64,000 nucleotides of DNA from an uncultured Gemmatimonadales bacterium (lineage in GTDB: Bacteria > Gemmatimonadota > Gemmatimonadetes > Gemmatimonadales > GWC2-71-9). The stretch's first letter is position 1. Every line of letters starts with the position of its first letter. The notes beneath the pieces were generated by a model. The model did not search any database. It was given only the letters and a program-made list of their open reading frames with translations, and was not told the DNA's origin. This document shows positions 1-64,000 of this stretch, piece by piece. Where the stretch lies: the NCBI GenBank assembly GCA_963828735.1, contig CAWHFW010000005.1:1088001-1152000 (forward strand), read 5' to 3'. Position numbers and translations under genes: made by a program.

Positions 1-2
1 TC

Positions 3-299
3 GTAGTCGTGACGGCGGGCAGCGGCCAGAGCTGCGGCGTGACGGTGGCCGGGAGCGGCTTCTGCTGGGGGGCGAACGGCGCCGGCCAGCTCGGAGAGGG
101 GACCACCACGCTCCGGATCAGGCCGTTCCCGCTCGCGGTGGACCTGCACCTCCGCTCGGTGACGGCGGGCGCGACGTTTTCCTGTGGGGTGACTACGGGC
201 AATCACGCGTGGTGCTGGGGCGAGAACTTCAACGGCGAAGTCGGCGACGGCACCGACGACATGAGGCTCGTGCCCACGCCGGTGGCGGGCCCGAACTGA
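3..299 (+). CDS. RCC1/BLIP-II repeat protein, C-terminal part (5' end outside window)
   Basis: Two repeats of VTAG..xSCGVT..G..WCWGxNxxG(Q/E)(L/V)G(E/D)GT; frame open from the window edge. Confidence 0.85.
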   Translation, partial: VVVTAGSGQSCGVTVAGSGFCWGANGAGQLGEGTTTLRIRPFPLAVDLHLRSVTAGATFSCGVTTGNHAWCWGENFNGEVGDGTDDMRLVPTPVAGPN

Positions 300-308
300 G
301 ACGAGAGC

Positions 309-2276
309 CTAGCCCGCGCCGGTCAGCCGGCGCACCCGTTCGGCCAGCGTGTCGGGCGAAAACGGCTTGGGCAGGAAGTGCTGGCCGGGGTCGAGCAGCC
401 CGCGGCGGACCACCTCGTCGTCGGTGTAGCCCGAGATGAACAGCAGCGGCGCCGGCCGGGGCTGGCGCTCGGCCAGCTGCCGCGCCAGCTCGCGCCCGCC
501 CATGATCGGCATCGCAAGGTCGGTGATGACGAGGCGGAGATTGCCGTCGAGCCCTCGCTGCTCGAACAGCTCCAGCGCCTCGGCGCCGTTCGCCGCCTCG
601 ATCACCTCGTAGCCTTCCTCGGCCATCGCCCGCGCCACCATCTGTCGAACCGGCTCCTCATCCTCCACCACGAGGGCGATGCCGCGCGAAGTCCGCCGCG
701 GCGTCACCGTGGCGGCCGGCGTCGCCACCGAGGCGGCGGCCAGCGGGGCCTCGGCATGCGGCAGATAGATGGTGAACACGGCGCCGGCCCCCGGCGCGCT
801 CTCGGCCGAGATGTACCCACCGCTCTGTCGGACGATGCCGTAGACCGTCGAGAGGCCCAGGCCGGTGCCGTGTCCGACGGGCTTGGTGGTGAAGAACGGC
901 TCGAACGCGCGGCGCAGGGTGGGCGGGTCCATGCCGACCCCGGTGTCGCTCACCCGGAGGAAGACGTACGGCCCGGGCTGCGCCTCCGCGCCGTTGTCGG
1001 CTCCGTTGCCCGCGCGGAGATCCGCGGGGCCGGTCTCGATCCGCAGCACGCCTCCGTCCGGCATCGCGTCCCGCGCATTGAAGGCGAGGTTGAGCAGCGA
1101 CTGGATCACCTGGCCCCGGTCCGCCAGCACCCCGGCATGCTCGCCCGCGAGCGCGATCTCGATCTGCACCGCCGCTCCGACGGTCCGCGCGAGGATCGTC
1201 TCCATTTCCCGGACCACCTCGTTCAGGTCGAGCGGCTCGGGGCGCAGCATCTGCCGCCGCCCGAACGCGAGGAGCTGACCGGTGACCGTGGCGCTGCGGC
1301 TCGCGGCCTCACGGATGTGGTCCAGGTCTTCCCTGGCCCATGGCGGCAGATCGCCCCGGCGGAGCAGATAGGAGGCGGCGCCGAGCACGACGGTCATCTG
1401 GTTGTTCACCTCGTGGGCCACGCCACCGGCGAGCTTGCCCACCGCGTCCATCCGCTGCGCCTCCTCGAGCTGCTGCAGGGTACGGCGCTCGTCGGTCATG
1501 TCGCGGAAGAAGACGGCGGCACCGCCCGCGGTGGGATACGCATGGAGCTCCAGCCATCGGCCGTAGGCCTCGTGGAAGTGCCCCACGGTGGCTGGGACGC
1601 GATCGGCCATGACGCCGCGGAGCCGCTCCTCGACCCCGCTACCTGCGGTGTCGGGCCAGAGCTCCCACGCGGTGCGGCCGAGGAGCGCCGTGCGCGGCAT
1701 CCCGCGGGTCTCGAAGAACGCGGCCGCCTGCGCGTTGACGTAATCCACCCGCCAGTCGCGATCGAAACCCACGTAGGCGTCGGTGGTGGACTCGAGCACG
1801 GAGCGGAGAGCCGATTCGGCGGCCTCGCGGCGCGCCATTTCGGCCTCGAGCACCGTCGCCCGAACCGCTTCTCGTCGGGCGCTCCGCTCGGCACGACGGC
1901 GGCTCGCGTGCTGGGCCGTGCCGAGGCCGATCAGCAGGAGGTTGTTGAGGACGTTGATGCCGAGGGCGGTGACGGCCTCACGATCGAGGGGCACCACGCT
2001 GGCGGCGGTCGGGCTGAGCAGGAAGTACCAGATACCGATCGTGCCCCAGATGAGCGTCGCAAGGCCCGGACCGAATCCGCCGTACCACGTGGCGAAGCCC
2101 ACCCCGACGAAGAGGGTGATGAACGGGTATCCGGCCGGCAGGATCGGGACGAGGGCGAAGCGCAGGCCCACGATGAGCGCGGCACAGCCGAGGGCCACGA
2201 GATAGCTGGGCCAGCCGTGGGCGCCGTGGAGCAGGTGATAGGTCGTGCCGCGGGTGTCGGTCGTCTCGTCGGGCAT
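309..2276 (-). CDS. Hybrid sensor histidine kinase (DUF4118-like membrane domain, PAS, HisKA, HATPase, receiver)
   Basis: LAGGVAHEVNN H-box, FEPFFTTK..GTGLGL G-box, C-terminal VVEDE..DLAMP..KPF receiver. Confidence 0.92.
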   Translation of the reverse strand: MPDETTDTRGTTYHLLHGAHGWPSYLVALGCAALIVGLRFALVPILPAGYPFITLFVGVGFATWYGGFGPGLATLIWGTIGIWYFLLSPTAASVVPLDREAVTALGINVLNNLLLIGLGTAQHASRRRAERSARREAVRATVLEAEMARREAAESALRSVLESTTDAYVGFDRDWRVDYVNAQAAAFFETRGMPRTALLGRTAWELWPDTAGSGVEERLRGVMADRVPATVGHFHEAYGRWLELHAYPTAGGAAVFFRDMTDERRTLQQLEEAQRMDAVGKLAGGVAHEVNNQMTVVLGAASYLLRRGDLPPWAREDLDHIREAASRSATVTGQLLAFGRRQMLRPEPLDLNEVVREMETILARTVGAAVQIEIALAGEHAGVLADRGQVIQSLLNLAFNARDAMPDGGVLRIETGPADLRAGNGADNGAEAQPGPYVFLRVSDTGVGMDPPTLRRAFEPFFTTKPVGHGTGLGLSTVYGIVRQSGGYISAESAPGAGAVFTIYLPHAEAPLAAASVATPAATVTPRRTSRGIALVVEDEEPVRQMVARAMAEEGYEVIEAANGAEALELFEQRGLDGNLRLVITDLAMPIMGGRELARQLAERQPRPAPLLFISGYTDDEVVRRGLLDPGQHFLPKPFSPDTLAERVRRLTGAG

Positions 2277-2484
2277 GGGCGCGTGGCGACGGTCGAAAAC
2301 AGGAAAGTAGCCGTGTCCGTTCCAGCTTCATACACCGCCGCGCGACCGGGCCGCGGGCGATGTGGAGGCCGCACAGCAGGTTGGGTTCCGCCCCCGCTTA
2401 GGCGAGCGCTCGCCCGGAGCCGACCGAACGCCGCGGCCCCGCGGAGGTGCTAGATTGGGTCGGACCCAGCCATCGAGCCCCCGT

Positions 2485-4314
2485 TTGACCACCGACCTGC
2501 GCGAGCAACTCCAACGTTCACTTGGCGATGCGTACCACCTCGAGCACGAGCTCGGGGGCGGCGGCATGTCGCGGGTGTTCGTGGCGACGGAGGTCGCGCT
2601 GGGGCGGCAGGTCGTGGTGAAGGTGCTGCTGCCCGAGCTCGCGGCGGGCGTGAGCGTGGACCGGTTCCGCCGCGAGATCCAGCTGGCCGCTCAGCTTCAG
2701 CACCCGCACATCGTCCCGCTGCTCACCGCCGGCGAGTCGTCGGGCCTCCCATACTTCACGATGCCGTTCGTGGACGGCGAATCGCTCCGGGCCCGCCTGC
2801 ACCGTGACCGCGAGCTGCCGGTCGCCCAGGCGATCCGGCTGCTACGCGACGTCGCCTCCGCGCTCGACTACGCGCACGGCCGCGGCGTGGTGCACCGCGA
2901 CATCAAGCCGGACAACGTGCTGCTGACCCACGGCGTGGCGGTGGTGACCGACTTCGGCGTGGCCAAGGCGCTCACCGCGTCCGCCGGCGCAAGCCCCGAG
3001 AAGTCGCCCGGGCTCACGTCCATGGGCGTGACGCTCGGCACGCCGACGTACATGGCGCCCGAGCAGGCCTCGGCCGACCCCGCCATGGACCACCGGGTGG
3101 ACGTCTACGCGTTCGGCATCATGGCGTACGAGATGCTGACGGGCCAGCCGCCGTTCGCCGGGCGGTCGCCCCAGGCGATCCTGGGCGCCCATCTCGCCGC
3201 GCTGCCCGAGCCGGTGACGGCCCATAGGCCAGGCCTCCCGCCCGGCCTCGCGAGCATGATCATGCGGTGCCTGGAGAAGCACGCGGCGGACCGGCCGCAG
3301 ACGGCCGGGGACCTGATCGCGGTGCTCGACAACCTGACGACGCCGAGCGGCGGGACCGTGCCGGTGTACGCCGCCACGGTCCCGGTGCGCAAATCCGGCG
3401 TGTCAAAGACGCAGCCGCGCGGGCGCCGGGCCACGATCCTCCTGGCGACCGCGGCCGCGGTAGGGTTCGCCGCGTGGATCTGGAGCGCGCGCCCGCGAAC
3501 GAAACCGGCCGCGGACGCGCCGGCGGCGACCGCGTCGATCCCGGCGCCCGTGACACCCACCCCGCCGACTGACTCGGCGCGGTCCGAGACCGGGTCCACG
3601 GCCACACCGGCGAGCGAGCCCGAGCCGGCGCCCGCCACCCGGCTGCCCGCGGCGGCGCAGACGGCGCCGAAGAAGAGCGCGAGCGCGGACGCGGCCCTGC
3701 TTGCCCGCCTGCGCGGCGAGGCGCGGACCGCCCGCCAGCGCGCGGCCAGCCAGGGCGCGGCGGGCGACGTGCTCGCGCGGGGCGACAGCGCCGTCGCCCG
3801 CGCGGACTCGCTCGAGAAGGCCCACCGACCCACCGAGGCGGGCGCCGAGCTCTCGGTGGCGATCGCCATCTGGCGCAACGCGCCCGCGGCTCCCGCCATC
3901 GCGCCGCCCGCTCCCGAGCCGGCCGTCGCGGCGCCCGTTCCGCCCAGCGCGCCGCCGGTGTCGCCCGCGCCGCCCGTGCCGCCACCCGATCCCGCACCGA
4001 AGATCCGGGCGCTGTTCGACGCCTACGCCGCCGCGGTCGAGACCCGGAGCATCGACGCGATTCGCGCGGCGTATCCCGGGATCACCGACAAGCAGGTGAA
4101 CGACTGGCGGCAGTTCTTCAAGGCGGTGAACGACATCCGGGTGGGGCTGCAGGTGACGAAGCTCGACGTCCGGGGCGACGTGGGCGACGTCGAGCTGGCC
4201 GGCGTCTACGTCTTCAGCGATCCGGGCACCCGCCGCACTCGCGAGGACAGCGTGAGCTTCCACTCGACGGTGCGGCGCGACGCCCGGGGCTGGCGGATCG
4301 AATCCCTCCACTGA
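2485..4314 (+). CDS. Ser/Thr protein kinase with TM segment, Pro/Ala linker and NTF2-like C-terminal domain
   Basis: GGGGMS, VVVK, HRDIKPDN, DFG, APE motifs; probable TTG start at 2485 (ORF open from 2362). Confidence 0.9.
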   Translation: MTTDLREQLQRSLGDAYHLEHELGGGGMSRVFVATEVALGRQVVVKVLLPELAAGVSVDRFRREIQLAAQLQHPHIVPLLTAGESSGLPYFTMPFVDGESLRARLHRDRELPVAQAIRLLRDVASALDYAHGRGVVHRDIKPDNVLLTHGVAVVTDFGVAKALTASAGASPEKSPGLTSMGVTLGTPTYMAPEQASADPAMDHRVDVYAFGIMAYEMLTGQPPFAGRSPQAILGAHLAALPEPVTAHRPGLPPGLASMIMRCLEKHAADRPQTAGDLIAVLDNLTTPSGGTVPVYAATVPVRKSGVSKTQPRGRRATILLATAAAVGFAAWIWSARPRTKPAADAPAATASIPAPVTPTPPTDSARSETGSTATPASEPEPAPATRLPAAAQTAPKKSASADAALLARLRGEARTARQRAASQGAAGDVLARGDSAVARADSLEKAHRPTEAGAELSVAIAIWRNAPAAPAIAPPAPEPAVAAPVPPSAPPVSPAPPVPPPDPAPKIRALFDAYAAAVETRSIDAIRAAYPGITDKQVNDWRQFFKAVNDIRVGLQVTKLDVRGDVGDVELAGVYVFSDPGTRRTREDSVSFHSTVRRDARGWRIESLH

Positions 4315-5649
4315 TCAGAAGGCGTACTCGGCCCCGACCGTCCACAGGACGTCGGGGCGCATGCCTCCGCGGTTGAGCGGGAAGATGCCGTTGGTGAGGA
4401 ACGTCACGCCCGCCGGCAGGGTGAACTTCATGCCGAACGACACGTCGAGCAGATCGTCGCGCTCCTCGGGGATGGACGACGCGTCGATCGTGCGCTTGAA
4501 TGGCGCGTCGATCGTGACGTCGCTCGGCACCGCCAGGTGGCTGGTCCCGACCTGGAACTCCGAGATGAAGTCGGCCGCCAGGGTGGCCCACGGCGCGAGG
4601 AGCTGGTCGAAGCCGGCGGTGAGCAGGAACGCGTCGGTCGCGAGCGAATCGCTCCGCCACTGGTAGCCGACATTCACGTGCGGCGAGAAGGACCCGAGCC
4701 GCGCCGACACGATGCCGAGCCCGCGCAGGGACACCGAGCCCGCGCCCAGCAGGTCGGCCTCGCTTCCCGTCGGAAAGCGCCCGTCCGCCAGCACCGCGAT
4801 CGAGACCGGTGTCGCCTCTCGCAGATTCACCTTCACCCGCGCCGACACGTCGCCGAGCCCCGACGACGAGCCCTCCGAGAACCGCGACGCGGTGAAGACG
4901 GGATTGTCCTCCGTGCCCGAGAAGAAGTGCGGAGGCGGCCGGTTCACGCCGAACGGCACGATGGCCGCGTTGCTCGTGCCCCTGAGCGACGTCTGGACGA
5001 ACGGCACCACGACGCCGAAGTCGATCCGATTGGTGACGCCGTAGGTCATGAGCAGCGACGTGACCGCCACCGAGACGTCGAGGCTCAGGTTGAAGTCGAT
5101 GGTCTCGTTCTCGAGCTCGGGCACGCCGTAGATGGAGCAGTCGCCGTTGAAGATCGAGTCGCAGCCGGGGAAGTCCACGTTCGCGTGGGTGAAGGTGAAC
5201 TTCACGTTGTCGAGCGGGACGCCGCGGAGCGTCGTGTAGCTGAGGCCGCTCCGGCCAAGGGCCACGAACAGTCGGCCGCGGCCCATGGTCTGCGCCCGCT
5301 CGGCGTAGATCGGGCCGGCGGAAATCGAGGTACGCACGGGCGCCGCACCCTCGAAGCGGAACGTCTCGCCGCCGCTCGACGCGCTGAACGGGATGTTGGC
5401 GACGTTGGTGCTGATCGAGTTGGTGAGAAACGAGATGATGGTCGCATTCCCGGCGACGGCGGAAGGCACGAAATGCATGCCGTGAACCGAGATGGCCGGG
5501 TTGGCGGCCGCGGCCGAGCCGCCGAGGACGAGGACATCGTCACCGGTACCGAAGATGAACAGGTCGCGGAGGTGATCCTCCAGTGCCTGCGCGCGGAGCG
5601 GCGCGGTCGCCGCACCCGCGAGCAGGAGCGACCCAAGCAGAGTGCGCAC
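4315..5649 (-). CDS. Secreted outer-membrane beta-barrel protein (MetA-pathway/transporter-like)
   Basis: GTG start with signal peptide (..APLRA|Q), GLGDVS and PTG motifs, alternating strands, C-terminal YAF. Confidence 0.65.
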   Translation of the reverse strand: MRTLLGSLLLAGAATAPLRAQALEDHLRDLFIFGTGDDVLVLGGSAAAANPAISVHGMHFVPSAVAGNATIISFLTNSISTNVANIPFSASSGGETFRFEGAAPVRTSISAGPIYAERAQTMGRGRLFVALGRSGLSYTTLRGVPLDNVKFTFTHANVDFPGCDSIFNGDCSIYGVPELENETIDFNLSLDVSVAVTSLLMTYGVTNRIDFGVVVPFVQTSLRGTSNAAIVPFGVNRPPPHFFSGTEDNPVFTASRFSEGSSSGLGDVSARVKVNLREATPVSIAVLADGRFPTGSEADLLGAGSVSLRGLGIVSARLGSFSPHVNVGYQWRSDSLATDAFLLTAGFDQLLAPWATLAADFISEFQVGTSHLAVPSDVTIDAPFKRTIDASSIPEERDDLLDVSFGMKFTLPAGVTFLTNGIFPLNRGGMRPDVLWTVGAEYAF

Positions 5650-5696
5650 GGGCCCTCCGAATGACCGATGTGATTCCAACGCCGCGTCGCGGGCAA

Positions 5697-6179
5697 TCAC
5701 CCGTGACTGGTGCGCACCCCGCGGACCAGATCCACCGCATGCTCGACGAGGTCGTTCAGCACCGCGAGCCCATCCCGCACACCGCCCGTGCTGCCGGGCA
5801 GGTTCACGATGAGCGTGCGGCCGCGCACGCCCGCGATGCCACGCGAGAGCGCGGCGCGAGGGAACCGGGGATAGACCGTCATCCGGAGCGCCTCGGCGAT
5901 CCCCGGCGCCTCCTTGTCGACGACCGCGCGCGTGGCCTCGGGGGTCACGTCCCGCTCGGTGAGGCCGGTGCCGCCAGTGGTCAGGACGAGGTCCGCCGAA
6001 TCGGCGTCCGCCCAGGCGGCCAGCACCGCCACGATCCGTGCGGTCTCGTCGGGGACGAGCTCGCGCGCGGCCAGGGCATAGCCGTGCTCGGCCGCCCATG
6101 CAGCGATGGCGTCGCCCGAGGTGTCGGCGCGCTCACCGCGATGGCCGGCGTCGCTGATGGTCAGGATGGCAAGACGCAT
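5697..6179 (-). CDS. mog: MogA/MoaB family molybdenum cofactor biosynthesis protein
   Basis: LTISD, TTGGTGLTERDVTPEA, SRGIAG, NLPGS motifs; start trimmed to MRLAILT. Confidence 0.92.
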   Translation of the reverse strand: MRLAILTISDAGHRGERADTSGDAIAAWAAEHGYALAARELVPDETARIVAVLAAWADADSADLVLTTGGTGLTERDVTPEATRAVVDKEAPGIAEALRMTVYPRFPRAALSRGIAGVRGRTLIVNLPGSTGGVRDGLAVLNDLVEHAVDLVRGVRTSHG

Positions 6180-6202
6180 GGGCGGCAGTTCCCGACGGCC
6201 CG

Positions 6203-7309
6203 CTACTTCTTCACGCTCCCTTTGGTCCAGAACGGGAGCTTCACGACCTCCGCGGGGATCCGCTCGCCGCGGCACTCCACCTCGAACCTGGTGCCGGGCT
6301 TGGCCACGGCGGCCGGGAGATAGGTCGTACCGATGCCGGCGCCGATCGACGGGCTCAAGGTACCGCTCCGGACGACGTCGACCTCGCGGCCGTCGTAGTG
6401 CACCGGGTACCCGTGTCGCGGGAAGCTGCGGCCTTCGAGCCTGAAGCCGACGAGCCGCCGGGTCACGCCGCGCCGCTTCTGCGCGCTCAGCGCCTCGAGC
6501 CCGAGGAACGGCGCGCCCTTGTCCAGCTTGACGATCCAGCCGAGGTTCGCCTCGAGCGGCGTGACGGTATCGTCGATCTCGTTTCCGTAGAGCGCGTAGC
6601 CCATCTCGAGCCGGAGGGAGTCGCGCGCGCCGAGGCCGATCGGCTGCGCGCCGGCCGCCACGATCGCATCCCACAGCGCCACCGTGTCGCGGTCCCTGCA
6701 GTAGAGCTCGAACCCGTCCTCGCCGGTGTACCCGGTGCGGGAGATGAAGCACTGCGCGCCCGCGATCTTCCCGGTCGCGAAGTGGTAGTACGCGATTTCC
6801 GCGAGCGGCGTGTCGGTAAGCGGCTGCAGGATCTCCTGGGTGCGCGGTCCCTGCACGGCGAGCAGTCCCACCTCGGCGGAGATGTCCTTGAGACGGACGT
6901 TGATGCCGCCCTTCTGCCCGACGATGTGCTCCCACGCCCTGGCCGTGTTCGAGGCGTTCACCACGATCATCAGCTTGTCGTCGAACCGGTAGACCGTGCA
7001 GTCGTCCACGAACGTGCCCTCGGGCGTGAGGAGCGCCGAGTACTGGACCCCGCCGGGCTCGAGGCGGGACACGTCGTTGCTGGTGATCCGGTTGACGAAG
7101 GCGTTCCGGTCGGGGCCGGTGATCTCGAACTCGCCCATGTGCGAGACGTCGAAGATGCCGACGCCGCTCCGCACGGCATGGTGCTCGGCGAGGATGCCGG
7201 AGGGATATTGGACGGGCATCTCCCACCCGGCGAACGGCACCATCTTGGCGAAGAGCGCCTTGTGCCGGCCGTAGAGCGAGGTGCGCTGAAGCGTAGTCGA
7301 AGCGGTCAC
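6203..7309 (-). CDS. gcvT: Glycine cleavage system aminomethyltransferase T
   Basis: FAGWEMPVQY, FDVSHMGE, SRTGYTGEDGFE, GLGARDSLRLE; GTG start overlaps argF stop (GTGA). Confidence 0.96.
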   Translation of the reverse strand: MTASTTLQRTSLYGRHKALFAKMVPFAGWEMPVQYPSGILAEHHAVRSGVGIFDVSHMGEFEITGPDRNAFVNRITSNDVSRLEPGGVQYSALLTPEGTFVDDCTVYRFDDKLMIVVNASNTARAWEHIVGQKGGINVRLKDISAEVGLLAVQGPRTQEILQPLTDTPLAEIAYYHFATGKIAGAQCFISRTGYTGEDGFELYCRDRDTVALWDAIVAAGAQPIGLGARDSLRLEMGYALYGNEIDDTVTPLEANLGWIVKLDKGAPFLGLEALSAQKRRGVTRRLVGFRLEGRSFPRHGYPVHYDGREVDVVRSGTLSPSIGAGIGTTYLPAAVAKPGTRFEVECRGERIPAEVVKLPFWTKGSVKK

Positions 7310-8217
7310 GTGGTGCCCCCCATCAATGTCGCCATCAGGGCCTTCTGGACGTGCAGCCGGTTCTCGGCCTCGTCCCAGACCCGCGACTGCGGGCCCTCGA
7401 GCACGTCCTCCGATACCTCCTCGCCGCGGTGGGCGGGGAGGCAGTGGAGAAAGATGGCCGAAGGGTCGGCGAGCCGCATGAGGTCGCCGTCCACCAGATA
7501 GCCCTGGAATGCCTTGGCGCGGATTTCCTGCTCCTGCTCCTGGCCCATCGAGGCCCATACGTCGGTGGTGACGACGTGCGCGCCGCGCGCGGCCTCCCTC
7601 GGATCGCGGGTGACCACGATGGTGGCCTTGCCCTCGTTGCGCCTGAGGATCTCGGCGTTGGGCCGGTAGCCGTCGGGGCAGGCGAGCCGCAGCTCGAAGC
7701 CCAGGCTGCCCGCCGCGTTGATCCAGCTGTTGGCCATGTTGTTGCCGTCCCCGATCCAGGCGACCGTCTTCCCTTCCCAGCCGCCCAGGCTCTCGCGCAC
7801 GGTCATGAGGTCGGCGAGCACCTGGCAGGGGTGCAGCAGGTCGGTGAGGCCGTTGATGACCGGGATCGATCCGTACTTCGCCAGCTCCTCGACGTCGGCG
7901 TGGTCGTAGGTCCGGATCATGATGGCGTCGAGGTAACGCGAGAGCACGCGCGCGGTGTCGCGGATCGGCTCACCTCGGCCGAGCTGGATGTCGCGGGACG
8001 ACAGGAAGAGCGCGTGCCCGCCAAGCTGGTAGGCGCCGACCTCGAAGGAGACGCGGGTACGGGTCGAGCTCTTGGCGAAGATCATCCCGAGCGTCTTGCC
8101 GGCGAGAGGCCGCTCGCGGTACTCGCGCCGCTTCATCCTCGCGGCGAGATCGAACAGGGTGAGCAGCTCGGGCCGGGTGAAGTCGGGGATCGCGAGGAAG
8201 TGCCGCGGTCGGGTCAT
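7306..8217 (-). CDS. argF: Ornithine carbamoyltransferase
   Basis: STRTRVSF, HPCQ, SMG, HCLP and AENR motifs. Confidence 0.96.
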   Translation of the reverse strand: MTRPRHFLAIPDFTRPELLTLFDLAARMKRREYRERPLAGKTLGMIFAKSSTRTRVSFEVGAYQLGGHALFLSSRDIQLGRGEPIRDTARVLSRYLDAIMIRTYDHADVEELAKYGSIPVINGLTDLLHPCQVLADLMTVRESLGGWEGKTVAWIGDGNNMANSWINAAGSLGFELRLACPDGYRPNAEILRRNEGKATIVVTRDPREAARGAHVVTTDVWASMGQEQEQEIRAKAFQGYLVDGDLMRLADPSAIFLHCLPAHRGEEVSEDVLEGPQSRVWDEAENRLHVQKALMATLMGGTT

Positions 8218-8336
8218 AGCGCTGGGGCTGGAGGGCCGGATCTCGAGGTCGGGCGCATTGTAGTCGGGGCCGGGACGGGGCACCAGTCCCGCGCCGCGGA
8301 GGCGGCGCGGGTTGGCGAGCCGAGGAGCTGGCGAGC

Positions 8337-8732
8337 CTACTGTCCGGCGCCTGCCTGATCGGCCAGCCTGTCGAGCCACTCGGTGTAGCCCGTTTTCTGC
8401 ACGTCGGCGAATAGCTCCTTCATCACCTGCTCCGAGCGGCGAGCCATTTCTTCCCACGGAATCGTGTCCGGCTTGGGGTTGATGTAGCGCTCGTGGTCAC
8501 GGACCGTCTTGCAGAACTCGGGGGACGCAAACTGGTAGAACTCCTGGAGAGCGAGGGTGACGTACTTGAGCTTGCGTGACAGGTCGAAGCAGAACGTCGC
8601 GAGCATGTAGAAGCGCTCGTCCGGATCAGTCCCAACGGAGTCCAGCTTCGGGGTGAGTCCCCGCGTGTGGCCATCGGTGCCAATGGCGATCTTGCCGAGT
8701 GCTTGCGCGGTGGCGGTCTGGTCGGGACTCAT
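8337..8732 (-). CDS. Orphan 131-aa helical protein downstream of a kinase
   Basis: AGGAG RBS before ATG; protein-like composition unlike the GC-rich shadow ORFs. Confidence 0.7.
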   Translation of the reverse strand: MSPDQTATAQALGKIAIGTDGHTRGLTPKLDSVGTDPDERFYMLATFCFDLSRKLKYVTLALQEFYQFASPEFCKTVRDHERYINPKPDTIPWEEMARRSEQVMKELFADVQKTGYTEWLDRLADQAGAGQ

Positions 8733-11532
8733 GAGGGGCTCCTGGGACGAGAGAGAGGCCGGCGCCGAGCGAGTCGAGCGCCGGGAGATAGAAGAGATCG
8801 GCCACGGACCACGACCGGACGAACGACTGCCGCCACCGCTCAGCGCCCGCGGAGTCGCCTCGCGCGAGCAGCAGCCGGGCGAGCAGGAAGCGCTGGGGGC
8901 CGAACGCGGTCAACGGATGGTTGGCCGTGTGCGGCTCCTGAATGCGGGCCACCGAGCGACGCAGCGCCTCGATGGTGGCGGTCGTGTCGCCCGCGAGCAG
9001 CGCCAGGCGCGCCCGGAGCGACCAGCGGAGCGCATCGGCGGCCGGCTCGGAGGGCGCGGCCGGGGCGGCCCGGTCGATGCGCCCGAGCAGCTCCCGCGTC
9101 TCGGCGGAGTCGCCCTGGACCACCGCGCGATAGACCAGCGCCTCGAACGCCTGACGCAGCTCCTCCCACGGCGGTAGCGAGAAGTCGGGCGTGCGCCCCG
9201 CTCGCATCTGGGCGCGGGCCCAATCGAACATCGCCTCGGCGCGGTCGCGCGCCGGATAGCCGGCGAGCACCGCCTGCACCAGCCAGGGATCGATGGGCGC
9301 CGAGTGCGCCGCCGAATCCCAGGCCGCATACCCTTCGGCCCAGTGCCCGAGCGCGGCGCCGATCGCGAGGCGATACTGGGCGCCGCGCAGCCGCTCCTCG
9401 GGCAGGCGGTCCGACCCCTGGAGGAAGCTCGCCGCCGTATCGGCGAGTCCGAGGGCGAACCCGCCGTGGGCCCACGCGATGACCGCCTCGCTGATCGCCT
9501 GGCGATCGGCCGAGCGCAGGCGCGTGAGCGCGGCCGCCCGCTCCGGCGGCGGGCCGAAGCGCAGCTGCACCTCGGCGACCTTGCTCGGCAGGTAGGGATG
9601 ATCGGGCAGGATGCGGCGAAGGAAAGTGCGCGCGGCCGCGCTGTCGCCCGCGTAGACCGCGAGGTCCACCAGATGGTAGTAGACCGGCGCGAACGTGCTG
9701 TCGAGCGCGATCATCCGCTCGAACGCGGGCCGCGCGTCCTGCGGCGAGGCGCCGGCGAACCCGCCATAGTGGACCAGGGACTCGCCGAGGCCCAGCCAGC
9801 CGTCCACGTCGTCGCGATCGTCGAGCACCGCGCTCTGGTAGGTGGCGATGGCGCTGTCACCGTAGCCCAGGACCAGATAGCGCTGGGCCCGAAGGAGCTG
9901 CGACCAGCGCGGCGCCATCCCGTTCGCGCGGCGGAGGCCGGCCTCCACCGCGTCGAGCGCGGCCGGATAGTCGTGGCGCCAGCCGTGAACTACGCTGAGG
10001 CGCTGGTAGGCGAGCCCGCAATTCGAGTCGGCCTCGATCGCGGTGCGGAGCTCGGCCGCCGCGGCATCGAGATCGCTGGACCAGAACTTCGCCTGTGCCT
10101 GGAGCATGTGCCCCACCGCGGGCAGGACATTGGTCGCGGCGAGCACCGCCGCCGCGGATCCAAGCTCGCGGCGCTCCTGGTGCGCGATGGTGCCGACGGC
10201 GGCGGCGGCGAGCCGCCCGACGGGTCCATCGAGAGCTCTGCCGTCGGCGGTGTCGGCCGAATGGCTCAGGCGCTGGCCGCTGTCCGCCGCGAACAGGTCG
10301 ATCGTGATGCGGGGCCCAGGCTGTCCCGGCATGACGCTGCCGACGAGGAGATAGCGGCTGCCGGCGCGGCGCGTCCGCGCGAGCAGCTCGGCCAGCGGCA
10401 GATCGCGCCACCCCCGGCCGGCGGGCACGATGTCGCCCGGCTCGGTGGCGTGAAAGCCGGGCATCCAGTCGATCAGCTCGGCGAAGAGCTCGTGCGCGCG
10501 GAGCGCGCCCGCGGCGACCGCGAGGGTGTCGCCCTCGAAAGGCAGGACCGCGATCTCGACCGGCGCTCCGACGGGAGCGGTCGCGGTCGGATGGCGGCGC
10601 GCCAGGAACAGCCCCGCGAGCACCGCGGCGACGAGCGCGATCAGCACCGGCGCGGTCCAACGCTTTCGCGCCGGCGGCGCCGGGGCCGGCGCCGGCGTCC
10701 AGCCACTCGGCGCGCGCAGCGACTCGGCGAATTCCGCCGCCGTTGCCTGGCGCTGTCCCGGACGCTTGGCCAGCGCCTTCTCGATCGCCTCCGCCGCGGG
10801 CGCCGGCACCTCGGCGCGGAGCGAGCGAATCGGACGGAGCGGCGACGTCGCGTGCCGCGCCACGACCTCCTGCCGCGACGCGCCCAGAAACGGCGGCGCG
10901 CCGGTCAGCATCTCGTACGCGACGCATCCCAGCGCGTAGATGTCGGTGCGGCCGTCGAGCTCCGCGCCGGCGGCCTGCTCGGGGCTCATGTAGACCGGCG
11001 TCCCCACGACGAGACCGGTGCTCGTCACGCGGTCGTCGGCGGCGGCGCTGATGGCGCGTGCCACGCCGAAGTCGGCCACGACGGCGTGACCGGCCTGGAT
11101 CAGCACGTTCGCCGGCTTGATGTCGCGGTGGATGACGTTGAGCTTGTGCGCGTAGGCGAGCGCGTCCGCGATCTCGCGCGTGATCACGAGCGCTTCGTCC
11201 ACCGGCAGGCGGGGCTCGCGCCGGAGCCGGTCGCGCAGGGATTCGCCCTCGACGTAGGGCATGACGTAGTAGAGGAGGCCGTCGGCCTCGCCGGAATCGT
11301 GCAGGGGAAGGATGTGCGGGTGGGACAGGCGGGAGGCGATCTCGATCTCGCGCACGAAGCGCTCGGGACCGAGCGAGATGGCCACGTCTTGCCGGAGGAT
11401 CTTGACCGCGACGCGGCGAGGCTGCCGGAGGTCCTGCGCCAGATACACCGACGCCATCCCGCCTCGGCCAATCTCGCGCTCGAGCGCATAGCGCCCGCCG
11501 AGGACGGTTCCGGCACCTACGACCAAGACCAT
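8626..11532 (-). CDS. Ser/Thr kinase with TM helix, IAVLPF (TolB-N-like) domain and TPR-like helical C-terminus
   Basis: GRGGMA, VAVK, HRDIKPAN, DFG, SPE; TM WTAPVLIALVAAVLAGLFLA; Ala-rich helical repeats. Confidence 0.9.
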   Translation of the reverse strand: MVLVVGAGTVLGGRYALEREIGRGGMASVYLAQDLRQPRRVAVKILRQDVAISLGPERFVREIEIASRLSHPHILPLHDSGEADGLLYYVMPYVEGESLRDRLRREPRLPVDEALVITREIADALAYAHKLNVIHRDIKPANVLIQAGHAVVADFGVARAISAAADDRVTSTGLVVGTPVYMSPEQAAGAELDGRTDIYALGCVAYEMLTGAPPFLGASRQEVVARHATSPLRPIRSLRAEVPAPAAEAIEKALAKRPGQRQATAAEFAESLRAPSGWTPAPAPAPPARKRWTAPVLIALVAAVLAGLFLARRHPTATAPVGAPVEIAVLPFEGDTLAVAAGALRAHELFAELIDWMPGFHATEPGDIVPAGRGWRDLPLAELLARTRRAGSRYLLVGSVMPGQPGPRITIDLFAADSGQRLSHSADTADGRALDGPVGRLAAAAVGTIAHQERRELGSAAAVLAATNVLPAVGHMLQAQAKFWSSDLDAAAAELRTAIEADSNCGLAYQRLSVVHGWRHDYPAALDAVEAGLRRANGMAPRWSQLLRAQRYLVLGYGDSAIATYQSAVLDDRDDVDGWLGLGESLVHYGGFAGASPQDARPAFERMIALDSTFAPVYYHLVDLAVYAGDSAAARTFLRRILPDHPYLPSKVAEVQLRFGPPPERAAALTRLRSADRQAISEAVIAWAHGGFALGLADTAASFLQGSDRLPEERLRGAQYRLAIGAALGHWAEGYAAWDSAAHSAPIDPWLVQAVLAGYPARDRAEAMFDWARAQMRAGRTPDFSLPPWEELRQAFEALVYRAVVQGDSAETRELLGRIDRAAPAAPSEPAADALRWSLRARLALLAGDTTATIEALRRSVARIQEPHTANHPLTAFGPQRFLLARLLLARGDSAGAERWRQSFVRSWSVADLFYLPALDSLGAGLSLVPGAPHESRPDRHRASTRQDRHWHRWPHAGTHPEAGLRWD

Positions 11533-11678
11533 GATCTCCCAGGGAGCGGCAGACCGCTAACAATACGCCAGCGGCGGGGGAATCAGCTAGGGAGTGTCCC
11601 AGGGCTCCGGGAATCTGTCGCTTCCAGGGACAGGCGCTAGGTTGGAAACGGCCTCACACCCTCGCCCGAGTACTCGCG

Positions 11679-12512
11679 ATGCCGGACAGCCTGCAATCGG
11701 TTCGAGATGCGCTCGCAGGACGCTACGCGGTCGTGCAGCCGCTTGGCCACGGGAGCATGGCCTTCGTGTTCCTGGCGGAACCGGTGGGCGGAGGATCACC
11801 GGTGGCCGTCAAGGTGCTCCGCCGCGAGCTGGCCGTCGGGTTGGGGCCGGAGCGGTTCCAGCGCGAAATCGGCATCCTGAGCCGGCTGGCGCACGCGCAC
11901 ATCGTGCCGCTGCTCGACTCGGACGCGATCGGCAGCTTCTTCTACCTGGTGATGCCCTACGTCAACGGCGAGAACCTCCGCGCGCGGCTGCAGCGCGACG
12001 GCCCGCTGCCGGTCAGCTCGGTGCGAACGATCGCGCGGGATGTAGCCGAGGCCATCGACTACGCCCACAGTCAGAACGTGCTGCACCGTGACATCAAGCC
12101 GGAGAACATCCTGCTGGAGGGAGACCGCGCGCTGGTCTGCGACTTCGGGCTGGCCCGCGCGATCGACCGGGCGGCGCTGGAACCCTCGTCGAGCGGGCTG
12201 GTGCTGGGTACGCCCGCCTACATGAGCCCCGAGCAGGCGATGGCGAGGTTGGACATCGGCCGGCCGTCCGACATATACGCCCTCGGCTGTGTGGTGTACG
12301 AGATGCTGACGGGGGAACTGCCGTTCACCGGGCCGACGGCCCAGGCCGTCATCGCGCAGCACCTCGCGGTGCCCCCGCGGTCGATGCGGGCGATTCGGCC
12401 CGAACTGTCCGAGAACCTGGAGCGGGCGGTGTTGAGCGCGCTCGCAAAGCAGCCGGGGGAGCGGCCGGGAAGTGCCTGTGGTTTGGTGAGGTCGCTGTCG
12501 GATGTGAAGTGA
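11679..12512 (+). CDS. Stand-alone Ser/Thr kinase domain
   Basis: GHGSMA, VAVK, HRDIKPEN, DFG, SPE; ends right after the kinase domain. Confidence 0.9.
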   Translation: MPDSLQSVRDALAGRYAVVQPLGHGSMAFVFLAEPVGGGSPVAVKVLRRELAVGLGPERFQREIGILSRLAHAHIVPLLDSDAIGSFFYLVMPYVNGENLRARLQRDGPLPVSSVRTIARDVAEAIDYAHSQNVLHRDIKPENILLEGDRALVCDFGLARAIDRAALEPSSSGLVLGTPAYMSPEQAMARLDIGRPSDIYALGCVVYEMLTGELPFTGPTAQAVIAQHLAVPPRSMRAIRPELSENLERAVLSALAKQPGERPGSACGLVRSLSDVK

Positions 12513-13056
12513 GCCTTCGCGCCGCACGCGTCAGGGCGCCGAGCGTGTCGCGGGCGAAGATGACGACCTCCAGGACGTCGGGCCGGAGGGTATCGGCGGT
12601 GGGCGGGAAGGCACCGGCCGCGGCCGAGTCGAGCGCCTTCATGGCGGCTGCTCCGCCGATCTTCTTGAGCGCAATCGCGGCGCGCTTGCGCGTCACGTCG
12701 ACGAAGTTCTGGCGGAATCGCTCGAGGTAGTCGGTCTGGTCTTCCAGCACCACCGCCGCGCCCGCGTAGTCGGCCAGCTGGCTGTATGCGGCCTGCAGCT
12801 GGCTCTTGACATGGCTCTCCTGCCCGGGGGCGGGCCCGTTCATTAGAGCCGAGATGAAGTGGTCCCGCGTCGACGCCGGCCTGCGCGCGGCGATGGCGAC
12901 CACCGAGTCGAGCTCGCCATCCATGCAGTCCTCGCACACCAGCCAGTCGTCGAGGGTCTCGCGCTCGCGCACGGTCAGGCTGCAGCTGTCGATGATCATC
13001 ACGATGATCGCGACCACCAGCAAGACGGCAAGCGCCTTGAGATCCTTGGCGGTCAT
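12349..13056 (-). CDS. Membrane-anchored CxxC / HEAT-like repeat protein (true stop possibly near 12531)
   Basis: ATG overlaps protease stop (ATGA); hydrophobic N-terminus; WLVCEDC; RKRAAIALKKIGG HEAT-like unit. Confidence 0.65.
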   Translation of the reverse strand: MTAKDLKALAVLLVVAIIVMIIDSCSLTVRERETLDDWLVCEDCMDGELDSVVAIAARRPASTRDHFISALMNGPAPGQESHVKSQLQAAYSQLADYAGAAVVLEDQTDYLERFRQNFVDVTRKRAAIALKKIGGAAAMKALDSAAAGAFPPTADTLRPDVLEVVIFARDTLGALTRAARRLTSHPTATSPNHRHFPAAPPAALRARSTPPAPGSRTVRAESPASTAGAPRGAAR

Positions 13057-14057
13057 GGGGCCGTCGCCTTCCGCTGCAGCTGCGGACAGGGGATGATATC
13101 CGCCACCTTGTCCTGGCACCACACCGTCATCCGGTTCGGAAAGAGGCGGTGGAGAAGCGAGCTCTCGTCCAAGTTCATGCGATATGCCTGTCCGAGAGTG
13201 AAGTGGTCCCGGTTCTCGTCCTCGTCTTCATCCAGACCCGACTGCATGATGTTCCGCTTCGTGAACCGAGGCGTCTTTGTATGCCCCATGACACCCCGGA
13301 GGCCGAAGGCGTGGCCCAACTCGTGGGCCAAGGTGACCTCGGTATGGTCCTGCAGCGAGATGTAGATCACGTTGGGTGCACCCCATTCGAAACAGGTGTA
13401 CCCGCGGACGTCGAACAGACTCCCGGTGTCGATGCGGGGGACGTAGTAGATGTTGATGGCCTCCGGGTCGTACATGGGGGGCTTCGACTTGAGCAGCATG
13501 TACGTGTTCTCGCACCCGATGCCGATGCTGTCGGCGCGCGGATGCGTCCTGGGAATCATCGTGACGACGCCGTTGGTGCCGAACGTGACCCCGATTCTGC
13601 TGAAGGTGAACAGCGCGGATGCCTGAAGGGTGTCGGTCGTGATGAGTCCCAGGTCGCTGCTGTTGTTCGACACCAGCCAGATGTTCAGCTTCGGCGCCAG
13701 CAGGTCCTGCATGGTGGGCGTGACGAGGTCCACGCTGTTGGTCCAGGGATCCCGCTGGGCATATGCCGCGTATGCGAGCGAGAAGACTACCAGCTCCGAT
13801 TTGCAGCGCGCCGATGGCGAGCCCCAGTCGCCGAATGCGGGAAACCCGACCGTGCCCCAGCCACGGTATTCCTCATCCGCGTCGCAGTTGCCGGCACGGC
13901 GGCCGCTGACGAGCACGATGGCCTCGGGGTCGGAATTCGGCGCTGTCAGGTCCACCCTGTCCTCAGCGACCACGCCCGCCGGGGTGCCGCGCCCCTCAAC
14001 GACGAGGAGCGCTCCCCCGAGGAGCGCGAGCCCCGCCGCGAGGAGGACCGGTCTCAT
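13053..14057 (-). CDS. Secreted zinc metalloprotease, metzincin (M43/pappalysin-like)
   Basis: Signal peptide MRPVLLAAGLALL; INIYYV; HELGHAFGL..H; Met-turn-like NIM; six Cys. Confidence 0.8.
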   Translation of the reverse strand: MRPVLLAAGLALLGGALLVVEGRGTPAGVVAEDRVDLTAPNSDPEAIVLVSGRRAGNCDADEEYRGWGTVGFPAFGDWGSPSARCKSELVVFSLAYAAYAQRDPWTNSVDLVTPTMQDLLAPKLNIWLVSNNSSDLGLITTDTLQASALFTFSRIGVTFGTNGVVTMIPRTHPRADSIGIGCENTYMLLKSKPPMYDPEAINIYYVPRIDTGSLFDVRGYTCFEWGAPNVIYISLQDHTEVTLAHELGHAFGLRGVMGHTKTPRFTKRNIMQSGLDEDEDENRDHFTLGQAYRMNLDESSLLHRLFPNRMTVWCQDKVADIIPCPQLQRKATAP

Positions 14058-14284
14058 GGCGGCCACGGCTTCGGCTTGGGGGCCGTGCCTTCGTTGGGGC
14101 CGCCTCCCGCGGGGTAGTTCTGTCTGACCTTGTTGAAGTTGATGCCCTTCAGGCGGGTGAGAAGCCTCCTGTACTCCTTGAGCAGCGTATCGAGCTGCTT
14201 CTCTCTCGTGTTGATCTTGCTCATGTTCGACGACACCTGGCTGAAGCTGGTCACCTTGGTTAGGAATTTCTTCTTCTTGGCCAT
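14054..14284 (-). CDS. Small basic 76-aa orphan protein with Gly/Pro tail (..GGGPNEGTAPKPKPWPP)
   Basis: Strong AAGGAGGAG RBS; stop overlaps protease ATG (ATGA); GC3-biased codons. Confidence 0.75.
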   Translation of the reverse strand: MAKKKKFLTKVTSFSQVSSNMSKINTREKQLDTLLKEYRRLLTRLKGINFNKVRQNYPAGGGPNEGTAPKPKPWPP

Positions 14285-14309
14285 GCGCTCCTCCTTAGGG
14301 TTGGTACGC

Positions 14310-17203
14310 TCACGGCACGGCGCCGGCCAGCTCCTGTCTGCCCAGCGCCAGAAGTCGATCATGGAAGTGGCTTGCGGCACCTGGCATTCCGAGAGCCCGT
14401 GCGGCCTGCATGCGCAGGCGCAGGCTCGCCGGGAGATAGAGCAGATAGGTCACCGGCTGCGGATGATCCAGCGCCGAGGCTACCTCCATTGCCTCCCGCG
14501 CCCGTCCTTGCTTCCACAAGACCTCGGCCTGCAGCATGCGCTCCGCTCCCAACGCCTCCCACTCTCCCCATTGGAGATCGCCGCCTGGCGCATGGGGCCT
14601 GAGGGCGCCCAGCCGCGCCATCGCTCGTGCGGTATCGCCCCGCAATATCGCGAGCCGCGCCTCCATGAGCCCGAGTTGCAGACTATCCGTGGGCGCCGAC
14701 GTCGCGTTGCGCTCCATGGCGCGCACGATCGCCGCGACGGCGGTCGAGTCGCGCGTGTACGCAGCCCAGACGCCGAGATACCAGAGCCGCCGGAGGCTCA
14801 TGCCTCCGTAGTCGCCCGCAAGGCTCGCCGCCACCTCGCGCGCCCGCTGGTCCAGCGGCGCACCGGCGACGGCGTCGACGACGAACATCCCCATCGCCTG
14901 CGGATTGCCGCTGGCGGCCGCCGAGTCGAGTATCCGGGCCGCCCGGTCGGCCTCGCCGCGAGCCACGAGCAGGCTCTGGAGGCCGAGCACGGCTCCCCAC
15001 CGCTCCACGGTCGAGTCCGGCAGCGCAATGACGGCACGGAATCCGCCTCGGCGCACGCGGGATACGCGCCGAGGCCCGAGAGAATCTTGGCCGCGAGCAA
15101 CGTCTCGAGCGGCGAGCGCCGTGCCAGGGAGTGCCAGTCCGTCCTGGATGCCCCGTCGCGCGCGCAGGTCACCATGAGTGAGAGCTGTGTCCCGCGATCG
15201 GCGTCGGGATGCGCCCGGTGGAACGCCGTCGCGAGGCTTTCCGCCGCGGGTAGGTCCCGCCGCCAGAGGGCCAGTTCGGCCAGGTGATAGAGCGCCGGAG
15301 CGAATTCCGGGTCCTCCCGGAGCGCCCTCACGAAGGAGGCGCTGGCCAGCGAATCGCCCCCGAGCCGCTGCGGCAGCAGGTGGAAGTACACTTCGCCCAG
15401 CGACATCCAGCCGAGGCCCCAGGTCGAGTCCAACGCAAGCGCGCGCCGGAACGACCGCTCCGCGGCGTCCGCCTCGCCAGCCATGAAGCTCTTCATCCCC
15501 TCCGCGAGCGCGACGTACTTGGTCGGCAGGATTCCCGACGAGCGAGCGCTGCGTTCACCAGCTTGGCCGCCTCGTCGCCTTTTTCCTCCCAATGGGCGGC
15601 GGCCGCCCCGCGGACGGCGGCAAGGGCCAGCGCAGAATCGGCGTCCACCGCTCGCTCGAAGTGATCGAGCGCGTCCTTGAACCGCGCTTGGCGATAGTCA
15701 CGCTCGCCCTGGAGCCAGTTGGCGATCGCATCCGGCCGCCCCGCCCCCAGCTCAGCGGGCATGCTCCGGCCGGCTGGATGACCGGACTGGACCAGGGCCG
15801 GGAGCAGGCGGATCGAGGCCCGCAACCCTAGCTGGAGCAGCGAGCGCTCGTCCGCTGCCCCAGTCTCGCTGCTGCGCAGAAGCAGGGAGTCGCCCACCGC
15901 GTCGTGGAGCCGCAGCACGACGGTGGCCGAGTCGCCGTCCACCACCATCGAGCCATCCACGAAGTAGCGCGCCTGCTGGCGCAGGCTGAGCGCCCTGGCC
16001 GTCGCGTCATCCACGGAACGCGGGTCATTGCGCTGGGCCTCAGAAAGCCAGGTCCACCCGTCGATCCACTTGAGCGGCTCACTGCGCTCGAACGCGCTAC
16101 CGATCATGATGGCGACAGCCTCCCTCGGCCACGGGTGGCGGACGCGGTCCCGTGCTGGACGAGGGGAAACACCATCACCTTGTTCCGATCGGGGGCAGCG
16201 TTGGGAGAGTGCCGCACCACCAGATCGCCACCACTCCGGCGGCCGCGAGCGCGCCCACCCATAGACGCGCCCCGTGTCGCCTGCGCCCCCTGGCGGCGGC
16301 CAGTCCCTGGGCGTTTCGCCGAGGTGCCGAGGAAGCGACCTCCTCTTCCTCCATCGCCTCGACGAATTCCGCCGCGGTCGCGAACCGGTCGGCGGGCACC
16401 TTCGACAGCGCCCGCTGTACCGTCGCCTCCAGCTCCGAGGACAACGTGGGGCGCACGACACGGAGCGAAGGCGGTGGATCCATCCTGTGGCGGGCCAGGA
16501 CGATCTGCGCGCTCCGCCCGGTGAACGGCGGCTCGCCGGCCAGCATCTCGTACAGCACACAGCCGAGCGCGTACACGTCGGCCCGCGCGTCCACCCCGTG
16601 ATCCCCGCTGCCCTGCTCGGGGCTCATGTACTCCGGCGTACCGATCGCGAGGCCCGTCGCCGTCAGGTCGTCATCGTCCGCCTCCGAGATCGCCTTCGCG
16701 ATCCCGAAGTCGGCAACGAGCGCGTGGCTTCCACCGGCGGCTTCTCCTTCGCGCGACGGGTTCCCGGTCAGCAGGATGTTGGCGGGCTTGATGTCGCGGT
16801 GGACCACCTGCTGCGCGTGCGCGTAGCTCAGCGCTTCGGCGACTTCACCGGTGATCTGCAGCGCGTCCGCCAGGCGAAGCTGCTTCTCCCTTCGGATTCG
16901 CTCCTTGAGGGTCTCGCCGTCGACGTACGGCATGACGTAGTAGAGGAACCCGTCGGCCGTGCCCGAGTCGTAGAGCGGCAGGATGTGGGGATGCTGGAGG
17001 CGGGCCTCGATGCGAATCTCGCGGAGGAAGCGCTCGGCGCCGATGGCCGCGGCCAGCTCCGGCCGGAGCACCTTGATGGCGACGTCGCGATCGTGCTGCC
17101 GATCGTGGGCCAGGTAGACGTGGGCCATGCCCCCGGAGCCGATCTCGCGATCCAGCTCGTAGCGGGGCGCGAGCGCGACCCGCAACCGTTCCACCTGTTC
17201 CAT
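14310..17203 (-). pseudogene. Ser/Thr kinase-TM-TPR gene broken by about four frameshifts (pseudogene or consensus errors)
   Basis: Kinase domain intact in 16175..17203; C-terminal sequence continues across frames with shifts near 16195, 16120, 15535 and 15040; paralogous to 8626..11532. Confidence 0.8.
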
Positions 17204-17337
17204 TACGGCGGAACCCATGGTGCACCCCTGGCGGCGGGACGCAGGCCCGCCGGTCCGTGGATGGGAGACCAATTCATCCTTGGCTCCCCACCGTGAATTG
17301 TCCGTGAACTGGAACGAAAGGATGAAGCCGCACCCAT
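17203..17337 (-). CDS. Candidate 44-aa leader ORF ending ..GAPWVPP, stop overlapping kinase start
   Basis: ATG at 17337 with GAGG upstream (alternative ATG 17277 with GGAG); TAATG overlap; -10-like TATAGT at 17376-17381. Confidence 0.35.
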   Translation of the reverse strand: MGAASSFRSSSRTIHGGEPRMNWSPIHGPAGLRPAARGAPWVPP

Positions 17338-17423
17338 GAGGGCACCGCCTCTGTCGTCGAGTTGGGATGTGGCCTACTATACAGCGCGGAGGGCAGGGCG
17401 CAAGAAGCCTGGGCTCGACCGGC

Positions 17424-18944
17424 CTACAGGATGTACCTCCGCAAGTCGTCGTCGTTCACGATCTTGGCCAGTCGCTCGCGCACCGACGTGGCGTCGTACA
17501 CGATGCGCTTCTCGGGCCAGTCGGGCAGCTCGAACAGGACCTCTTCCATCAGCGCGGCCATCACGGTGTGGAGCCGCCGCGCGCCGATGTTCTCCATCCG
17601 GTCGTTCGCCATGAAGGCCACGCGCGCCAGCTCGGCGATCCCGTCCGCCGTGAACTCCAGCTCCACTCCCTCGGCGGCCACGAGCGCCTGGTACTGCTTC
17701 GTGAGCGCGTTCTCCGGCTCGGTCATGATCCGGATGAAGTCCTGCTCGGTGAGCGGTTGCAGCTCGACCCGGATCGGGAAGCGGCCCTGAAGCTCGGGGA
17801 TCAGGTCCGACGGCTTGGAGACGTGGAACGCGCCGGCCGCGATGAACAGGATGTGATCGCTCCGGACGTAGCCGTACCGGGTCTGGATGGTGGAGCCCTC
17901 GACGATGGGCAGGAGATCCCGCTGGACGCCCTCCCGGCTCACGTCCGGCCCGCCGCCCTGGCTGCGCTCGCCGGCGATCTTGTCGAGCTCGTCGATGAAG
18001 ATGATGCCATGGTTCTCGACCCGGTCGAGGGATTCGTTCACCACGTCGTCCATGTCCACCAGCTTCTTGAGCTCCTCGTCCACCAGGACCCGACGGGCCT
18101 CGGGCACCTTCACCGTGCGCCGCTTGGTGCGCTTGGGGAGCATCTCCTGCAGCATCTCGGTGAAGTTGATGTCCGGCCCCTCCATGCCCTGGGGCGGCTG
18201 CATCATCTCCATCATAGGAAAGCTCTGGGGGGTGACGTCGATCTCGACTTCACGGTCATCGAGCTCCCCCGCGGCCAGCATGGCGCGCAGCTTCTCGCGG
18301 GAGCGGCTCCGCCGGTCGTCGTCGCCCGTGGATGCGCGCTCGGCCTTCGCCTGGCCGCTCGATCCCACGACGAAGACGGGTCCTCGCTCCGGTTTCTCCG
18401 ACTTGTCCGCCCGGTCGGCCGGCGCGGGCGCGGGTGGCAGCAGCAGATCGAGCAGCCGCTCGTCGGCCCGTTGCTCCGCCTGCGGGAACACCTCGTCCTC
18501 GCGCTCGGTGCGCACCATGTTGATCGCGGCGTCCACCAGATCGCGCACCATACTCTCGGCGTCGCGGCCGACGTATCCCACCTCGGTGAACTTCGACGCC
18601 TCGACCTTGATGAATGGCGCTCCGCTCAACCGGGCGAGGCGCCGCGCCACCTCGGTTTTTCCGACGCCGGTCGGCCCGATCATGATGATGTTGTACGGCG
18701 TGATCTCGTCCCGGATGTCGTCGGGCGCCTGCGCACGGCGCCACCGATTCCGGACGGCGATGGCGACCGCCTTCTTGGCGGCCTCCTGGCCGACGATGTA
18801 GCGGTTGAGCTCGGCGACGATCTGCCGCGGCGGCATCTCCTCGAGCCAGGGGAGCGGTGCCTCGGCCTCGGGTGCGTTGGGAAGGGGAGCGGGGTTGGGC
18901 ATGGGGTGCATGGCGGGAGTCCCGGGCGGCGAGTCGTGGGTCAC
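17424..18944 (-). CDS. hslU: ATP-dependent protease ATPase subunit HslU
   Basis: GPTGVGKT, KFTEVGYVG, FIDELDK, ENIGARRL. Confidence 0.97.
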   Translation of the reverse strand: MTHDSPPGTPAMHPMPNPAPLPNAPEAEAPLPWLEEMPPRQIVAELNRYIVGQEAAKKAVAIAVRNRWRRAQAPDDIRDEITPYNIIMIGPTGVGKTEVARRLARLSGAPFIKVEASKFTEVGYVGRDAESMVRDLVDAAINMVRTEREDEVFPQAEQRADERLLDLLLPPAPAPADRADKSEKPERGPVFVVGSSGQAKAERASTGDDDRRSRSREKLRAMLAAGELDDREVEIDVTPQSFPMMEMMQPPQGMEGPDINFTEMLQEMLPKRTKRRTVKVPEARRVLVDEELKKLVDMDDVVNESLDRVENHGIIFIDELDKIAGERSQGGGPDVSREGVQRDLLPIVEGSTIQTRYGYVRSDHILFIAAGAFHVSKPSDLIPELQGRFPIRVELQPLTEQDFIRIMTEPENALTKQYQALVAAEGVELEFTADGIAELARVAFMANDRMENIGARRLHTVMAALMEEVLFELPDWPEKRIVYDATSVRERLAKIVNDDDLRRYIL

Positions 18945-18969
18945 GTGCCCACGGCTCGCGGCCGCCAGG

Positions 18970-19509
18970 TCACGCCGGAAGCTCCAGAATGGTGATGTGC
19001 TTGTTGGTGAACACGCAAATGTCCGCGGCGATCTCGAGCGAGCGCTGCACGATCTCGTGGGCGCCGAGGCTGTCCATCGGCAGGAGCGCCCGCGCGGCGG
19101 CCAGCGCGTAGTTGCCGCCCGAGCCCACGGCGACCATGCCGTCGTCCGGCTCGATCAGCTCGCCGGAGCCGCTGAGCAGGAAGCAGTGCTCGACGTCGGC
19201 CACCACAAGCAGCGCCTCGAGCCGACGCAGCACGCGGTCGCTCCGCCAGTCCTTGGCCAGCTCGACCGCCGCGCGCGGCAGGTTGGCCGGGTAGCGGTCG
19301 AGCTTCTCCTCGAACTTCTCGTAGAGCGTGAGCGCGTCGGCCACCGAGCCCGCGAATCCCGCCAGCACCTTGCCGCCCTTGAGCGCGCGCACCTTGGTGG
19401 ACCGCGACTTCATCACGGTCTCCCCGATGCTGACCTGCCCGTCGCCGCCGAGGGCGACCCGGCCGTCCTTGCGGACGGCGAGGATGGTAGTGCCGTGGAA
19501 GTGAGTCAC
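18970..19509 (-). CDS. hslV: ATP-dependent protease subunit HslV
   Basis: HGTTILAV N-terminal Thr nucleophile, GDGQV, GSGG. Confidence 0.97.
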
Positions 19510-19541
19510 GCGCTGATCGCTTTCCGTGGAGTGTGCCTGCC

Positions 19542-20453
19542 CTACGCCCGCGGGTGCGCCTGGTTGTACACCTTCTTGAGCCGCTCCACGCTGGTGTGCG
19601 TGTACACCTGCGTCGTGCTCAGCGACGCATGGCCGAGCAGCTCCTGCACGGCGCGGAGATCGGCGCCCGCGTCCAGCATGTGCGTGGCGAAGGTGTGCCG
19701 GAGCGAGTGCACGCGAAGGGTGTCGCCGCCGACGGCGTCGAACATCGCGTGGATGGCCCGCTGCACGCCGCGCGGCCCGAGACGCCGCCCGTGCCGGCTC
19801 ACGAACACCGCGCGCCGATCGCCACCGGGCCGCTCGACGAGCGCTTCCCGGTGGTTAAGATAGCGCCGCAGTGCGTGGACCGCCCGAGCGCCCACGGGCA
19901 CGATCCGCTCCTTCCGGCCCTTCCCTCGCACCTTGGCCTGATCGGACAGGAGGTCGAGGTCCTCGAGGTTCATGCCGCTCAGCTCCGAGAGCCGGATTCC
20001 CGTGGAGTAGAACAGCTCGAGCATCGCCAGATCGCGGGTGGCCGCGAACTCGTCGTCGGCCGCGCGGGCCTCCGCCCACTCGAAGAGCGCCTGCGTCTGG
20101 GCGCGGTCCATGTACGTCGGGAGCCGTTTGTCGAGCTTCGGCATCCGCGCCGCGCGGGCGATGTTGGCGGTGACGCCGTGATGCTCCTGCAGGTAGCGGT
20201 ACAGGCTCCGCACCGCCGAGAGCGCTCGCGCTGCCGACCGCTTCGAGAGCCCGCGCCGCTGCAGCTCGCCGAGGAACCCGCGGACACCGAGTCGGTCCAC
20301 GGTGGTCCAGCTCCACTGGCCCGCGTAATGGCGGTCGCAGAAGTCGGTGAAGGCCTCGAGATCGCGGGTGTAGGCCTTGATCGTGTTCGGCGACTGGCCG
20401 CGCTGCTTGTCGAGATGGGTCAGGAATTCGGTGACCGCCGCCGCGGGGCTCAC
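19542..20453 (-). CDS. xerC: Tyrosine recombinase XerC
   Basis: [33 protein letters not shown]; topA-trmFO-xerC-hslVU context. Confidence 0.93.
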
Positions 20454-21748
20454 CGGACCTCCTCCAGGAACTTCCCGAACTCCGACTGCGCCCGCTCGAC
20501 CAGCAGGGCCTTCTTCCGGTCCTTCTTGACCTTGCCCGGCAGCGGATCGAGCAGCCCGAAGTTTGCGTTCATCGGCTGGAAATGCTGCGGATCCGCCTCC
20601 CGCAGGTAGCGGTACAGCCCACCCAGCATCGTGGTCGGCGGGGGCACCGCCGGCGGCCTGCCGGCCAGGCGCCGGGCCAGGTTGATGCCCGCCAGCAGTC
20701 CGGTGCCCAGCGACTCGGTGTAGCCCTCGACGCCGGTGATCTGACCGGCGAAGAACAGCCGGTCGTCGTCGCGCGCGGTGAGCGCCGGCCCCAGGCTGGC
20801 CGGACTGTTGAGGTACGAGTTGCGGTGGATGCTGCCGAACCGGAGATACTCGGCCTGCTCGAGACCGGGGATCATCTGGAACACGCGCTGCTGCTCGGGA
20901 ATCCGGAGCCGCGTCTGGAAACCAACCAGGTTCCACATCTGGCCCGCCCGGTCCTCGCGCCTGAGCTGCACGACCGCGTGCGGCTCGCGGCCGGTGCGCG
21001 GGTCCGGGAGGCCCACAGGCTTCATCGGTCCGAACCGCAGCGTCTCTCGCCCGCGGCGCGCCATCTCCTCGACCGGCAGGCAGCCCTCGAAATAGGGCAC
21101 CTGGTCGAAGTCGTGGCCGTGGTGCTGATCGGCCTCGAGCAGCGCGTCGATGAACTGCTCGTAGCCCTGACCGTCCATCGGCGCGTTCAGATAGTCGTCG
21201 CCTTCGCCCTTGCCGTATCGGGACAGTGCATAGAGTCGCTCGTGATCGAGCGAGTCGGACGAGACGACCGGAGCGATCGCGTCGTAGAACGCGAGCGCCG
21301 CCGACCCGAGCCGCGCGACGATCGCCTCGGTGAGCCTGGGCGAGGTGAGCGGGCCGGTCGCCACGACGCCCGGGGAGGGCAGCTCGCCCGCTTCCTCGCG
21401 CATCACCGTGATGTTCGGATGCGACGTGACCCGGTCGTGCACCGCCTGCGAGAAGAGCTCGCGATCCACGGCCAGCGCCGTTCCGCCGGGTACGCGCGCG
21501 CCATCGGCGCACGGGAGCAACAGGCTGCCGAGCGCCCGCAGCTCCGCCTTGAGCAGCCCGTGCGCGTTGGTGAGGTCGATCGATTTGAAGGAATTGCTGC
21601 AGACGAGCTCGGCGAGACGATCCGTGTGATGCGCCGGCGTCTTCACGGCCGGGCGCATCTCGTACAGCGTCACCTGGACGCCGCGCTCCGCGAGCGCCCA
21701 GGCGGCCTCCGAGCCGGCGAGACCGCCGCCGACGACGGTGGCGTTCAC
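20450..21748 (-). CDS. trmFO: tRNA (uracil-5)-methyltransferase TrmFO
   Basis: GGGLAGSEAA, ELVCSNS, YFEGCLP, AGQITGVEGY. Confidence 0.96.
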   Translation of the reverse strand: MNATVVGGGLAGSEAAWALAERGVQVTLYEMRPAVKTPAHHTDRLAELVCSNSFKSIDLTNAHGLLKAELRALGSLLLPCADGARVPGGTALAVDRELFSQAVHDRVTSHPNITVMREEAGELPSPGVVATGPLTSPRLTEAIVARLGSAALAFYDAIAPVVSSDSLDHERLYALSRYGKGEGDDYLNAPMDGQGYEQFIDALLEADQHHGHDFDQVPYFEGCLPVEEMARRGRETLRFGPMKPVGLPDPRTGREPHAVVQLRREDRAGQMWNLVGFQTRLRIPEQQRVFQMIPGLEQAEYLRFGSIHRNSYLNSPASLGPALTARDDDRLFFAGQITGVEGYTESLGTGLLAGINLARRLAGRPPAVPPPTTMLGGLYRYLREADPQHFQPMNANFGLLDPLPGKVKKDRKKALLVERAQSEFGKFLEEVR

Positions 21749-24135
21749 GCCAGCGCCACCTCCTCTGGCTCGGCGAGCACGATCTTGTGGCCGCACTTGA
21801 GGCAGGTCCGGGTCTCGCCCTCGGCCTTGCTGACCTTCTTCTCCATCCCCACCCACCCGCACTCGGGGCAGGTGTCCGGCACCGGCCGGTTCCAGGTGGA
21901 GAAGTCACAGGCCGGATACCGCACGCAGCCCCAGAACGACTTGCCCCGCTTCGTGCGCCGCTCGGCGAGATCGCCCTCGATGCACTTGGGGCACTTGATC
22001 CCGAGCGGGATGGCGCGGGTGCCCTTGCAGGCGGGGTACGTCGTGCACGCGAGGAACTCGCCGAACCGTCCGGTCTTGATGACCATGGGAGAGCCGCACA
22101 GGTGGCACTTCTCGTCGGTCGGCCGGTCGGGGGCGCGCGCCTTCCGCAGGGACTTCACGTAGTCGCACGTGTCCTTGTACTTCACGCACGCGAGATACGG
22201 CCCGAAGCGTCCGGTCTTGAGCTCGATCGCCGACCCGCACTTGGGGCACCGCTCCTTGGCCAGGTCCTCCGGCTTGAGGCCGTGCGCATCGGCGACCAGG
22301 GCGTTCAGGTCCACCGACTCGAGCGCCTTGCTGAACGGACTGTAGAAGTCCTTGAGCACCCGCTGCCAGGCCAGCTCGCCTTCCTCGACGCGGTCCAGCT
22401 CGGTCTCCATCTCCGAGGTGAACTCGACGTTGAAGATCTCGGGGAACTTGCCCACCATGATCTTTTCGACCGTCTCGCCCAGCTCGGTGGGGAAAAATCG
22501 CCGCTGCTCGACCTTCACGTACTCGCGCGCGCTGAGCGTCGAGATGATGGCGCTGTAGGTGGACGGCCGGCCGATACCGAGCCGCTCGAGCTCCTTCACC
22601 AGGCTGGCTTCCGAGAAGCGCGGCGGCGGCTCGGTGAAGTGCTGCGAGGGCGTGATCTCCCGAACCTCCACCCGGTCGCCCTGCGCCAGCGGCGGGATCG
22701 GCGGGAGGTCGTCCATCGTCTTGCCCTCCTCCTTCTCACGGCCCTCCGTGTAGAGCACGTGGTACCCGTCGAACACGAGCACCGAGCCAGTGGCGCGGAA
22801 GAGGTACTGGCCGAGGTCGAAGTCCACGATGGTCATGTCGTAGACGGCCGGCGTCATCTGCGAGGCGACGAACCGCTGCCAGATGAGCTGGTAGAGCCGG
22901 AATTGGTCGGGCTCGAGGTACGACTGGACCTGCTCGGGCCGGCGGCGCACATCCGTCGGCCGAATGGCCTCGTGGGCGTCCTGCACCCGGGCGTTCTTCC
23001 GGGAGCTGTAGGTATTCGGCGCGGCGGGCAGGTACGGCTTCTTGTAGTTCGATCCGATGAAATCGCGGACCGAGGCGATGGCCGTGTCGGACACCCGCAC
23101 CGAGTCGGTCCGCATGTAGGTGATCAGACCGACGGGGCCGTCCTCGCCGACGTCCATGCCCTCGTAGAGATCCTGCGCCGCGCGCATCGTGCGCCGCGAG
23201 CTGAAGCCGAGCTTCTTGGCGGCCTCCTGCTGCAGCGTGCTGGTGGTGAAGGGCGCGCCGGGATTCTTCCGGCGGTTCCGCTTCTCGACCTTGGTGACCA
23301 CGAACGGCAGCTGTCGCACCGCGTCCACCACGGCCTGCGCGTCCTCGGCGGAGTGGAGCTGCGGCTTGTGGCCCCCGATCTTGGCGAGCGACGCCTCGAA
23401 GGTCTGGCCGTCCTTGGCGCAGAGCGCGTCGATGCTCCAGTACTCCTGGGGCGTGAACGCCCGGATCTCGCGCTCGCGCTCGACGATGAGCCGGAGGGCG
23501 ACGGTCTGGACCCGCCCCGCGGAGAGGCCGGTCTTGATGCTACGCCAGAGGATCGGGCTCGCCTTGTAGCCCACCAGCCGGTCGAGGATCCGCCGCGCCT
23601 GCTGCGCGTTCACCTTGCGGTCGTCGATCTGGCCCGGATTCTCCATCGCTTCGTGGATGGCGTCCTTGGTGATCTCGTGGAACAACACCCGGTGCGTCGG
23701 CGCCTTGGAGGCGAGCTGGTCGGCGACGTGCCACGCGATCGCCTCGCCTTCGCGATCGGGGTCGGTGGCGAGGTAGATGGTGGAGGCCGTCTTCGCGGCC
23801 TTCTTGAGCTCGGAGAGCGTCTTGGTCTTGCCCTTGATGGTGACGTACTTCGGCTCGAAGTCCCGCTCCACATCCACGCCGAGCTCGCGGGTCGGCAGGT
23901 CCCGCAGGTGGCCGACGGTGGCCCTCACGTCGTAGCCGCTACCGAGGTACTTGCCGATCGTCTTGGCCTTGGTGGGCGACTCGACGATCACGAGCGCGGT
24001 CCCCTGGCCGCCGGCCCGCGCCCGGGGCTTGGCCGCCTTGGCGCCGCCCTTCTTGGCGGGCGCCGGGGCCTTTTCCGCCTTCCCGGCCGCGGCGGATTGG
24101 GGGGACTTCACTGATCGCTTGGATCTGGTCGCCAT
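21745..24135 (-). CDS. topA: DNA topoisomerase I
   Basis: VESPTKAK, DPDREGE, SAGRVQ, ITYMRTDS, C-terminal Zn ribbons. Confidence 0.97.
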   Translation of the reverse strand: MATRSKRSVKSPQSAAAGKAEKAPAPAKKGGAKAAKPRARAGGQGTALVIVESPTKAKTIGKYLGSGYDVRATVGHLRDLPTRELGVDVERDFEPKYVTIKGKTKTLSELKKAAKTASTIYLATDPDREGEAIAWHVADQLASKAPTHRVLFHEITKDAIHEAMENPGQIDDRKVNAQQARRILDRLVGYKASPILWRSIKTGLSAGRVQTVALRLIVEREREIRAFTPQEYWSIDALCAKDGQTFEASLAKIGGHKPQLHSAEDAQAVVDAVRQLPFVVTKVEKRNRRKNPGAPFTTSTLQQEAAKKLGFSSRRTMRAAQDLYEGMDVGEDGPVGLITYMRTDSVRVSDTAIASVRDFIGSNYKKPYLPAAPNTYSSRKNARVQDAHEAIRPTDVRRRPEQVQSYLEPDQFRLYQLIWQRFVASQMTPAVYDMTIVDFDLGQYLFRATGSVLVFDGYHVLYTEGREKEEGKTMDDLPPIPPLAQGDRVEVREITPSQHFTEPPPRFSEASLVKELERLGIGRPSTYSAIISTLSAREYVKVEQRRFFPTELGETVEKIMVGKFPEIFNVEFTSEMETELDRVEEGELAWQRVLKDFYSPFSKALESVDLNALVADAHGLKPEDLAKERCPKCGSAIELKTGRFGPYLACVKYKDTCDYVKSLRKARAPDRPTDEKCHLCGSPMVIKTGRFGEFLACTTYPACKGTRAIPLGIKCPKCIEGDLAERRTKRGKSFWGCVRYPACDFSTWNRPVPDTCPECGWVGMEKKVSKAEGETRTCLKCGHKIVLAEPEEVALA

Positions 24136-24297
24136 GAGGACAGTATGCCTGCTGAGGTCATCGAATGGTCAACGTCGGTGGCTGCAAGAAATCGACGCCG
24201 CCCGAACGACGCAAGGCGGCGCTTCGTAAGCCATTACGCTACAGCACGTTAATATCTGGACGCAACGACGGAACACGGCGGCGGGGCCTTCGTCGGT

Positions 24298-24819
24298 CTA
24301 CCATCCTCCGTGCACACGCGCCAGGCGAATCACGTCCTCCGCCACGGCCGCGGCGTCCTTCACGTCCGTGGCCACCTCATAATCAGCGAGCTTGTAGTAC
24401 GGTTCCCGGGCCGCCAGCAGGGCGAGGACCCGTTCGACCGGATCTGCCGCGCCCGTGACCAGAGGCCGGACCTCGCCTTGCTCGCTCCGGCGCGCGGCCA
24501 CAGCCGCGGCGCACTTGAGATATATAAGGAGGCTCTCGGAGCGGGACTCGCCCATCTCGCCAGGCTGGGCCGCCCACCCCCCACCGGGAACGATCACGGC
24601 GGGCTCACGCGCCCGGGCCGTCTTGACCGCATCCCGCTCCATGGCCCGGAAGCGGGGCTCGCCTACCATGCCGAAGATCTGGGCGATCGGCATCCCCATC
24701 TGCCGGACCAGGATGAGGTCGATGTCGAGCAGGGGCGCTTCGAGCCCGTCGGCCACGAGCTTGCCGACCGTGCTCTTCCCGACACCGGGGAGGCCCACCA
24801 GCACCACGTGACGTCGCAT
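24298..24819 (-). CDS. aroK: Shikimate kinase
   Basis: GLPGVGKS P-loop, GEPRFR, GGG, RPL; follows aroC. Confidence 0.9.
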   Translation of the reverse strand: MRRHVVLVGLPGVGKSTVGKLVADGLEAPLLDIDLILVRQMGMPIAQIFGMVGEPRFRAMERDAVKTARAREPAVIVPGGGWAAQPGEMGESRSESLLIYLKCAAAVAARRSEQGEVRPLVTGAADPVERVLALLAAREPYYKLADYEVATDVKDAAAVAEDVIRLARVHGGW

Positions 24820-24820
24820 G

Positions 24821-26050
24821 TCAGTCTCGCGCCGCTTCCCGGAGCGCCGCCCAGCGGGCACCGAGCGCCGCGAGGTAACCGTCGTAGTTGCGACGCATCT
24901 CGACCAGGGAGTCACCGCCGAATTTTTCCAGCATCGCGTCCGCCAGCACGATGGCGGTGACCGCCTCCGCGATGACGCCCAGCGCCGGCACCGCGGTCAC
25001 GTCCGAGCGCTCGCTCTGCGCGTTGGCGGCCTGACCCGTGGCGAGGTCTACGGTGGGCAGCGGCGACATCAGGGTGCTGATCGGCTTCATGGCGACCCGG
25101 ATCACGAGCGGCTCACCGGTGGTGATGCCGCCCTCCAGACCGCCCGCATTGTTGCTCCGACGGCGGAAGCCGGCACGCGGATCGCCGGCGGACGGGGGTG
25201 GAGCGCTCGAGGCGGCATCGATGGGATCGTGCACCGCGGACCCTGGCCGCCGCGCCGCCTGGACGCCGAGGCCGATCTCGACGGCCTTGACCGCCGGGAT
25301 CGACATCAGCGCGCCCGCCAGGCGTCCATCGAGCTTCCGGTCCCACGCCACGTGGCTGCCGAGACCCACGACCACGCCGCGCGCGATCACCTCGACCTCG
25401 CCGCCCAGCGTGTCGCCGGCCTTCTTCGCCGTGTCGATCCGGCGCACGATTTCGGCCTCGACGGCTGGGTCGAGCACGCGGATCTCGGAGCGATCGGCCG
25501 CGCCGTTGAGGGGCACGGGCAGCTCGCTCGGCGGCGCCGCCATGACTCCACCGAGCGAGACCACGTGGCTCCCGATCTCCACCCCGAATTCATCGAGTAG
25601 CCGCCGGGCGAGCGCGCCAGCCGCCACGCGCGCGGTGGTCTCGCGAGCGCTCGCGCGCTCGAGAATGTCGCGGGCGTCCACCCGATCGTACTTGAGCACG
25701 CCGACCAGGTCCGCGTGGCCGGGCCGCGGGCGCGTGACGCGCCGGCGGCGGAGCTCGCCGGGCTCCGCGGCCTCGGGGGCCATCACGTCCTCCCAGTTGG
25801 CCCAGTCGCGGTTCGGGATCAGCATGGCCACAGGCGAGCCCAGCGTCTCGCCGGCGCGGACCCCGGACAGCCACTCCACCCGGTCGCTCTCGATCTTCAT
25901 GCGCGCGCCGCGGCCGTAGCCCTGCATCCGGCGGAGGAGATCCCGGTCCACCCACTCGGCGCTGACGGGCAATCCGGCGGGCAGCCCCTCGACCAGGGCC
26001 ACCAGGGCCTTGCCGTGTGATTCGCCGGCGGTGGAGAATCGCAGATGCAC
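24821..26050 (-). CDS. aroC: Chorismate synthase
   Basis: TAGESHG, RPGHAD, ERASARET, MKPIS, RSD. Confidence 0.97.
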   Translation of the reverse strand: MHLRFSTAGESHGKALVALVEGLPAGLPVSAEWVDRDLLRRMQGYGRGARMKIESDRVEWLSGVRAGETLGSPVAMLIPNRDWANWEDVMAPEAAEPGELRRRRVTRPRPGHADLVGVLKYDRVDARDILERASARETTARVAAGALARRLLDEFGVEIGSHVVSLGGVMAAPPSELPVPLNGAADRSEIRVLDPAVEAEIVRRIDTAKKAGDTLGGEVEVIARGVVVGLGSHVAWDRKLDGRLAGALMSIPAVKAVEIGLGVQAARRPGSAVHDPIDAASSAPPPSAGDPRAGFRRRSNNAGGLEGGITTGEPLVIRVAMKPISTLMSPLPTVDLATGQAANAQSERSDVTAVPALGVIAEAVTAIVLADAMLEKFGGDSLVEMRRNYDGYLAALGARWAALREAARD

Positions 26051-26083
26051 CTTTCTCCCCTCGCGCCCGGAGGGTGGGAGAAC

Positions 26084-26113
26084 GAACGAGCCCGGCCTGC
26101 GCCGGGCTCGTTC
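26084..26113 (-). terminator. Perfect 13-bp hairpin between pilQ and aroC
   Basis: GAACGAGCCCGGC-ctgc-GCCGGGCTCGTTC; weak U-tail on minus strand. Confidence 0.6.
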
Positions 26114-26147
26114 CCGTCGTGGTGCTCGGTCGGTGCCGCGCGGGCGG

Positions 26148-27935
26148 CTACTGGTCCGAGGCGCCGTCGTCGGTAATCCGGGGCGTGACCAAGATAATGA
26201 GGTCGCGCCGATTTTCCTGATCGCTGCTGAAGCTGAACAGCTTGCCCACGATCGGGAGGCCTCCCAGGAGAGGGATGCCCGTCCTGGTCTTGGTGACCTG
26301 GGTAACCGTCAGGCCGCCGATGACCGCGGTCTCGCCGTCCTCGACGAGGAGCTGGTTATCGGCCTTCTGCTTCTGGAAGATGAAGCCAAGGTCCGCCGCG
26401 GCCAGCGGCTGGATCGCCGAGCGCTCCGTGTGGAGCTGCATCAGGACCTGCCGGTTGTTGGTGACGTGCGGGGTGACCGTGAGACGGATACCGGTCTCCT
26501 TGAACTGCACGTTGGCCTTGGCCTGCCCGCCGGCGCCGGACGACGCGTCGATGACGCGGACCGGCGTCTCCTCACCCACGAGGATGTCGGCCTGGCGGTT
26601 GTCGAGCGTCGAGATGACCGGCTCCGCCTGGATGTCGGCGAGGTCGGTGCGCTCGAGCGCGCTCAGGAAGCTCGTCAGGCTGAAGCCGCCGATGGCCGTG
26701 GAGAAGACCAGGTCGAGGGCCGAGCCGGTGATGGTGGCGTCCGCGTTGCCGATCGCCGAGAGCGAATTGCCGCCGAGATCGATGACGTTGACTTCCGGCT
26801 TGAAGGGATCGCCGGTCGCCGGATCGGTGCGCTGGACCAGCTTGTTGAAGAACTGGGTCTTGCTGCCCAGGTCGTACTTGAGCCCGAGCTGCTCGATGTC
26901 GGTCCGGTCCACGAAGATGATCTTGGCCTGGATCGAGAGCTGCGGAGTGCGCACGTCGAGCCCGCGCACGAAGTCGGTGACGTTCTGGATCCGGCTCCGC
27001 GTCTCGGTGAGGATGAGCGCGTTGGAGCCCGTGTCGGCCACGACGCGGCCGCGGTTCTTGGTCAGGATGCTCTCGACCGTCTTGGCGAGCGAGGAGGCCT
27101 GGGCGTAGTTGATCCGGACGATGCTGGTCTCGAGCGGCTCGAGCGAGTCGAGCGCGGCGAGCGCCACCGGCGAGTCCACCCGGATGATCCCGCCCGGCAT
27201 CTCCTGCGCGGAGAGGCCCTGGGTGGCGAGGATGGCCTGGAAGGCCTGCGGCCACGGCTGGTTCTTGATCTCGGCGTTGACTTCGCCCTTGATGTCCTTG
27301 CCGAGGATGATGGTGCGACCGCTGAAGGCGGCGAAGCCGGACACCACGTCGGCGATGCTGGCGCGGTCCCAGGTGACGGTGATCCGAGCCTCGTCGGCGC
27401 GGGTGAGCAGCGCGGCGCTCCGCACGCCCACCTCGGGCTTCCGCGCCGGCGCGAGGACCGGAGCTGGAGCCTCATCGGCCGCATCGGCGACCTGCGCGGC
27501 CCTGGCGGCGGTGGTGGACGACCAGGCCTGGAAGCCCTCGCCCGATTCGAAAGTGACGCGCACGGCGTCGGCCGAGCGGTCCACCTTGTAGGTCTGCGGC
27601 CCGTCGAGATCCACGACGATCCGCACGACGTCCGGGCGGAACTGCGAGTAGCGGAGGTTGAGCACCTTGCCCCGCTTCACGCCGTCGTAGAGGCTCGCGG
27701 TGGTCGAGCGCAGCGTGGCGCCGACCACGTCGAGCACCAGCCGGTCGGGCGAGCTGAGCAGGAAGTCGCGGACGTCCACGGCGCCGCGCACGGCGACGAC
27801 GATCTCGGTTTTGCCGGCGGCCGGCGCCAGGCTCACGGCGGTCACCTCTCCGCTTCCGGGCCCATCGGCCCGCATCGGAGCCGCAGTCCCGAGGACCGCA
27901 GCGGCGACCAGCATCCAGCGATACATACCCGTCAT
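26148..27935 (-). CDS. pilQ: Type IV pilus secretin with AMIN domain
   Basis: Signal peptide, AMIN-like VRIVVDL, secretin core (GIRLTVTPHV, GETAVIGGL, GIPLLGGLP, LIILVTP). Confidence 0.93.
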   Translation of the reverse strand: MTGMYRWMLVAAAVLGTAAPMRADGPGSGEVTAVSLAPAAGKTEIVVAVRGAVDVRDFLLSSPDRLVLDVVGATLRSTTASLYDGVKRGKVLNLRYSQFRPDVVRIVVDLDGPQTYKVDRSADAVRVTFESGEGFQAWSSTTAARAAQVADAADEAPAPVLAPARKPEVGVRSAALLTRADEARITVTWDRASIADVVSGFAAFSGRTIILGKDIKGEVNAEIKNQPWPQAFQAILATQGLSAQEMPGGIIRVDSPVALAALDSLEPLETSIVRINYAQASSLAKTVESILTKNRGRVVADTGSNALILTETRSRIQNVTDFVRGLDVRTPQLSIQAKIIFVDRTDIEQLGLKYDLGSKTQFFNKLVQRTDPATGDPFKPEVNVIDLGGNSLSAIGNADATITGSALDLVFSTAIGGFSLTSFLSALERTDLADIQAEPVISTLDNRQADILVGEETPVRVIDASSGAGGQAKANVQFKETGIRLTVTPHVTNNRQVLMQLHTERSAIQPLAAADLGFIFQKQKADNQLLVEDGETAVIGGLTVTQVTKTRTGIPLLGGLPIVGKLFSFSSDQENRRDLIILVTPRITDDGASDQ

Positions 27936-28576
27936 GGCGTCTCGACCTCCTGCTTGCGCAGCGAGAGAGTTTCCTGGCGCTCGTACCCGAAGTCTGCGAT
28001 CATGAACACCGCGTCACGGGACCGGATCTGCACCAGCCGCGAGCGGCCCAGCTGGTCTCCCACCCGCATCTTGTGGCGCTTCCCGTCCGTGCCCTTCTCC
28101 CGCAGCACGATGACGTTGTTGGTCGGCGTCCGGAGATCGAGGTAGACGCCCACGAGGTCGAGATCGGAGATCTCGGGCCCGGTCGAGTCCTTGTTGATCA
28201 GCGAGGTGAACGGGTCGCGCGTGCCGCCCGCGTAGGCGAACGTCTCGCGCATGACCTCGATTTCCCGCGAGCGCTGCACCGAATCGGCCAGCGCGGCCTC
28301 GACCTGCGCGAGCGTGTCGGCGCCCGCCGGCTTGGGCGTGACCCCCGCGGTGGCGGCGAGCGACGTCTCGGACGTCGTATCGGCAGCCGGCGCGGCTTCG
28401 GCCGCGGCGGCAATCTGCTGGTCGCGCGCCTTGGCCAGACTATCGGTACGCGCGCGCACCTTGGTGACCTGCGCCTGGGCGGCCGCGGCGGCCTTGGCCT
28501 CGACGGCCTCGCCGCCGCAGGCGGCCACCGTCGTCAGGGCGAGCAGCGCGACCCCGAACCACGCGTTACGTGCCAC
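27932..28576 (-). CDS. PilP-like lipoprotein
   Basis: Lipobox VAAC, RDPF motif, position between pilO and pilQ. Confidence 0.75.
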   Translation of the reverse strand: MARNAWFGVALLALTTVAACGGEAVEAKAAAAAQAQVTKVRARTDSLAKARDQQIAAAAEAAPAADTTSETSLAATAGVTPKPAGADTLAQVEAALADSVQRSREIEVMRETFAYAGGTRDPFTSLINKDSTGPEISDLDLVGVYLDLRTPTNNVIVLREKGTDGKRHKMRVGDQLGRSRLVQIRSRDAVFMIADFGYERQETLSLRKQEVETP

Positions 28577-29204
28577 TGGCCTCTCCCTCCGCGCTCGCGG
28601 ACTTGACGTACGTACGGATCTGGAACTTGGCCTCGAGCAGCGAGCCGCTCGTGTCGTTCATGGCCTTGGCCGCGTTGCTGTTGGCGGCCGTGACCGACAA
28701 CTCGTAGGGGGCGATGATCCGCTGCAGACTCGCCACGTCGGCCAGGAACTGACCGATCTCGTCGTAGTGCCCGATGACGGACATGTTGTACTTGTAGGTA
28801 TCGAACGGCGCCGGACCCGGCTCGACCGGCAGCGGCACCACCTGGGACAGCGTCACGCCGCGGATCTTGCTCCGGGTCGAGATGTCGTCCAGCAGGTTGG
28901 GCACCTCGTTCCGCTCGGGCACCAGGCGGCGGAGCAGCGCGAGGCTGCCGCGATACGTGTCGAGCCGCTTGCGCAGGTCCTCGACGGTGCCCTTGGCCAG
29001 CTCCTTCTTGGCGCTGTCGGTGGCGGCGTCCAGACGAGCGATCGTGTCGCGCATCGCCACTACCTGCTCCTTGCGCGCCTGGAGTCCCGAGACCCCGAGC
29101 GACTCGACCACGGAGCCGGTGTAGGCCATGTAGCCCACCACCCCGGCGAGCACGGCCACGAGGACCGGCGCGGACTTCTGCGAAGACGAAGACAAGGAGG
29201 CCAT
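28566..29204 (-). CDS. pilO: Type IV pilus assembly protein PilO
   Basis: TM plus coiled coil, EVPNLLDDI, GHYDEIGQFL, LQRII. Confidence 0.88.
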   Translation of the reverse strand: MASLSSSSQKSAPVLVAVLAGVVGYMAYTGSVVESLGVSGLQARKEQVVAMRDTIARLDAATDSAKKELAKGTVEDLRKRLDTYRGSLALLRRLVPERNEVPNLLDDISTRSKIRGVTLSQVVPLPVEPGPAPFDTYKYNMSVIGHYDEIGQFLADVASLQRIIAPYELSVTAANSNAAKAMNDTSGSLLEAKFQIRTYVKSASAEGEASGT

Positions 29205-29210
29205 GGCTGG

Positions 29211-29948
29211 CTACCTCACCGACTGGCTGAGAGGAACCGTCTTGATGTACGCCGAATCCGCCTGGCGGTACGTGGCGCGAATGGTGAACGCGGTCACCGG
29301 CCGGTCCTTCTCCACCACCGTCTGCGCCGAGACCGGCAGGACGTCGGTGATCCACGGCGAGGCTTCGAGCTGGCGGAGAAACCGGGTGTAGGCCTGGATG
29401 TCCACCGTGCGCCCGTTCACCTCGAACTGCACGGCGATCGGGGCGGCCGGCGCCGCGGAGTCGGGCTTCGCGGCGGGCTTGGCGGCCGCAGCGGCGGCCG
29501 GCGTCGGCGCCGGCGTACCCGGTCGCGAGACGGCACCGGCGGGGCCGAGGTCCACGAGCCAGGTGTAGGCCGGAAGCGCGCGGGTCACCTCGTCGAGCAG
29601 GTGGGGCCAGACGTACCGATCGCCATCCACGCTGCGGATGGTGGTGATCTGGGCGACCAGCGAGTCCCGAACCGATTCCTGATGCCGCTTCTCGCTGAGG
29701 AAGGCCTTGAACCGCTTGTTCTCGGCGCGGCTCTGCTCCAGCTGCGGCGTCACCGCGTTGAGCTCGTGCGCCGTGCCGACGAAGACGAATCCGAGCCAGC
29801 CGAGCACCCCGACCCAGCTCACGACGGCGACGAGCAGGAGGGGATCCTTGATCTTGCTGCCCAGCCCGCGCAGGCCGTCGAGCGACCCGGCGAAGGACTT
29901 CCGGGCGCGCTTGCGCTTGAGGTCGGGGCGGAGATTGACGGTGATCAT
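29211..29948 (-). CDS. pilN: Type IV pilus assembly protein PilN
   Basis: ITVNLRP N-terminal motif, TM, LLDEVTRALP..TWL, LEASPW. Confidence 0.88.
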   Translation of the reverse strand: MITVNLRPDLKRKRARKSFAGSLDGLRGLGSKIKDPLLLVAVVSWVGVLGWLGFVFVGTAHELNAVTPQLEQSRAENKRFKAFLSEKRHQESVRDSLVAQITTIRSVDGDRYVWPHLLDEVTRALPAYTWLVDLGPAGAVSRPGTPAPTPAAAAAAKPAAKPDSAAPAAPIAVQFEVNGRTVDIQAYTRFLRQLEASPWITDVLPVSAQTVVEKDRPVTAFTIRATYRQADSAYIKTVPLSQSVR

Positions 29949-29973
29949 CGGTCGTCGTGTCCCTGGGTCGGGG

Positions 29974-31017
29974 TTACGCGGCGCTGCGCAGCGCGAGTCC
30001 GATCGGGAGCATCAGCAGCGGGGCGACCTCGTCGACCGGATACTGGTCGAAGACGCCGTCGGCCACCTGGAGCTTCTCGATCGGGTTGGCCAGCTGGACC
30101 GGGATGCGCAGCCGGTCCGAGAGCACCTTGTTGAGCCGCGGAATGCGCGCGCCGCCGCCCGTGGTGAAGACCCGCGAGATGCCGCCGGCGGAGCGGCTGG
30201 CGGACTGGAGGAACGCCGCCGCGCGCTCGATGCCCACCGCCAGCTCCTCGCCGCGGGACTCGAGGAGCGGATCGAGCGCCTCGTTCGCGTCGGCGCCCTT
30301 GAGGACCGCGTCCGCCTCGTCGGCGGAGAGCCCACGCTCCCGCTGCAGGTCTTCCTTGAAGCGCCGCGTGCCGACCGGGATGTCCCGGGTGAGCACCGGC
30401 ACGCCGTCGTCCAGGATGTTGATGTTGGTGGTCTCGTGCCCGATGTTGACCAGCCCGACGACACCGCGCATGGCCTCGGGGTAGTTCACCTCGAAGGCGT
30501 TGTGCAGGGCGAAGGCGTCCACGTCCACCACGCTGGCCTCGAGCCCGACGTCGGACAGGAGCGCCACCTTGTGCTCCACCAGCTCGCGCTTGGCGGCCAC
30601 GAGGAGCACCGTCATCTGGAGGCCGTCGGCCTCGGGGTCGAGGATCTGGAAGTCGAGCTCGACGTTGTCCATGTCGAACGGCACGTGCTGCTCCGCTTCC
30701 CAGCGGATGACTTCGCGCGCCTCGGCTTCCTTCATCCGGTCCATCGCGATTTTCTTGATGATGACGTCACGGCCGCCCACGGCCGTGACGATCTTCTTCG
30801 ACTTGATGCCGGCGGAGGCCATCAGTCCCTTGATGGCTTCGGCGACAATAGCAGGGTCCATCACCTCGCCGTCGACGATGGCGTCGTTCACGACCGAGGT
30901 GAACGCGACCTTGGTGAGGACCGGCCCGCCCGAGCCGTGCGTGATCGCGACGAGCTTGATCAGGCCGCTGCCGATGTCCAGGCCGACCGTCGTCGCATTG
31001 CGCCCGAAGAGTCCCAT
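29974..31017 (-). CDS. pilM: Type IV pilus assembly protein PilM
   Basis: VGLDIGS, actin-like fold motifs, TGGGA, C-terminal GLALR. Confidence 0.93.
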   Translation of the reverse strand: MGLFGRNATTVGLDIGSGLIKLVAITHGSGGPVLTKVAFTSVVNDAIVDGEVMDPAIVAEAIKGLMASAGIKSKKIVTAVGGRDVIIKKIAMDRMKEAEAREVIRWEAEQHVPFDMDNVELDFQILDPEADGLQMTVLLVAAKRELVEHKVALLSDVGLEASVVDVDAFALHNAFEVNYPEAMRGVVGLVNIGHETTNINILDDGVPVLTRDIPVGTRRFKEDLQRERGLSADEADAVLKGADANEALDPLLESRGEELAVGIERAAAFLQSASRSAGGISRVFTTGGGARIPRLNKVLSDRLRIPVQLANPIEKLQVADGVFDQYPVDEVAPLLMLPIGLALRSAA

Positions 31018-31110
31018 TACGAGTCCGGTTGTTAAGGGGTGGCTCAGGCCTGCTTCATCGCTCCGGGCCTGCGTCGACGCCGGGGCATGAGGGTAGTCCG
31101 GCCCCGAGAG

Positions 31111-31126
31111 GGCAACCGATGTGCCA
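31111..31126 (-). promoter_or_regulatory. Sigma-54 (-24/-12) promoter of pilMNOPQ
   Basis: Minus strand TGGCAC-ATCGG-TTGCC. Confidence 0.85.
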
Positions 31127-31392
31127 CACAAATTGCACTTGGGGAAGTCGTTGGAAGGAAGCGTTTTACTGCGGAGGTCGGCGGCGTTCCGCAGGGCACG
31201 GAAGGCCCCGCTTCTTCTCTTTCGCAAGCCCATTCTCGGGATGCGGGAGTGCAGTCGTTGAACCTTGCAGTGCAACTACTTGCAGAGTGCGGTGATCCGG
31301 CCGATTCTCGAGGCACCGCCCCGAGGATGAGACGCAAAGGAGCCATGCGCGAGCATGGCTCCTTTGATTCATCGGTATCTACGCCGTCACGC

Positions 31393-32583
31393 TCAGTGCA
31401 GCTGCGCCCAGCTCCGGTACGCCAGCGGCTCGGCGAACGCGGAGCCGTTGATGGCCTTGCTCAGCGAGCACGACGAGTACTGGAGGGTGGTGTTACCGCT
31501 GATGCCGTTCTGGTCGTCAATGTCCACGTTCTGCGCCAGCAGCGCGCCGACCACCTTGTTGCCGTTACCGTTGATCTTGATGCCGCCCTTGGCCACGATC
31601 AGGCCGTAGAACTCGAACCCACCGACGATCTCCAGATCGCCCTCCACCAGGAGGAGTCCCTGCCCGCGTGCGCCGGCCGCCATCTTCACCTGCGCCCCGC
31701 TCGCGTAGATGATCGGGAAGTAGGTGGAGCACGCCTTGATGTAGCCAGCGGTGCGCTCGGGCTCGCCCCAGTTGAACCGGTCGGAGACGTCGCAGCGGAA
31801 CGGCGCCGCCGCGAGCAGGTGCGGGGCGGGCATGATCGGTGTGGTCTCGGGAATGACGATGTCCGCGTTTTTCTTGAGCTCGTCGAACGTCACGTCGCCG
31901 AAGATGTTGAAGAAGTCGGAGGTGACGGTCGGATCGTTGGCCACCTCCTTCGGCGCGCCGAAGAGGTTGTCCTGGTCGGCGCTGGCCGCGCCGGTCGTGG
32001 TGGCGCTCCGCACGCCAGCCTGGTCATCGCCCTTGGTGCAGTTCGGGTCCGCGTTGCCCAGGCTGTCCTTGTCCCAGCCACTCGGCAGCGAGTCGTTCCC
32101 GATCACGCTGAACGCGTTGCCGTTGAACTTGACCGGCTTGGTGACGGTGACCGCGGCCTTGGCGCTGGCCGAGACGAAGCTCAGGCGCGCCAGCGTGGCC
32201 ACGCTGCTCCGGGCGAGCTCGGCCCCCGTCGGATCGACGCGGGTGCCGAGGCTCGTGAGCAGGTACAGCTGATCGTTGAGCCGGGTGGCGCTCAGCGTGT
32301 ACTTCAAGTCGGTGCGCCCGGTCATGTACGTGGTGCCGAGCGAGGTGGTCGAGCCGTTGCCCATGTTGTTGAGGGCGTACTGGTCCCAATTGGCCATGAC
32401 GGCCATGGGGCCGGTTTCCGCCGCCTGCGCCGCCTCGGCCGCGTACATCGAGTTCCGGCCGGTGCGCTGCTCCATCGTGCTGGCGTAGAAGGCGCCCGCC
32501 ACCAGCGCGCCGATGACCACGAGCGCGAAGATGGCCGCGGCCAGCGCCATGCCTCGCTCGTTGGTGAGTCTCGGGTTCCGCAT
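31393..32583 (-). CDS. PilX-like minor pilin
   Basis: NERG|MALAAAI class III signal without E5; AAQAAETG; GAGGAG RBS. Confidence 0.8.
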   Translation of the reverse strand: MRNPRLTNERGMALAAAIFALVVIGALVAGAFYASTMEQRTGRNSMYAAEAAQAAETGPMAVMANWDQYALNNMGNGSTTSLGTTYMTGRTDLKYTLSATRLNDQLYLLTSLGTRVDPTGAELARSSVATLARLSFVSASAKAAVTVTKPVKFNGNAFSVIGNDSLPSGWDKDSLGNADPNCTKGDDQAGVRSATTTGAASADQDNLFGAPKEVANDPTVTSDFFNIFGDVTFDELKKNADIVIPETTPIMPAPHLLAAAPFRCDVSDRFNWGEPERTAGYIKACSTYFPIIYASGAQVKMAAGARGQGLLLVEGDLEIVGGFEFYGLIVAKGGIKINGNGNKVVGALLAQNVDIDDQNGISGNTTLQYSSCSLSKAINGSAFAEPLAYRSWAQLH

Positions 32584-32607
32584 GGGTCTCTCCTCGGTGA
32601 CGGTCAT

Positions 32608-33558
32608 CTATGGACGGAGCGCGTTGCGCAGGGCGACGCGGGTCGTCATCGTGAGGCTGTCCAGCTTGGCGTACTGCCCGGTGGTGCGCACCATCTCGTC
32701 GCTCGCGGACTGCAGGCTCACCTGAATGCTCCGGACGTTGTCCGCCACCGTGGTGGCGTTGTTGCTGGCGTCGCGGAAGGTGAACTGGAGGCCGGTGGCC
32801 GTTCCGCTCAACGGGCCCAGCACCGGCTCGAGCGGCGTCCCGACCGTGAGCGGCCGCGAGCGCATGCCGAGCCACGTCTTCCCGCCCGACGTGTAGGACC
32901 GAATCTGCATCAGCTCGAAGGCGCGCACGGGGCCGCCGACGAACATGTTCCCGAATGCGGTCGCGGACGTGATGAGCAGGCCGGCCGGCATCCCGATGCG
33001 GAACCGGATCCCGGCGGTCCCGTCGGGGCAGGCCTGCGCCACGGGAGCGGTCGTGAGCCCCACCGTGAGCCACAGGTCGTCGCCCGACGTGGTCTTGTCG
33101 TTCTCGATGTACAGCATCAGGCTGTCCGTGGTGGTGAGCGTGCGCAGCGCCTGCCACTGGCGCACATCGTTCGGATTGTTGATGACAACGACGTCATTCG
33201 TGCCCGCGGAGAGCTGGCAGGTATAGCCCAGCCCGCGCATCGCCCGGTAGATGACCGAGTCCGGGCCGACCGCACGCAGGTCGGAGTTGGTGCCCGCCGC
33301 CAGCGCTGATCCCGGGAACTTGACCTGGAGCAGCGGCAGGGCCCCCGCGGTGATCTGGTCGTAGCCCACCTCGCGCAGCTCGTTCCCCACGATGAGCGCG
33401 CCCGAGCGGACGTTGTCCTGCATGCCGATGTGCTGGTTCTGCGACCGGCTGACCCGCTGCGTGTTCACCAGCAGCTGGTAGGTGACGGCCGCGACGGCCA
33501 GCATCAGAATCAGGCCGATCATGAGCTCGATGAGCGTGAATCCGCGCCGTGTGGTCAT
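32608..33558 (-). CDS. PilW-like minor pilin
   Basis: RRG|FTLIELM, ELREVGY, C-terminal VALRN. Confidence 0.82.
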   Translation of the reverse strand: MTTRRGFTLIELMIGLILMLAVAAVTYQLLVNTQRVSRSQNQHIGMQDNVRSGALIVGNELREVGYDQITAGALPLLQVKFPGSALAAGTNSDLRAVGPDSVIYRAMRGLGYTCQLSAGTNDVVVINNPNDVRQWQALRTLTTTDSLMLYIENDKTTSGDDLWLTVGLTTAPVAQACPDGTAGIRFRIGMPAGLLITSATAFGNMFVGGPVRAFELMQIRSYTSGGKTWLGMRSRPLTVGTPLEPVLGPLSGTATGLQFTFRDASNNATTVADNVRSIQVSLQSASDEMVRTTGQYAKLDSLTMTTRVALRNALRP

Positions 33559-33560
33559 GG

Positions 33561-33944
33561 TCACTTGCAGTAGAGGGTGATCATCATGGTGTCGGCCCTG
33601 GTGCCGCCGGCCACGCGGTAGCTGAACGTCATCTGCACGTCCCGGGTGAAGTCGCCGGCGGCGCCGAGGAGCACCCACTTTTCCCCGATGCCGGTGGCCG
33701 TGGTGCTGCTGTCCGACTTGACGGCCGGGTTGGTGCAGCCCGGCGATGTCTGGGCCGCATACGCTCGCAGCAGGTCCGCCCGGGCAAGCGCCACCTGGGC
33801 CACCTCGGACGATTTGTTGCCGCGTCCGATCATACGGGTGGCGAGCGCCGAGCTGCCGACCAGCGCCATGACGCCGACGGAGAGCACGACCACCGCCAGC
33901 AGGATCTCGATGATGGTGAAGCCCTGCTCGGATCGCTGGCTCAT
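33561..33944 (-). CDS. PilV-like minor pilin
   Basis: EQG|FTIIEILLAVVVLSVG. Confidence 0.8.
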   Translation of the reverse strand: MSQRSEQGFTIIEILLAVVVLSVGVMALVGSSALATRMIGRGNKSSEVAQVALARADLLRAYAAQTSPGCTNPAVKSDSSTTATGIGEKWVLLGAAGDFTRDVQMTFSYRVAGGTRADTMMITLYCK

Positions 33945-34390
33945 TTGATCACCCGCCCGTACCGGCTGATGAAGATCGTGTCGATGAATGTGGACTTGGT
34001 CAGGATGACGTTCGCCGAGTCGAGCCCGAGGCCGGTGGAGGCGATCCGGACCGAGTCGGCGCCGCCGGCCACGGTGACGCCGTACACGTTGTAGAGGTCG
34101 ATGGGGCGGACGATGGTATCCACGCTGTTGCCGGCCGTCGGCGCCTTCCGGCGCGGCCTGGCGTACACGTAGACCTCGTTGCCGTTGACGCGCAGGATGC
34201 CAGTCTGGTTGGAGCTGATCGCGATCGAGCGCGCGGTGGAGTACAGCGCCGTGATCCGGGCCTTGGCGTTGAGCACGCCGGTGCGATCGAACGCCGAGTT
34301 GAGCTTCGGGATGGCCATGAGCGTGACCAGCCCCATGATCACCACGACGAGCAGCGTCTCGACGAGCGTGAACCCATGGCGGTGCTTCAC
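33941..34390 (-). CDS. FimT/GspH-like minor pilin
   Basis: RHG|FTLVET, ARSIAI, C-terminal ISRYGRV. Confidence 0.8.
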   Translation of the reverse strand: MKHRHGFTLVETLLVVVIMGLVTLMAIPKLNSAFDRTGVLNAKARITALYSTARSIAISSNQTGILRVNGNEVYVYARPRRKAPTAGNSVDTIVRPIDLYNVYGVTVAGGADSVRIASTGLGLDSANVILTKSTFIDTIFISRYGRVIK

Positions 34391-34447
34391 GAACGATTCT
34401 CCTGGGCATGGGAAGCCGGGGAACGGCCGATTTCGGACTCTTCAATT

Positions 34448-34463
34448 GGCAGGAGGCGTACCA
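34448..34463 (-). promoter_or_regulatory. Sigma-54 promoter of the minor pilin operon
   Basis: Minus strand TGGTAC-GCCTC-CTGCC (GG-N10-GC). Confidence 0.7.
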
Positions 34464-34561
34464 CGTGGCGGCGGACGGCAGGACAACGACTTAACGGATC
34501 GCACCCTGCCGGAATCGCGCAAGCCGTTGCAGCCGGCGCGACTCCTTGCGCGATGCCTTCC

Positions 34562-35947
34562 TCAGGCGACCGGCAGCCGCCGCATCTTGTAGAACAGGGT
34601 CCGCAGGCTGATACCCAGCAGGCTCGCCGCCTGGCGGCGGTTGCCGCCCGAGGCCTCGAGCGCGCGCTGGATGGCGCGGCGCTCCACGGCCTCGACCTGG
34701 GTCTTGAGCTCGAGCGAGCCATTCGTCCCGTTCGTGCCGTTGGCCCCGTGGGTGCCGTTGACGTAGGTCCCCTCGACGCCGTTGCGGACGCCGTTGCCGA
34801 TCGCGAAGCTCTTGGGGTCGAGCGGGCCCTCGCCGCCCAGCACAGCCGCGCGCTCGACCGCGTTCCGGAGCTCGCGGACGTTGCCCGGCCAGCTGTGGCT
34901 GGCGAGCGCCGCCAGCGCCGCCGGGGTGACGCTCACCGGGTGCCCGAGCCGCTGCGCGGCCAGCCGCGCGAAGTGGGTGAGCAGCGCCGGCACGTCTTCC
35001 GGCCGTTCGCGGAGCGGCGGCAGGTGGAGGTGCACCACGTTGAGCCGGTAGAAGAGATCCGAGCGGAACTCGCCGCGCTCCGCCGCCTGCTCGAGCGGCT
35101 TGGCTGTGGCCGCGATGACGCGCACGTCCACCCGCTTGGGCTCGCGCCCGCCGACCCGGCGGATCTCGCCCTCCTCGAGCACGCGCAGGAGCTTGGCCTG
35201 CAGGTCGAGCGGCAAGTCGCCGATCTCGTCGAGCAGCAGCGTGCCCTCATGGGCCAGCTCGAACAGGCCCGGACGGTCGGCCGTGGCCCCGGTGAACGCG
35301 CCGCGCATGTGGCCGAACAGCTCGGACTCGAGCAGCTGCTCCGGGATCGCCGCGCAGTTGATCGCGGTGAAGCTCCGCTCGCTCCGCGGACTCATCCGGT
35401 GGATGGCGCGGGCCAGGACTTCCTTGCCCGTGCCGCTCTCGCCGGTGATCAGCACGGTCGTGCTGTGGCGTGCGACCCGGCTCGCGACCTCGAGCAGGTC
35501 CCGCATGGCCTTGCTCTCGGAGACCACGAGGTCCTGGACGGCGCCGGCGCCGAGGCTCGAGCGCAGCGATTCCACCTCGCGGCGAAGCCGCTCCCGCTCC
35601 TCCGCCTTCCGGATGGTCATCGTCACTTCGTCGGGACGGAACGGCTTGTGGAGGTAGTCGTACGCGCCCTCGCGCATGGCGGCGAGCGCGGTGTCCTCGG
35701 AGCCGTAGGCGCTCATCATGATCAGGAGCGCCGAGCCGCCCTCGGCGCGATAGCGCCGCAGGAACGTGAGTCCGTCCATCTTGGGCATCCGCACGTCGCA
35801 CAGGATCGCCTCGAACGGCTCCGCGGTGGCGCGGCGCAGGGCCTGTTCGGGGTCGCCTTCGGCGACCACCTCGTCCCCCGCCTCCTGCAGCAGCAGCGCG
35901 AGCGATTGCCTGAGCCCGGCATCGTCGTCAACGATCAGCAGACGCAT
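34562..35947 (-). CDS. Sigma-54-dependent response regulator (NtrC/PilR family)
   Basis: Receiver, GESGTGKE, GAFTGA, WPGNVREL, Fis-type HTH. Confidence 0.94.
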   Translation of the reverse strand: MRLLIVDDDAGLRQSLALLLQEAGDEVVAEGDPEQALRRATAEPFEAILCDVRMPKMDGLTFLRRYRAEGGSALLIMMSAYGSEDTALAAMREGAYDYLHKPFRPDEVTMTIRKAEERERLRREVESLRSSLGAGAVQDLVVSESKAMRDLLEVASRVARHSTTVLITGESGTGKEVLARAIHRMSPRSERSFTAINCAAIPEQLLESELFGHMRGAFTGATADRPGLFELAHEGTLLLDEIGDLPLDLQAKLLRVLEEGEIRRVGGREPKRVDVRVIAATAKPLEQAAERGEFRSDLFYRLNVVHLHLPPLRERPEDVPALLTHFARLAAQRLGHPVSVTPAALAALASHSWPGNVRELRNAVERAAVLGGEGPLDPKSFAIGNGVRNGVEGTYVNGTHGANGTNGTNGSLELKTQVEAVERRAIQRALEASGGNRRQAASLLGISLRTLFYKMRRLPVA

Positions 35948-37127
35948 CGGAATCACCCGCTAGTGGTAAGAAGACCTTGAACACCGCCCCACCCTCCCGC
36001 GCCCGATCCACCCAGACGACCCCACCGCTCTCGTGTACGGTGCGGGCGACGATGGCGAGTCCGAGCCCCGTGCCCTGCCCCGGCTCCTTCGTGGTGTAGA
36101 ACGGATCGAAGATCCGCTCCCGATCCGCTTCGGCGACGCCCGGGCCATCGTCGGCGACGAACAGCATCACGCCCGGTGTTGCCGGCGGGAGGTCGAGCCG
36201 CCTTGGCCGACGCGACCAGCGCCTGGAGTAGCGGGACGCGGTGTCGGGCTCGTCGGCGGCGCGGTATTGATTGTCACTCGGCTCGAGCACCGTCTGGTGC
36301 GTGCCGATCGTCACCCGGGTCTCAGGCGCGGCCTGGCAGGCATTGGCCACGAGGTTCACCACCACCTGCTCGAGCGCGTGGCGGTTGCCGCGCACCGCGG
36401 GTGCCCCCGGATCGAACCGCACGGCCACATCGTGCCCGCGGAACATGCCCTGCGCCTCGAGGAACTCGGCCACCGTCGCGACCGCGGCGTTGAGATCGGT
36501 GGCGCCCGGCACCATGGACACCGCGGTCGGCGGCCGACCATAGTCCACCAGGCCCTGCACGATGCGCTCGATGCGGTCGATCGCCCCGCGGATCTCACCG
36601 GTCACCGCAGGATCGGCGCCACGCCGCTGCAGCACCTCGAGGTAGGTGGCGATGGCGCCGAGGGGATTCCGCACCTCGTGGGCCACGCCGGCCGCGAGCT
36701 GGCCGATCCCGGCGAGCTTCTCGACCCGCACGATGTGGCTCTGCGCATCCAGCAGGTCTTCGGCCATCGCGCGGTACCGCGCGCTCAACCGGTCCAGCTC
36801 GGCGGTCTCGTAGACCGGCGCCGGGCTTGGCAGGGCGCCGACGGAGAGGCCATCCGCCTCCGCCGCCAGCACCCCCAGTGGCCGCACCACCGACCGGTGC
36901 ACCAGATACGAGCCGAACAGGACGAACACGGCCGTGCTGCCGATCCAGAGCGAGACCAGCGGCCAGAGCGTGTGCCTCAGGTCGCCGCCGTTCAGGAGCA
37001 CCGTCGTGAGCCCGACCAGCATCACGGCGGCGGATGTGACAAAACCGAGGCTGACGAGCAGCTCGGTGCGCAGCGACCGCCGTTGCACGACTCGGGCCTT
37101 ACCCCGCGCGGGGCGGAAGCGGCTCAT
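35928..37127 (-). CDS. Membrane sensor histidine kinase (2 TM, HAMP-like)
   Basis: LAAGVAHEVRNP, FDPFYTTK..GTGLGL; ATG overlaps upstream pilin stop. Confidence 0.9.
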   Translation of the reverse strand: MSRFRPARGKARVVQRRSLRTELLVSLGFVTSAAVMLVGLTTVLLNGGDLRHTLWPLVSLWIGSTAVFVLFGSYLVHRSVVRPLGVLAAEADGLSVGALPSPAPVYETAELDRLSARYRAMAEDLLDAQSHIVRVEKLAGIGQLAAGVAHEVRNPLGAIATYLEVLQRRGADPAVTGEIRGAIDRIERIVQGLVDYGRPPTAVSMVPGATDLNAAVATVAEFLEAQGMFRGHDVAVRFDPGAPAVRGNRHALEQVVVNLVANACQAAPETRVTIGTHQTVLEPSDNQYRAADEPDTASRYSRRWSRRPRRLDLPPATPGVMLFVADDGPGVAEADRERIFDPFYTTKEPGQGTGLGLAIVARTVHESGGVVWVDRAREGGAVFKVFLPLAGDSDASADR

Positions 37128-37516
37128 GGCGTACACGTCGGGGTACCATCGGCCGTGGCCGGCGCGACCGGACCGCCGGTGCCCACATACACCGCGCACA
37201 TGCGGCTGGAGCCCGCGTGCGTGGCCGTGGCTCCCCAGCCCGACTGCGAGACGTTCACCAGCGTGATGGTCACGTTCTCCGAGACATTGTACGGAAACGA
37301 CGGGTCGGGGAGCGGACCATTGTAGTACGTCATGCCGTTCGTGTAGAACGCCTCTTCCGCCGTCACCAGGTTGTGCAGGTCGGAGCGCATGGCCGAGACC
37401 ATCGCGCGCTCCTTCCCGTTGGCGAACTTCGGGACCACGATGGCCACGAGGATGCCGATGACCACGATCACGATCAGGAGCTCGATCAGGGTGAAGCCTC
37501 GATTGTCTGTTCTCAT
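37124..37516 (-). CDS. Divergent PilA-like type IV pilin
   Basis: NRG|FTLIELL, MRSDLHNLVTAEE, C-terminal Cys pair. Confidence 0.88.
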   Translation of the reverse strand: MRTDNRGFTLIELLIVIVVIGILVAIVVPKFANGKERAMVSAMRSDLHNLVTAEEAFYTNGMTYYNGPLPDPSFPYNVSENVTITLVNVSQSGWGATATHAGSSRMCAVYVGTGGPVAPATADGTPTCTP

Positions 37517-37596
37517 GGTGCGTTCTCCCGAATATTCGGGAGCCAATAGAGGTTGACCCAGGACGACGCGAGCTCACGGTCCGACAGGTGATCAGG

Positions 37597-37630
37597 AAAA
37601 GGGGCGGCGACCGCTAGGACCACCGCCCCC
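37597..37630 (-). terminator. Rho-independent terminator after the pilA pair
   Basis: Minus strand GGGGCGGTGG..TCGCCGCCCC followed by TTTTCCT. Confidence 0.75.
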
Positions 37631-37653
37631 TGTTCCCCAGGATCAGCTCCGGC

Positions 37654-38076
37654 TTAGTAGCAGGCCGGCGCACCCTCGGCGGTCACGGCGCCGTTCGGCG
37701 CAACGCCCGAGCCGACATAGATGCCGCAGGTCTGAATCGCGCCCTTGAGGGTCGCGTTGGTCACCACCGCCGACCACCCACCCGCGCTCTGCCGGGTCAC
37801 GGTGATCACGTTGTTGGCCGAAGGCACGAAGGCCACCGTGCCCGCGCCGGCAGTGCCGTTGACCTGCGCCGGGCCCAGCGTGCCCGAGTAGTCCTGGTTA
37901 TCCGAGAAGAAACCCTCTTCCGCCGTCACCAGGTTGCGCAGGTCCGACTTCATGCTGGCCAGCACCGCCTTCTCCTTCGTGTTCGCGAACTTCGGGATCG
38001 CGATAGCCGCCAGAATGCCGATGATGACGACCACGATCAGAAGCTCGATCAGGGTAAAGCCCTTGCGGTTCGACAT
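37654..38076 (-). CDS. pilA: Type IV major pilin, copy 2
   Basis: RKG|FTLIELLIVVVIIGILAAIAIP, C-terminal Cys pair; AGGAG RBS. Confidence 0.9.
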   Translation of the reverse strand: MSNRKGFTLIELLIVVVIIGILAAIAIPKFANTKEKAVLASMKSDLRNLVTAEEGFFSDNQDYSGTLGPAQVNGTAGAGTVAFVPSANNVITVTRQSAGGWSAVVTNATLKGAIQTCGIYVGSGVAPNGAVTAEGAPACY

Positions 38077-38102
38077 TGTGCTGTCTCCTGGGGAGGTGGA
38101 GC

Positions 38103-38126
38103 GGGCGGTGTGACTTCACACCGCCC
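38103..38126. promoter_or_regulatory. 10-bp stem-loop between the pilA copies
   Basis: GGGCGGTGTG-actt-CACACCGCCC, no U-tract. Confidence 0.6.
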
Positions 38127-38140
38127 TTGGTGAATTACGC

Positions 38141-38563
38141 TCAGTAGCAGGCCGGCGCGCCCTCGGCGGTCACGGCGCCGTTCGGCGCAACGCCCGAGCC
38201 GACGAAGATGCCGCAGGTCTTGATGGCGCCCTTGAGGGTCGCGTTGGTCGCAGTCGCCGACCACCCACCCGCGCTCTGCCGGGTCACGGTGAGCACGTTG
38301 TTGGCCGAAGGCACGAAGGCCACCGTGCCCGCGCCGGCAGTACCGTTGACCTGCGCCGGGCCCAGCGTGCCCGAGTAGTCCTGGTTATCCGAGAAGAAAC
38401 CCTCTTCCGCCGTCACCAGGTTGCGCAGGTCCGACTTCATGCTGGCCAGTACCGCCTTCTCCTTCGTGTTCGCGAACTTCGGGATCGCGATAGCCGCCAG
38501 AATGCCGATGATGACGACCACGATCAGAAGCTCGATCAGGGTAAAGCCCTTGCGGTTCGACAT
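38141..38563 (-). CDS. pilA: Type IV major pilin, copy 1
   Basis: Same 140-aa length as copy 2 with five amino-acid differences; GGAGG RBS. Confidence 0.9.
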   Translation of the reverse strand: MSNRKGFTLIELLIVVVIIGILAAIAIPKFANTKEKAVLASMKSDLRNLVTAEEGFFSDNQDYSGTLGPAQVNGTAGAGTVAFVPSANNVLTVTRQSAGGWSATATNATLKGAIKTCGIFVGSGVAPNGAVTAEGAPACY

Positions 38564-38635
38564 GCGTCCTCCGGTTGAGTTACCTGCTCAGGACAAGGAT
38601 TGATCGCGGTCATCGATCGTTCCGGCACGGGGTAA

Positions 38636-38651
38636 GGCAACACTGATGCCA
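38636..38651 (-). promoter_or_regulatory. Sigma-54 promoter of pilA
   Basis: Minus strand TGGCAT-CAGTG-TTGCC. Confidence 0.85.
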
Positions 38652-38890
38652 CCCCCCCTCTTCACCGCCAAAACCCTCGACGGTGCAGCGACTTAACCAT
38701 CGCTTGCAGCCGATCTCCGGAGGCTTTTCCCGAGCCTCCCAGGCGGATTTTGCAAGAGTGGGATCGGCCGGCTGCCCACGCGAAGATGGGCCGCCTGCCG
38801 CGCGACGCCCGCATCAATTCCTTGCGACGCAGCATCCGGCTACCACGAACCGTGCCATGAATTGCATGGTTCTTGCCCCCGGGGCCGGGC

Positions 38891-41800
38891 ATGACCCCCA
38901 TCCTCTGCGTGATCTTCGTGCTGTCCGGCGCCGCCGGGCTGATCTACGAATCCATCTGGACGCGATACCTCGGCCTGTTCGTCGGGCACGACGCGTACGC
39001 CCAGATCCTCGTGCTGGTGATCTTCCTCGGTGGGATGTCACTGGGCGCGATCGCCGTGAGCCGGCGCTCCGAGCGGCTCCGCCACCCGCTCCATGGATAC
39101 GTGGCCGTGGAGTTCGCGGTCGGCTGCCTTGGCCTCGTGTTTCACGACCTCTATCAGGTGGCCACGGGTTGGGCCTATGCATCGGTCTTTCCCTCGCTCG
39201 CGGGGAGCTGGGGACTCACCGCCGCCAAGTGGACCATCGCCGGCGCGCTGATCCTGCCGCAGTCCGTGCTGCTCGGCATGACCTTCCCGCTCATGAGCGC
39301 CGGCGTCCTCCGGCTGGTGCCCGGCCGTCCCGGCCGGACGCTCGCGCTCCTCTACTTCGCCAACAGCCTTGGCGCGGCGGTGGGCGTGCTGGTCGCGGGG
39401 TTCTACCTGGTGGATGCCGCGGGGCTTTCCGGCACGCTGGCGGCCGCCGCGTCGCTCAACCTGATCGTCGCCGCCGGGACGATGGGTGCCATCGTGGCCC
39501 AGCGCTCCCGCGCCGCGGCCGATCCCGCGCCGTCCGAGCCGGTCGCCGAGCCCCCGGCGGACTCGGGCGATCTGCCTCGGCTGCTGCTGTTCGCAAGCTT
39601 CGCGACCGCGGTCGCGTCGTTCATCTATGAGATCGCCTGGAACCGGATGCTGGCCCTGGTGCTGGGCAGCGCGACCCACGCGTTCGAGCTGATGCTGTCC
39701 GCTTTCATCCTGGGTCTGGCCCTCGGCGCCTGGTGCATCCGATCCCGAGCCGACCGCCTGGCCGACCCCCTGCGGACCCTTGGCGCGGTGCAGTGGATCA
39801 TGGGCGGGCTCGCGCTCGCGACCCTCCCGCTGTACATCCGCTCGTTCGGGTGGACCGCGTCCCTGATCGCCACGTTCGCGCCGACCGACGCGGGCTACAC
39901 CGGCTACACGCTCGCCCGTTACGCGCTCTGCCTGGTCATCATGCTGCCGGCCACCTTCTGCGCCGGGATGACGCTGCCGCTCATCACCCGGATTCTCCTG
40001 GGTCTCCGGACCGGGGAGCGGGCTATCGGCGCGGTGTACGGCTGGAACACGCTCGGCTCCATCGCGGGCGTGATCCTCGCCGGCCTGCTCCTGCTGCCGG
40101 CGGTCGGACTTCACGCACTTCTCATCTTGGGCGCGCTGATCGACATGGGCGTGGGGATCCTGCTGCTGCGACGGGCCGGGCGAGGTTCGCGGGCCGACCG
40201 CCTGGTTCCGGCGGCGGTGTTCGCCAGCCTCGCCGCGGCGGTGCTGGCGTGGGGCGGGGTGCGCTTCGATCGAGTGCTGCTCTCGAGTGGCGTCTATCGG
40301 ACCGGCTCGCTGCTCACGCCCAAGGACCGCGAGGTGCGCTTCTACCGGGATGGTCGCACCGCATCGGTGACGGCCGCGAGGATCCGCGGCAACGACCAGC
40401 TCTACCTGGCCACGAATGGAAAGACCGACGCGTCGCTCTCGATGGAATGGTTCGCCGGCTGCGACTCGACCCGGGGACCGGTGCCGCTCGCGCAGGACGG
40501 GGCGACCCAGGCGCTGCTCCCGCTCATCACGATGGCGTACGCGCCTCACGCGCGCTCGGCGGCGGTGATCGGGCAGGGCTCCGGCATGTCGTCCCACCTC
40601 ATGCTCGGGAACCCGGAGCTCCGGGAGCTCGTCACCATCGAGATCGAGCCCCAGATGGTGGCCGGCTCGCGCATCTTCTACCCCGCCAATCGCCGCGCGT
40701 TCGACGACCCGCGCTCGCATCTCGTGATCGACGACGCCAAGTCCTACTTCGCGTCGGCCTCGCGCCGCTTCGACATGATCATGTCCGAGCCATCGAACCC
40801 GTGGGTGAGCGGGGTCTCGGGCCTCTTCACCACCGAGTTCTACGGCCGGGTCCGCACCTATTTGTCGGACGACGGCGTGTTCGGACAGTGGCTCCATGTC
40901 TACGAGCTGGATGACGAGCTGGTCCTGAGCGTGATCGCCGCGCTGCACCACAATTTCGCCTCGTACGAGATCTACCTGGTGCCGAGCGGGGATCTGCTCG
41001 TGGTCGCCAGCAACCGGTCGAAGCTGCCGGCACCAGACTGGTCGGTGCTCGGTCTCCCGGCGATCCGGACCGACCTCTGCGCCTTCCGTCCGCTCGAGCC
41101 GGCCACGGTCGAAGCGCTGCACCTCGTCGGCCGGCGCGAGCTGGCCCCGCTCCTCAACCAGGGAAGCGTGGTCGCCAACTCCGACTTCTTCCCGGTGCTG
41201 GATCTCGGCGCGGAGCGGCGGCGGTTCCGGCACGACTTCGCGGTCGGGTTCCCCGCCCTCTCGACCGACTGGTTCAACCTGCTGTCGTCCATGCGCCGGC
41301 GACCGGTGCCGCCCGCGAGTGACCCGGTCGCCTCGGTGCCGGAGAACCCCAGGGTCAGCGCTCGCGCGACGGGCGCCCTGCTGCGGACTTCGGCCGCCGA
41401 AGGGCGGACCGATACCATCGCCTCGCCGGCGGCGGCACAGGCGGTGTTTCTGTGGCAGCAGTGGCGGGCCGCGAGGGATCGGTCGCCGAGCGACTGGGAG
41501 ATGTGGACCGACCAGGTGAGACTGGTGGAGCAGTACCGGAACGGCGGCACGGCGGGGGTATCCGACGACGCGTTCTACTCCGACGTGGAGCGGACGATGG
41601 ACCGGTTCGGGGCGCCCGCCGCGGCCCGCGACGTCATTGCGTTCCGGAAGAATCTGGCGGCGTGGAAATTCGCGGAGGCGGCGTCGGCCGCGGACCGGCT
41701 GCTGCCGGTGGCCATGCGCGACCATCGCTGGATCACGGCCGACGAGCTCCGGGATGGGGCCGTGTTTGCCAAGCTCAACAGCGGGGATATCCGGGGCGCG

Positions 41801-41944
41801 CGCCAGGTGCTCGACACGCTGGCCACCTTCAGCATTCGCAGGCCCGGCGATCTCCGCAGCCGATTGCTGGCTGCCTACGTCACCTCGGCGGAGATCCAGC
41901 GGGCCATGGCGAGCGACGCAGGGGCCAGCATCTCGCAGCGGTAG
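38891..41944 (+). CDS. Fused multi-TM (MFS-like) / spermidine-synthase-like SAM-dependent protein
   Basis: SGAAGLIYE..W duplicated membrane halves, NGKTDAS, VIGQGSG, IEIEP, SEPSNPW, LFTTEFY. Confidence 0.88.
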   Translation: MTPILCVIFVLSGAAGLIYESIWTRYLGLFVGHDAYAQILVLVIFLGGMSLGAIAVSRRSERLRHPLHGYVAVEFAVGCLGLVFHDLYQVATGWAYASVFPSLAGSWGLTAAKWTIAGALILPQSVLLGMTFPLMSAGVLRLVPGRPGRTLALLYFANSLGAAVGVLVAGFYLVDAAGLSGTLAAAASLNLIVAAGTMGAIVAQRSRAAADPAPSEPVAEPPADSGDLPRLLLFASFATAVASFIYEIAWNRMLALVLGSATHAFELMLSAFILGLALGAWCIRSRADRLADPLRTLGAVQWIMGGLALATLPLYIRSFGWTASLIATFAPTDAGYTGYTLARYALCLVIMLPATFCAGMTLPLITRILLGLRTGERAIGAVYGWNTLGSIAGVILAGLLLLPAVGLHALLILGALIDMGVGILLLRRAGRGSRADRLVPAAVFASLAAAVLAWGGVRFDRVLLSSGVYRTGSLLTPKDREVRFYRDGRTASVTAARIRGNDQLYLATNGKTDASLSMEWFAGCDSTRGPVPLAQDGATQALLPLITMAYAPHARSAAVIGQGSGMSSHLMLGNPELRELVTIEIEPQMVAGSRIFYPANRRAFDDPRSHLVIDDAKSYFASASRRFDMIMSEPSNPWVSGVSGLFTTEFYGRVRTYLSDDGVFGQWLHVYELDDELVLSVIAALHHNFASYEIYLVPSGDLLVVASNRSKLPAPDWSVLGLPAIRTDLCAFRPLEPATVEALHLVGRRELAPLLNQGSVVANSDFFPVLDLGAERRRFRHDFAVGFPALSTDWFNLLSSMRRRPVPPASDPVASVPENPRVSARATGALLRTSAAEGRTDTIASPAAAQAVFLWQQWRAARDRSPSDWEMWTDQVRLVEQYRNGGTAGVSDDAFYSDVERTMDRFGAPAAARDVIAFRKNLAAWKFAEAASAADRLLPVAMRDHRWITADELRDGAVFAKLNSGDIRGARQVLDTLATFSIRRPGDLRSRLLAAYVTSAEIQRAMASDAGASISQR

Positions 41945-41957
41945 CGGCAAAAGGCAA

Positions 41958-41979
41958 CGGTCGGGGAATTCCCCGACCG
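41958..41979. terminator. Perfect palindrome between convergent genes
   Basis: CGGTCGGGG-AATT-CCCCGACCG; TTGCCTTTT follows on minus strand. Confidence 0.7.
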
Positions 41980-42012
41980 CCGGATCATGCAGCAGCGATT
42001 CCCCCGCTGCGT

Positions 42013-43401
42013 CTACACCTTCACCTCCACCTGCTCCTCGTACCGGCTGAGCTTCCGGTACAGGGTGCTCGGGTCGATGCCCAGCACCTCGGCCGCGCGC
42101 GTCTTGTTCCCGCCCTCCGCCTGCAGGACCCACATGATATACGCGCGTTCGATCACCTCCAGCGTCGGGTTCCGATAGGACCGCTCGGCGACGAGCGGCT
42201 CCTTCCGCCGCTTGGTGATCCGCTCGGGCAGCGAGGAGGCCTCGATGAGGTTGCCGCGGCTCAGCACGGTGGCGTGCTCGAGGGCGTTCTCCAGCTCGCG
42301 CACGTTGCCGGGCCACTCGTACACCATGACGGCATCGAGCGCCTCGGATGCCAGCGCCTTGGGCTCGCCGCCGGCGTCGCCGGCATCGCCGGCGAGCTGC
42401 TGAAGGAATGACTCGATCAGGAGCAGCAGATCGTCCCGCCGATCACGGAGCGGCGGCAGGTTGAGTGCGATGACGTTGAGGCGGTAGAACAGGTCGGAGC
42501 GGAAGTTCCCGCGCCGGATCTCTTCCTCGAGGTCCCGGTTGGTGGCCGCGATGATCCGGACGTCCACCGGGATCGCCTCGGTGGCGCCGACCGGAATGGC
42601 CTCGCGCTCCTGGAGCACCCGGAGAAGCTTGACCTGCAGCGAGGGCGGCATCTCGCCCACCTCGTCGAGGAAGAAGCTCCCGCCCCGTGCGGCGGCGAAC
42701 AGGCCCTGTTTGTCCCGCACCGCGCCGGTGAAGCTCCCCTTCACGTGACCGAACAGCTCGCTCTCGAGCAGGTTCTCGGGCAGCGCGCCGCAGTTGATCG
42801 AGAGGAACGGCCCGTCGACCCGGTTGGAAAGGTTGTGCACGTAGCGGGCGACGACCTCCTTGCCCGTGCCGCTCTCGCCCTGGATCAGCACGGTCGAGTC
42901 GGTCGGGGCCACGTGCTCGGCGAGCTTGAGGACCTCGAGGAACCGCTTGGACTTGCCGATCGGTCGGGTGACGGTGGTTTTGTCGCGGCGGCGGATCTCC
43001 TGCTTGAGTTGCTTGTTCTCGACCCGCACCTGCCGGAACTCGCACGCCCGGCGGAGGATCGCGATCAGCTCGTCGTTGCTGAATGGCTTCTGGATGTAGT
43101 AGAAGGCGCCGGAGTTGACCGCGCCGATGGCGCTCTGGAGAGAGGCCTGTGCCGTCATGAGGATGACCGGCGTCATCGGGTCCTGCTCACGGGCGGCGTT
43201 GAGGATGTCGAGCCCGCTCACCTGCGGCATCCGCACGTCGGAGAGGATGAGGTCGTGGGTGCCCGAGCGGATCTGCTCGAGGCCGGCCTTGCCGCCCTGC
43301 GCGGTCGTCACCTCGAACCCTTCGTTCCGGAGCAGGATACGAAGGGTGTCGAGGATGCCGGATTCGTCGTCCACGACCAACACCGAAGGCTTGTAGCTCA
43401 T
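42013..43401 (-). CDS. pilR: Sigma-54-dependent response regulator, PilR-like
   Basis: Receiver, GESGTGKE, GSFTGA, WPGNVREL, HTH; ATGA-coupled to the PilS-like kinase. Confidence 0.8.
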   Translation of the reverse strand: MSYKPSVLVVDDESGILDTLRILLRNEGFEVTTAQGGKAGLEQIRSGTHDLILSDVRMPQVSGLDILNAAREQDPMTPVILMTAQASLQSAIGAVNSGAFYYIQKPFSNDELIAILRRACEFRQVRVENKQLKQEIRRRDKTTVTRPIGKSKRFLEVLKLAEHVAPTDSTVLIQGESGTGKEVVARYVHNLSNRVDGPFLSINCGALPENLLESELFGHVKGSFTGAVRDKQGLFAAARGGSFFLDEVGEMPPSLQVKLLRVLQEREAIPVGATEAIPVDVRIIAATNRDLEEEIRRGNFRSDLFYRLNVIALNLPPLRDRRDDLLLLIESFLQQLAGDAGDAGGEPKALASEALDAVMVYEWPGNVRELENALEHATVLSRGNLIEASSLPERITKRRKEPLVAERSYRNPTLEVIERAYIMWVLQAEGGNKTRAAEVLGIDPSTLYRKLSRYEEQVEVKV

Positions 43402-45056
43402 GCGGCATCCTCCGCCATCATCTTGGCGGGCAGAAAGATAGTGAAGGTCGTGCCCGTCCCGGGACCGGAGTCCACCAGCACCAGGCCCCGGTGCGCCTGG
43501 ACGGCCCGCTGCACGATGGCGAGGCCGAGGCCGCTGCCGCCCGGCCGCCCCGAAACGAACGGGTCGAACAGGCGATCCCGGATGTCGGTCGGAATGCCGG
43601 GGCCGTCGTCCCGCACCTGCAGCCGGACCGCGTGGTCCAGGTTCGTCCCGTGGGGAATCTCGGGACCTTGCACGGCGGCCACGCTCACGGTGATGCGAAT
43701 CGGGCCGCGCGCGGCCTGCACCGCGTTGAGCACCAGGTTGGCGATGACGCGGTGCAGCAGGTCCTCGTCCGCGTCCAGCATCGTGCGGCCGCCTTCGATC
43801 GTGATCGCGGCGTCCGGCCGGCACTCGGGATGCGCCCGGATGAGCCGCACCACCGCGACCACCACGGCGTGCAGGTCCAGCGGCACGAAGTGGGTGGCCC
43901 GCACCCGGGCGAAGTCGAGGAACTCGCTCAACAGCCGGCTCAGGCGGTCGCTCTCGCGGACGATGAGACCGGCGAGAAACCGCTCGTCGTCGTCGGCGTG
44001 CTTGGAGCGGGCGAGCTGCTCGACCGAGCTTCGGATCGAGGCAAGCGGGTTCCGGATCTCGTGCGCGAGTGACGCGCTCAGCGCGGCCACCGATTCCAGG
44101 CGCTCGGCACGGGCCTGGAGCTCCTGCACTTCCTTGAGGTCCGAGATGTCCGTGAAGATGGCGGTCACCGACGGCGCATCCTGCGCTTCCTGCCGGAACG
44201 TGGTGGTGCTGAGGCCGATCGGAAAGATGCGGCCGCCCTGATGCATCACCATCCCCTCGCCACGGCTGATCTTCCGGCCGTTCCGGATACCAGCCACGAC
44301 CGCCGCCCAGAGCTCGGAGGAGCGGGTCTTGAGCTGGTCCAGGACCGGCGTCCCGATCAGCCCTTCGCCATCCAGGTCGAGCAGCTTCTGGCCCGTCGGA
44401 TTGATGAAGGCGAGCCGGCCGACTCCGTCCACCGTGAGCACGCCGGACCGGATGTTCCGCAGGATGTCGTCCGCCTCGAGCCTCACCCGCTTGAGCTCGA
44501 TGGTCAAGGTTTCCTGCTCCATCCCGGCCTCGCGCAGCCGGTGACCCAGCACCGCCACGATCGCGAACACCACGTTGAACACGACCACCTGCGCCCAGAA
44601 CGCGGTATCGGGAGCGCCGGCCCGGGTCAGGAACGCGTCGCCCAGGAACAGGGCCGAGGCGCAGATCGCGGTGAGCGCACCCCACGTGGGCGGCATGAGG
44701 AGCGCGTAGGCGGCCACCGCCAGGACGTACAGCGCGGGGAACGCCGACTGCGGCTGCCCGGCGAAGTGGACGATCGTGGTGACGACGCCCAGGTCCACCA
44801 GCGCCTGCACCATGAGGAAGCCGTTGCCCGCGGGGCGGCCGCGGACGAACACGTGCCACGCCCCGTACGCCGTGAACAGCAGGGCGACGACGACCGCGAG
44901 GGTGACGAGAAAGGATTCCTGCGGCCGCTCGGTCCAGACCAGGCCGGCGCCGAGCAGGATTCCAATGGCCAGCACCAACCGCCCGACGAAGAGCCAGGAC
45001 AGGAGGGTGCGCTGGTCGGGCAGGGTGCTGCGCCCAACCCGGCGGCGGTCAGGCAT
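43398..45056 (-). CDS. pilS: PilS-like sensor kinase (about 6 TM, PAS, HisKA, HATPase)
   Basis: Multi-TM N-terminus with QALVDL, AHEIRNPL, GSGLGL. Confidence 0.8.
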   Translation of the reverse strand: MPDRRRVGRSTLPDQRTLLSWLFVGRLVLAIGILLGAGLVWTERPQESFLVTLAVVVALLFTAYGAWHVFVRGRPAGNGFLMVQALVDLGVVTTIVHFAGQPQSAFPALYVLAVAAYALLMPPTWGALTAICASALFLGDAFLTRAGAPDTAFWAQVVVFNVVFAIVAVLGHRLREAGMEQETLTIELKRVRLEADDILRNIRSGVLTVDGVGRLAFINPTGQKLLDLDGEGLIGTPVLDQLKTRSSELWAAVVAGIRNGRKISRGEGMVMHQGGRIFPIGLSTTTFRQEAQDAPSVTAIFTDISDLKEVQELQARAERLESVAALSASLAHEIRNPLASIRSSVEQLARSKHADDDERFLAGLIVRESDRLSRLLSEFLDFARVRATHFVPLDLHAVVVAVVRLIRAHPECRPDAAITIEGGRTMLDADEDLLHRVIANLVLNAVQAARGPIRITVSVAAVQGPEIPHGTNLDHAVRLQVRDDGPGIPTDIRDRLFDPFVSGRPGGSGLGLAIVQRAVQAHRGLVLVDSGPGTGTTFTIFLPAKMMAEDAA

Positions 45057-45138
45057 CGTCTCTCGACAGGCTCGGCGTGTGCACGGGGGTCCGCCGAAGA
45101 TAGAAAGGCGGACACCTCATTACAATCCATGCGACCCC

Positions 45139-46110
45139 ATGACTTGGCACGTCTATGTCGCCCGCTGCGGCGACGGCAGCCTCTATACCGGGATCACCAC
45201 CGACCCCGTCCGTCGCGCGGCGACCCACAACGCGGGCCGCGGCGCCAGCTACACCCGTGCGCGGCGACCCATCCGGCTGGTTCACGTCGAGACCGTCGTC
45301 GATCGGCCGGCCGCCCTGCGGCGTGAGATCGCCATCAAGCGCCTGCCGCGCCGTCTCAAGGAGCAGCTCGTGAACGAATCCACCCTGACCACGGAGTTCC
45401 GCGGCTTCGGTCCCGGCGCACTTCGGTTCCTCCGGCGCCTGGCCCGACACAACACCCGGGAATGGTTCGAGGGAAACCGCGCGGTCTACGAGACCGAGGT
45501 GCGGGACCCGCTGCGCGCGCTGGTGGAGGAGATGGACGTCCGCCTCGCCCGGGTCGCGCCCGAGCTCGTCGGCGACCCGCGACACTCGATCTTCCGGATT
45601 CACCGCGACGTCCGGTTCTCCAAGGACAAGTCACCATACAAGACCAACGCCGCCTGCCAGTTCTACCATCATGACGCCGGCCGAGGAGCCGGCCAGGACG
45701 CCGAGGGGGCCGGCGCGGGACTCTACTTCCAGCTCGCCGACGGCGAATGCTTCGTGGCCGGCGGGATCTGGATGCCGGCGAGGCCGGGGCTCGAAAAAAT
45801 TCGCGAGGCGCTCGCGGAGGATCCCGGTGCGCTCGACCGGATCGTCGCGGAACCAGCCTTCCGTCGGCGCTTCAAGTCCCTGACCCAGGAATCCATGCTG
45901 ACCCGGCTGCCGCGCGGCTACGCCGAGGGACACCCCGCGGAGCGGTGGCTCCGGTACAAGTCGTTCACGGCCTACCGGCCGCTCGCGGAGCGCGAGATCG
46001 GCAGCCCGCGTCTCGCAGCGACCCTCGAGCGGGACTTCGTCACGCTCGTGCCGCTGGTGCGATGGCTCAATGGGGCGATCGGGTATCGGGCGTGGGAGCG
46101 GAGATACTAG
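45139..46110 (+). CDS. GIY-YIG (YhbQ-like) nuclease fused to DUF2461
   Basis: VYVARCGDGSLYTGITTD..HNAG.GASYT; then HNTREWF, IFRIHRDVRFSKDKSPYK. Confidence 0.8.
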   Translation: MTWHVYVARCGDGSLYTGITTDPVRRAATHNAGRGASYTRARRPIRLVHVETVVDRPAALRREIAIKRLPRRLKEQLVNESTLTTEFRGFGPGALRFLRRLARHNTREWFEGNRAVYETEVRDPLRALVEEMDVRLARVAPELVGDPRHSIFRIHRDVRFSKDKSPYKTNAACQFYHHDAGRGAGQDAEGAGAGLYFQLADGECFVAGGIWMPARPGLEKIREALAEDPGALDRIVAEPAFRRRFKSLTQESMLTRLPRGYAEGHPAERWLRYKSFTAYRPLAEREIGSPRLAATLERDFVTLVPLVRWLNGAIGYRAWERRY

Positions 46111-46183
46111 GTCGAGAAGCGGGCCGGCATCGGCTCGCCCGCTTGCCGGTTCGCCCGGCTATCCCCGAAGCGAGGCTTGCGTG

Positions 46184-46732
46184 TCAGGGCGCCGATCCGG
46201 GGGCCCGGCGGTCCATGCCGGGATACTTCGCCTGCTCGCGCGCCCGGCGCTCGCGCGCCTGCCGCGTGACCAGCGAGTTGGGCGCATCCAGGTTCGCGCC
46301 GTCATCCACGCCGACGCCCAGCCGGTCCACCAGCTCGCCGCCGAGCCACGCCGTCCCCATCACGATCACGATGCCGATCAGGCCGGCCGCGATCGCGCGC
46401 ATGGACGGCGCGCCGGGCGCGGGCCGCCGGATCAGCCAGCTGACGATGAAGAGACCCAGCACCACCACGTTTCCCGCGCCGTGGACCAGGCCGACCCGCT
46501 TGGCGCGCGTCTGGGGCGGTATCGCCCACCAGTCGATCCACCCGGGAATCGCGGCCGCGAGCCCGCCGACCAGCCCCGCGCCGATCAGGTAGAAGGCGAT
46601 CTCGGTCCAGCGGACATCGTCGTTGACCAGATAGATGAGGTCGAATACCACCGCGGTGGACAGGAGCCCGAGCGGGAAGACCACGAGCATCGGGTGCAGC
46701 GGATGCCCCACCAGCTTGATCCGGCTTTCCAT
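46184..46732 (-). CDS. DUF2231 membrane protein
   Basis: GHPLHPMLVVFP, conserved His in LVHG, WLGGELV. Confidence 0.85.
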   Translation of the reverse strand: MESRIKLVGHPLHPMLVVFPLGLLSTAVVFDLIYLVNDDVRWTEIAFYLIGAGLVGGLAAAIPGWIDWWAIPPQTRAKRVGLVHGAGNVVVLGLFIVSWLIRRPAPGAPSMRAIAAGLIGIVIVMGTAWLGGELVDRLGVGVDDGANLDAPNSLVTRQARERRAREQAKYPGMDRRAPGSAP

Positions 46733-46803
46733 CGGTGGCCTCCTGGGGTAGCGTCGCCCTCCTCAAGATGAGGCGGAGAGGGAGCACGGGGAAGGCGGCG
46801 GCG

Positions 46804-49575
46804 TCAGCGGGCCGAGCGGTCGAGCGCCTCCCGGATGCGGACGACCAGGCTCTCCGGGGAGAACGGCTTCTGCAGGAAGGGATACGGCGATAGACGGACG
46901 CCCGGGTGCAGCTTGTCCCCGTCGCTGTACCCCGACATGTAGACGATCCGCACGTTCTGGTGGGCGGCCGCGATGCGGTCGGCGAGCTCGACGCCGCCCA
47001 TATCGGGCATGACGACATCGGTGAGTACGAGGTCGATGCCGTGGTCGGGGCGCTCGAGCACCTCGAGCGCCTCCCGGCCGTTCCTGGCCACCAGCACCGC
47101 ATACCCCTGCTGCTCCAGGACGCGCGAAGCCAGCACCCGGACCGCATCCTCATCCTCGACCAGGAGCACCGTCTCCGTGCCGCGCGTGAGCATCGGGGCA
47201 CGCTGGGTGACCTCGCCGGAGACCTCGTCCACCATCACGCGGGGGAAGCAGATCTTGAAGCTCGCGCCCTCCCCCGGCGCGCTGTCCACCCAGATGTACC
47301 CGCCGCTCTGCACCACGATGCCGTAGACCGTGGCGAGACCGAGGCCGGTGTTGAGGGTGGTGGGCTTGGTGGTGAAGAACGGCTCGAAGAGGTGGGTCTT
47401 CACTTCGGGGGTCATGCCCTGACCCGAGTCGCTCACGACGAGAAGGACGTAGGGGCCGGCGGGGATGTCCACGCCGAGGTGACGGTAGGCGTATCCCTCC
47501 GGAAAGTCCACGTCCATCGTCTCGATGGTGAGCTGACCGCCCCGTGTCATTGCGTCGCGCGCGTTCAGGGTCAGGTTCATCACGATCTGCTCCATCTGCC
47601 CGTAGTCCGCCTCGACGCCCCCCAGACCCGGGCTCAGGCTCGTCACGAGCGTGATGTCCTCGCCCAGGAGCGGACGCAGCATCCGCTCCATGCCTTCGAC
47701 GACCCCGTTCACGCTCAACGTCTCGCGAGCCACCACGCGGTGGCGCCCGAACCCCAGGAGCTGGCGGGTGAGGTGCATCGCCCGCTCGGCGGCCTTCCGG
47801 ATCTCGTCGGCGTCGCCGCGGCGGGGGTCCTCGATCTCGAGCGCTCCCAGCAGGAAGTCGCTGAAGCCGAGGATGATCATCATCATGTTGTTGAGATCGT
47901 GCGCCACCCCGCCCGCGAAGCGTCCCACCGCTTCCATCTTTTGCGCCTGACGCACCTGCTGCTCTGCCTCGATGCGTTGCGTGATGTCGCGGCCGACGCC
48001 CACGATGCCGACGACGTCCCCGTCCGCCGAACGGAGGGGGGAGAGCGTCGTCTGCATGTGCCGCAGACCCCGATCGGACTCGCGGGTCCACTCGTAGGTG
48101 ACCGTCTCGCCGCCGAGGGCGCGCTGGTTGGCGCGCTCGTGCACGCCGGGGTCCGCCGCGCCGACGATGTCGGTCGTGGTGCGGCCCAGGAAGTCATGGG
48201 GCTCGAAGCCCTCGCGCTCGAGCCAGCGGCCGAAGATGTCGACGCAGCGCTGGTTCCGATCGAGCCGGAAGACCACGTCGTCGATGCCTTCGACCAGCGT
48301 CCGGAAGCGCTCCTCGCCCGCGCGGATCGCCGCGAGCGACGCCGTACGCTCGGCCAGCAGCATCTGATTGGAAGAGTGCGACGCCGCGCGCTCGAGCGCG
48401 GCGGAGAGGAGCCCCGCCACGAGGCGGATGGTGTGCACGTGCAGGTCGTTGAACGCGCGGGGCCGGCCGGACCAGATCGCAACGACGGCCTGGACGTCGT
48501 TCTGGGTGCCCGTCAGCGGCACCAGGATCGCCGACCGCACGCCGAGCACCTCGACCGCCGCTCTATCCACGCCCGCTTCGAGCAAGGCGTCATCGCAGCG
48601 GATGAGCTCGCCCGTGGCGTATGCCCGGCCGACCAGGCTCGCCTCCGGCGACAGCCGAAGCCCGATCTGTTCACGGGCCGTGCCGCTCGCTTCGCAGAGC
48701 ACGAGCTCGCCGTCGTCGGGCATGAAGACGCCGGCCGCCCCCGCCCACGTCAGCGCCTGGAGGCGCTCGGCGACCATGCGCATGACCCCGGCGAGGTCGG
48801 GCCCGGCCGTCGCCACGGCCTGCTGGGTGTCGATCACCGCCGCCAGTCGCTCGGCTTCCCGGGTGAGCACGCGCTTGGTCTGCCGCCAGCCCGTCACATC
48901 GCGGACGCAGGCGATGATCCCGTCGGCCGACGGCGTCACCCGCACCGAGAACCAGCGCTTGAGCGGGGCGAAGAACGCCTCGAACTCCACCTCGGACTGC
49001 TCCACCAGCGCGCGGAACGCCTCGGCCTGGAACCGCGACCCGACGAGGCCCGGAATGACGTCCCAGACGGACCGGCCGATGGGGTCCCCGCGTTCCGGAC
49101 CGAGCAGCCGCAGGTACTCCGCGGCTCGCGCATTGACCAGCGTGAGCCGCCACTCGTCGTCGCAGGCGAGATAGAGGTCGCTCACCCGGTCCAGCACGTC
49201 GCTGGCCTTGGGGCGCGCCGCTTCGAGCAGCAGCCCGCTCAGGCCCTCCGCCGTCGGAAACAGCCGCAGCTCGAGCAGCCGGCCGCTGACGGGGTCCCGC
49301 AGCGTATGGGTGACGGGAACGCGCTCGGTCACGGCGCGCAAGAGCGCGGCGCCGGCCGGCGTCTGCGCGAACGAGCGCGACGCGTCCCAGATGATCGTGC
49401 CGACCAGATCAGCGGAGGTGCCGATCAACTGGGGGAGAAGACGGGAGGCGGTTCGGTTGACGTAGGCGATTCGCCCGTCGGCGTCCAGGGCGAAGATCCC
49501 CTCGCCGATCCGGTCGAGGGCGTCCAATGAGCGGGCGGATTCGAGCAACCGGATTGGCCTTTGGTAGGAACGCAT
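46804..49575 (-). CDS. Cytoplasmic PAS-PAS-GAF-PAS hybrid histidine kinase
   Basis: QKMEAVGRFAGGVAHDLNN, FEPFFTTK, receiver; no TM seen. Confidence 0.92.
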   Translation of the reverse strand: MRSYQRPIRLLESARSLDALDRIGEGIFALDADGRIAYVNRTASRLLPQLIGTSADLVGTIIWDASRSFAQTPAGAALLRAVTERVPVTHTLRDPVSGRLLELRLFPTAEGLSGLLLEAARPKASDVLDRVSDLYLACDDEWRLTLVNARAAEYLRLLGPERGDPIGRSVWDVIPGLVGSRFQAEAFRALVEQSEVEFEAFFAPLKRWFSVRVTPSADGIIACVRDVTGWRQTKRVLTREAERLAAVIDTQQAVATAGPDLAGVMRMVAERLQALTWAGAAGVFMPDDGELVLCEASGTAREQIGLRLSPEASLVGRAYATGELIRCDDALLEAGVDRAAVEVLGVRSAILVPLTGTQNDVQAVVAIWSGRPRAFNDLHVHTIRLVAGLLSAALERAASHSSNQMLLAERTASLAAIRAGEERFRTLVEGIDDVVFRLDRNQRCVDIFGRWLEREGFEPHDFLGRTTTDIVGAADPGVHERANQRALGGETVTYEWTRESDRGLRHMQTTLSPLRSADGDVVGIVGVGRDITQRIEAEQQVRQAQKMEAVGRFAGGVAHDLNNMMMIILGFSDFLLGALEIEDPRRGDADEIRKAAERAMHLTRQLLGFGRHRVVARETLSVNGVVEGMERMLRPLLGEDITLVTSLSPGLGGVEADYGQMEQIVMNLTLNARDAMTRGGQLTIETMDVDFPEGYAYRHLGVDIPAGPYVLLVVSDSGQGMTPEVKTHLFEPFFTTKPTTLNTGLGLATVYGIVVQSGGYIWVDSAPGEGASFKICFPRVMVDEVSGEVTQRAPMLTRGTETVLLVEDEDAVRVLASRVLEQQGYAVLVARNGREALEVLERPDHGIDLVLTDVVMPDMGGVELADRIAAAHQNVRIVYMSGYSDGDKLHPGVRLSPYPFLQKPFSPESLVVRIREALDRSAR

Positions 49576-49618
49576 GCAACCTAAGAAGGTCCGCTCCCAG
49601 GTGCCAGCCTCCGGTGCG

Positions 49619-51922
49619 TCACTTCTGTGCGGTGACGGCGCTCCACGCGTACAGGCTGCGGTAGATCTCCTCGTTGCGCTGGATGGCTCGCACGTATCCG
49701 CGCGTCTCCGCGAACGGGATGCGCTCGGTGAACACCTCCGGGTCGTCCACGCCGACGCGTTGCGACCAGCGCTCCACCCGGCTCACGCCAGCGTTGTAGG
49801 CGGCGAGGACGTGCGCCGGCTGCTGGTAGCGACCGTTGAGCTCCTGAAGGTGAAAGGAACCGAGCTGCAGGCTCACGTCGGGCTGATAGAGGAGCACAGG
49901 GTCCCACACCGGGTACGCCAGCGACTCCGCGAGCCGGCCGCCGAGGTCGGGCATCACCTGCATGAGGCCGCGGGCGCCCACGGGGGACGTCGCCTGCGGA
50001 TTGAACATGGACTCCTGCCGGATCAGGGCCGCGACGAACGCCGCGTCGAGTCCGTGCTCCGCGGCCTCGGCCAGCAGCGCGTCTTCCAGCATGACGGGAT
50101 AGAGGAGGCGATACGTGCGGGCGTCGGCCGGCGCACCCAGGGCGAGCGCGCGACGGGCGAGCTGAATGGCCTGCGACGCGAAGCCGTCGCGCCGGAAGGC
50201 GTCGGCCAGGGCCAGCAAGCGCTCGCCCGAGGTCTCGCTCTGGCGCACGAGGCGGTCGTATTCCCATCGCGCCTCGACGCCCAGGCCGAGGCGGGTGAGC
50301 AGCGCCGCACGGGCCATGGCGCTGTCGGCGGCGGGAATCGGTACGAAGCTGTCCACGGCCGCCGGCGGGATCCACTCCGGGCGGTCGAGCCGCCGGTCGG
50401 CCAGGCCGGTGTAGTACGAGCCCGGATCGCCGGCGGCCAGACGCTCCCAGCGCTCGTTCGCCGCGGCGGAATCGGCCGCGACCTGCCAGGCGCGGCCGGC
50501 CCAATAGACCGCCGCGACGGCCTCGTCGCTCCGGGAGTAGCGCACGGTCAGCTCGTCGAACTCGGCGGCCGCGGCCGGCGCATCGCCAGCCACCAGCGCG
50601 ATCATCGCGGCGCGGAAGGCGGCGGTCGGCGCGAACCGGCTACTCGGATACCGGGCGACGATTTTCCGGTACAGCTCCCGGGCCCGGGGGTCCGCCCGGT
50701 CGTCCGACGCGAGATCGGCCAGCAGGAACAGGGCGGACGGGGCGGCGCTCGTGTCGCGCGGGAAGACGCGCAGCACGCGCTCGAGGGCGAGCCGGCCCGG
50801 CGCGAGCTGTCCGTCGCGGACCAGCGCACGGGCGCGCTGGTATGCGGCGGAGGCGGCAAGCGCCTTCGGCGCGGTCACCTGCGCGAACTGCCGGGCCGCC
50901 TCGGTGTTGCGACCGAGCTTGGTGAGCGCGGTGGCGAACGCGAACCGGTCGTCCGTGGTACCGAGCCGGGCGGCGAAGGCACGCTCGAACGCGTCCGCCG
51001 CGCGGCTGGAGGCACCTGCCATGGCCGCCCCGCGCCCAACCTCGAGCTCCTCGGCCGGTGTGAGGGGCGCAAAGACGCTATCGAGCAATGCGACGGCATC
51101 TCGCACTTCGCCCGGACTCCGGCGCGCGGCAATGACCCCGACAAGGTCCGTCCGAACCATGGCTCGCCGGGCGCCGTCCGGGCTCATCGCGAGCCGTAAC
51201 CGAAGCGCGATCGTCCGCGCGCCGAGCGCCTGGAAGCGCTGGGCGGCCCCATCGAGATCCCCCATGCCCTGCCGCGCGGCGGCCTCGCTCCAGCCGGTCC
51301 GCTCGCGCGCGAGCCGATCGGTCACGGCAGCATACAGCCGGGCCCGGCCCGCGCTGTCGTCGGTCACGGCGGCGGCCCGAACGCGAAGCCAGTCCCCGAC
51401 GCCCGGCAGCAGGTCCGCGGCCCGCGCGTACGTGGCGGCCGCGCTGTCTCGCGCACCTACGCGGTCGAGCGCCAGGGCCAGCATCACCAGTCGTTCTCCG
51501 TCCGCCGACGCGACGTTCGAGACCGGCACCGCCAGGGCGTGGCGCAGCGCTGCGGAATCGACGCCCTCTTCGAGCGACGCGCGGGCGAGCAGGAGCCTCG
51601 CACGGCCGTCGGGCACACTGTCCACCCATCGCTGGCCTTCGAGCAGCCGGAGGACCTCGTGCCAACCGCCCCACCGACTCGCCGCGGTGGCCGCGAGCAT
51701 GAACGCATCGGGGGTGCGGCGGGTTGAGTCGGCCAGCACCGTCGAAATGATGCGGCTGGCCACCCATGGCCGGCCATGCTCGAGCGCGACGGCGGCGGCC
51801 GCGACGAGGGAGTCGGCGGGAACCGGCGAAACGACATGGGGCGGGCGGGACGCAAGGACAGGCGCGCGCACGGGGGCGAGCGCCAGCGCCAGGGAGATCC
51901 AGACGGGCGGCAGCGGCAGCAT
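49619..51922 (-). CDS. slt: Soluble lytic transglycosylase with TPR repeats
   Basis: IRQES, GARGLMQ, AAYNAG, IPFAETRGYV; signal peptide. Confidence 0.9.
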   Translation of the reverse strand: MLPLPPVWISLALALAPVRAPVLASRPPHVVSPVPADSLVAAAAVALEHGRPWVASRIISTVLADSTRRTPDAFMLAATAASRWGGWHEVLRLLEGQRWVDSVPDGRARLLLARASLEEGVDSAALRHALAVPVSNVASADGERLVMLALALDRVGARDSAAATYARAADLLPGVGDWLRVRAAAVTDDSAGRARLYAAVTDRLARERTGWSEAAARQGMGDLDGAAQRFQALGARTIALRLRLAMSPDGARRAMVRTDLVGVIAARRSPGEVRDAVALLDSVFAPLTPAEELEVGRGAAMAGASSRAADAFERAFAARLGTTDDRFAFATALTKLGRNTEAARQFAQVTAPKALAASAAYQRARALVRDGQLAPGRLALERVLRVFPRDTSAAPSALFLLADLASDDRADPRARELYRKIVARYPSSRFAPTAAFRAAMIALVAGDAPAAAAEFDELTVRYSRSDEAVAAVYWAGRAWQVAADSAAANERWERLAAGDPGSYYTGLADRRLDRPEWIPPAAVDSFVPIPAADSAMARAALLTRLGLGVEARWEYDRLVRQSETSGERLLALADAFRRDGFASQAIQLARRALALGAPADARTYRLLYPVMLEDALLAEAAEHGLDAAFVAALIRQESMFNPQATSPVGARGLMQVMPDLGGRLAESLAYPVWDPVLLYQPDVSLQLGSFHLQELNGRYQQPAHVLAAYNAGVSRVERWSQRVGVDDPEVFTERIPFAETRGYVRAIQRNEEIYRSLYAWSAVTAQK

Positions 51923-52032
51923 TTGAGTCCGGGAGTGACGTGAGAGCGCGTTTCAACTGCAAATGCCGCGCCCGCCCCGTTCCGGCCCGGACGAGCCGTC
52001 CGGAAGCAGCTCGTTTTGGTGTACTATTGAGA

Positions 52033-52440
52033 ATGCGAGATACGGATCAGGACGCCGACGACGATCGGGTCCGGCTGGACAAGTGGCTCTGGGCCGCGCG
52101 GTTCTTCAAGACGCGCTCGCAGGCGGCGGAGGCGATCGCCGGGGGCAAGGTGCAGGTGAACGGCGACCGGGCCAAGCGTGCCCGGCCACTCCAGGTCGGG
52201 GACCAGCTTCGTGTGCGGCTCGGTCCCTACGAGCACCACGTGATCGTGCGCGCCCTGTCGGCGCGGCGGGGCCCGGCGGCCGAGGCCGCCGGGCTCTACG
52301 AGGAGCGGCCCGAGAGCATCGCGGCTCGCGAGACGCTGGCGCGGCAGCTCAAATCGCTGCATGTGGCATTCGCTCCCGAGAAGGGCCGCCCCACCAAGCG
52401 GGACCGGCGGGAGATCGAAAGATTGCGGGGGCGACGGTGA
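52033..52440 (+). CDS. hslR: Ribosome-associated heat shock protein Hsp15 (S4 domain)
   Basis: RLDKWLWAARFFKTRS, GRPTKRDRR. Confidence 0.93.
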   Translation: MRDTDQDADDDRVRLDKWLWAARFFKTRSQAAEAIAGGKVQVNGDRAKRARPLQVGDQLRVRLGPYEHHVIVRALSARRGPAAEAAGLYEERPESIAARETLARQLKSLHVAFAPEKGRPTKRDRREIERLRGRR

Positions 52441-52496
52441 GCGGTGAGCCGGAAGCGCTCCGGTCGCTCTTTCCGCTCACCGCTCACCGCTCACCG
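52435..52496. repeat. Inverted heptamer repeats forming a hairpin between convergent hslR and icd
   Basis: (CGGTGAG)x2 ... (CCGCTCA)x3. Confidence 0.7.
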
Positions 52497-52498
52497 CC

Positions 52499-53722
<1,224 letters not shown>

Positions 53723-53748
53723 GGATGAATTCCTTCGGACGGACTGGA

Positions 53749-55500
53749 ATGAGTGTGATCGGCGCTGAGACGACGCTGAATCTGCCCGCGTGCCCGGAGA
53801 TCGGCAACCGAGCCGTCGAGGCGATTCACGCCGCCTACGACCGCTACCATCGCGGCTTCGAGGAGATCACGCGCAGGGCCCGCGAGCGGTTCGAGCGGCG
53901 TGACTGGCTCGGCGCGCAGGCCGACGCGACCGAGCGGCTCGCGCTCTACCGCACCCACGTCGACGGCGCCGTGGCGGATGTCCACGACATCCTCCAGGAC
54001 GCGGTCATGGAGCGCACGCTGTGGGCGGCCATGCGGGCCCGCCACGCGGTGGGCGCTCGTCGCCGCTCCGACGCGGAGCTGTCGCAGACCTTCTTCAACT
54101 CCGTCACCCGGCGGGTGTTCAGCACCGTGGGCGTGGACGCGGCGATCGAATACCTCGAGCCGTCGGTGCCCGTGACCGATCCGGGCGGTCCGCCGCTGTT
54201 CGACAGCGACCGCGTGGACGCGGTCGACGCCGAGCTGGTCCGCCGCATCCTCCAGCGCTTTCCGTGGTCCGTGCCCTACGCCTCGCTCGACCGCGACGCG
54301 GCGGTCGTGGCCCAGCTCATCACGGCGACGCTCGACGGCATGCCCGCCCGGGGGCCGATCGAGGTGGACGTCATTCGCTCGGTGTTCTACCGCAACAAGG
54401 GCGCGTACCTGGTGGGACGGGTGCACCGGGGCGGCACGACCGTGCCGCTCGTGCTGCCGCTCCTCCACGCCGATTGCGGCATCGTGGTGGATGCCGTCCT
54501 GATGACCCCCAACGAGGCGAGCGTCGTCTTCGGGTTCAGCTGGTCGTACTTCCGGGTGGACGTGGCGCGTCCGAGGGAGCTGGTGGACTTTCTGGCCTCG
54601 ATCATGCCCCTCAAGCGCATCGACGAGCTCTACAACGGCATCGGCTACAACAAGCACGGCAAGACCGAGCTGTTCCGGAACCTGCTGGCGTACCTCCAGG
54701 ACCCCGGCTCCCGGTTCGCCTTCGCGGAGGGAGACGAGGGGATGGTGATGGCCGTGTTCACGCTGCCGGCGTTCAATCTGGTCTTCAAGATCATCAAGGA
54801 CCGTTTCGGCGCGCCGAAGAACACCACCCGTCAGGCCGTGATGGACAAGTATCACTTCGTGTTCGTCCGCGATCGCGTCGGACGCCTCGCGGACGCGCAG
54901 GAATTCGAGCACCTGGAGTTTCCGCGGCGCTGCTTCCCCGACGACCTGCTGGCGTACCTGCTGGGCGTCGCGGCGAGAACCGTACGCGTCGAGGGCGACC
55001 GGGTCATCGTGCGGCACGTCTACACGGAGCGCCGGGTGACACCGCTCAATCTCTTCCTCCGCGACGCCGATCCCGAGGCCGCCCGCGACGCCGCGGTCGA
55101 GTACGGCACGGCCATCAAGGACCTCGCGGCGGCGGACATTTTCACCGGGGACATGCTGCTCAAGAACTTCGGGGTCACGCGCAACGGGCGGGTCATCTGC
55201 TACGACTACGACGAGCTCTGCCTGCTGTCCGAATGCCGCTTCCGGCGGATCCCGCCACCGCCCACGTTCGAGGACGAATTCGCGGCGGAGCCGTGGTTCT
55301 CGGTGGGAGAGAACGACGTGTTCCCCGAGGAGTTCCACGCCTTCCTCGTGCCGCCGGGCGAGCTGCGCGACGCCTTTCTCGAGGCGCACGAGGACCTGTT
55401 GGACGTGGCGTTCTGGCAGCGGGTGCAGCAGCGGCTGGGCGCGGGCGAGGTGGTGGACGTGTTTCCCTACCGGCGGAGCGCGCTGCTGCAGAGAAGCTGA
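53749..55500 (+). CDS. aceK: Isocitrate dehydrogenase kinase/phosphatase
   Basis: [57 protein letters not shown]; start 53725 or 53749. Confidence 0.95.
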
Positions 55501-55530
55501 GCCACGCCCCCCCGCTCACCCCACGGTCCC

Positions 55531-55923
55531 CTACTGCTCCGCACCCCCGGTCGCTCCGGTCCCGCCCTCTCGCTCGAAGTGGGTCAACCCCTCCGCCGCT
55601 TCCTGGATCCGCCCCACGTACGCGCTCACCGGCTCACGCGACTTCCGCTCGGGCAGGACGAACGCGGGATTGTCCGGTTCGGAGGAATCCGGGGCGTTGG
55701 TCAAGGTGTCGCCGCCGCGGGCTTCGACCACCGACTCGAACCGATCCACCGCCGACCACAAGTCGGCGAGCTCGTCGTCGGTCTCGTTGCCGAACAGGCG
55801 CACGCCGCGCTGGCCGAGCACGTCCAGATTGTGCTCGCGCGCGCGAACCTGCTGCTCCGCGCGGTGCGGATTGAGGGCCGCATCGAGCTCGGCGGCGTGG
55901 ATACGATCGTGGGGATCCTGCAT
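55531..55923 (-). CDS. Hypothetical acidic 130-aa protein
   Basis: GGAGG RBS, coding-like composition. Confidence 0.7.
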   Translation of the reverse strand: MQDPHDRIHAAELDAALNPHRAEQQVRAREHNLDVLGQRGVRLFGNETDDELADLWSAVDRFESVVEARGGDTLTNAPDSSEPDNPAFVLPERKSREPVSAYVGRIQEAAEGLTHFEREGGTGATGGAEQ

Positions 55924-55935
55924 GATGCCTCCAGG

Positions 55936-56226
55936 TCAGGTGCGGCGGACGCGTCCGCGAAGGAAGCGCTCCGCCAGCTGCTCCAGGCGGTCGTCGCGAT
56001 CCTCGCGCGCTTCGGCGAGTATCCGCTCGACGTGGGGAAAGAGGGCCGGATCGCCCCAGTAGTAGCCCGTCGCCGCTTCGGCGCCCACGGTGTCGCCCTG
56101 ATGGGCCCCGCGAAGCAGCGCGCGCGCCGCCGCGCGATCGTAGTCCGGGTGTGCGCGGTCGGGAAGCGGGTAGCGCCCGGCAGCCTCGCCGTTTCCGGCG
56201 TCTTCATTGACGAAGGCTCTCGACAT
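55936..56226 (-). CDS. Small protein starting MSRAFVNED
   Basis: TATACT 6 nt before ATG; 96 aa; 12 nt from next gene. Confidence 0.7.
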   Translation of the reverse strand: MSRAFVNEDAGNGEAAGRYPLPDRAHPDYDRAAARALLRGAHQGDTVGAEAATGYYWGDPALFPHVERILAEAREDRDDRLEQLAERFLRGRVRRT

Positions 56227-56340
56227 ACGCGCAGTATATCCCGCTGCCCATCCTGGTGAAGGGATGACCGGTCCATTAAGCGGCTGCGGGGCATGGTGGG
56301 CGGTGTTCCGGGTCACACGGCGACGCCCCGGCTGCCGAAC

Positions 56341-56389
56341 GCACAGAGGGCACAGGACGCATCCGCGCCCTGTGCCCTCGTGTTTTTTT
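56341..56389 (+). terminator. Plus-strand rho-independent terminator with no plus-strand gene directly upstream
   Basis: GAGGGCACAGG..CCTGTGCCCTC stem followed by T7. Confidence 0.75.
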
Positions 56390-56435
56390 GCGGACGGCGT
56401 CGCGCGGAATCCCACGCGACCTCGTATCCGGCCGG

Positions 56436-57218
56436 CTACCGCGTGAACGACGCTCCGAGCGTGACCTCGACCCGCGAGCTCGCCGGGACCACCACGTCGC
56501 GGTCCTGCGTCTCGATGGCGCGCTGCGTGCCGACCGCACCGCCGATGATGCCACCGATGACGGCGCCCTTGGTGCTTCCGCCGATCACGCGACCGACGAT
56601 CGCACCGGCCGCCGTGCCCGCGCCGACCTTCGCCACGTCGCCCGCGTTGGTCTTCCGGTCGACCAGCGTGCGATCGAGCGCCGTCGCCGAGCCGGCGAGC
56701 GCGTAGCTCTGGCCCTGGATCTCGACGGCGGTGGGCGTGAGGGTCAGCTTCCCGGTCTTGTCGCCCTTGTTCTCCGACTCGTGGATCTGGGTGATGGTGA
56801 GCGTCACCTTCGAGCCGGCGGGGATCACGACGCGCCCCGCGGCGTCCTTCACGTCGCTCGCGACCGTCGTCGTGACCGTCGCGCCGGGCTTGTCGACCTT
56901 CGAGCTGATCTCCCGGTCTACCGTCGTCGCCAGCGTGGTGCCGTCGCCGAGCGCGAGCGGCGCGGGCGCCGGAGCCGGCTTCGGAGCCGGTCTCGGTGCC
57001 GCCGGCTTCGGCTTGGGCTTCGGCGCCGCCGGCGCGGGGGCCACCGGGGCAGCGGCCACCGGCGTGGCACCCGCCTGGTCGCTCAGCGTGGCCGAGGAGT
57101 CGACGGGGAGCCGTTGCAAGTCGCGGCTCAAGCTGTCGGCTGCCATGCTCGCACCGCGGTCGCCGCCGCAGCCCGCGAGCACCGCCAGGGCAAGGACTGC
57201 CAGTCGGTTAGCCGCCAT
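56436..57218 (-). CDS. Lipoprotein with Pro-rich linker, TrbI-like beta domain and glycine zipper
   Basis: Lipobox LAGC, VIPAGS, GAAAG-like zipper GAIVGRVIGG..GAVIGGIIGG. Confidence 0.8.
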   Translation of the reverse strand: MAANRLAVLALAVLAGCGGDRGASMAADSLSRDLQRLPVDSSATLSDQAGATPVAAAPVAPAPAAPKPKPKPAAPRPAPKPAPAPAPLALGDGTTLATTVDREISSKVDKPGATVTTTVASDVKDAAGRVVIPAGSKVTLTITQIHESENKGDKTGKLTLTPTAVEIQGQSYALAGSATALDRTLVDRKTNAGDVAKVGAGTAAGAIVGRVIGGSTKGAVIGGIIGGAVGTQRAIETQDRDVVVPASSRVEVTLGASFTR

Positions 57219-57404
57219 GAAACCTCCTGTTGGGTGAGATGGCTGCGACGTGGATCGCCGAACCGCCCGCTCAGGGGCAAATCCGGGGCCAGCCGAGAGG
57301 GGGTCTGGCGTGCCGGGAGGTGGAAATGGGGTGTCGAAGAAACAGGTTGGGATGCCGGACGCTCGAGCTCGTTCGCCCGGCCGTGACCGCGACCAGCGTC
57401 GCCT

Positions 57405-58688
57405 CTAACTCCCGTGGTCGCGAGCGCCCGCCGCGGCGGCCGCCGCCCGCTCAAGCAGCAACACCTGCTCCCGCGCGTTCCGCGTGAGGCCCGCGGCGCG
57501 CTTGAATTCGCGGTGCGCCTCGTCCAGCCGGCCGAGCTTGAACAGCAGGTCCCCGCGCACGCTGGGCAGCAGGTGGTAGTTCGCGAGCGCCTTCTCGCCG
57601 CCCAGCGCGTCCACCAGCTCCAGGCCGGCCGCGGGCCCGAACGCCATCGCGACCGCAACCGCCCGGTTGAGGTCGACCACCGGCGACGGCGCCAGCTGAG
57701 CGAGCGCGTCGTACAGCGCCGCGATGCGGGGCCAGTCGGTCTCCTCGGCCGTCCGCGCCCGGGCGTGGCACGAGGCGATCGCGGCCTGCAGCGCGTATGG
57801 ACCGAGCGAGCCGCCCAGGCGTTCCGCGCGCTCGAGCGCCGCCAGGCCGCGCCGGATGAGCAGGTGGTCCCACCGGGCGCGATCCTGGTCGAGCAGCAGC
57901 ACCGGCTCGCCCGACGGGCCCGCCCTGGCCCGCGTACGCGAAGCCTGGATCTCCATGAGCGCCACCAGGCCATGCACCTCCGGCTCCTGTGGCGCCAGCT
58001 CCGCGACGATGCGGCCCAGCCGGAGCGCCTCCTCGCACAGCGCCGGCCGCATCCAGTCGTCGCCGGCGGTGGCCGAATAGCCTTCGTTGAAGATCAGATA
58101 CAGCACCTCGAGCACGCTCGAGACCCGCGCGGTCAGCTCGTCGCCGCGGGGCACCTCGAACGGCACTCGCGCCTCGGACAGCGTGCGCTTGGCCCGCACG
58201 ATGCGCTGCGCGATCGTCGGCACGGGCACGAGGAAGGCCCGGGCGATCTCTTCGGTCGTGAGCCCGCCGAGGAGGCGGAGGGTGAGCGCCACCCGGGCCT
58301 CGGTCGAGAGGACCGGATGGCAGGCGATGAAGACGAGTCGAAGGAGATCGTCACCGACGTGATCGTCGAGTGCGGCATCGAGGTCGGGCACCGCCGCCTC
58401 CTGTCGCGCCTCGAGCTCGTAGCCCAGCAGGTCGTGCTTCCGCGCGAGCATCCGGTCGCGCCGCACGAGATCGATGGCCCGGTGCTTCGCCGTGGCCATG
58501 AGCCACGCGCCCGGATTCCGGGGAATGCCGTCGTCGGGCCAGCGCTCGAGCGCCGCGACGAGCGCGTCCTGCGCCAGCTCCTCCGCCAACCCCACGTCCC
58601 CGACGATGCGCGTGAGGCTCGCGATGACCTTGGCCGATTCGATGCGCCAGACGGCGTCGATCGCACCGTGGATGTCGGGAGCCGTCAC
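57405..58688 (-). CDS. ECF sigma factor with C-terminal TPR extension (ECF42-like)
   Basis: AEELAQDA, LVFIACHP, AQRIVRAK, YLIFNEGY, YALQAAIA; follows a DGPF protein. Confidence 0.92.
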   Translation of the reverse strand: MTAPDIHGAIDAVWRIESAKVIASLTRIVGDVGLAEELAQDALVAALERWPDDGIPRNPGAWLMATAKHRAIDLVRRDRMLARKHDLLGYELEARQEAAVPDLDAALDDHVGDDLLRLVFIACHPVLSTEARVALTLRLLGGLTTEEIARAFLVPVPTIAQRIVRAKRTLSEARVPFEVPRGDELTARVSSVLEVLYLIFNEGYSATAGDDWMRPALCEEALRLGRIVAELAPQEPEVHGLVALMEIQASRTRARAGPSGEPVLLLDQDRARWDHLLIRRGLAALERAERLGGSLGPYALQAAIASCHARARTAEETDWPRIAALYDALAQLAPSPVVDLNRAVAVAMAFGPAAGLELVDALGGEKALANYHLLPSVRGDLLFKLGRLDEAHREFKRAAGLTRNAREQVLLLERAAAAAAGARDHGS

Positions 58689-58773
58689 GTCTCACCGCTC
58701 AGCGCTGTGACCCAGCGACCATCTCGCGGAACCGCTCCACCGCTCACCGAATCGCATGATCCGTCTCCCAGTC

Positions 58774-59190
58774 CTATTTCCTGGTCGCGGCTTGCGCGCG
58801 AAGCCGCTCCTCGGCCTCGCGCAGCTCGGGGGTCAGCGCCGGGCCGAAATCCTCGGCCTCGAACACCTGCCGGATCTCGACCACGCCGTCCCGGAAGGGA
58901 ACGCGCTTCACCCACTCGATCGCCTCGTCCCGGGACTTCACCTGAATGAGCCAGAAACCGGCAACGAGCTCCTTGGTCTCGACGAAGGGTCCGTCGATGA
59001 CCGTCCGGGTGTCGCCGGAAAACGTCACGCGCGCGCCCTTCGAGCTGGCCTGCAGGCCTTCGCCCGCCAGCATCACGCCGGCCTTGACCAGCTGCTCGTT
59101 GTACTGCCCCATCTCGGCCAGCAGCTCCTGGCTGGGAAGCACGCCAGCCTCGGAGTCCTTGGTAGCCTTCACGATCAGCATGAACCGCAT
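58774..59190 (-). CDS. YCII-related (DGPF) protein
   Basis: LAGEGL, DGPFVETKELVAGFW. Confidence 0.92.
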   Translation of the reverse strand: MRFMLIVKATKDSEAGVLPSQELLAEMGQYNEQLVKAGVMLAGEGLQASSKGARVTFSGDTRTVIDGPFVETKELVAGFWLIQVKSRDEAIEWVKRVPFRDGVVEIRQVFEAEDFGPALTPELREAEERLRAQAATRK

Positions 59191-59285
59191 CGTCGTTCTC
59201 CGGGTCTTAGGTCTCCACGGCCACCGAACACGGTGTCGGGGCTCTACCCAGACGTCGAACGAGGCCCGGGGATTTCGACAAGGTC

Positions 59286-59582
59286 TCAGCCGCCGGCCAT
59301 GGCACCCACGACCAGGTAGGGCTCGCTCCCGCGTGCCACTGCGTCCGGAAGGGGGGCGTCGGGCGGATCGTGGGTAAGGTCCTGCTCGCAGGCGAAGAAC
59401 CGCAGGAAGGGGCGGCGCTCCCGGGTGACCTGGTCGCGGATCGTCCCGCGCAGCGACGGGTAGGCCGCCTCGAGCGCGTCGAGGACCGATCCCCTCGTGG
59501 CCCGGCCCTCGATGGCGAGCTCGACTTCGCCGTCCACCCTCGCCAGCGCGCGCAGGTGGGTCGGCAGCACGACCCGGATCAT
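59286..59582 (-). CDS. MoaD/ThiS family ubiquitin-like protein
   Basis: 98 aa, C-terminal AMAGG; ATGA-coupled to the upstream BNR gene. Confidence 0.88.
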
Positions 59583-60696
59583 GCGAGGGACTGGACCTCC
59601 ACGGACAGCACGGCCGGCAGGTCGCGCACGATGGGGACCCAGCTGTCCCCGCCGTTCGGTGAGGCGTACACCTGGCCTCCGGTGGTGCCGAAGTAGACGC
59701 CGCAGGGATCGAGCGCATCCACCGCCATCGCGTCGCGAAGCACGTTGACGTAGCAGTCCCGCTGCGGGAGGCCGGTGGTCAGGGGCTCCCACTCGCCGCC
59801 TCCGGCCCGGCTCCTGAACACGCGGAGCTTGCCCTCGGGCGGGAAGTGGTGGGAGTCGCTCGTGATCGGCACGACGTAGATCGTCTCCGGCTCGTGGGCG
59901 TGGACGTCGATCGGGAAGCCGAAGTCGGTGGGCAGGTTTCCGCTCACCTCCTGCCAGGAGTCGCCCGCGTTGTCGCTGCGCATCACGTCCCAATGCTTCT
60001 GCATGTACAGCACGCCGGGTCGCGACCGATGCATGGCGATGCGGTGCACGCAATGCCCCACCTCCGCGTCGGCATTCGGGAGGCCCTGGGACTTGAGCCC
60101 GCGATTGATCGGCTGCCACGTGGCACCGCCGTCGTCGGTCCGGAAGGCGCCGGCGGCGGAAATCGCCACGTACATCCGCATCGGGTTGGTAGGGATCGAG
60201 CAGGATGGTGTGCAGGCACATGCCGCCTGCCCCCGGCTGCCAGGACGGGCCGGAGCCGTGCCGCCGCAATCCCGGCAGCTCCTGCCAGGTGGCACGCCGC
60301 GTCGGTCGAGCGAAATAGCGCGGCATCCTCGACGCCGGCGTAGACGGTGTCAGGATCCGTCAGCGAGGGCTCGAGGTGCCACACGCGCGCGAACGCCCAG
60401 GGATGCTGGCTCCCGTCGTACCACTGGTGGGTGCCCGTGACGCCGTCGTATTCGAACTTGTTCCCGACCGCCTCCCACGTGGCCCCACCATCCTCCGAGC
60501 GCTGGATGACTTGGCCGAACCATCCGCTCGACTGCGACGCGTAGAGACGATTCGGGTTCACCGGGGAACCCTTGAGGTGATAGATCTCCCAGCCCGGAAA
60601 GTGTGGTCCGCTCACCTGCCAGCGGTCCCGCTTTCCGTCAGCGGTGAGTATGAACGCGCCCTTGCGCGTTCCGACCAGCACTCGCACCCCAGTCAT
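59579..60696 (-). pseudogene. BNR/Asp-box beta-propeller (sialidase/YCF48-like) with two frameshifts
   Basis: LVGTRKG start, SxDGGxTW boxes; shifts near 60295 and 60190. Confidence 0.8.
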
Positions 60697-60758
60697 CTCC
60701 GGCTCCTTGGTGGACGTCCTGCCGATAGTCTCGTTCCGGTCCTCCGGACTCGCAATCC

Positions 60759-61274
60759 CTATTTGATGGCTCCGGGCTTGCCGATGATCCGTCGCAGCAC
60801 CGCGGTCTGTCCCGCGTGATACGCCTGGTGGAAGAACATCGTCGAGAGGAGCGACCGATACGTTTCCTCGGGATTGTCGGTCGGGCTGAATGGCGCCGGC
60901 TGCCCCAGCATATCGGGCGAGAAGCCCGCGAGGCCGTCATCGAGCCGCTTGGTGGAGTCGTCCCAGGCCGCCAGCAGCTCGCCGAAGTTCCGCGCGCGCG
61001 ACGGATCCTCGAGCGGGGGCCCCCCACGGGCGTATTGCGACAGCTCGCTCTGCTCCATTGGAGGCGTTTGGCCCACCACCCGGAGACCGCCCAGATAGAC
61101 CCAGACCAGGTGGCCGACGATCCAGTTGAGGCAATTGCCCCCCGGATTCGGCTGGATCAGGCTCTCCTCGTGGGTGACGCCCTCGACGTTCAGGCGTACC
61201 ACGCGCTGGGCCATCCAGGCCTGGCGCCGGAACGACTGCACCTCGCTCGTGTTGTCCGTGACCGTTGCGCTCAT
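60759..61274 (-). CDS. DinB family protein
   Basis: WIVGH and HQAYHAGQ His triad; AAGGAGGAGG RBS. Confidence 0.85.
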
Positions 61275-61299
61275 GCCTCCTCCTTCGCAATGAACATTA

Positions 61300-61313
61300 C
61301 TACGATATCGTAG
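61300..61313. promoter_or_regulatory. Palindromic operator, probably for the adjacent MarR
   Basis: Perfect CTACGAT-ATCGTAG; degenerate copy at 61384-61399. Confidence 0.7.
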
Positions 61314-61422
61314 CATCTGCGCTAGTATCGCGCCCGGCCTCGCCGGCGTCAACCCCGCTCGCGGCGCCGGACCGTGGCGTATATTCCGAGATCGTAGCAA
61401 TCGCCGCTGGCCCGGAGACCCC

Positions 61423-61854
61423 ATGGCGCTCGACTTCCTGTCCCCGCTCCACAAGGCCTCGCGTCAGATCTCGGTCTATCTCGAAAGCCGCACCCGGGAG
61501 CTGGGGGTGAGTCCCATCGAGGGCCACGTCCTGACCTACCTCCGGAGCTACGCCCCCGCCTCCATCCGCGACCTGGTCCGGGTCTTCGGCATCAAGCAGT
61601 CCACCTTCACCAGCCTCCTCGACCGCCTCGAGCATTCCGGATTCGTGCGCCGCTCGATCAATCCGGACGACCGCCGCTCGTTCCTGGTGCACATCACCGA
61701 TCCGGGAAGCGATCTGGCCACCCGCCTGAACCGGCAGCTCCGGGGGCTGGAAGACGAGATCCGGCGCCGGGTCGAGGGCCGGGACGTGAAGGGATTCCAG
61801 GCGGTGATGGGCGCCGTCGACGAGGTCACCCGGGTGCGGCTGCGCGGCCGATGA
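61423..61854 (+). CDS. MarR family transcriptional regulator
   Basis: LLDRLE..GFVRR..DDRRS..ITDPG. Confidence 0.92.
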   Translation: MALDFLSPLHKASRQISVYLESRTRELGVSPIEGHVLTYLRSYAPASIRDLVRVFGIKQSTFTSLLDRLEHSGFVRRSINPDDRRSFLVHITDPGSDLATRLNRQLRGLEDEIRRRVEGRDVKGFQAVMGAVDEVTRVRLRGR

Positions 61855-61970
61855 CCTGGCGCTGCGACTATCCCGAAGCTCCAAGCATCTGAGGCCGGAC
61901 GTCACTTGTTGAAGCCGGCTCCGGCGGGACAAATTGTCGCCGACCGGTCCCCTGCAACCCTCACTCTCCT

Positions 61971-62909
61971 ATGCCTCTACTCGCCCTCGACGGGGTATCC
62001 AAACGGTTCGGCGGCATCGCGGCGGTCGACCAGCTGTCCTTCCAGGTGGATCGCGGGCAGGTGGTCGGCTTCCTCGGGCCGAACGGCGCCGGGAAGTCCA
62101 CCACGATGCGGATGATCACCCAGTTCATCGAGCCCGACACCGGCACCATTCGGCTGGACGGTGTGCCGCTCGAGGAGGCCGGCCGCGATGCCAAGCGGCG
62201 TCTCGGGTACCTCCCCGAGAACAACCCGCTCTACGCCGAGATGCTGGTCTCGGAATACCTGGACTTCGTGGGACGCCTGCGAGAGCTGGCGGGCGCGTCC
62301 CGCCAGTCGGCGATCGACGACGCGGTCGCGGCCACGGGCCTCGAGACCGTGTTCCACCGCCCGATCGGCGAGCTGTCCAAGGGCTTCCGCCAGCGCGTCG
62401 GCCTCGCGGCCGCGATCCTCCACCGCCCGGATCTGCTCATCCTGGACGAGCCCACCGAAGGCCTGGATCCCAACCAGCGAGTGGAGATCCGCCGCCTGAT
62501 CGGCGATCTGGGGCGAGAGCGCACGGTGCTGCTCTCGACGCACGTGCTGCCCGAGCTGCAGTTCACCTGCTCGCGCCTGCTCATCATCAACCGCGGTCGG
62601 ATCGTCGCGGACGGCCCCATGGACGATCTGGTTGCGCGCGCCAAGGGCGCGGCTCGCGTGGCGGTCGAGGCTGTCGGGGAGGGCGTGGCGGCGCGTCTCG
62701 CCACGCTCCCGGGCGTCGAGGCCGTCGAGGCGCACGACACGGCGGATGGACGGTCGCGGGTGATCGTGACGGCCAGCGCCTCGGAGGATCTCCGCCCAAG
62801 GATCTTCGAGCTGGCCAAGATGGAGCGGTGGACACTGTTCGAGCTGCACCAGGAAGCGGGGAGCCTCGAGGACCTGTTCCGCGAGCTCACCGTCGAGCAG
62901 GAGGGCTGA
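61971..62909 (+). CDS. ABC transporter ATP-binding protein (GldA-like)
   Basis: GPNGAGKS, LSKGFRQ, ILDEPT, STH. Confidence 0.92.
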   Translation: MPLLALDGVSKRFGGIAAVDQLSFQVDRGQVVGFLGPNGAGKSTTMRMITQFIEPDTGTIRLDGVPLEEAGRDAKRRLGYLPENNPLYAEMLVSEYLDFVGRLRELAGASRQSAIDDAVAATGLETVFHRPIGELSKGFRQRVGLAAAILHRPDLLILDEPTEGLDPNQRVEIRRLIGDLGRERTVLLSTHVLPELQFTCSRLLIINRGRIVADGPMDDLVARAKGAARVAVEAVGEGVAARLATLPGVEAVEAHDTADGRSRVIVTASASEDLRPRIFELAKMERWTLFELHQEAGSLEDLFRELTVEQEG

Positions 62910-62912
62910 GCG

Positions 62913-64000
62913 ATGCGCCTCTGGACTGTCGCGCGCCGCGAGCTCAAGTCGCTGTTCGACCTGCCGACCGGTTACGTGCTCCTCGTGGCGTTCCTGGCCC
63001 TCAACGGCTTCCTGTTCTTCCGCTCAGCGTATCTGGCACAAGTCGCGAGCCTCCGTCCGATGCTGGACCTCCTGCCCTGGGTGTTCCTCTTCTTCGTGCC
63101 TGCGGTCACCATGCGGTCGCTGGCGGAGGACATTCGCGGCGGCCAGCTCGAAGTGGTGCTATCGCAGCCGCTGACCGAGCTGGAGCTGCTGCTCGGCAAG
63201 TATCTGGCGTCCGTACTGTTCCTCTGGATCGCGCTGGCCCTCACACTCCCCATTCCCTTGGCGCTCGCCTTTGGCGCGGCCATGCCGTGGCCGACGGTGG
63301 CCGCGCAGTACGTGGGCGCGGGCCTGCTCGCCGCCGGCTTCGCGGCGATCGGCACCTGGGCGTCGAGCCTCAGCCGAAGTCAGATCACGGCGTTCATCCT
63401 GGGCGCCGCGGTGATGTTCCTCCTGATCCTGGTCGGCCTCAATCCGTTGCTGGTCGGGCTGCCGGCGGCGCTCGCCGCCGTCGCCGCCCGCGTCGGGGTG
63501 CTGGCCCACTTCGACAGCATCGGCCGCGGGGTCATCGACCTGCGGGACGTGATCTATTTCCTCTCCCTCGCGGGGATCTTCCTCGCCCTGGCGTACGGCG
63601 CGCTGCTCGGACGGAAGCTCGCCCCCGCCCGCGGAGCGCGCCGCCGGCTGGTGCTGGGCGTCGGCCTGCTGGCGGCCTCGCTCGTCGTGGTGAACCTGCT
63701 GGGCGGGTACATCGGCGGCCGGCTCGATTTCTCGCCGGGAAAGGCGTACACGCTCTCGCCCGCCACACGGCGCGTGCTCGGCAACCTCGACGACCTCGTC
63801 ACGATCAAGGTCTTTGCTTCGGCCGAGCTGCCGACCGAGGTGGCGCTGATGAAGCGCGACGTGGACGACATGCTCCGGGACGTGCGCGCCGCGGGACACG
63901 ATCGGGTGCGGATCATCGAGCGCGATCCGTCGAGCGACGACGCCGCCCGGAAAGACGCCCAGTCGCTGGGGATCGAGCCGGTCCAGTTCAACGTGATCGG
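62913..64000 (+). CDS. Fused GldF-like permease / GldG-like domain, runs off the window (absent from ORF track)
   Basis: ATG 62913: RRELKSLF..PTGY, TMRSLAE, GVIDLRDVIYF, then RLDFS..YTLSPAT. Confidence 0.85.
   Translation, partial: MRLWTVARRELKSLFDLPTGYVLLVAFLALNGFLFFRSAYLAQVASLRPMLDLLPWVFLFFVPAVTMRSLAEDIRGGQLEVVLSQPLTELELLLGKYLASVLFLWIALALTLPIPLALAFGAAMPWPTVAAQYVGAGLLAAGFAAIGTWASSLSRSQITAFILGAAVMFLLILVGLNPLLVGLPAALAAVAARVGVLAHFDSIGRGVIDLRDVIYFLSLAGIFLALAYGALLGRKLAPARGARRRLVLGVGLLAASLVVVNLLGGYIGGRLDFSPGKAYTLSPATRRVLGNLDDLVTIKVFASAELPTEVALMKRDVDDMLRDVRAAGHDRVRIIERDPSSDDAARKDAQSLGIEPVQFNVI

What the first reader, a model, noticed from the sequence alone, without database searches (positions are those of the whole stretch)
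12349..17337. Candidate undescribed kinase / small peptide / metzincin / HEAT-protein signalling operon
Seen: four co-oriented genes. A kinase-TM-TPR gene is followed 25 nt later by a 76-aa basic, Ser/Thr-containing orphan with a very strong RBS and a GGGPNEGTAPKPKPWPP tail, then a secreted HExxHxxGL metzincin, then an anchored CxxC/HEAT protein. The last three are linked by ATGA overlaps. Established: TPR domains often bind peptide tails and metzincins process precursors. Inference: the small protein is a ligand, substrate or inhibitor of the receptor kinase and the protease matures or destroys it. I know of no named system with this layout. Caveat: the small protein has no classical signal peptide.
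Basis: partly seen in the sequence, partly recalled or inferred. Interest (0 to 1): 0.8.

Follow-up and report, generated by a model that had tools for sequence, protein, structure and literature searches.

The report
Receptor kinase–peptide–protease signalling cassette
A widespread group of soil bacteria carries a membrane receptor kinase followed directly by a small, fast-evolving protein whose proline-rich tail is predicted to fit the receptor's outer pocket, together with one of three unrelated protein-cutting enzymes, a layout that looks like plant peptide-hormone signalling and offers a testable answer to what such bacterial kinases sense.

Summary
The four-gene layout is real and conserved across Gemmatimonadota. 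Its core is one subfamily of kinase-TM-TolB_N/TPR receptors plus the gene behind it: 68 of 95 receptor loci have a small ORF with a Pro-rich tail, against 1 of 64 other kinases of this genome. A model of the nearest intact relative's pair (locus L019) puts the last 12 residues in a Trp-lined TPR pocket (score 0.63, best control 0.01; partner pLDDT 48). The protease slot is exchangeable: exported metzincin + CxxC/HEAT protein (here), a subtilase (16 loci) or a metacaspase (7 loci). All 7 metacaspase loci carry tandem-repeat precursors with Arg between units; one was a blind hit. Best reading (0.55): precursor, processing protease and receptor kinase of a peptide signal. Binding, cleavage, export and output are untested; the precursor here has no signal peptide, and many receptor loci have no protease nearby. 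Three of the receptor's four frameshifts are absent from short-read contigs of related strains, so probably assembly errors. Nothing on this system in nine literature searches. The scan noted similar TPR-receptor/Pro-tail pairs on other DNA.

The parts
14310..17218 (-). Receptor Hanks kinase: cytoplasmic kinase domain, TM helix, TolB_N-like + TPR ectodomain (~620 aa); four frameshifts in this assembly
   Evidence: Pfam Pkinase E 1e-50 and TPR hits; pieces align to the intact 950-aa kinase of L019 at 80% (kinase) and 45-55% (ectodomain); AF2 model of the L019 ectodomain, pLDDT 95, matches PEX5 TPR Z 17.8, TolB Z 13.0, CadC periplasmic domain Z 12.5 over 290 residues; insertions at 3 of 4 breaks in short-read contigs
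14290..14296 (-). Ribosome-binding site AAGGAGG of the small gene
   Evidence: sequence
14054..14284 (-). 76-aa peptide precursor: basic N-terminus, amphipathic helix, Gly linker, Pro-rich tail; no signal peptide
   Evidence: helix moment above 99% of shuffles; positional homologues at most receptor loci; covered with 0-1 differences by contigs of 3 of 4 soil runs laid
14057..14092 (-). C-terminal 12 residues, the candidate ligand (EGTAPKPKPWPP)
   Evidence: the equivalent 12 residues of the L019 homologue form the whole modelled interface; 46 of 57 non-repeat tails have P-x(0-2)-[WYF] in the last 8 residues
13053..14057 (-). Exported metzincin: N-terminal hydrophobic segment, beta-sandwich (30-118), catalytic domain with HELGH (245-249), H259, Met-turn M271, six invariant Cys
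   Evidence: alignment A1; AF2 pLDDT 82; VIA Z 12-13 to reprolysins, ADAM/ADAMTS and ulilysin; no Pfam or NCBIfam family
12349..13056 (-). Membrane-anchored or lipoprotein WLxCxEC / HEAT-like partner of the metzincin; conserved part ends near 12540
   Evidence: next to the metzincin in 34 of 36 receptor-bearing loci with room; Pfam HEAT_2 in 13 of 42 members, not in this one; lipobox-like motif in 31 of 52 by a loose pattern
11679..12512 (+). Short kinase-only gene converging on the cassette; possible fifth part, unresolved
   Evidence: beside both metzincin and subtilase cassettes in the genus, but also beside another receptor type at the same site (L154)

Best explanation
A peptide-receptor kinase signalling cassette. 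The small gene encodes a precursor whose Pro-rich C-terminal peptide is the specific ligand of the periplasmic TPR domain of the kinase encoded just upstream. The co-encoded protease (here an exported metzincin with a CxxC/HEAT helper; elsewhere a subtilase or a metacaspase) cuts the precursor to free the peptide. Binding switches the cytoplasmic kinase, possibly relayed by the short kinase. Receptor pocket and tail diversify together, giving strain-specific signals. Shown: gene linkage, coding, domain types, intact catalytic motifs, protease swap, precursor-protease matching. Modelled: tail-in-pocket binding, for the L019 pair. Inferred: cleavage, agonism, export, output. My odds by step: the tail binds the ectodomain 0.8; the protease cuts the precursor 0.65; the freed peptide is an agonist 0.55.
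For: Pro-tailed ORF behind 68 of 95 distinct receptor loci versus 1 of 64 other long kinases of this genome; 42 of 61 among loci found through the receptor alone (my count). Complex model 0.63 versus best control 0.01; the mark was reached by 116 of 157 solved complexes and 2 of 215 mismatched pairs; runs share at least 42% of contacts; partner pLDDT 48; only the last 12 residues touch. The pocket has H273, W402 and W547 at 88-94% conservation among variable neighbours, and all three are kept in the window's gene. Tail similarity tracks ectodomain similarity (r 0.45, 0 of 999 permutations), with extra signal at the modelled interface (partial r 0.17; 10 of 1000 matched random column sets; 64 pairs). 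pN/pS below 1 in 16 of 16 small-ORF pairs. S8 directly upstream at 16 loci and C14 directly downstream at 6, with catalytic motifs. In the genus the 19 metzincin genomes and 19 S8-hit genomes do not overlap. All 6 C14 loci, plus 1 blind hit (L195), have repeat precursors with Arg between units; such proteases cut after basic residues (PMC6426788, abstract). Signal- or TM-bearing precursors: 23 of 35 with the exported metzincin, 0 of 22 with S8 or C14, which lack signal peptides (hand count).
Against: No binding, cleavage or expression data. The window's precursor and 11 others paired with an exported metzincin lack a signal peptide, as do all S8- and C14-paired ones, so the route to a periplasmic receptor is unexplained. 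Many receptor loci have no protease nearby, and the cognate C14 was not found in 4 of 4 genomes tested that have Arg-repeat precursors without an adjacent C14. Five receptor loci have a helix-only small protein with no Pro tail (L146, L147, L177, L186, L188). S8 and C14 each fall essentially in one receptor clade, so the associations rest on few independent events. Metzincin + HEAT also occurs without this receptor (17 of 28 receptor-free loci have the pair), for example with zf-HC2/CHAT or CHASE2-kinase genes. TPR folds often accept peptides in models by likeness to solved complexes such as PEX5-PTS1, no non-cognate tail was tested, and the model is of L019, not of the window's own pair.
Confidence: 0.55

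Rival explanations
1. Built-in inhibitor or bait: the intact small protein holds the receptor off through its tail, and the protease, or a foreign protease or envelope damage, removes it to switch the kinase on (CpxP-CpxA-DegP logic, recalled). It would be a cell-autonomous stress or attack sensor, not a cell-to-cell signal.
For: Same linkage and same binding model; 23 of 35 metzincin-paired small proteins are lipoproteins or membrane-anchored, so they stay with the cell; strong RBS suggests an abundant, stoichiometric product.
Against: Tandem 4-8-copy precursors with basic junctions and a matching metacaspase look like signal amplification; signal-less precursors with cytoplasmic-type proteases could not easily sit constitutively on a periplasmic domain.
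Confidence: 0.2
2. The intact, multivalent small protein is the agonist: helix-mediated oligomers or tandem repeats present several tails and cluster the kinases, and the protease ends the signal by cutting the tails apart.
For: Both precursor designs give several tails: amphipathic helix (18 of 57 above 95% of shuffles, including the window's), internal duplications and two tandem small genes (L020, L023, L026), repeats; ligand-promoted dimerisation is typical of bacterial receptor kinases (PMC13147305, passage); Arg-repeat precursors occur in genomes where the cognate C14 was not found.
Against: Oligomerisation was not tested; export of an intact signal-less protein is harder than export of a short peptide.
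Confidence: 0.15
3. The protease is an output or unrelated cargo of a conflict or defence island; the small protein is a cytoplasmic kinase substrate or adaptor, not an ectodomain ligand.
For: The site between hslU and argF holds different cassettes in different genomes; metzincin + HEAT travels with other receptors; S8 and C14 are common conflict-system effectors (recalled; PADLOC caspase hit E 1e-23); signal-less precursors are cytoplasmic as made.
Against: An exported metzincin cannot be a substrate of the cytoplasmic kinase; many small proteins are exported; Arg-repeat precursors match the metacaspase; the modelled contact is with the ectodomain; PADLOC has no match for the small protein, metzincin or HEAT protein.
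Confidence: 0.07
4. In this strain the cassette is decaying: the receptor is a true pseudogene.
For: Four frameshifts in 2.9 kb and a lost stop codon in the HEAT gene; one break not covered by short reads.
Against: Short-read contigs of near-identical strains carry the missing base at 3 of 4 breaks; kinase motifs and pocket residues are intact.
Confidence: 0.1

Closest known systems
Plant peptide-receptor kinase signalling (PROPEP1-metacaspase 4-Pep1; CLE/CLEL/SCOOP-subtilases; PMC13157962, passages read)
   Same: Precursor with a C-terminal peptide, processing by subtilases or by an Arg-specific metacaspase, membrane receptor, and both signal-bearing and signal-less precursors.
   Different: No homology claimed: TPR ectodomain instead of LRR, genes in one bacterial operon, a metzincin as third protease; function untested.
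RRNPP peptide quorum sensing (Rap-Phr, Rgg-SHP, PlcR-PapR; PMC7595303, passages read)
   Same: TPR receptor, small precursor matured by proteolysis to a short peptide; adjacency of receptor and peptide genes (recalled); a Rap-peptide structure is among the generic TPR fold hits (Z 12.0, rmsd 9.9).
   Different: RRNPP receptors are cytoplasmic regulators of Gram-positive bacteria that need peptide re-import; this is a transmembrane Ser/Thr kinase of a diderm with a dedicated, exchangeable protease.
PknS of Xanthomonas citri (TPR receptor Hanks kinase; PMC13147305, passages read)
   Same: Kinase-TM-periplasmic TPR architecture; the periplasmic domain controls activation.
   Different: In the passages read the PknS activating signal is left for future work and its output is the sigma factor EcfK; no peptide or protease partner is named there; no sigma factor was noticed in these cassettes (not searched with a profile).
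CpxA-CpxP-DegP and similar accessory-protein systems (recalled)
   Same: Small periplasmic partner of a sensor kinase, removed by a protease.
   Different: Histidine kinase, conserved folded partner, housekeeping protease; here a hypervariable tail, repeat precursors and co-encoded proteases.
Metzincins: reprolysins, ADAM/ADAMTS, ulilysin/mirolysin
   Same: HExxH, Met-turn and fold (Z 12-13); an exported protease beside membrane-tethered ligands recalls sheddases (analogy only).
   Different: New family without a Pfam or NCBIfam model; third zinc ligand displaced or variable; N-terminal beta-sandwich; CxxC/HEAT partner.

Membership tests
Metzincin | HExxH zinc motif with catalytic Glu | tested here: met
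   H245, E246, H249 invariant in 18 of 18
Metzincin | Third zinc ligand (HExxHxxGxxH/D) | tested here: inconclusive
   His at the canonical place in P0014, P0015 and L034; four residues later in the window's protein (H259); Asp-type or unclear in others; metal geometry not inspected
Metzincin | Met-turn and metzincin fold | tested here: met
   N269-x-M271 invariant; top 25 VIA hits are metzincins, best Z 13.3, rmsd 3.5, 177 aligned
Metzincin | Proteolytic activity | not testable with these tools
   needs an assay
Hanks-type receptor kinase | Catalytic Lys, HRD and DFG motifs; TM helix; extracytoplasmic sensor | tested here: met
   motifs in the frame translation; Pkinase E 1e-50; hydrophobic segment after a basic stretch in all intact homologues listed; ectodomain resembles TolB_N and the CadC periplasmic domain
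RRNPP quorum sensing | TPR receptor and small peptide precursor gene | tested here: met
RRNPP quorum sensing | Cytoplasmic receptor (transcription factor or phosphatase) reached by peptide re-import | tested here: not met
   receptor is kinase-TM-ectodomain; RRNPP definition from PMC7595303 passages
Plant-type peptide/receptor-kinase signalling (works-like only) | Protease-matured C-terminal peptide perceived by a membrane receptor kinase | tested here: inconclusive
   genetic linkage and a complex model support it; no cleavage or activation data
Metacaspase/orthocaspase (C14) in sister cassettes | His-Cys dyad | tested here: met
   GHG and D[SA]CHSG in 6 of 6; PF00656 for the two scanned
Subtilase (S8) in sister cassettes | Asp-His-Ser triad | tested here: met
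   PF00082 above cut-off in 14 of 14 scanned; H239 and S459 invariant, D188 at 90% or more in A6
Known anti-phage systems (PADLOC) | System-specific proteins | tested here: inconclusive
   only kinase-domain and caspase hits; none for the small protein, metzincin or HEAT protein

The most novel reading that the evidence does not exclude
Gemmatimonadota evolved, independently of plants, a peptide-hormone or danger-signal system: strain-specific Pro-rich peptides are cut from precursors by a subtilase, a metacaspase or an ADAM-like sheddase, signal-less precursors are released when cells are damaged or lysed, and neighbouring kin sense them through a TPR receptor Ser/Thr kinase that may relay to a soluble kinase.
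Probability: 0.3. Interest if true: 0.92.

Novelty: categorically new. Interest (0 to 1): 0.8.

Why it matters
The activating signals of most bacterial receptor Ser/Thr kinases are unknown; this genome alone has 90 kinase loci. Here one receptor subfamily comes with its own candidate ligand, a 10-14-residue peptide that can be synthesised, plus a candidate processing enzyme, so the ligand question becomes directly testable with purified proteins and many natural receptor-peptide pairs. If true it adds a third architecture of bacterial peptide signalling beside histidine-kinase and RRNPP systems, parallels plant phytocytokine processing down to the protease families, and points to cell-to-cell or damage signalling in an abundant, mostly uncultured soil phylum.

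Tried and rejected
Sequence search for the 76-aa protein found only itself; no usable ESM Atlas hit; a tblastn hit on contig C2 lies inside an unrelated long ORF. Its relatives are recognisable only by position and tail. The search for related loci with the single protease found nothing. No Pfam or NCBIfam family for the small protein, metzincin or HEAT protein of the window. An apparent precursor-protease fusion in L086 is a frameshift, with the usual tail in another frame. No RNA holder listed. No sigma-70-type promoter in 8000-17600. Kinase-substrate reading rejected: Ser/Thr in the last 10 residues of only 30 of 57 tails, and many precursors are exported. My automatic small-ORF caller mis-called L089 and could not call L024 and L086 (frameshifts) or L038, L040, L042 and L080 (peptide gene elsewhere in the cassette, or contig end); these count as misses in 68 of 95. 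Fisher and hypergeometric values overstate because kin are not independent, so I give counts only. Literature searches (aimed at this system; background) listed no paper on it; only listings were seen, and the library lacks most subscription papers. Metzincin-HEAT and protease-precursor complexes were not modelled, so the HEAT protein's role (inhibitor, chaperone or scaffold) is open.
Full report
Observation. The four genes, the 25-nt gap, the RBS, the tail and both ATGA overlaps are as described. The window is G000:C5:1088001-1152000; named homologues point to Gemmatimonadales. The receptor gene is broken into five frame segments that align end to end with the intact 950-aa kinase of locus L019. 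Contigs from two of the four soil runs laid show a single extra base at three of the four breaks (16216, 16121, 15042; one contig each, depth 2.5-4); the fourth lay in an uncovered bin. I read these as assembly errors. The last ~57 aa of the CxxC/HEAT ORF have GC3 0.56 and overlap the convergent kinase, and homologues stop there. Contigs of three of the four runs match up to 12537 and then continue with unlike sequence; whether this is another allele, a missing segment or an assembly fault is open.

The protease. It was found in 17 of 101 relatives with the single sequence, and with the profile in 19 of 103 genus genomes and 21 of 401 phylum genomes, own genome included; 1442 clusters score E <= 1e-10. 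HExxH, a Met-turn and six Cys are invariant in 18 sequences. The AF2 model (pLDDT 82) matches reprolysins, ADAMs and ulilysin at Z 12-13. The CxxC/HEAT gene is adjacent in 34 of 36 receptor-bearing and 17 of 28 receptor-free loci with room. Outside the phylum the pair sits behind zf-HC2/CHAT-TPR genes and a ~310-aa Tat-type protein (L035, L043; Acidobacteriota), a CHASE2 kinase (L039), an ATP-grasp gene (L036), or alone.

The core is receptor plus small gene. A profile of the ectodomain defines a sharp subfamily: E below 1e-120 against about 1e-47 for the next class among full-length hits. It is in 53 of 401 phylum genomes (the own gene is missed because it is broken) and in 40 genus genomes by my count, one unpublished genome left out; 17 of the 18 other metzincin genomes are among these 40. 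Of 95 distinct receptor loci with room, 84 have a small ORF right behind and 68 end in a tail with at least 4 Pro in 16 residues; 9 more have internal poly-Pro or repeats. The same caller finds 1 of 64 behind other long kinases of the own genome. Among the 61 loci found through the receptor alone the count is 42 (my count). The small gene stays behind the receptor when the gene order changes, except in four loci where the receptor diverges from the operon; in three of these the peptide gene follows the HEAT gene. The small proteins share little sequence (18% mean column identity) but are coding (pN/pS 0.19-0.68 in 16 of 16 pairs).

Binding model. Because the window's receptor is broken, I modelled the nearest intact pair, L019, whose tail resembles the window's. 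Score 0.63 (0.62, 0.64, 0.63) against a best control of 0.01; the mark was reached by 116 of 157 solved complexes and 2 of 215 mismatched pairs, counts that hold only roughly with my own alignments; the runs agree in at least 42% of contacts; partner pLDDT 48. Only the last 12 residues touch. The pocket holds H273 (94%), W402 (88%) and W547 (88%), while the interface as a whole is less conserved than the domain (0.39 versus 0.55); the window's gene keeps all three. Aromatic clamps are the usual way to read polyproline (own knowledge). Tail similarity follows ectodomain similarity (r 0.45), and the modelled interface columns carry extra signal (partial r 0.17; 10 of 1000 matched random sets; 64 pairs); shared descent contributes to both. 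The ectodomain folds as TolB_N plus TPR, like the CadC periplasmic domain; its top hit is PEX5, a receptor for C-terminal peptides, so the pass may partly reflect likeness to solved TPR-peptide complexes.

The protease slot is exchangeable. Where the metzincin is missing, 16 loci have a subtilase directly upstream (14 of 14 scanned pass Pfam S8) and 6 have a C14 metacaspase directly behind the small gene, with catalytic motifs and no signal peptide. In the genus the 19 metzincin genomes and the 19 genomes with S8-profile hits do not overlap (the top S8 hits are mostly the profile's own members). All six C14 loci have tandem-repeat precursors with Arg between Pro/Gly-rich units. A family-wide search gave one new strong C14 (L195), and it too sits behind this receptor and such a precursor; the seven weaker C14 hits have no receptor within 1.5 kb. 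Orthocaspases cut after basic residues (PMC6426788, abstract), and plant metacaspase 4 frees Pep1 at Arg69 (PMC13157962, passages). By hand count, signal- or TM-bearing precursors go with the exported metzincin (23 of 35) and never with S8 or C14 (0 of 22). Against: S8 and C14 each fall essentially in one receptor clade (FastTree, 94 rows), so these are few events; many loci have no protease nearby; four genomes with Arg-repeat precursors gave no cognate C14; and five loci have helix-only small proteins.

Mechanism. Most likely the precursor is cut by the co-encoded protease, the freed Pro-rich peptide binds the periplasmic pocket, and the kinase switches (0.55). A bound inhibitor removed by proteolysis (0.2) and an intact multivalent agonist silenced by proteolysis (0.15) fit the same data. 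The weak point is export: this precursor and 11 other metzincin-paired ones lack a signal peptide although every intact receptor has a TM helix. Non-classical export or release on lysis is required; plant PEP and systemin precursors pose the same problem. The kinase's target is unknown. The short convergent kinase is a candidate, but it also flanks another receptor type at this hslU-argF site, which holds metzincin, subtilase, protease-free or other-receptor cassettes in different genomes.

Known systems and novelty. It works like RRNPP in having a TPR receptor and a peptide precursor but fails that family's cytoplasmic-receptor feature (PMC7595303, passages). PknS has the same receptor architecture, with its activating signal left for future work (PMC13147305, passages). 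Nine searches (listings only) showed no paper on this system; subscription papers and supplements were not seen. The scan's own notes hold no match by sequence but three unchecked reports of TPR receptors with Pro-tailed small partners on other DNA; they are leads, not support. Verdict: a real, widespread and apparently undescribed cassette; categorically new if the ligand reading holds; interest 0.8.

Noticed in passing
window 8337-11532 (-): A second kinase-TM-TPR gene of another class is followed by a conserved ~126-131-aa protein without a Pro tail; the pair recurs in L024, L122, L130, L134, L154, L155, L157-L159 and L190. No Pfam family. Possibly a second receptor-partner type; the window's kinase ORF runs 107 nt into the small gene.
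   Followed up: partly
window 12537: Contigs of three soil runs match the short kinase up to here and then continue 325-405 nt with unlike sequence, while one of the same runs also holds the window's HEAT gene: possible strain-level cassette polymorphism or an assembly fault.
   Followed up: partly
L035:2651-9400 and L043 (Acidobacteriota): zf-HC2-TPR and CHAT-TPR genes, then a ~310-aa Tat-type protein ending in a Cys/Pro-rich tail, then the same metzincin + HEAT pair.
   Followed up: partly
L176, L178, L181: Small proteins with two internal poly-Pro runs, each followed by a helix, then a short kinase in the same direction.
   Followed up: no
L164, L171, L148: Repeat precursors without Arg-only junctions (Asp-Pro-type units; RPPGPPHPP units) and no protease of the three families nearby.
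   Followed up: no
P0273; L152:5253-6878: The same ectodomain occurs in a protein with a BTAD (SARP-type) domain, which may hint at transcriptional output; in L152 a Trans_reg_C/BTAD/kinase ORF lies just upstream.
   Followed up: no
genome G000: 90 Hanks-kinase loci in a 4.8-Mb genome, most with a TM helix and a long C-terminal domain.
   Followed up: partly
window 37654-38076 and 38141-38563 (-): Two tandem pilin-like genes of equal length with identical first 70 residues.
   Followed up: no
L116:2-1162: Receptor followed by a 38-aa Lys/Pro-rich ORF and a CpXC-family gene.
   Followed up: no
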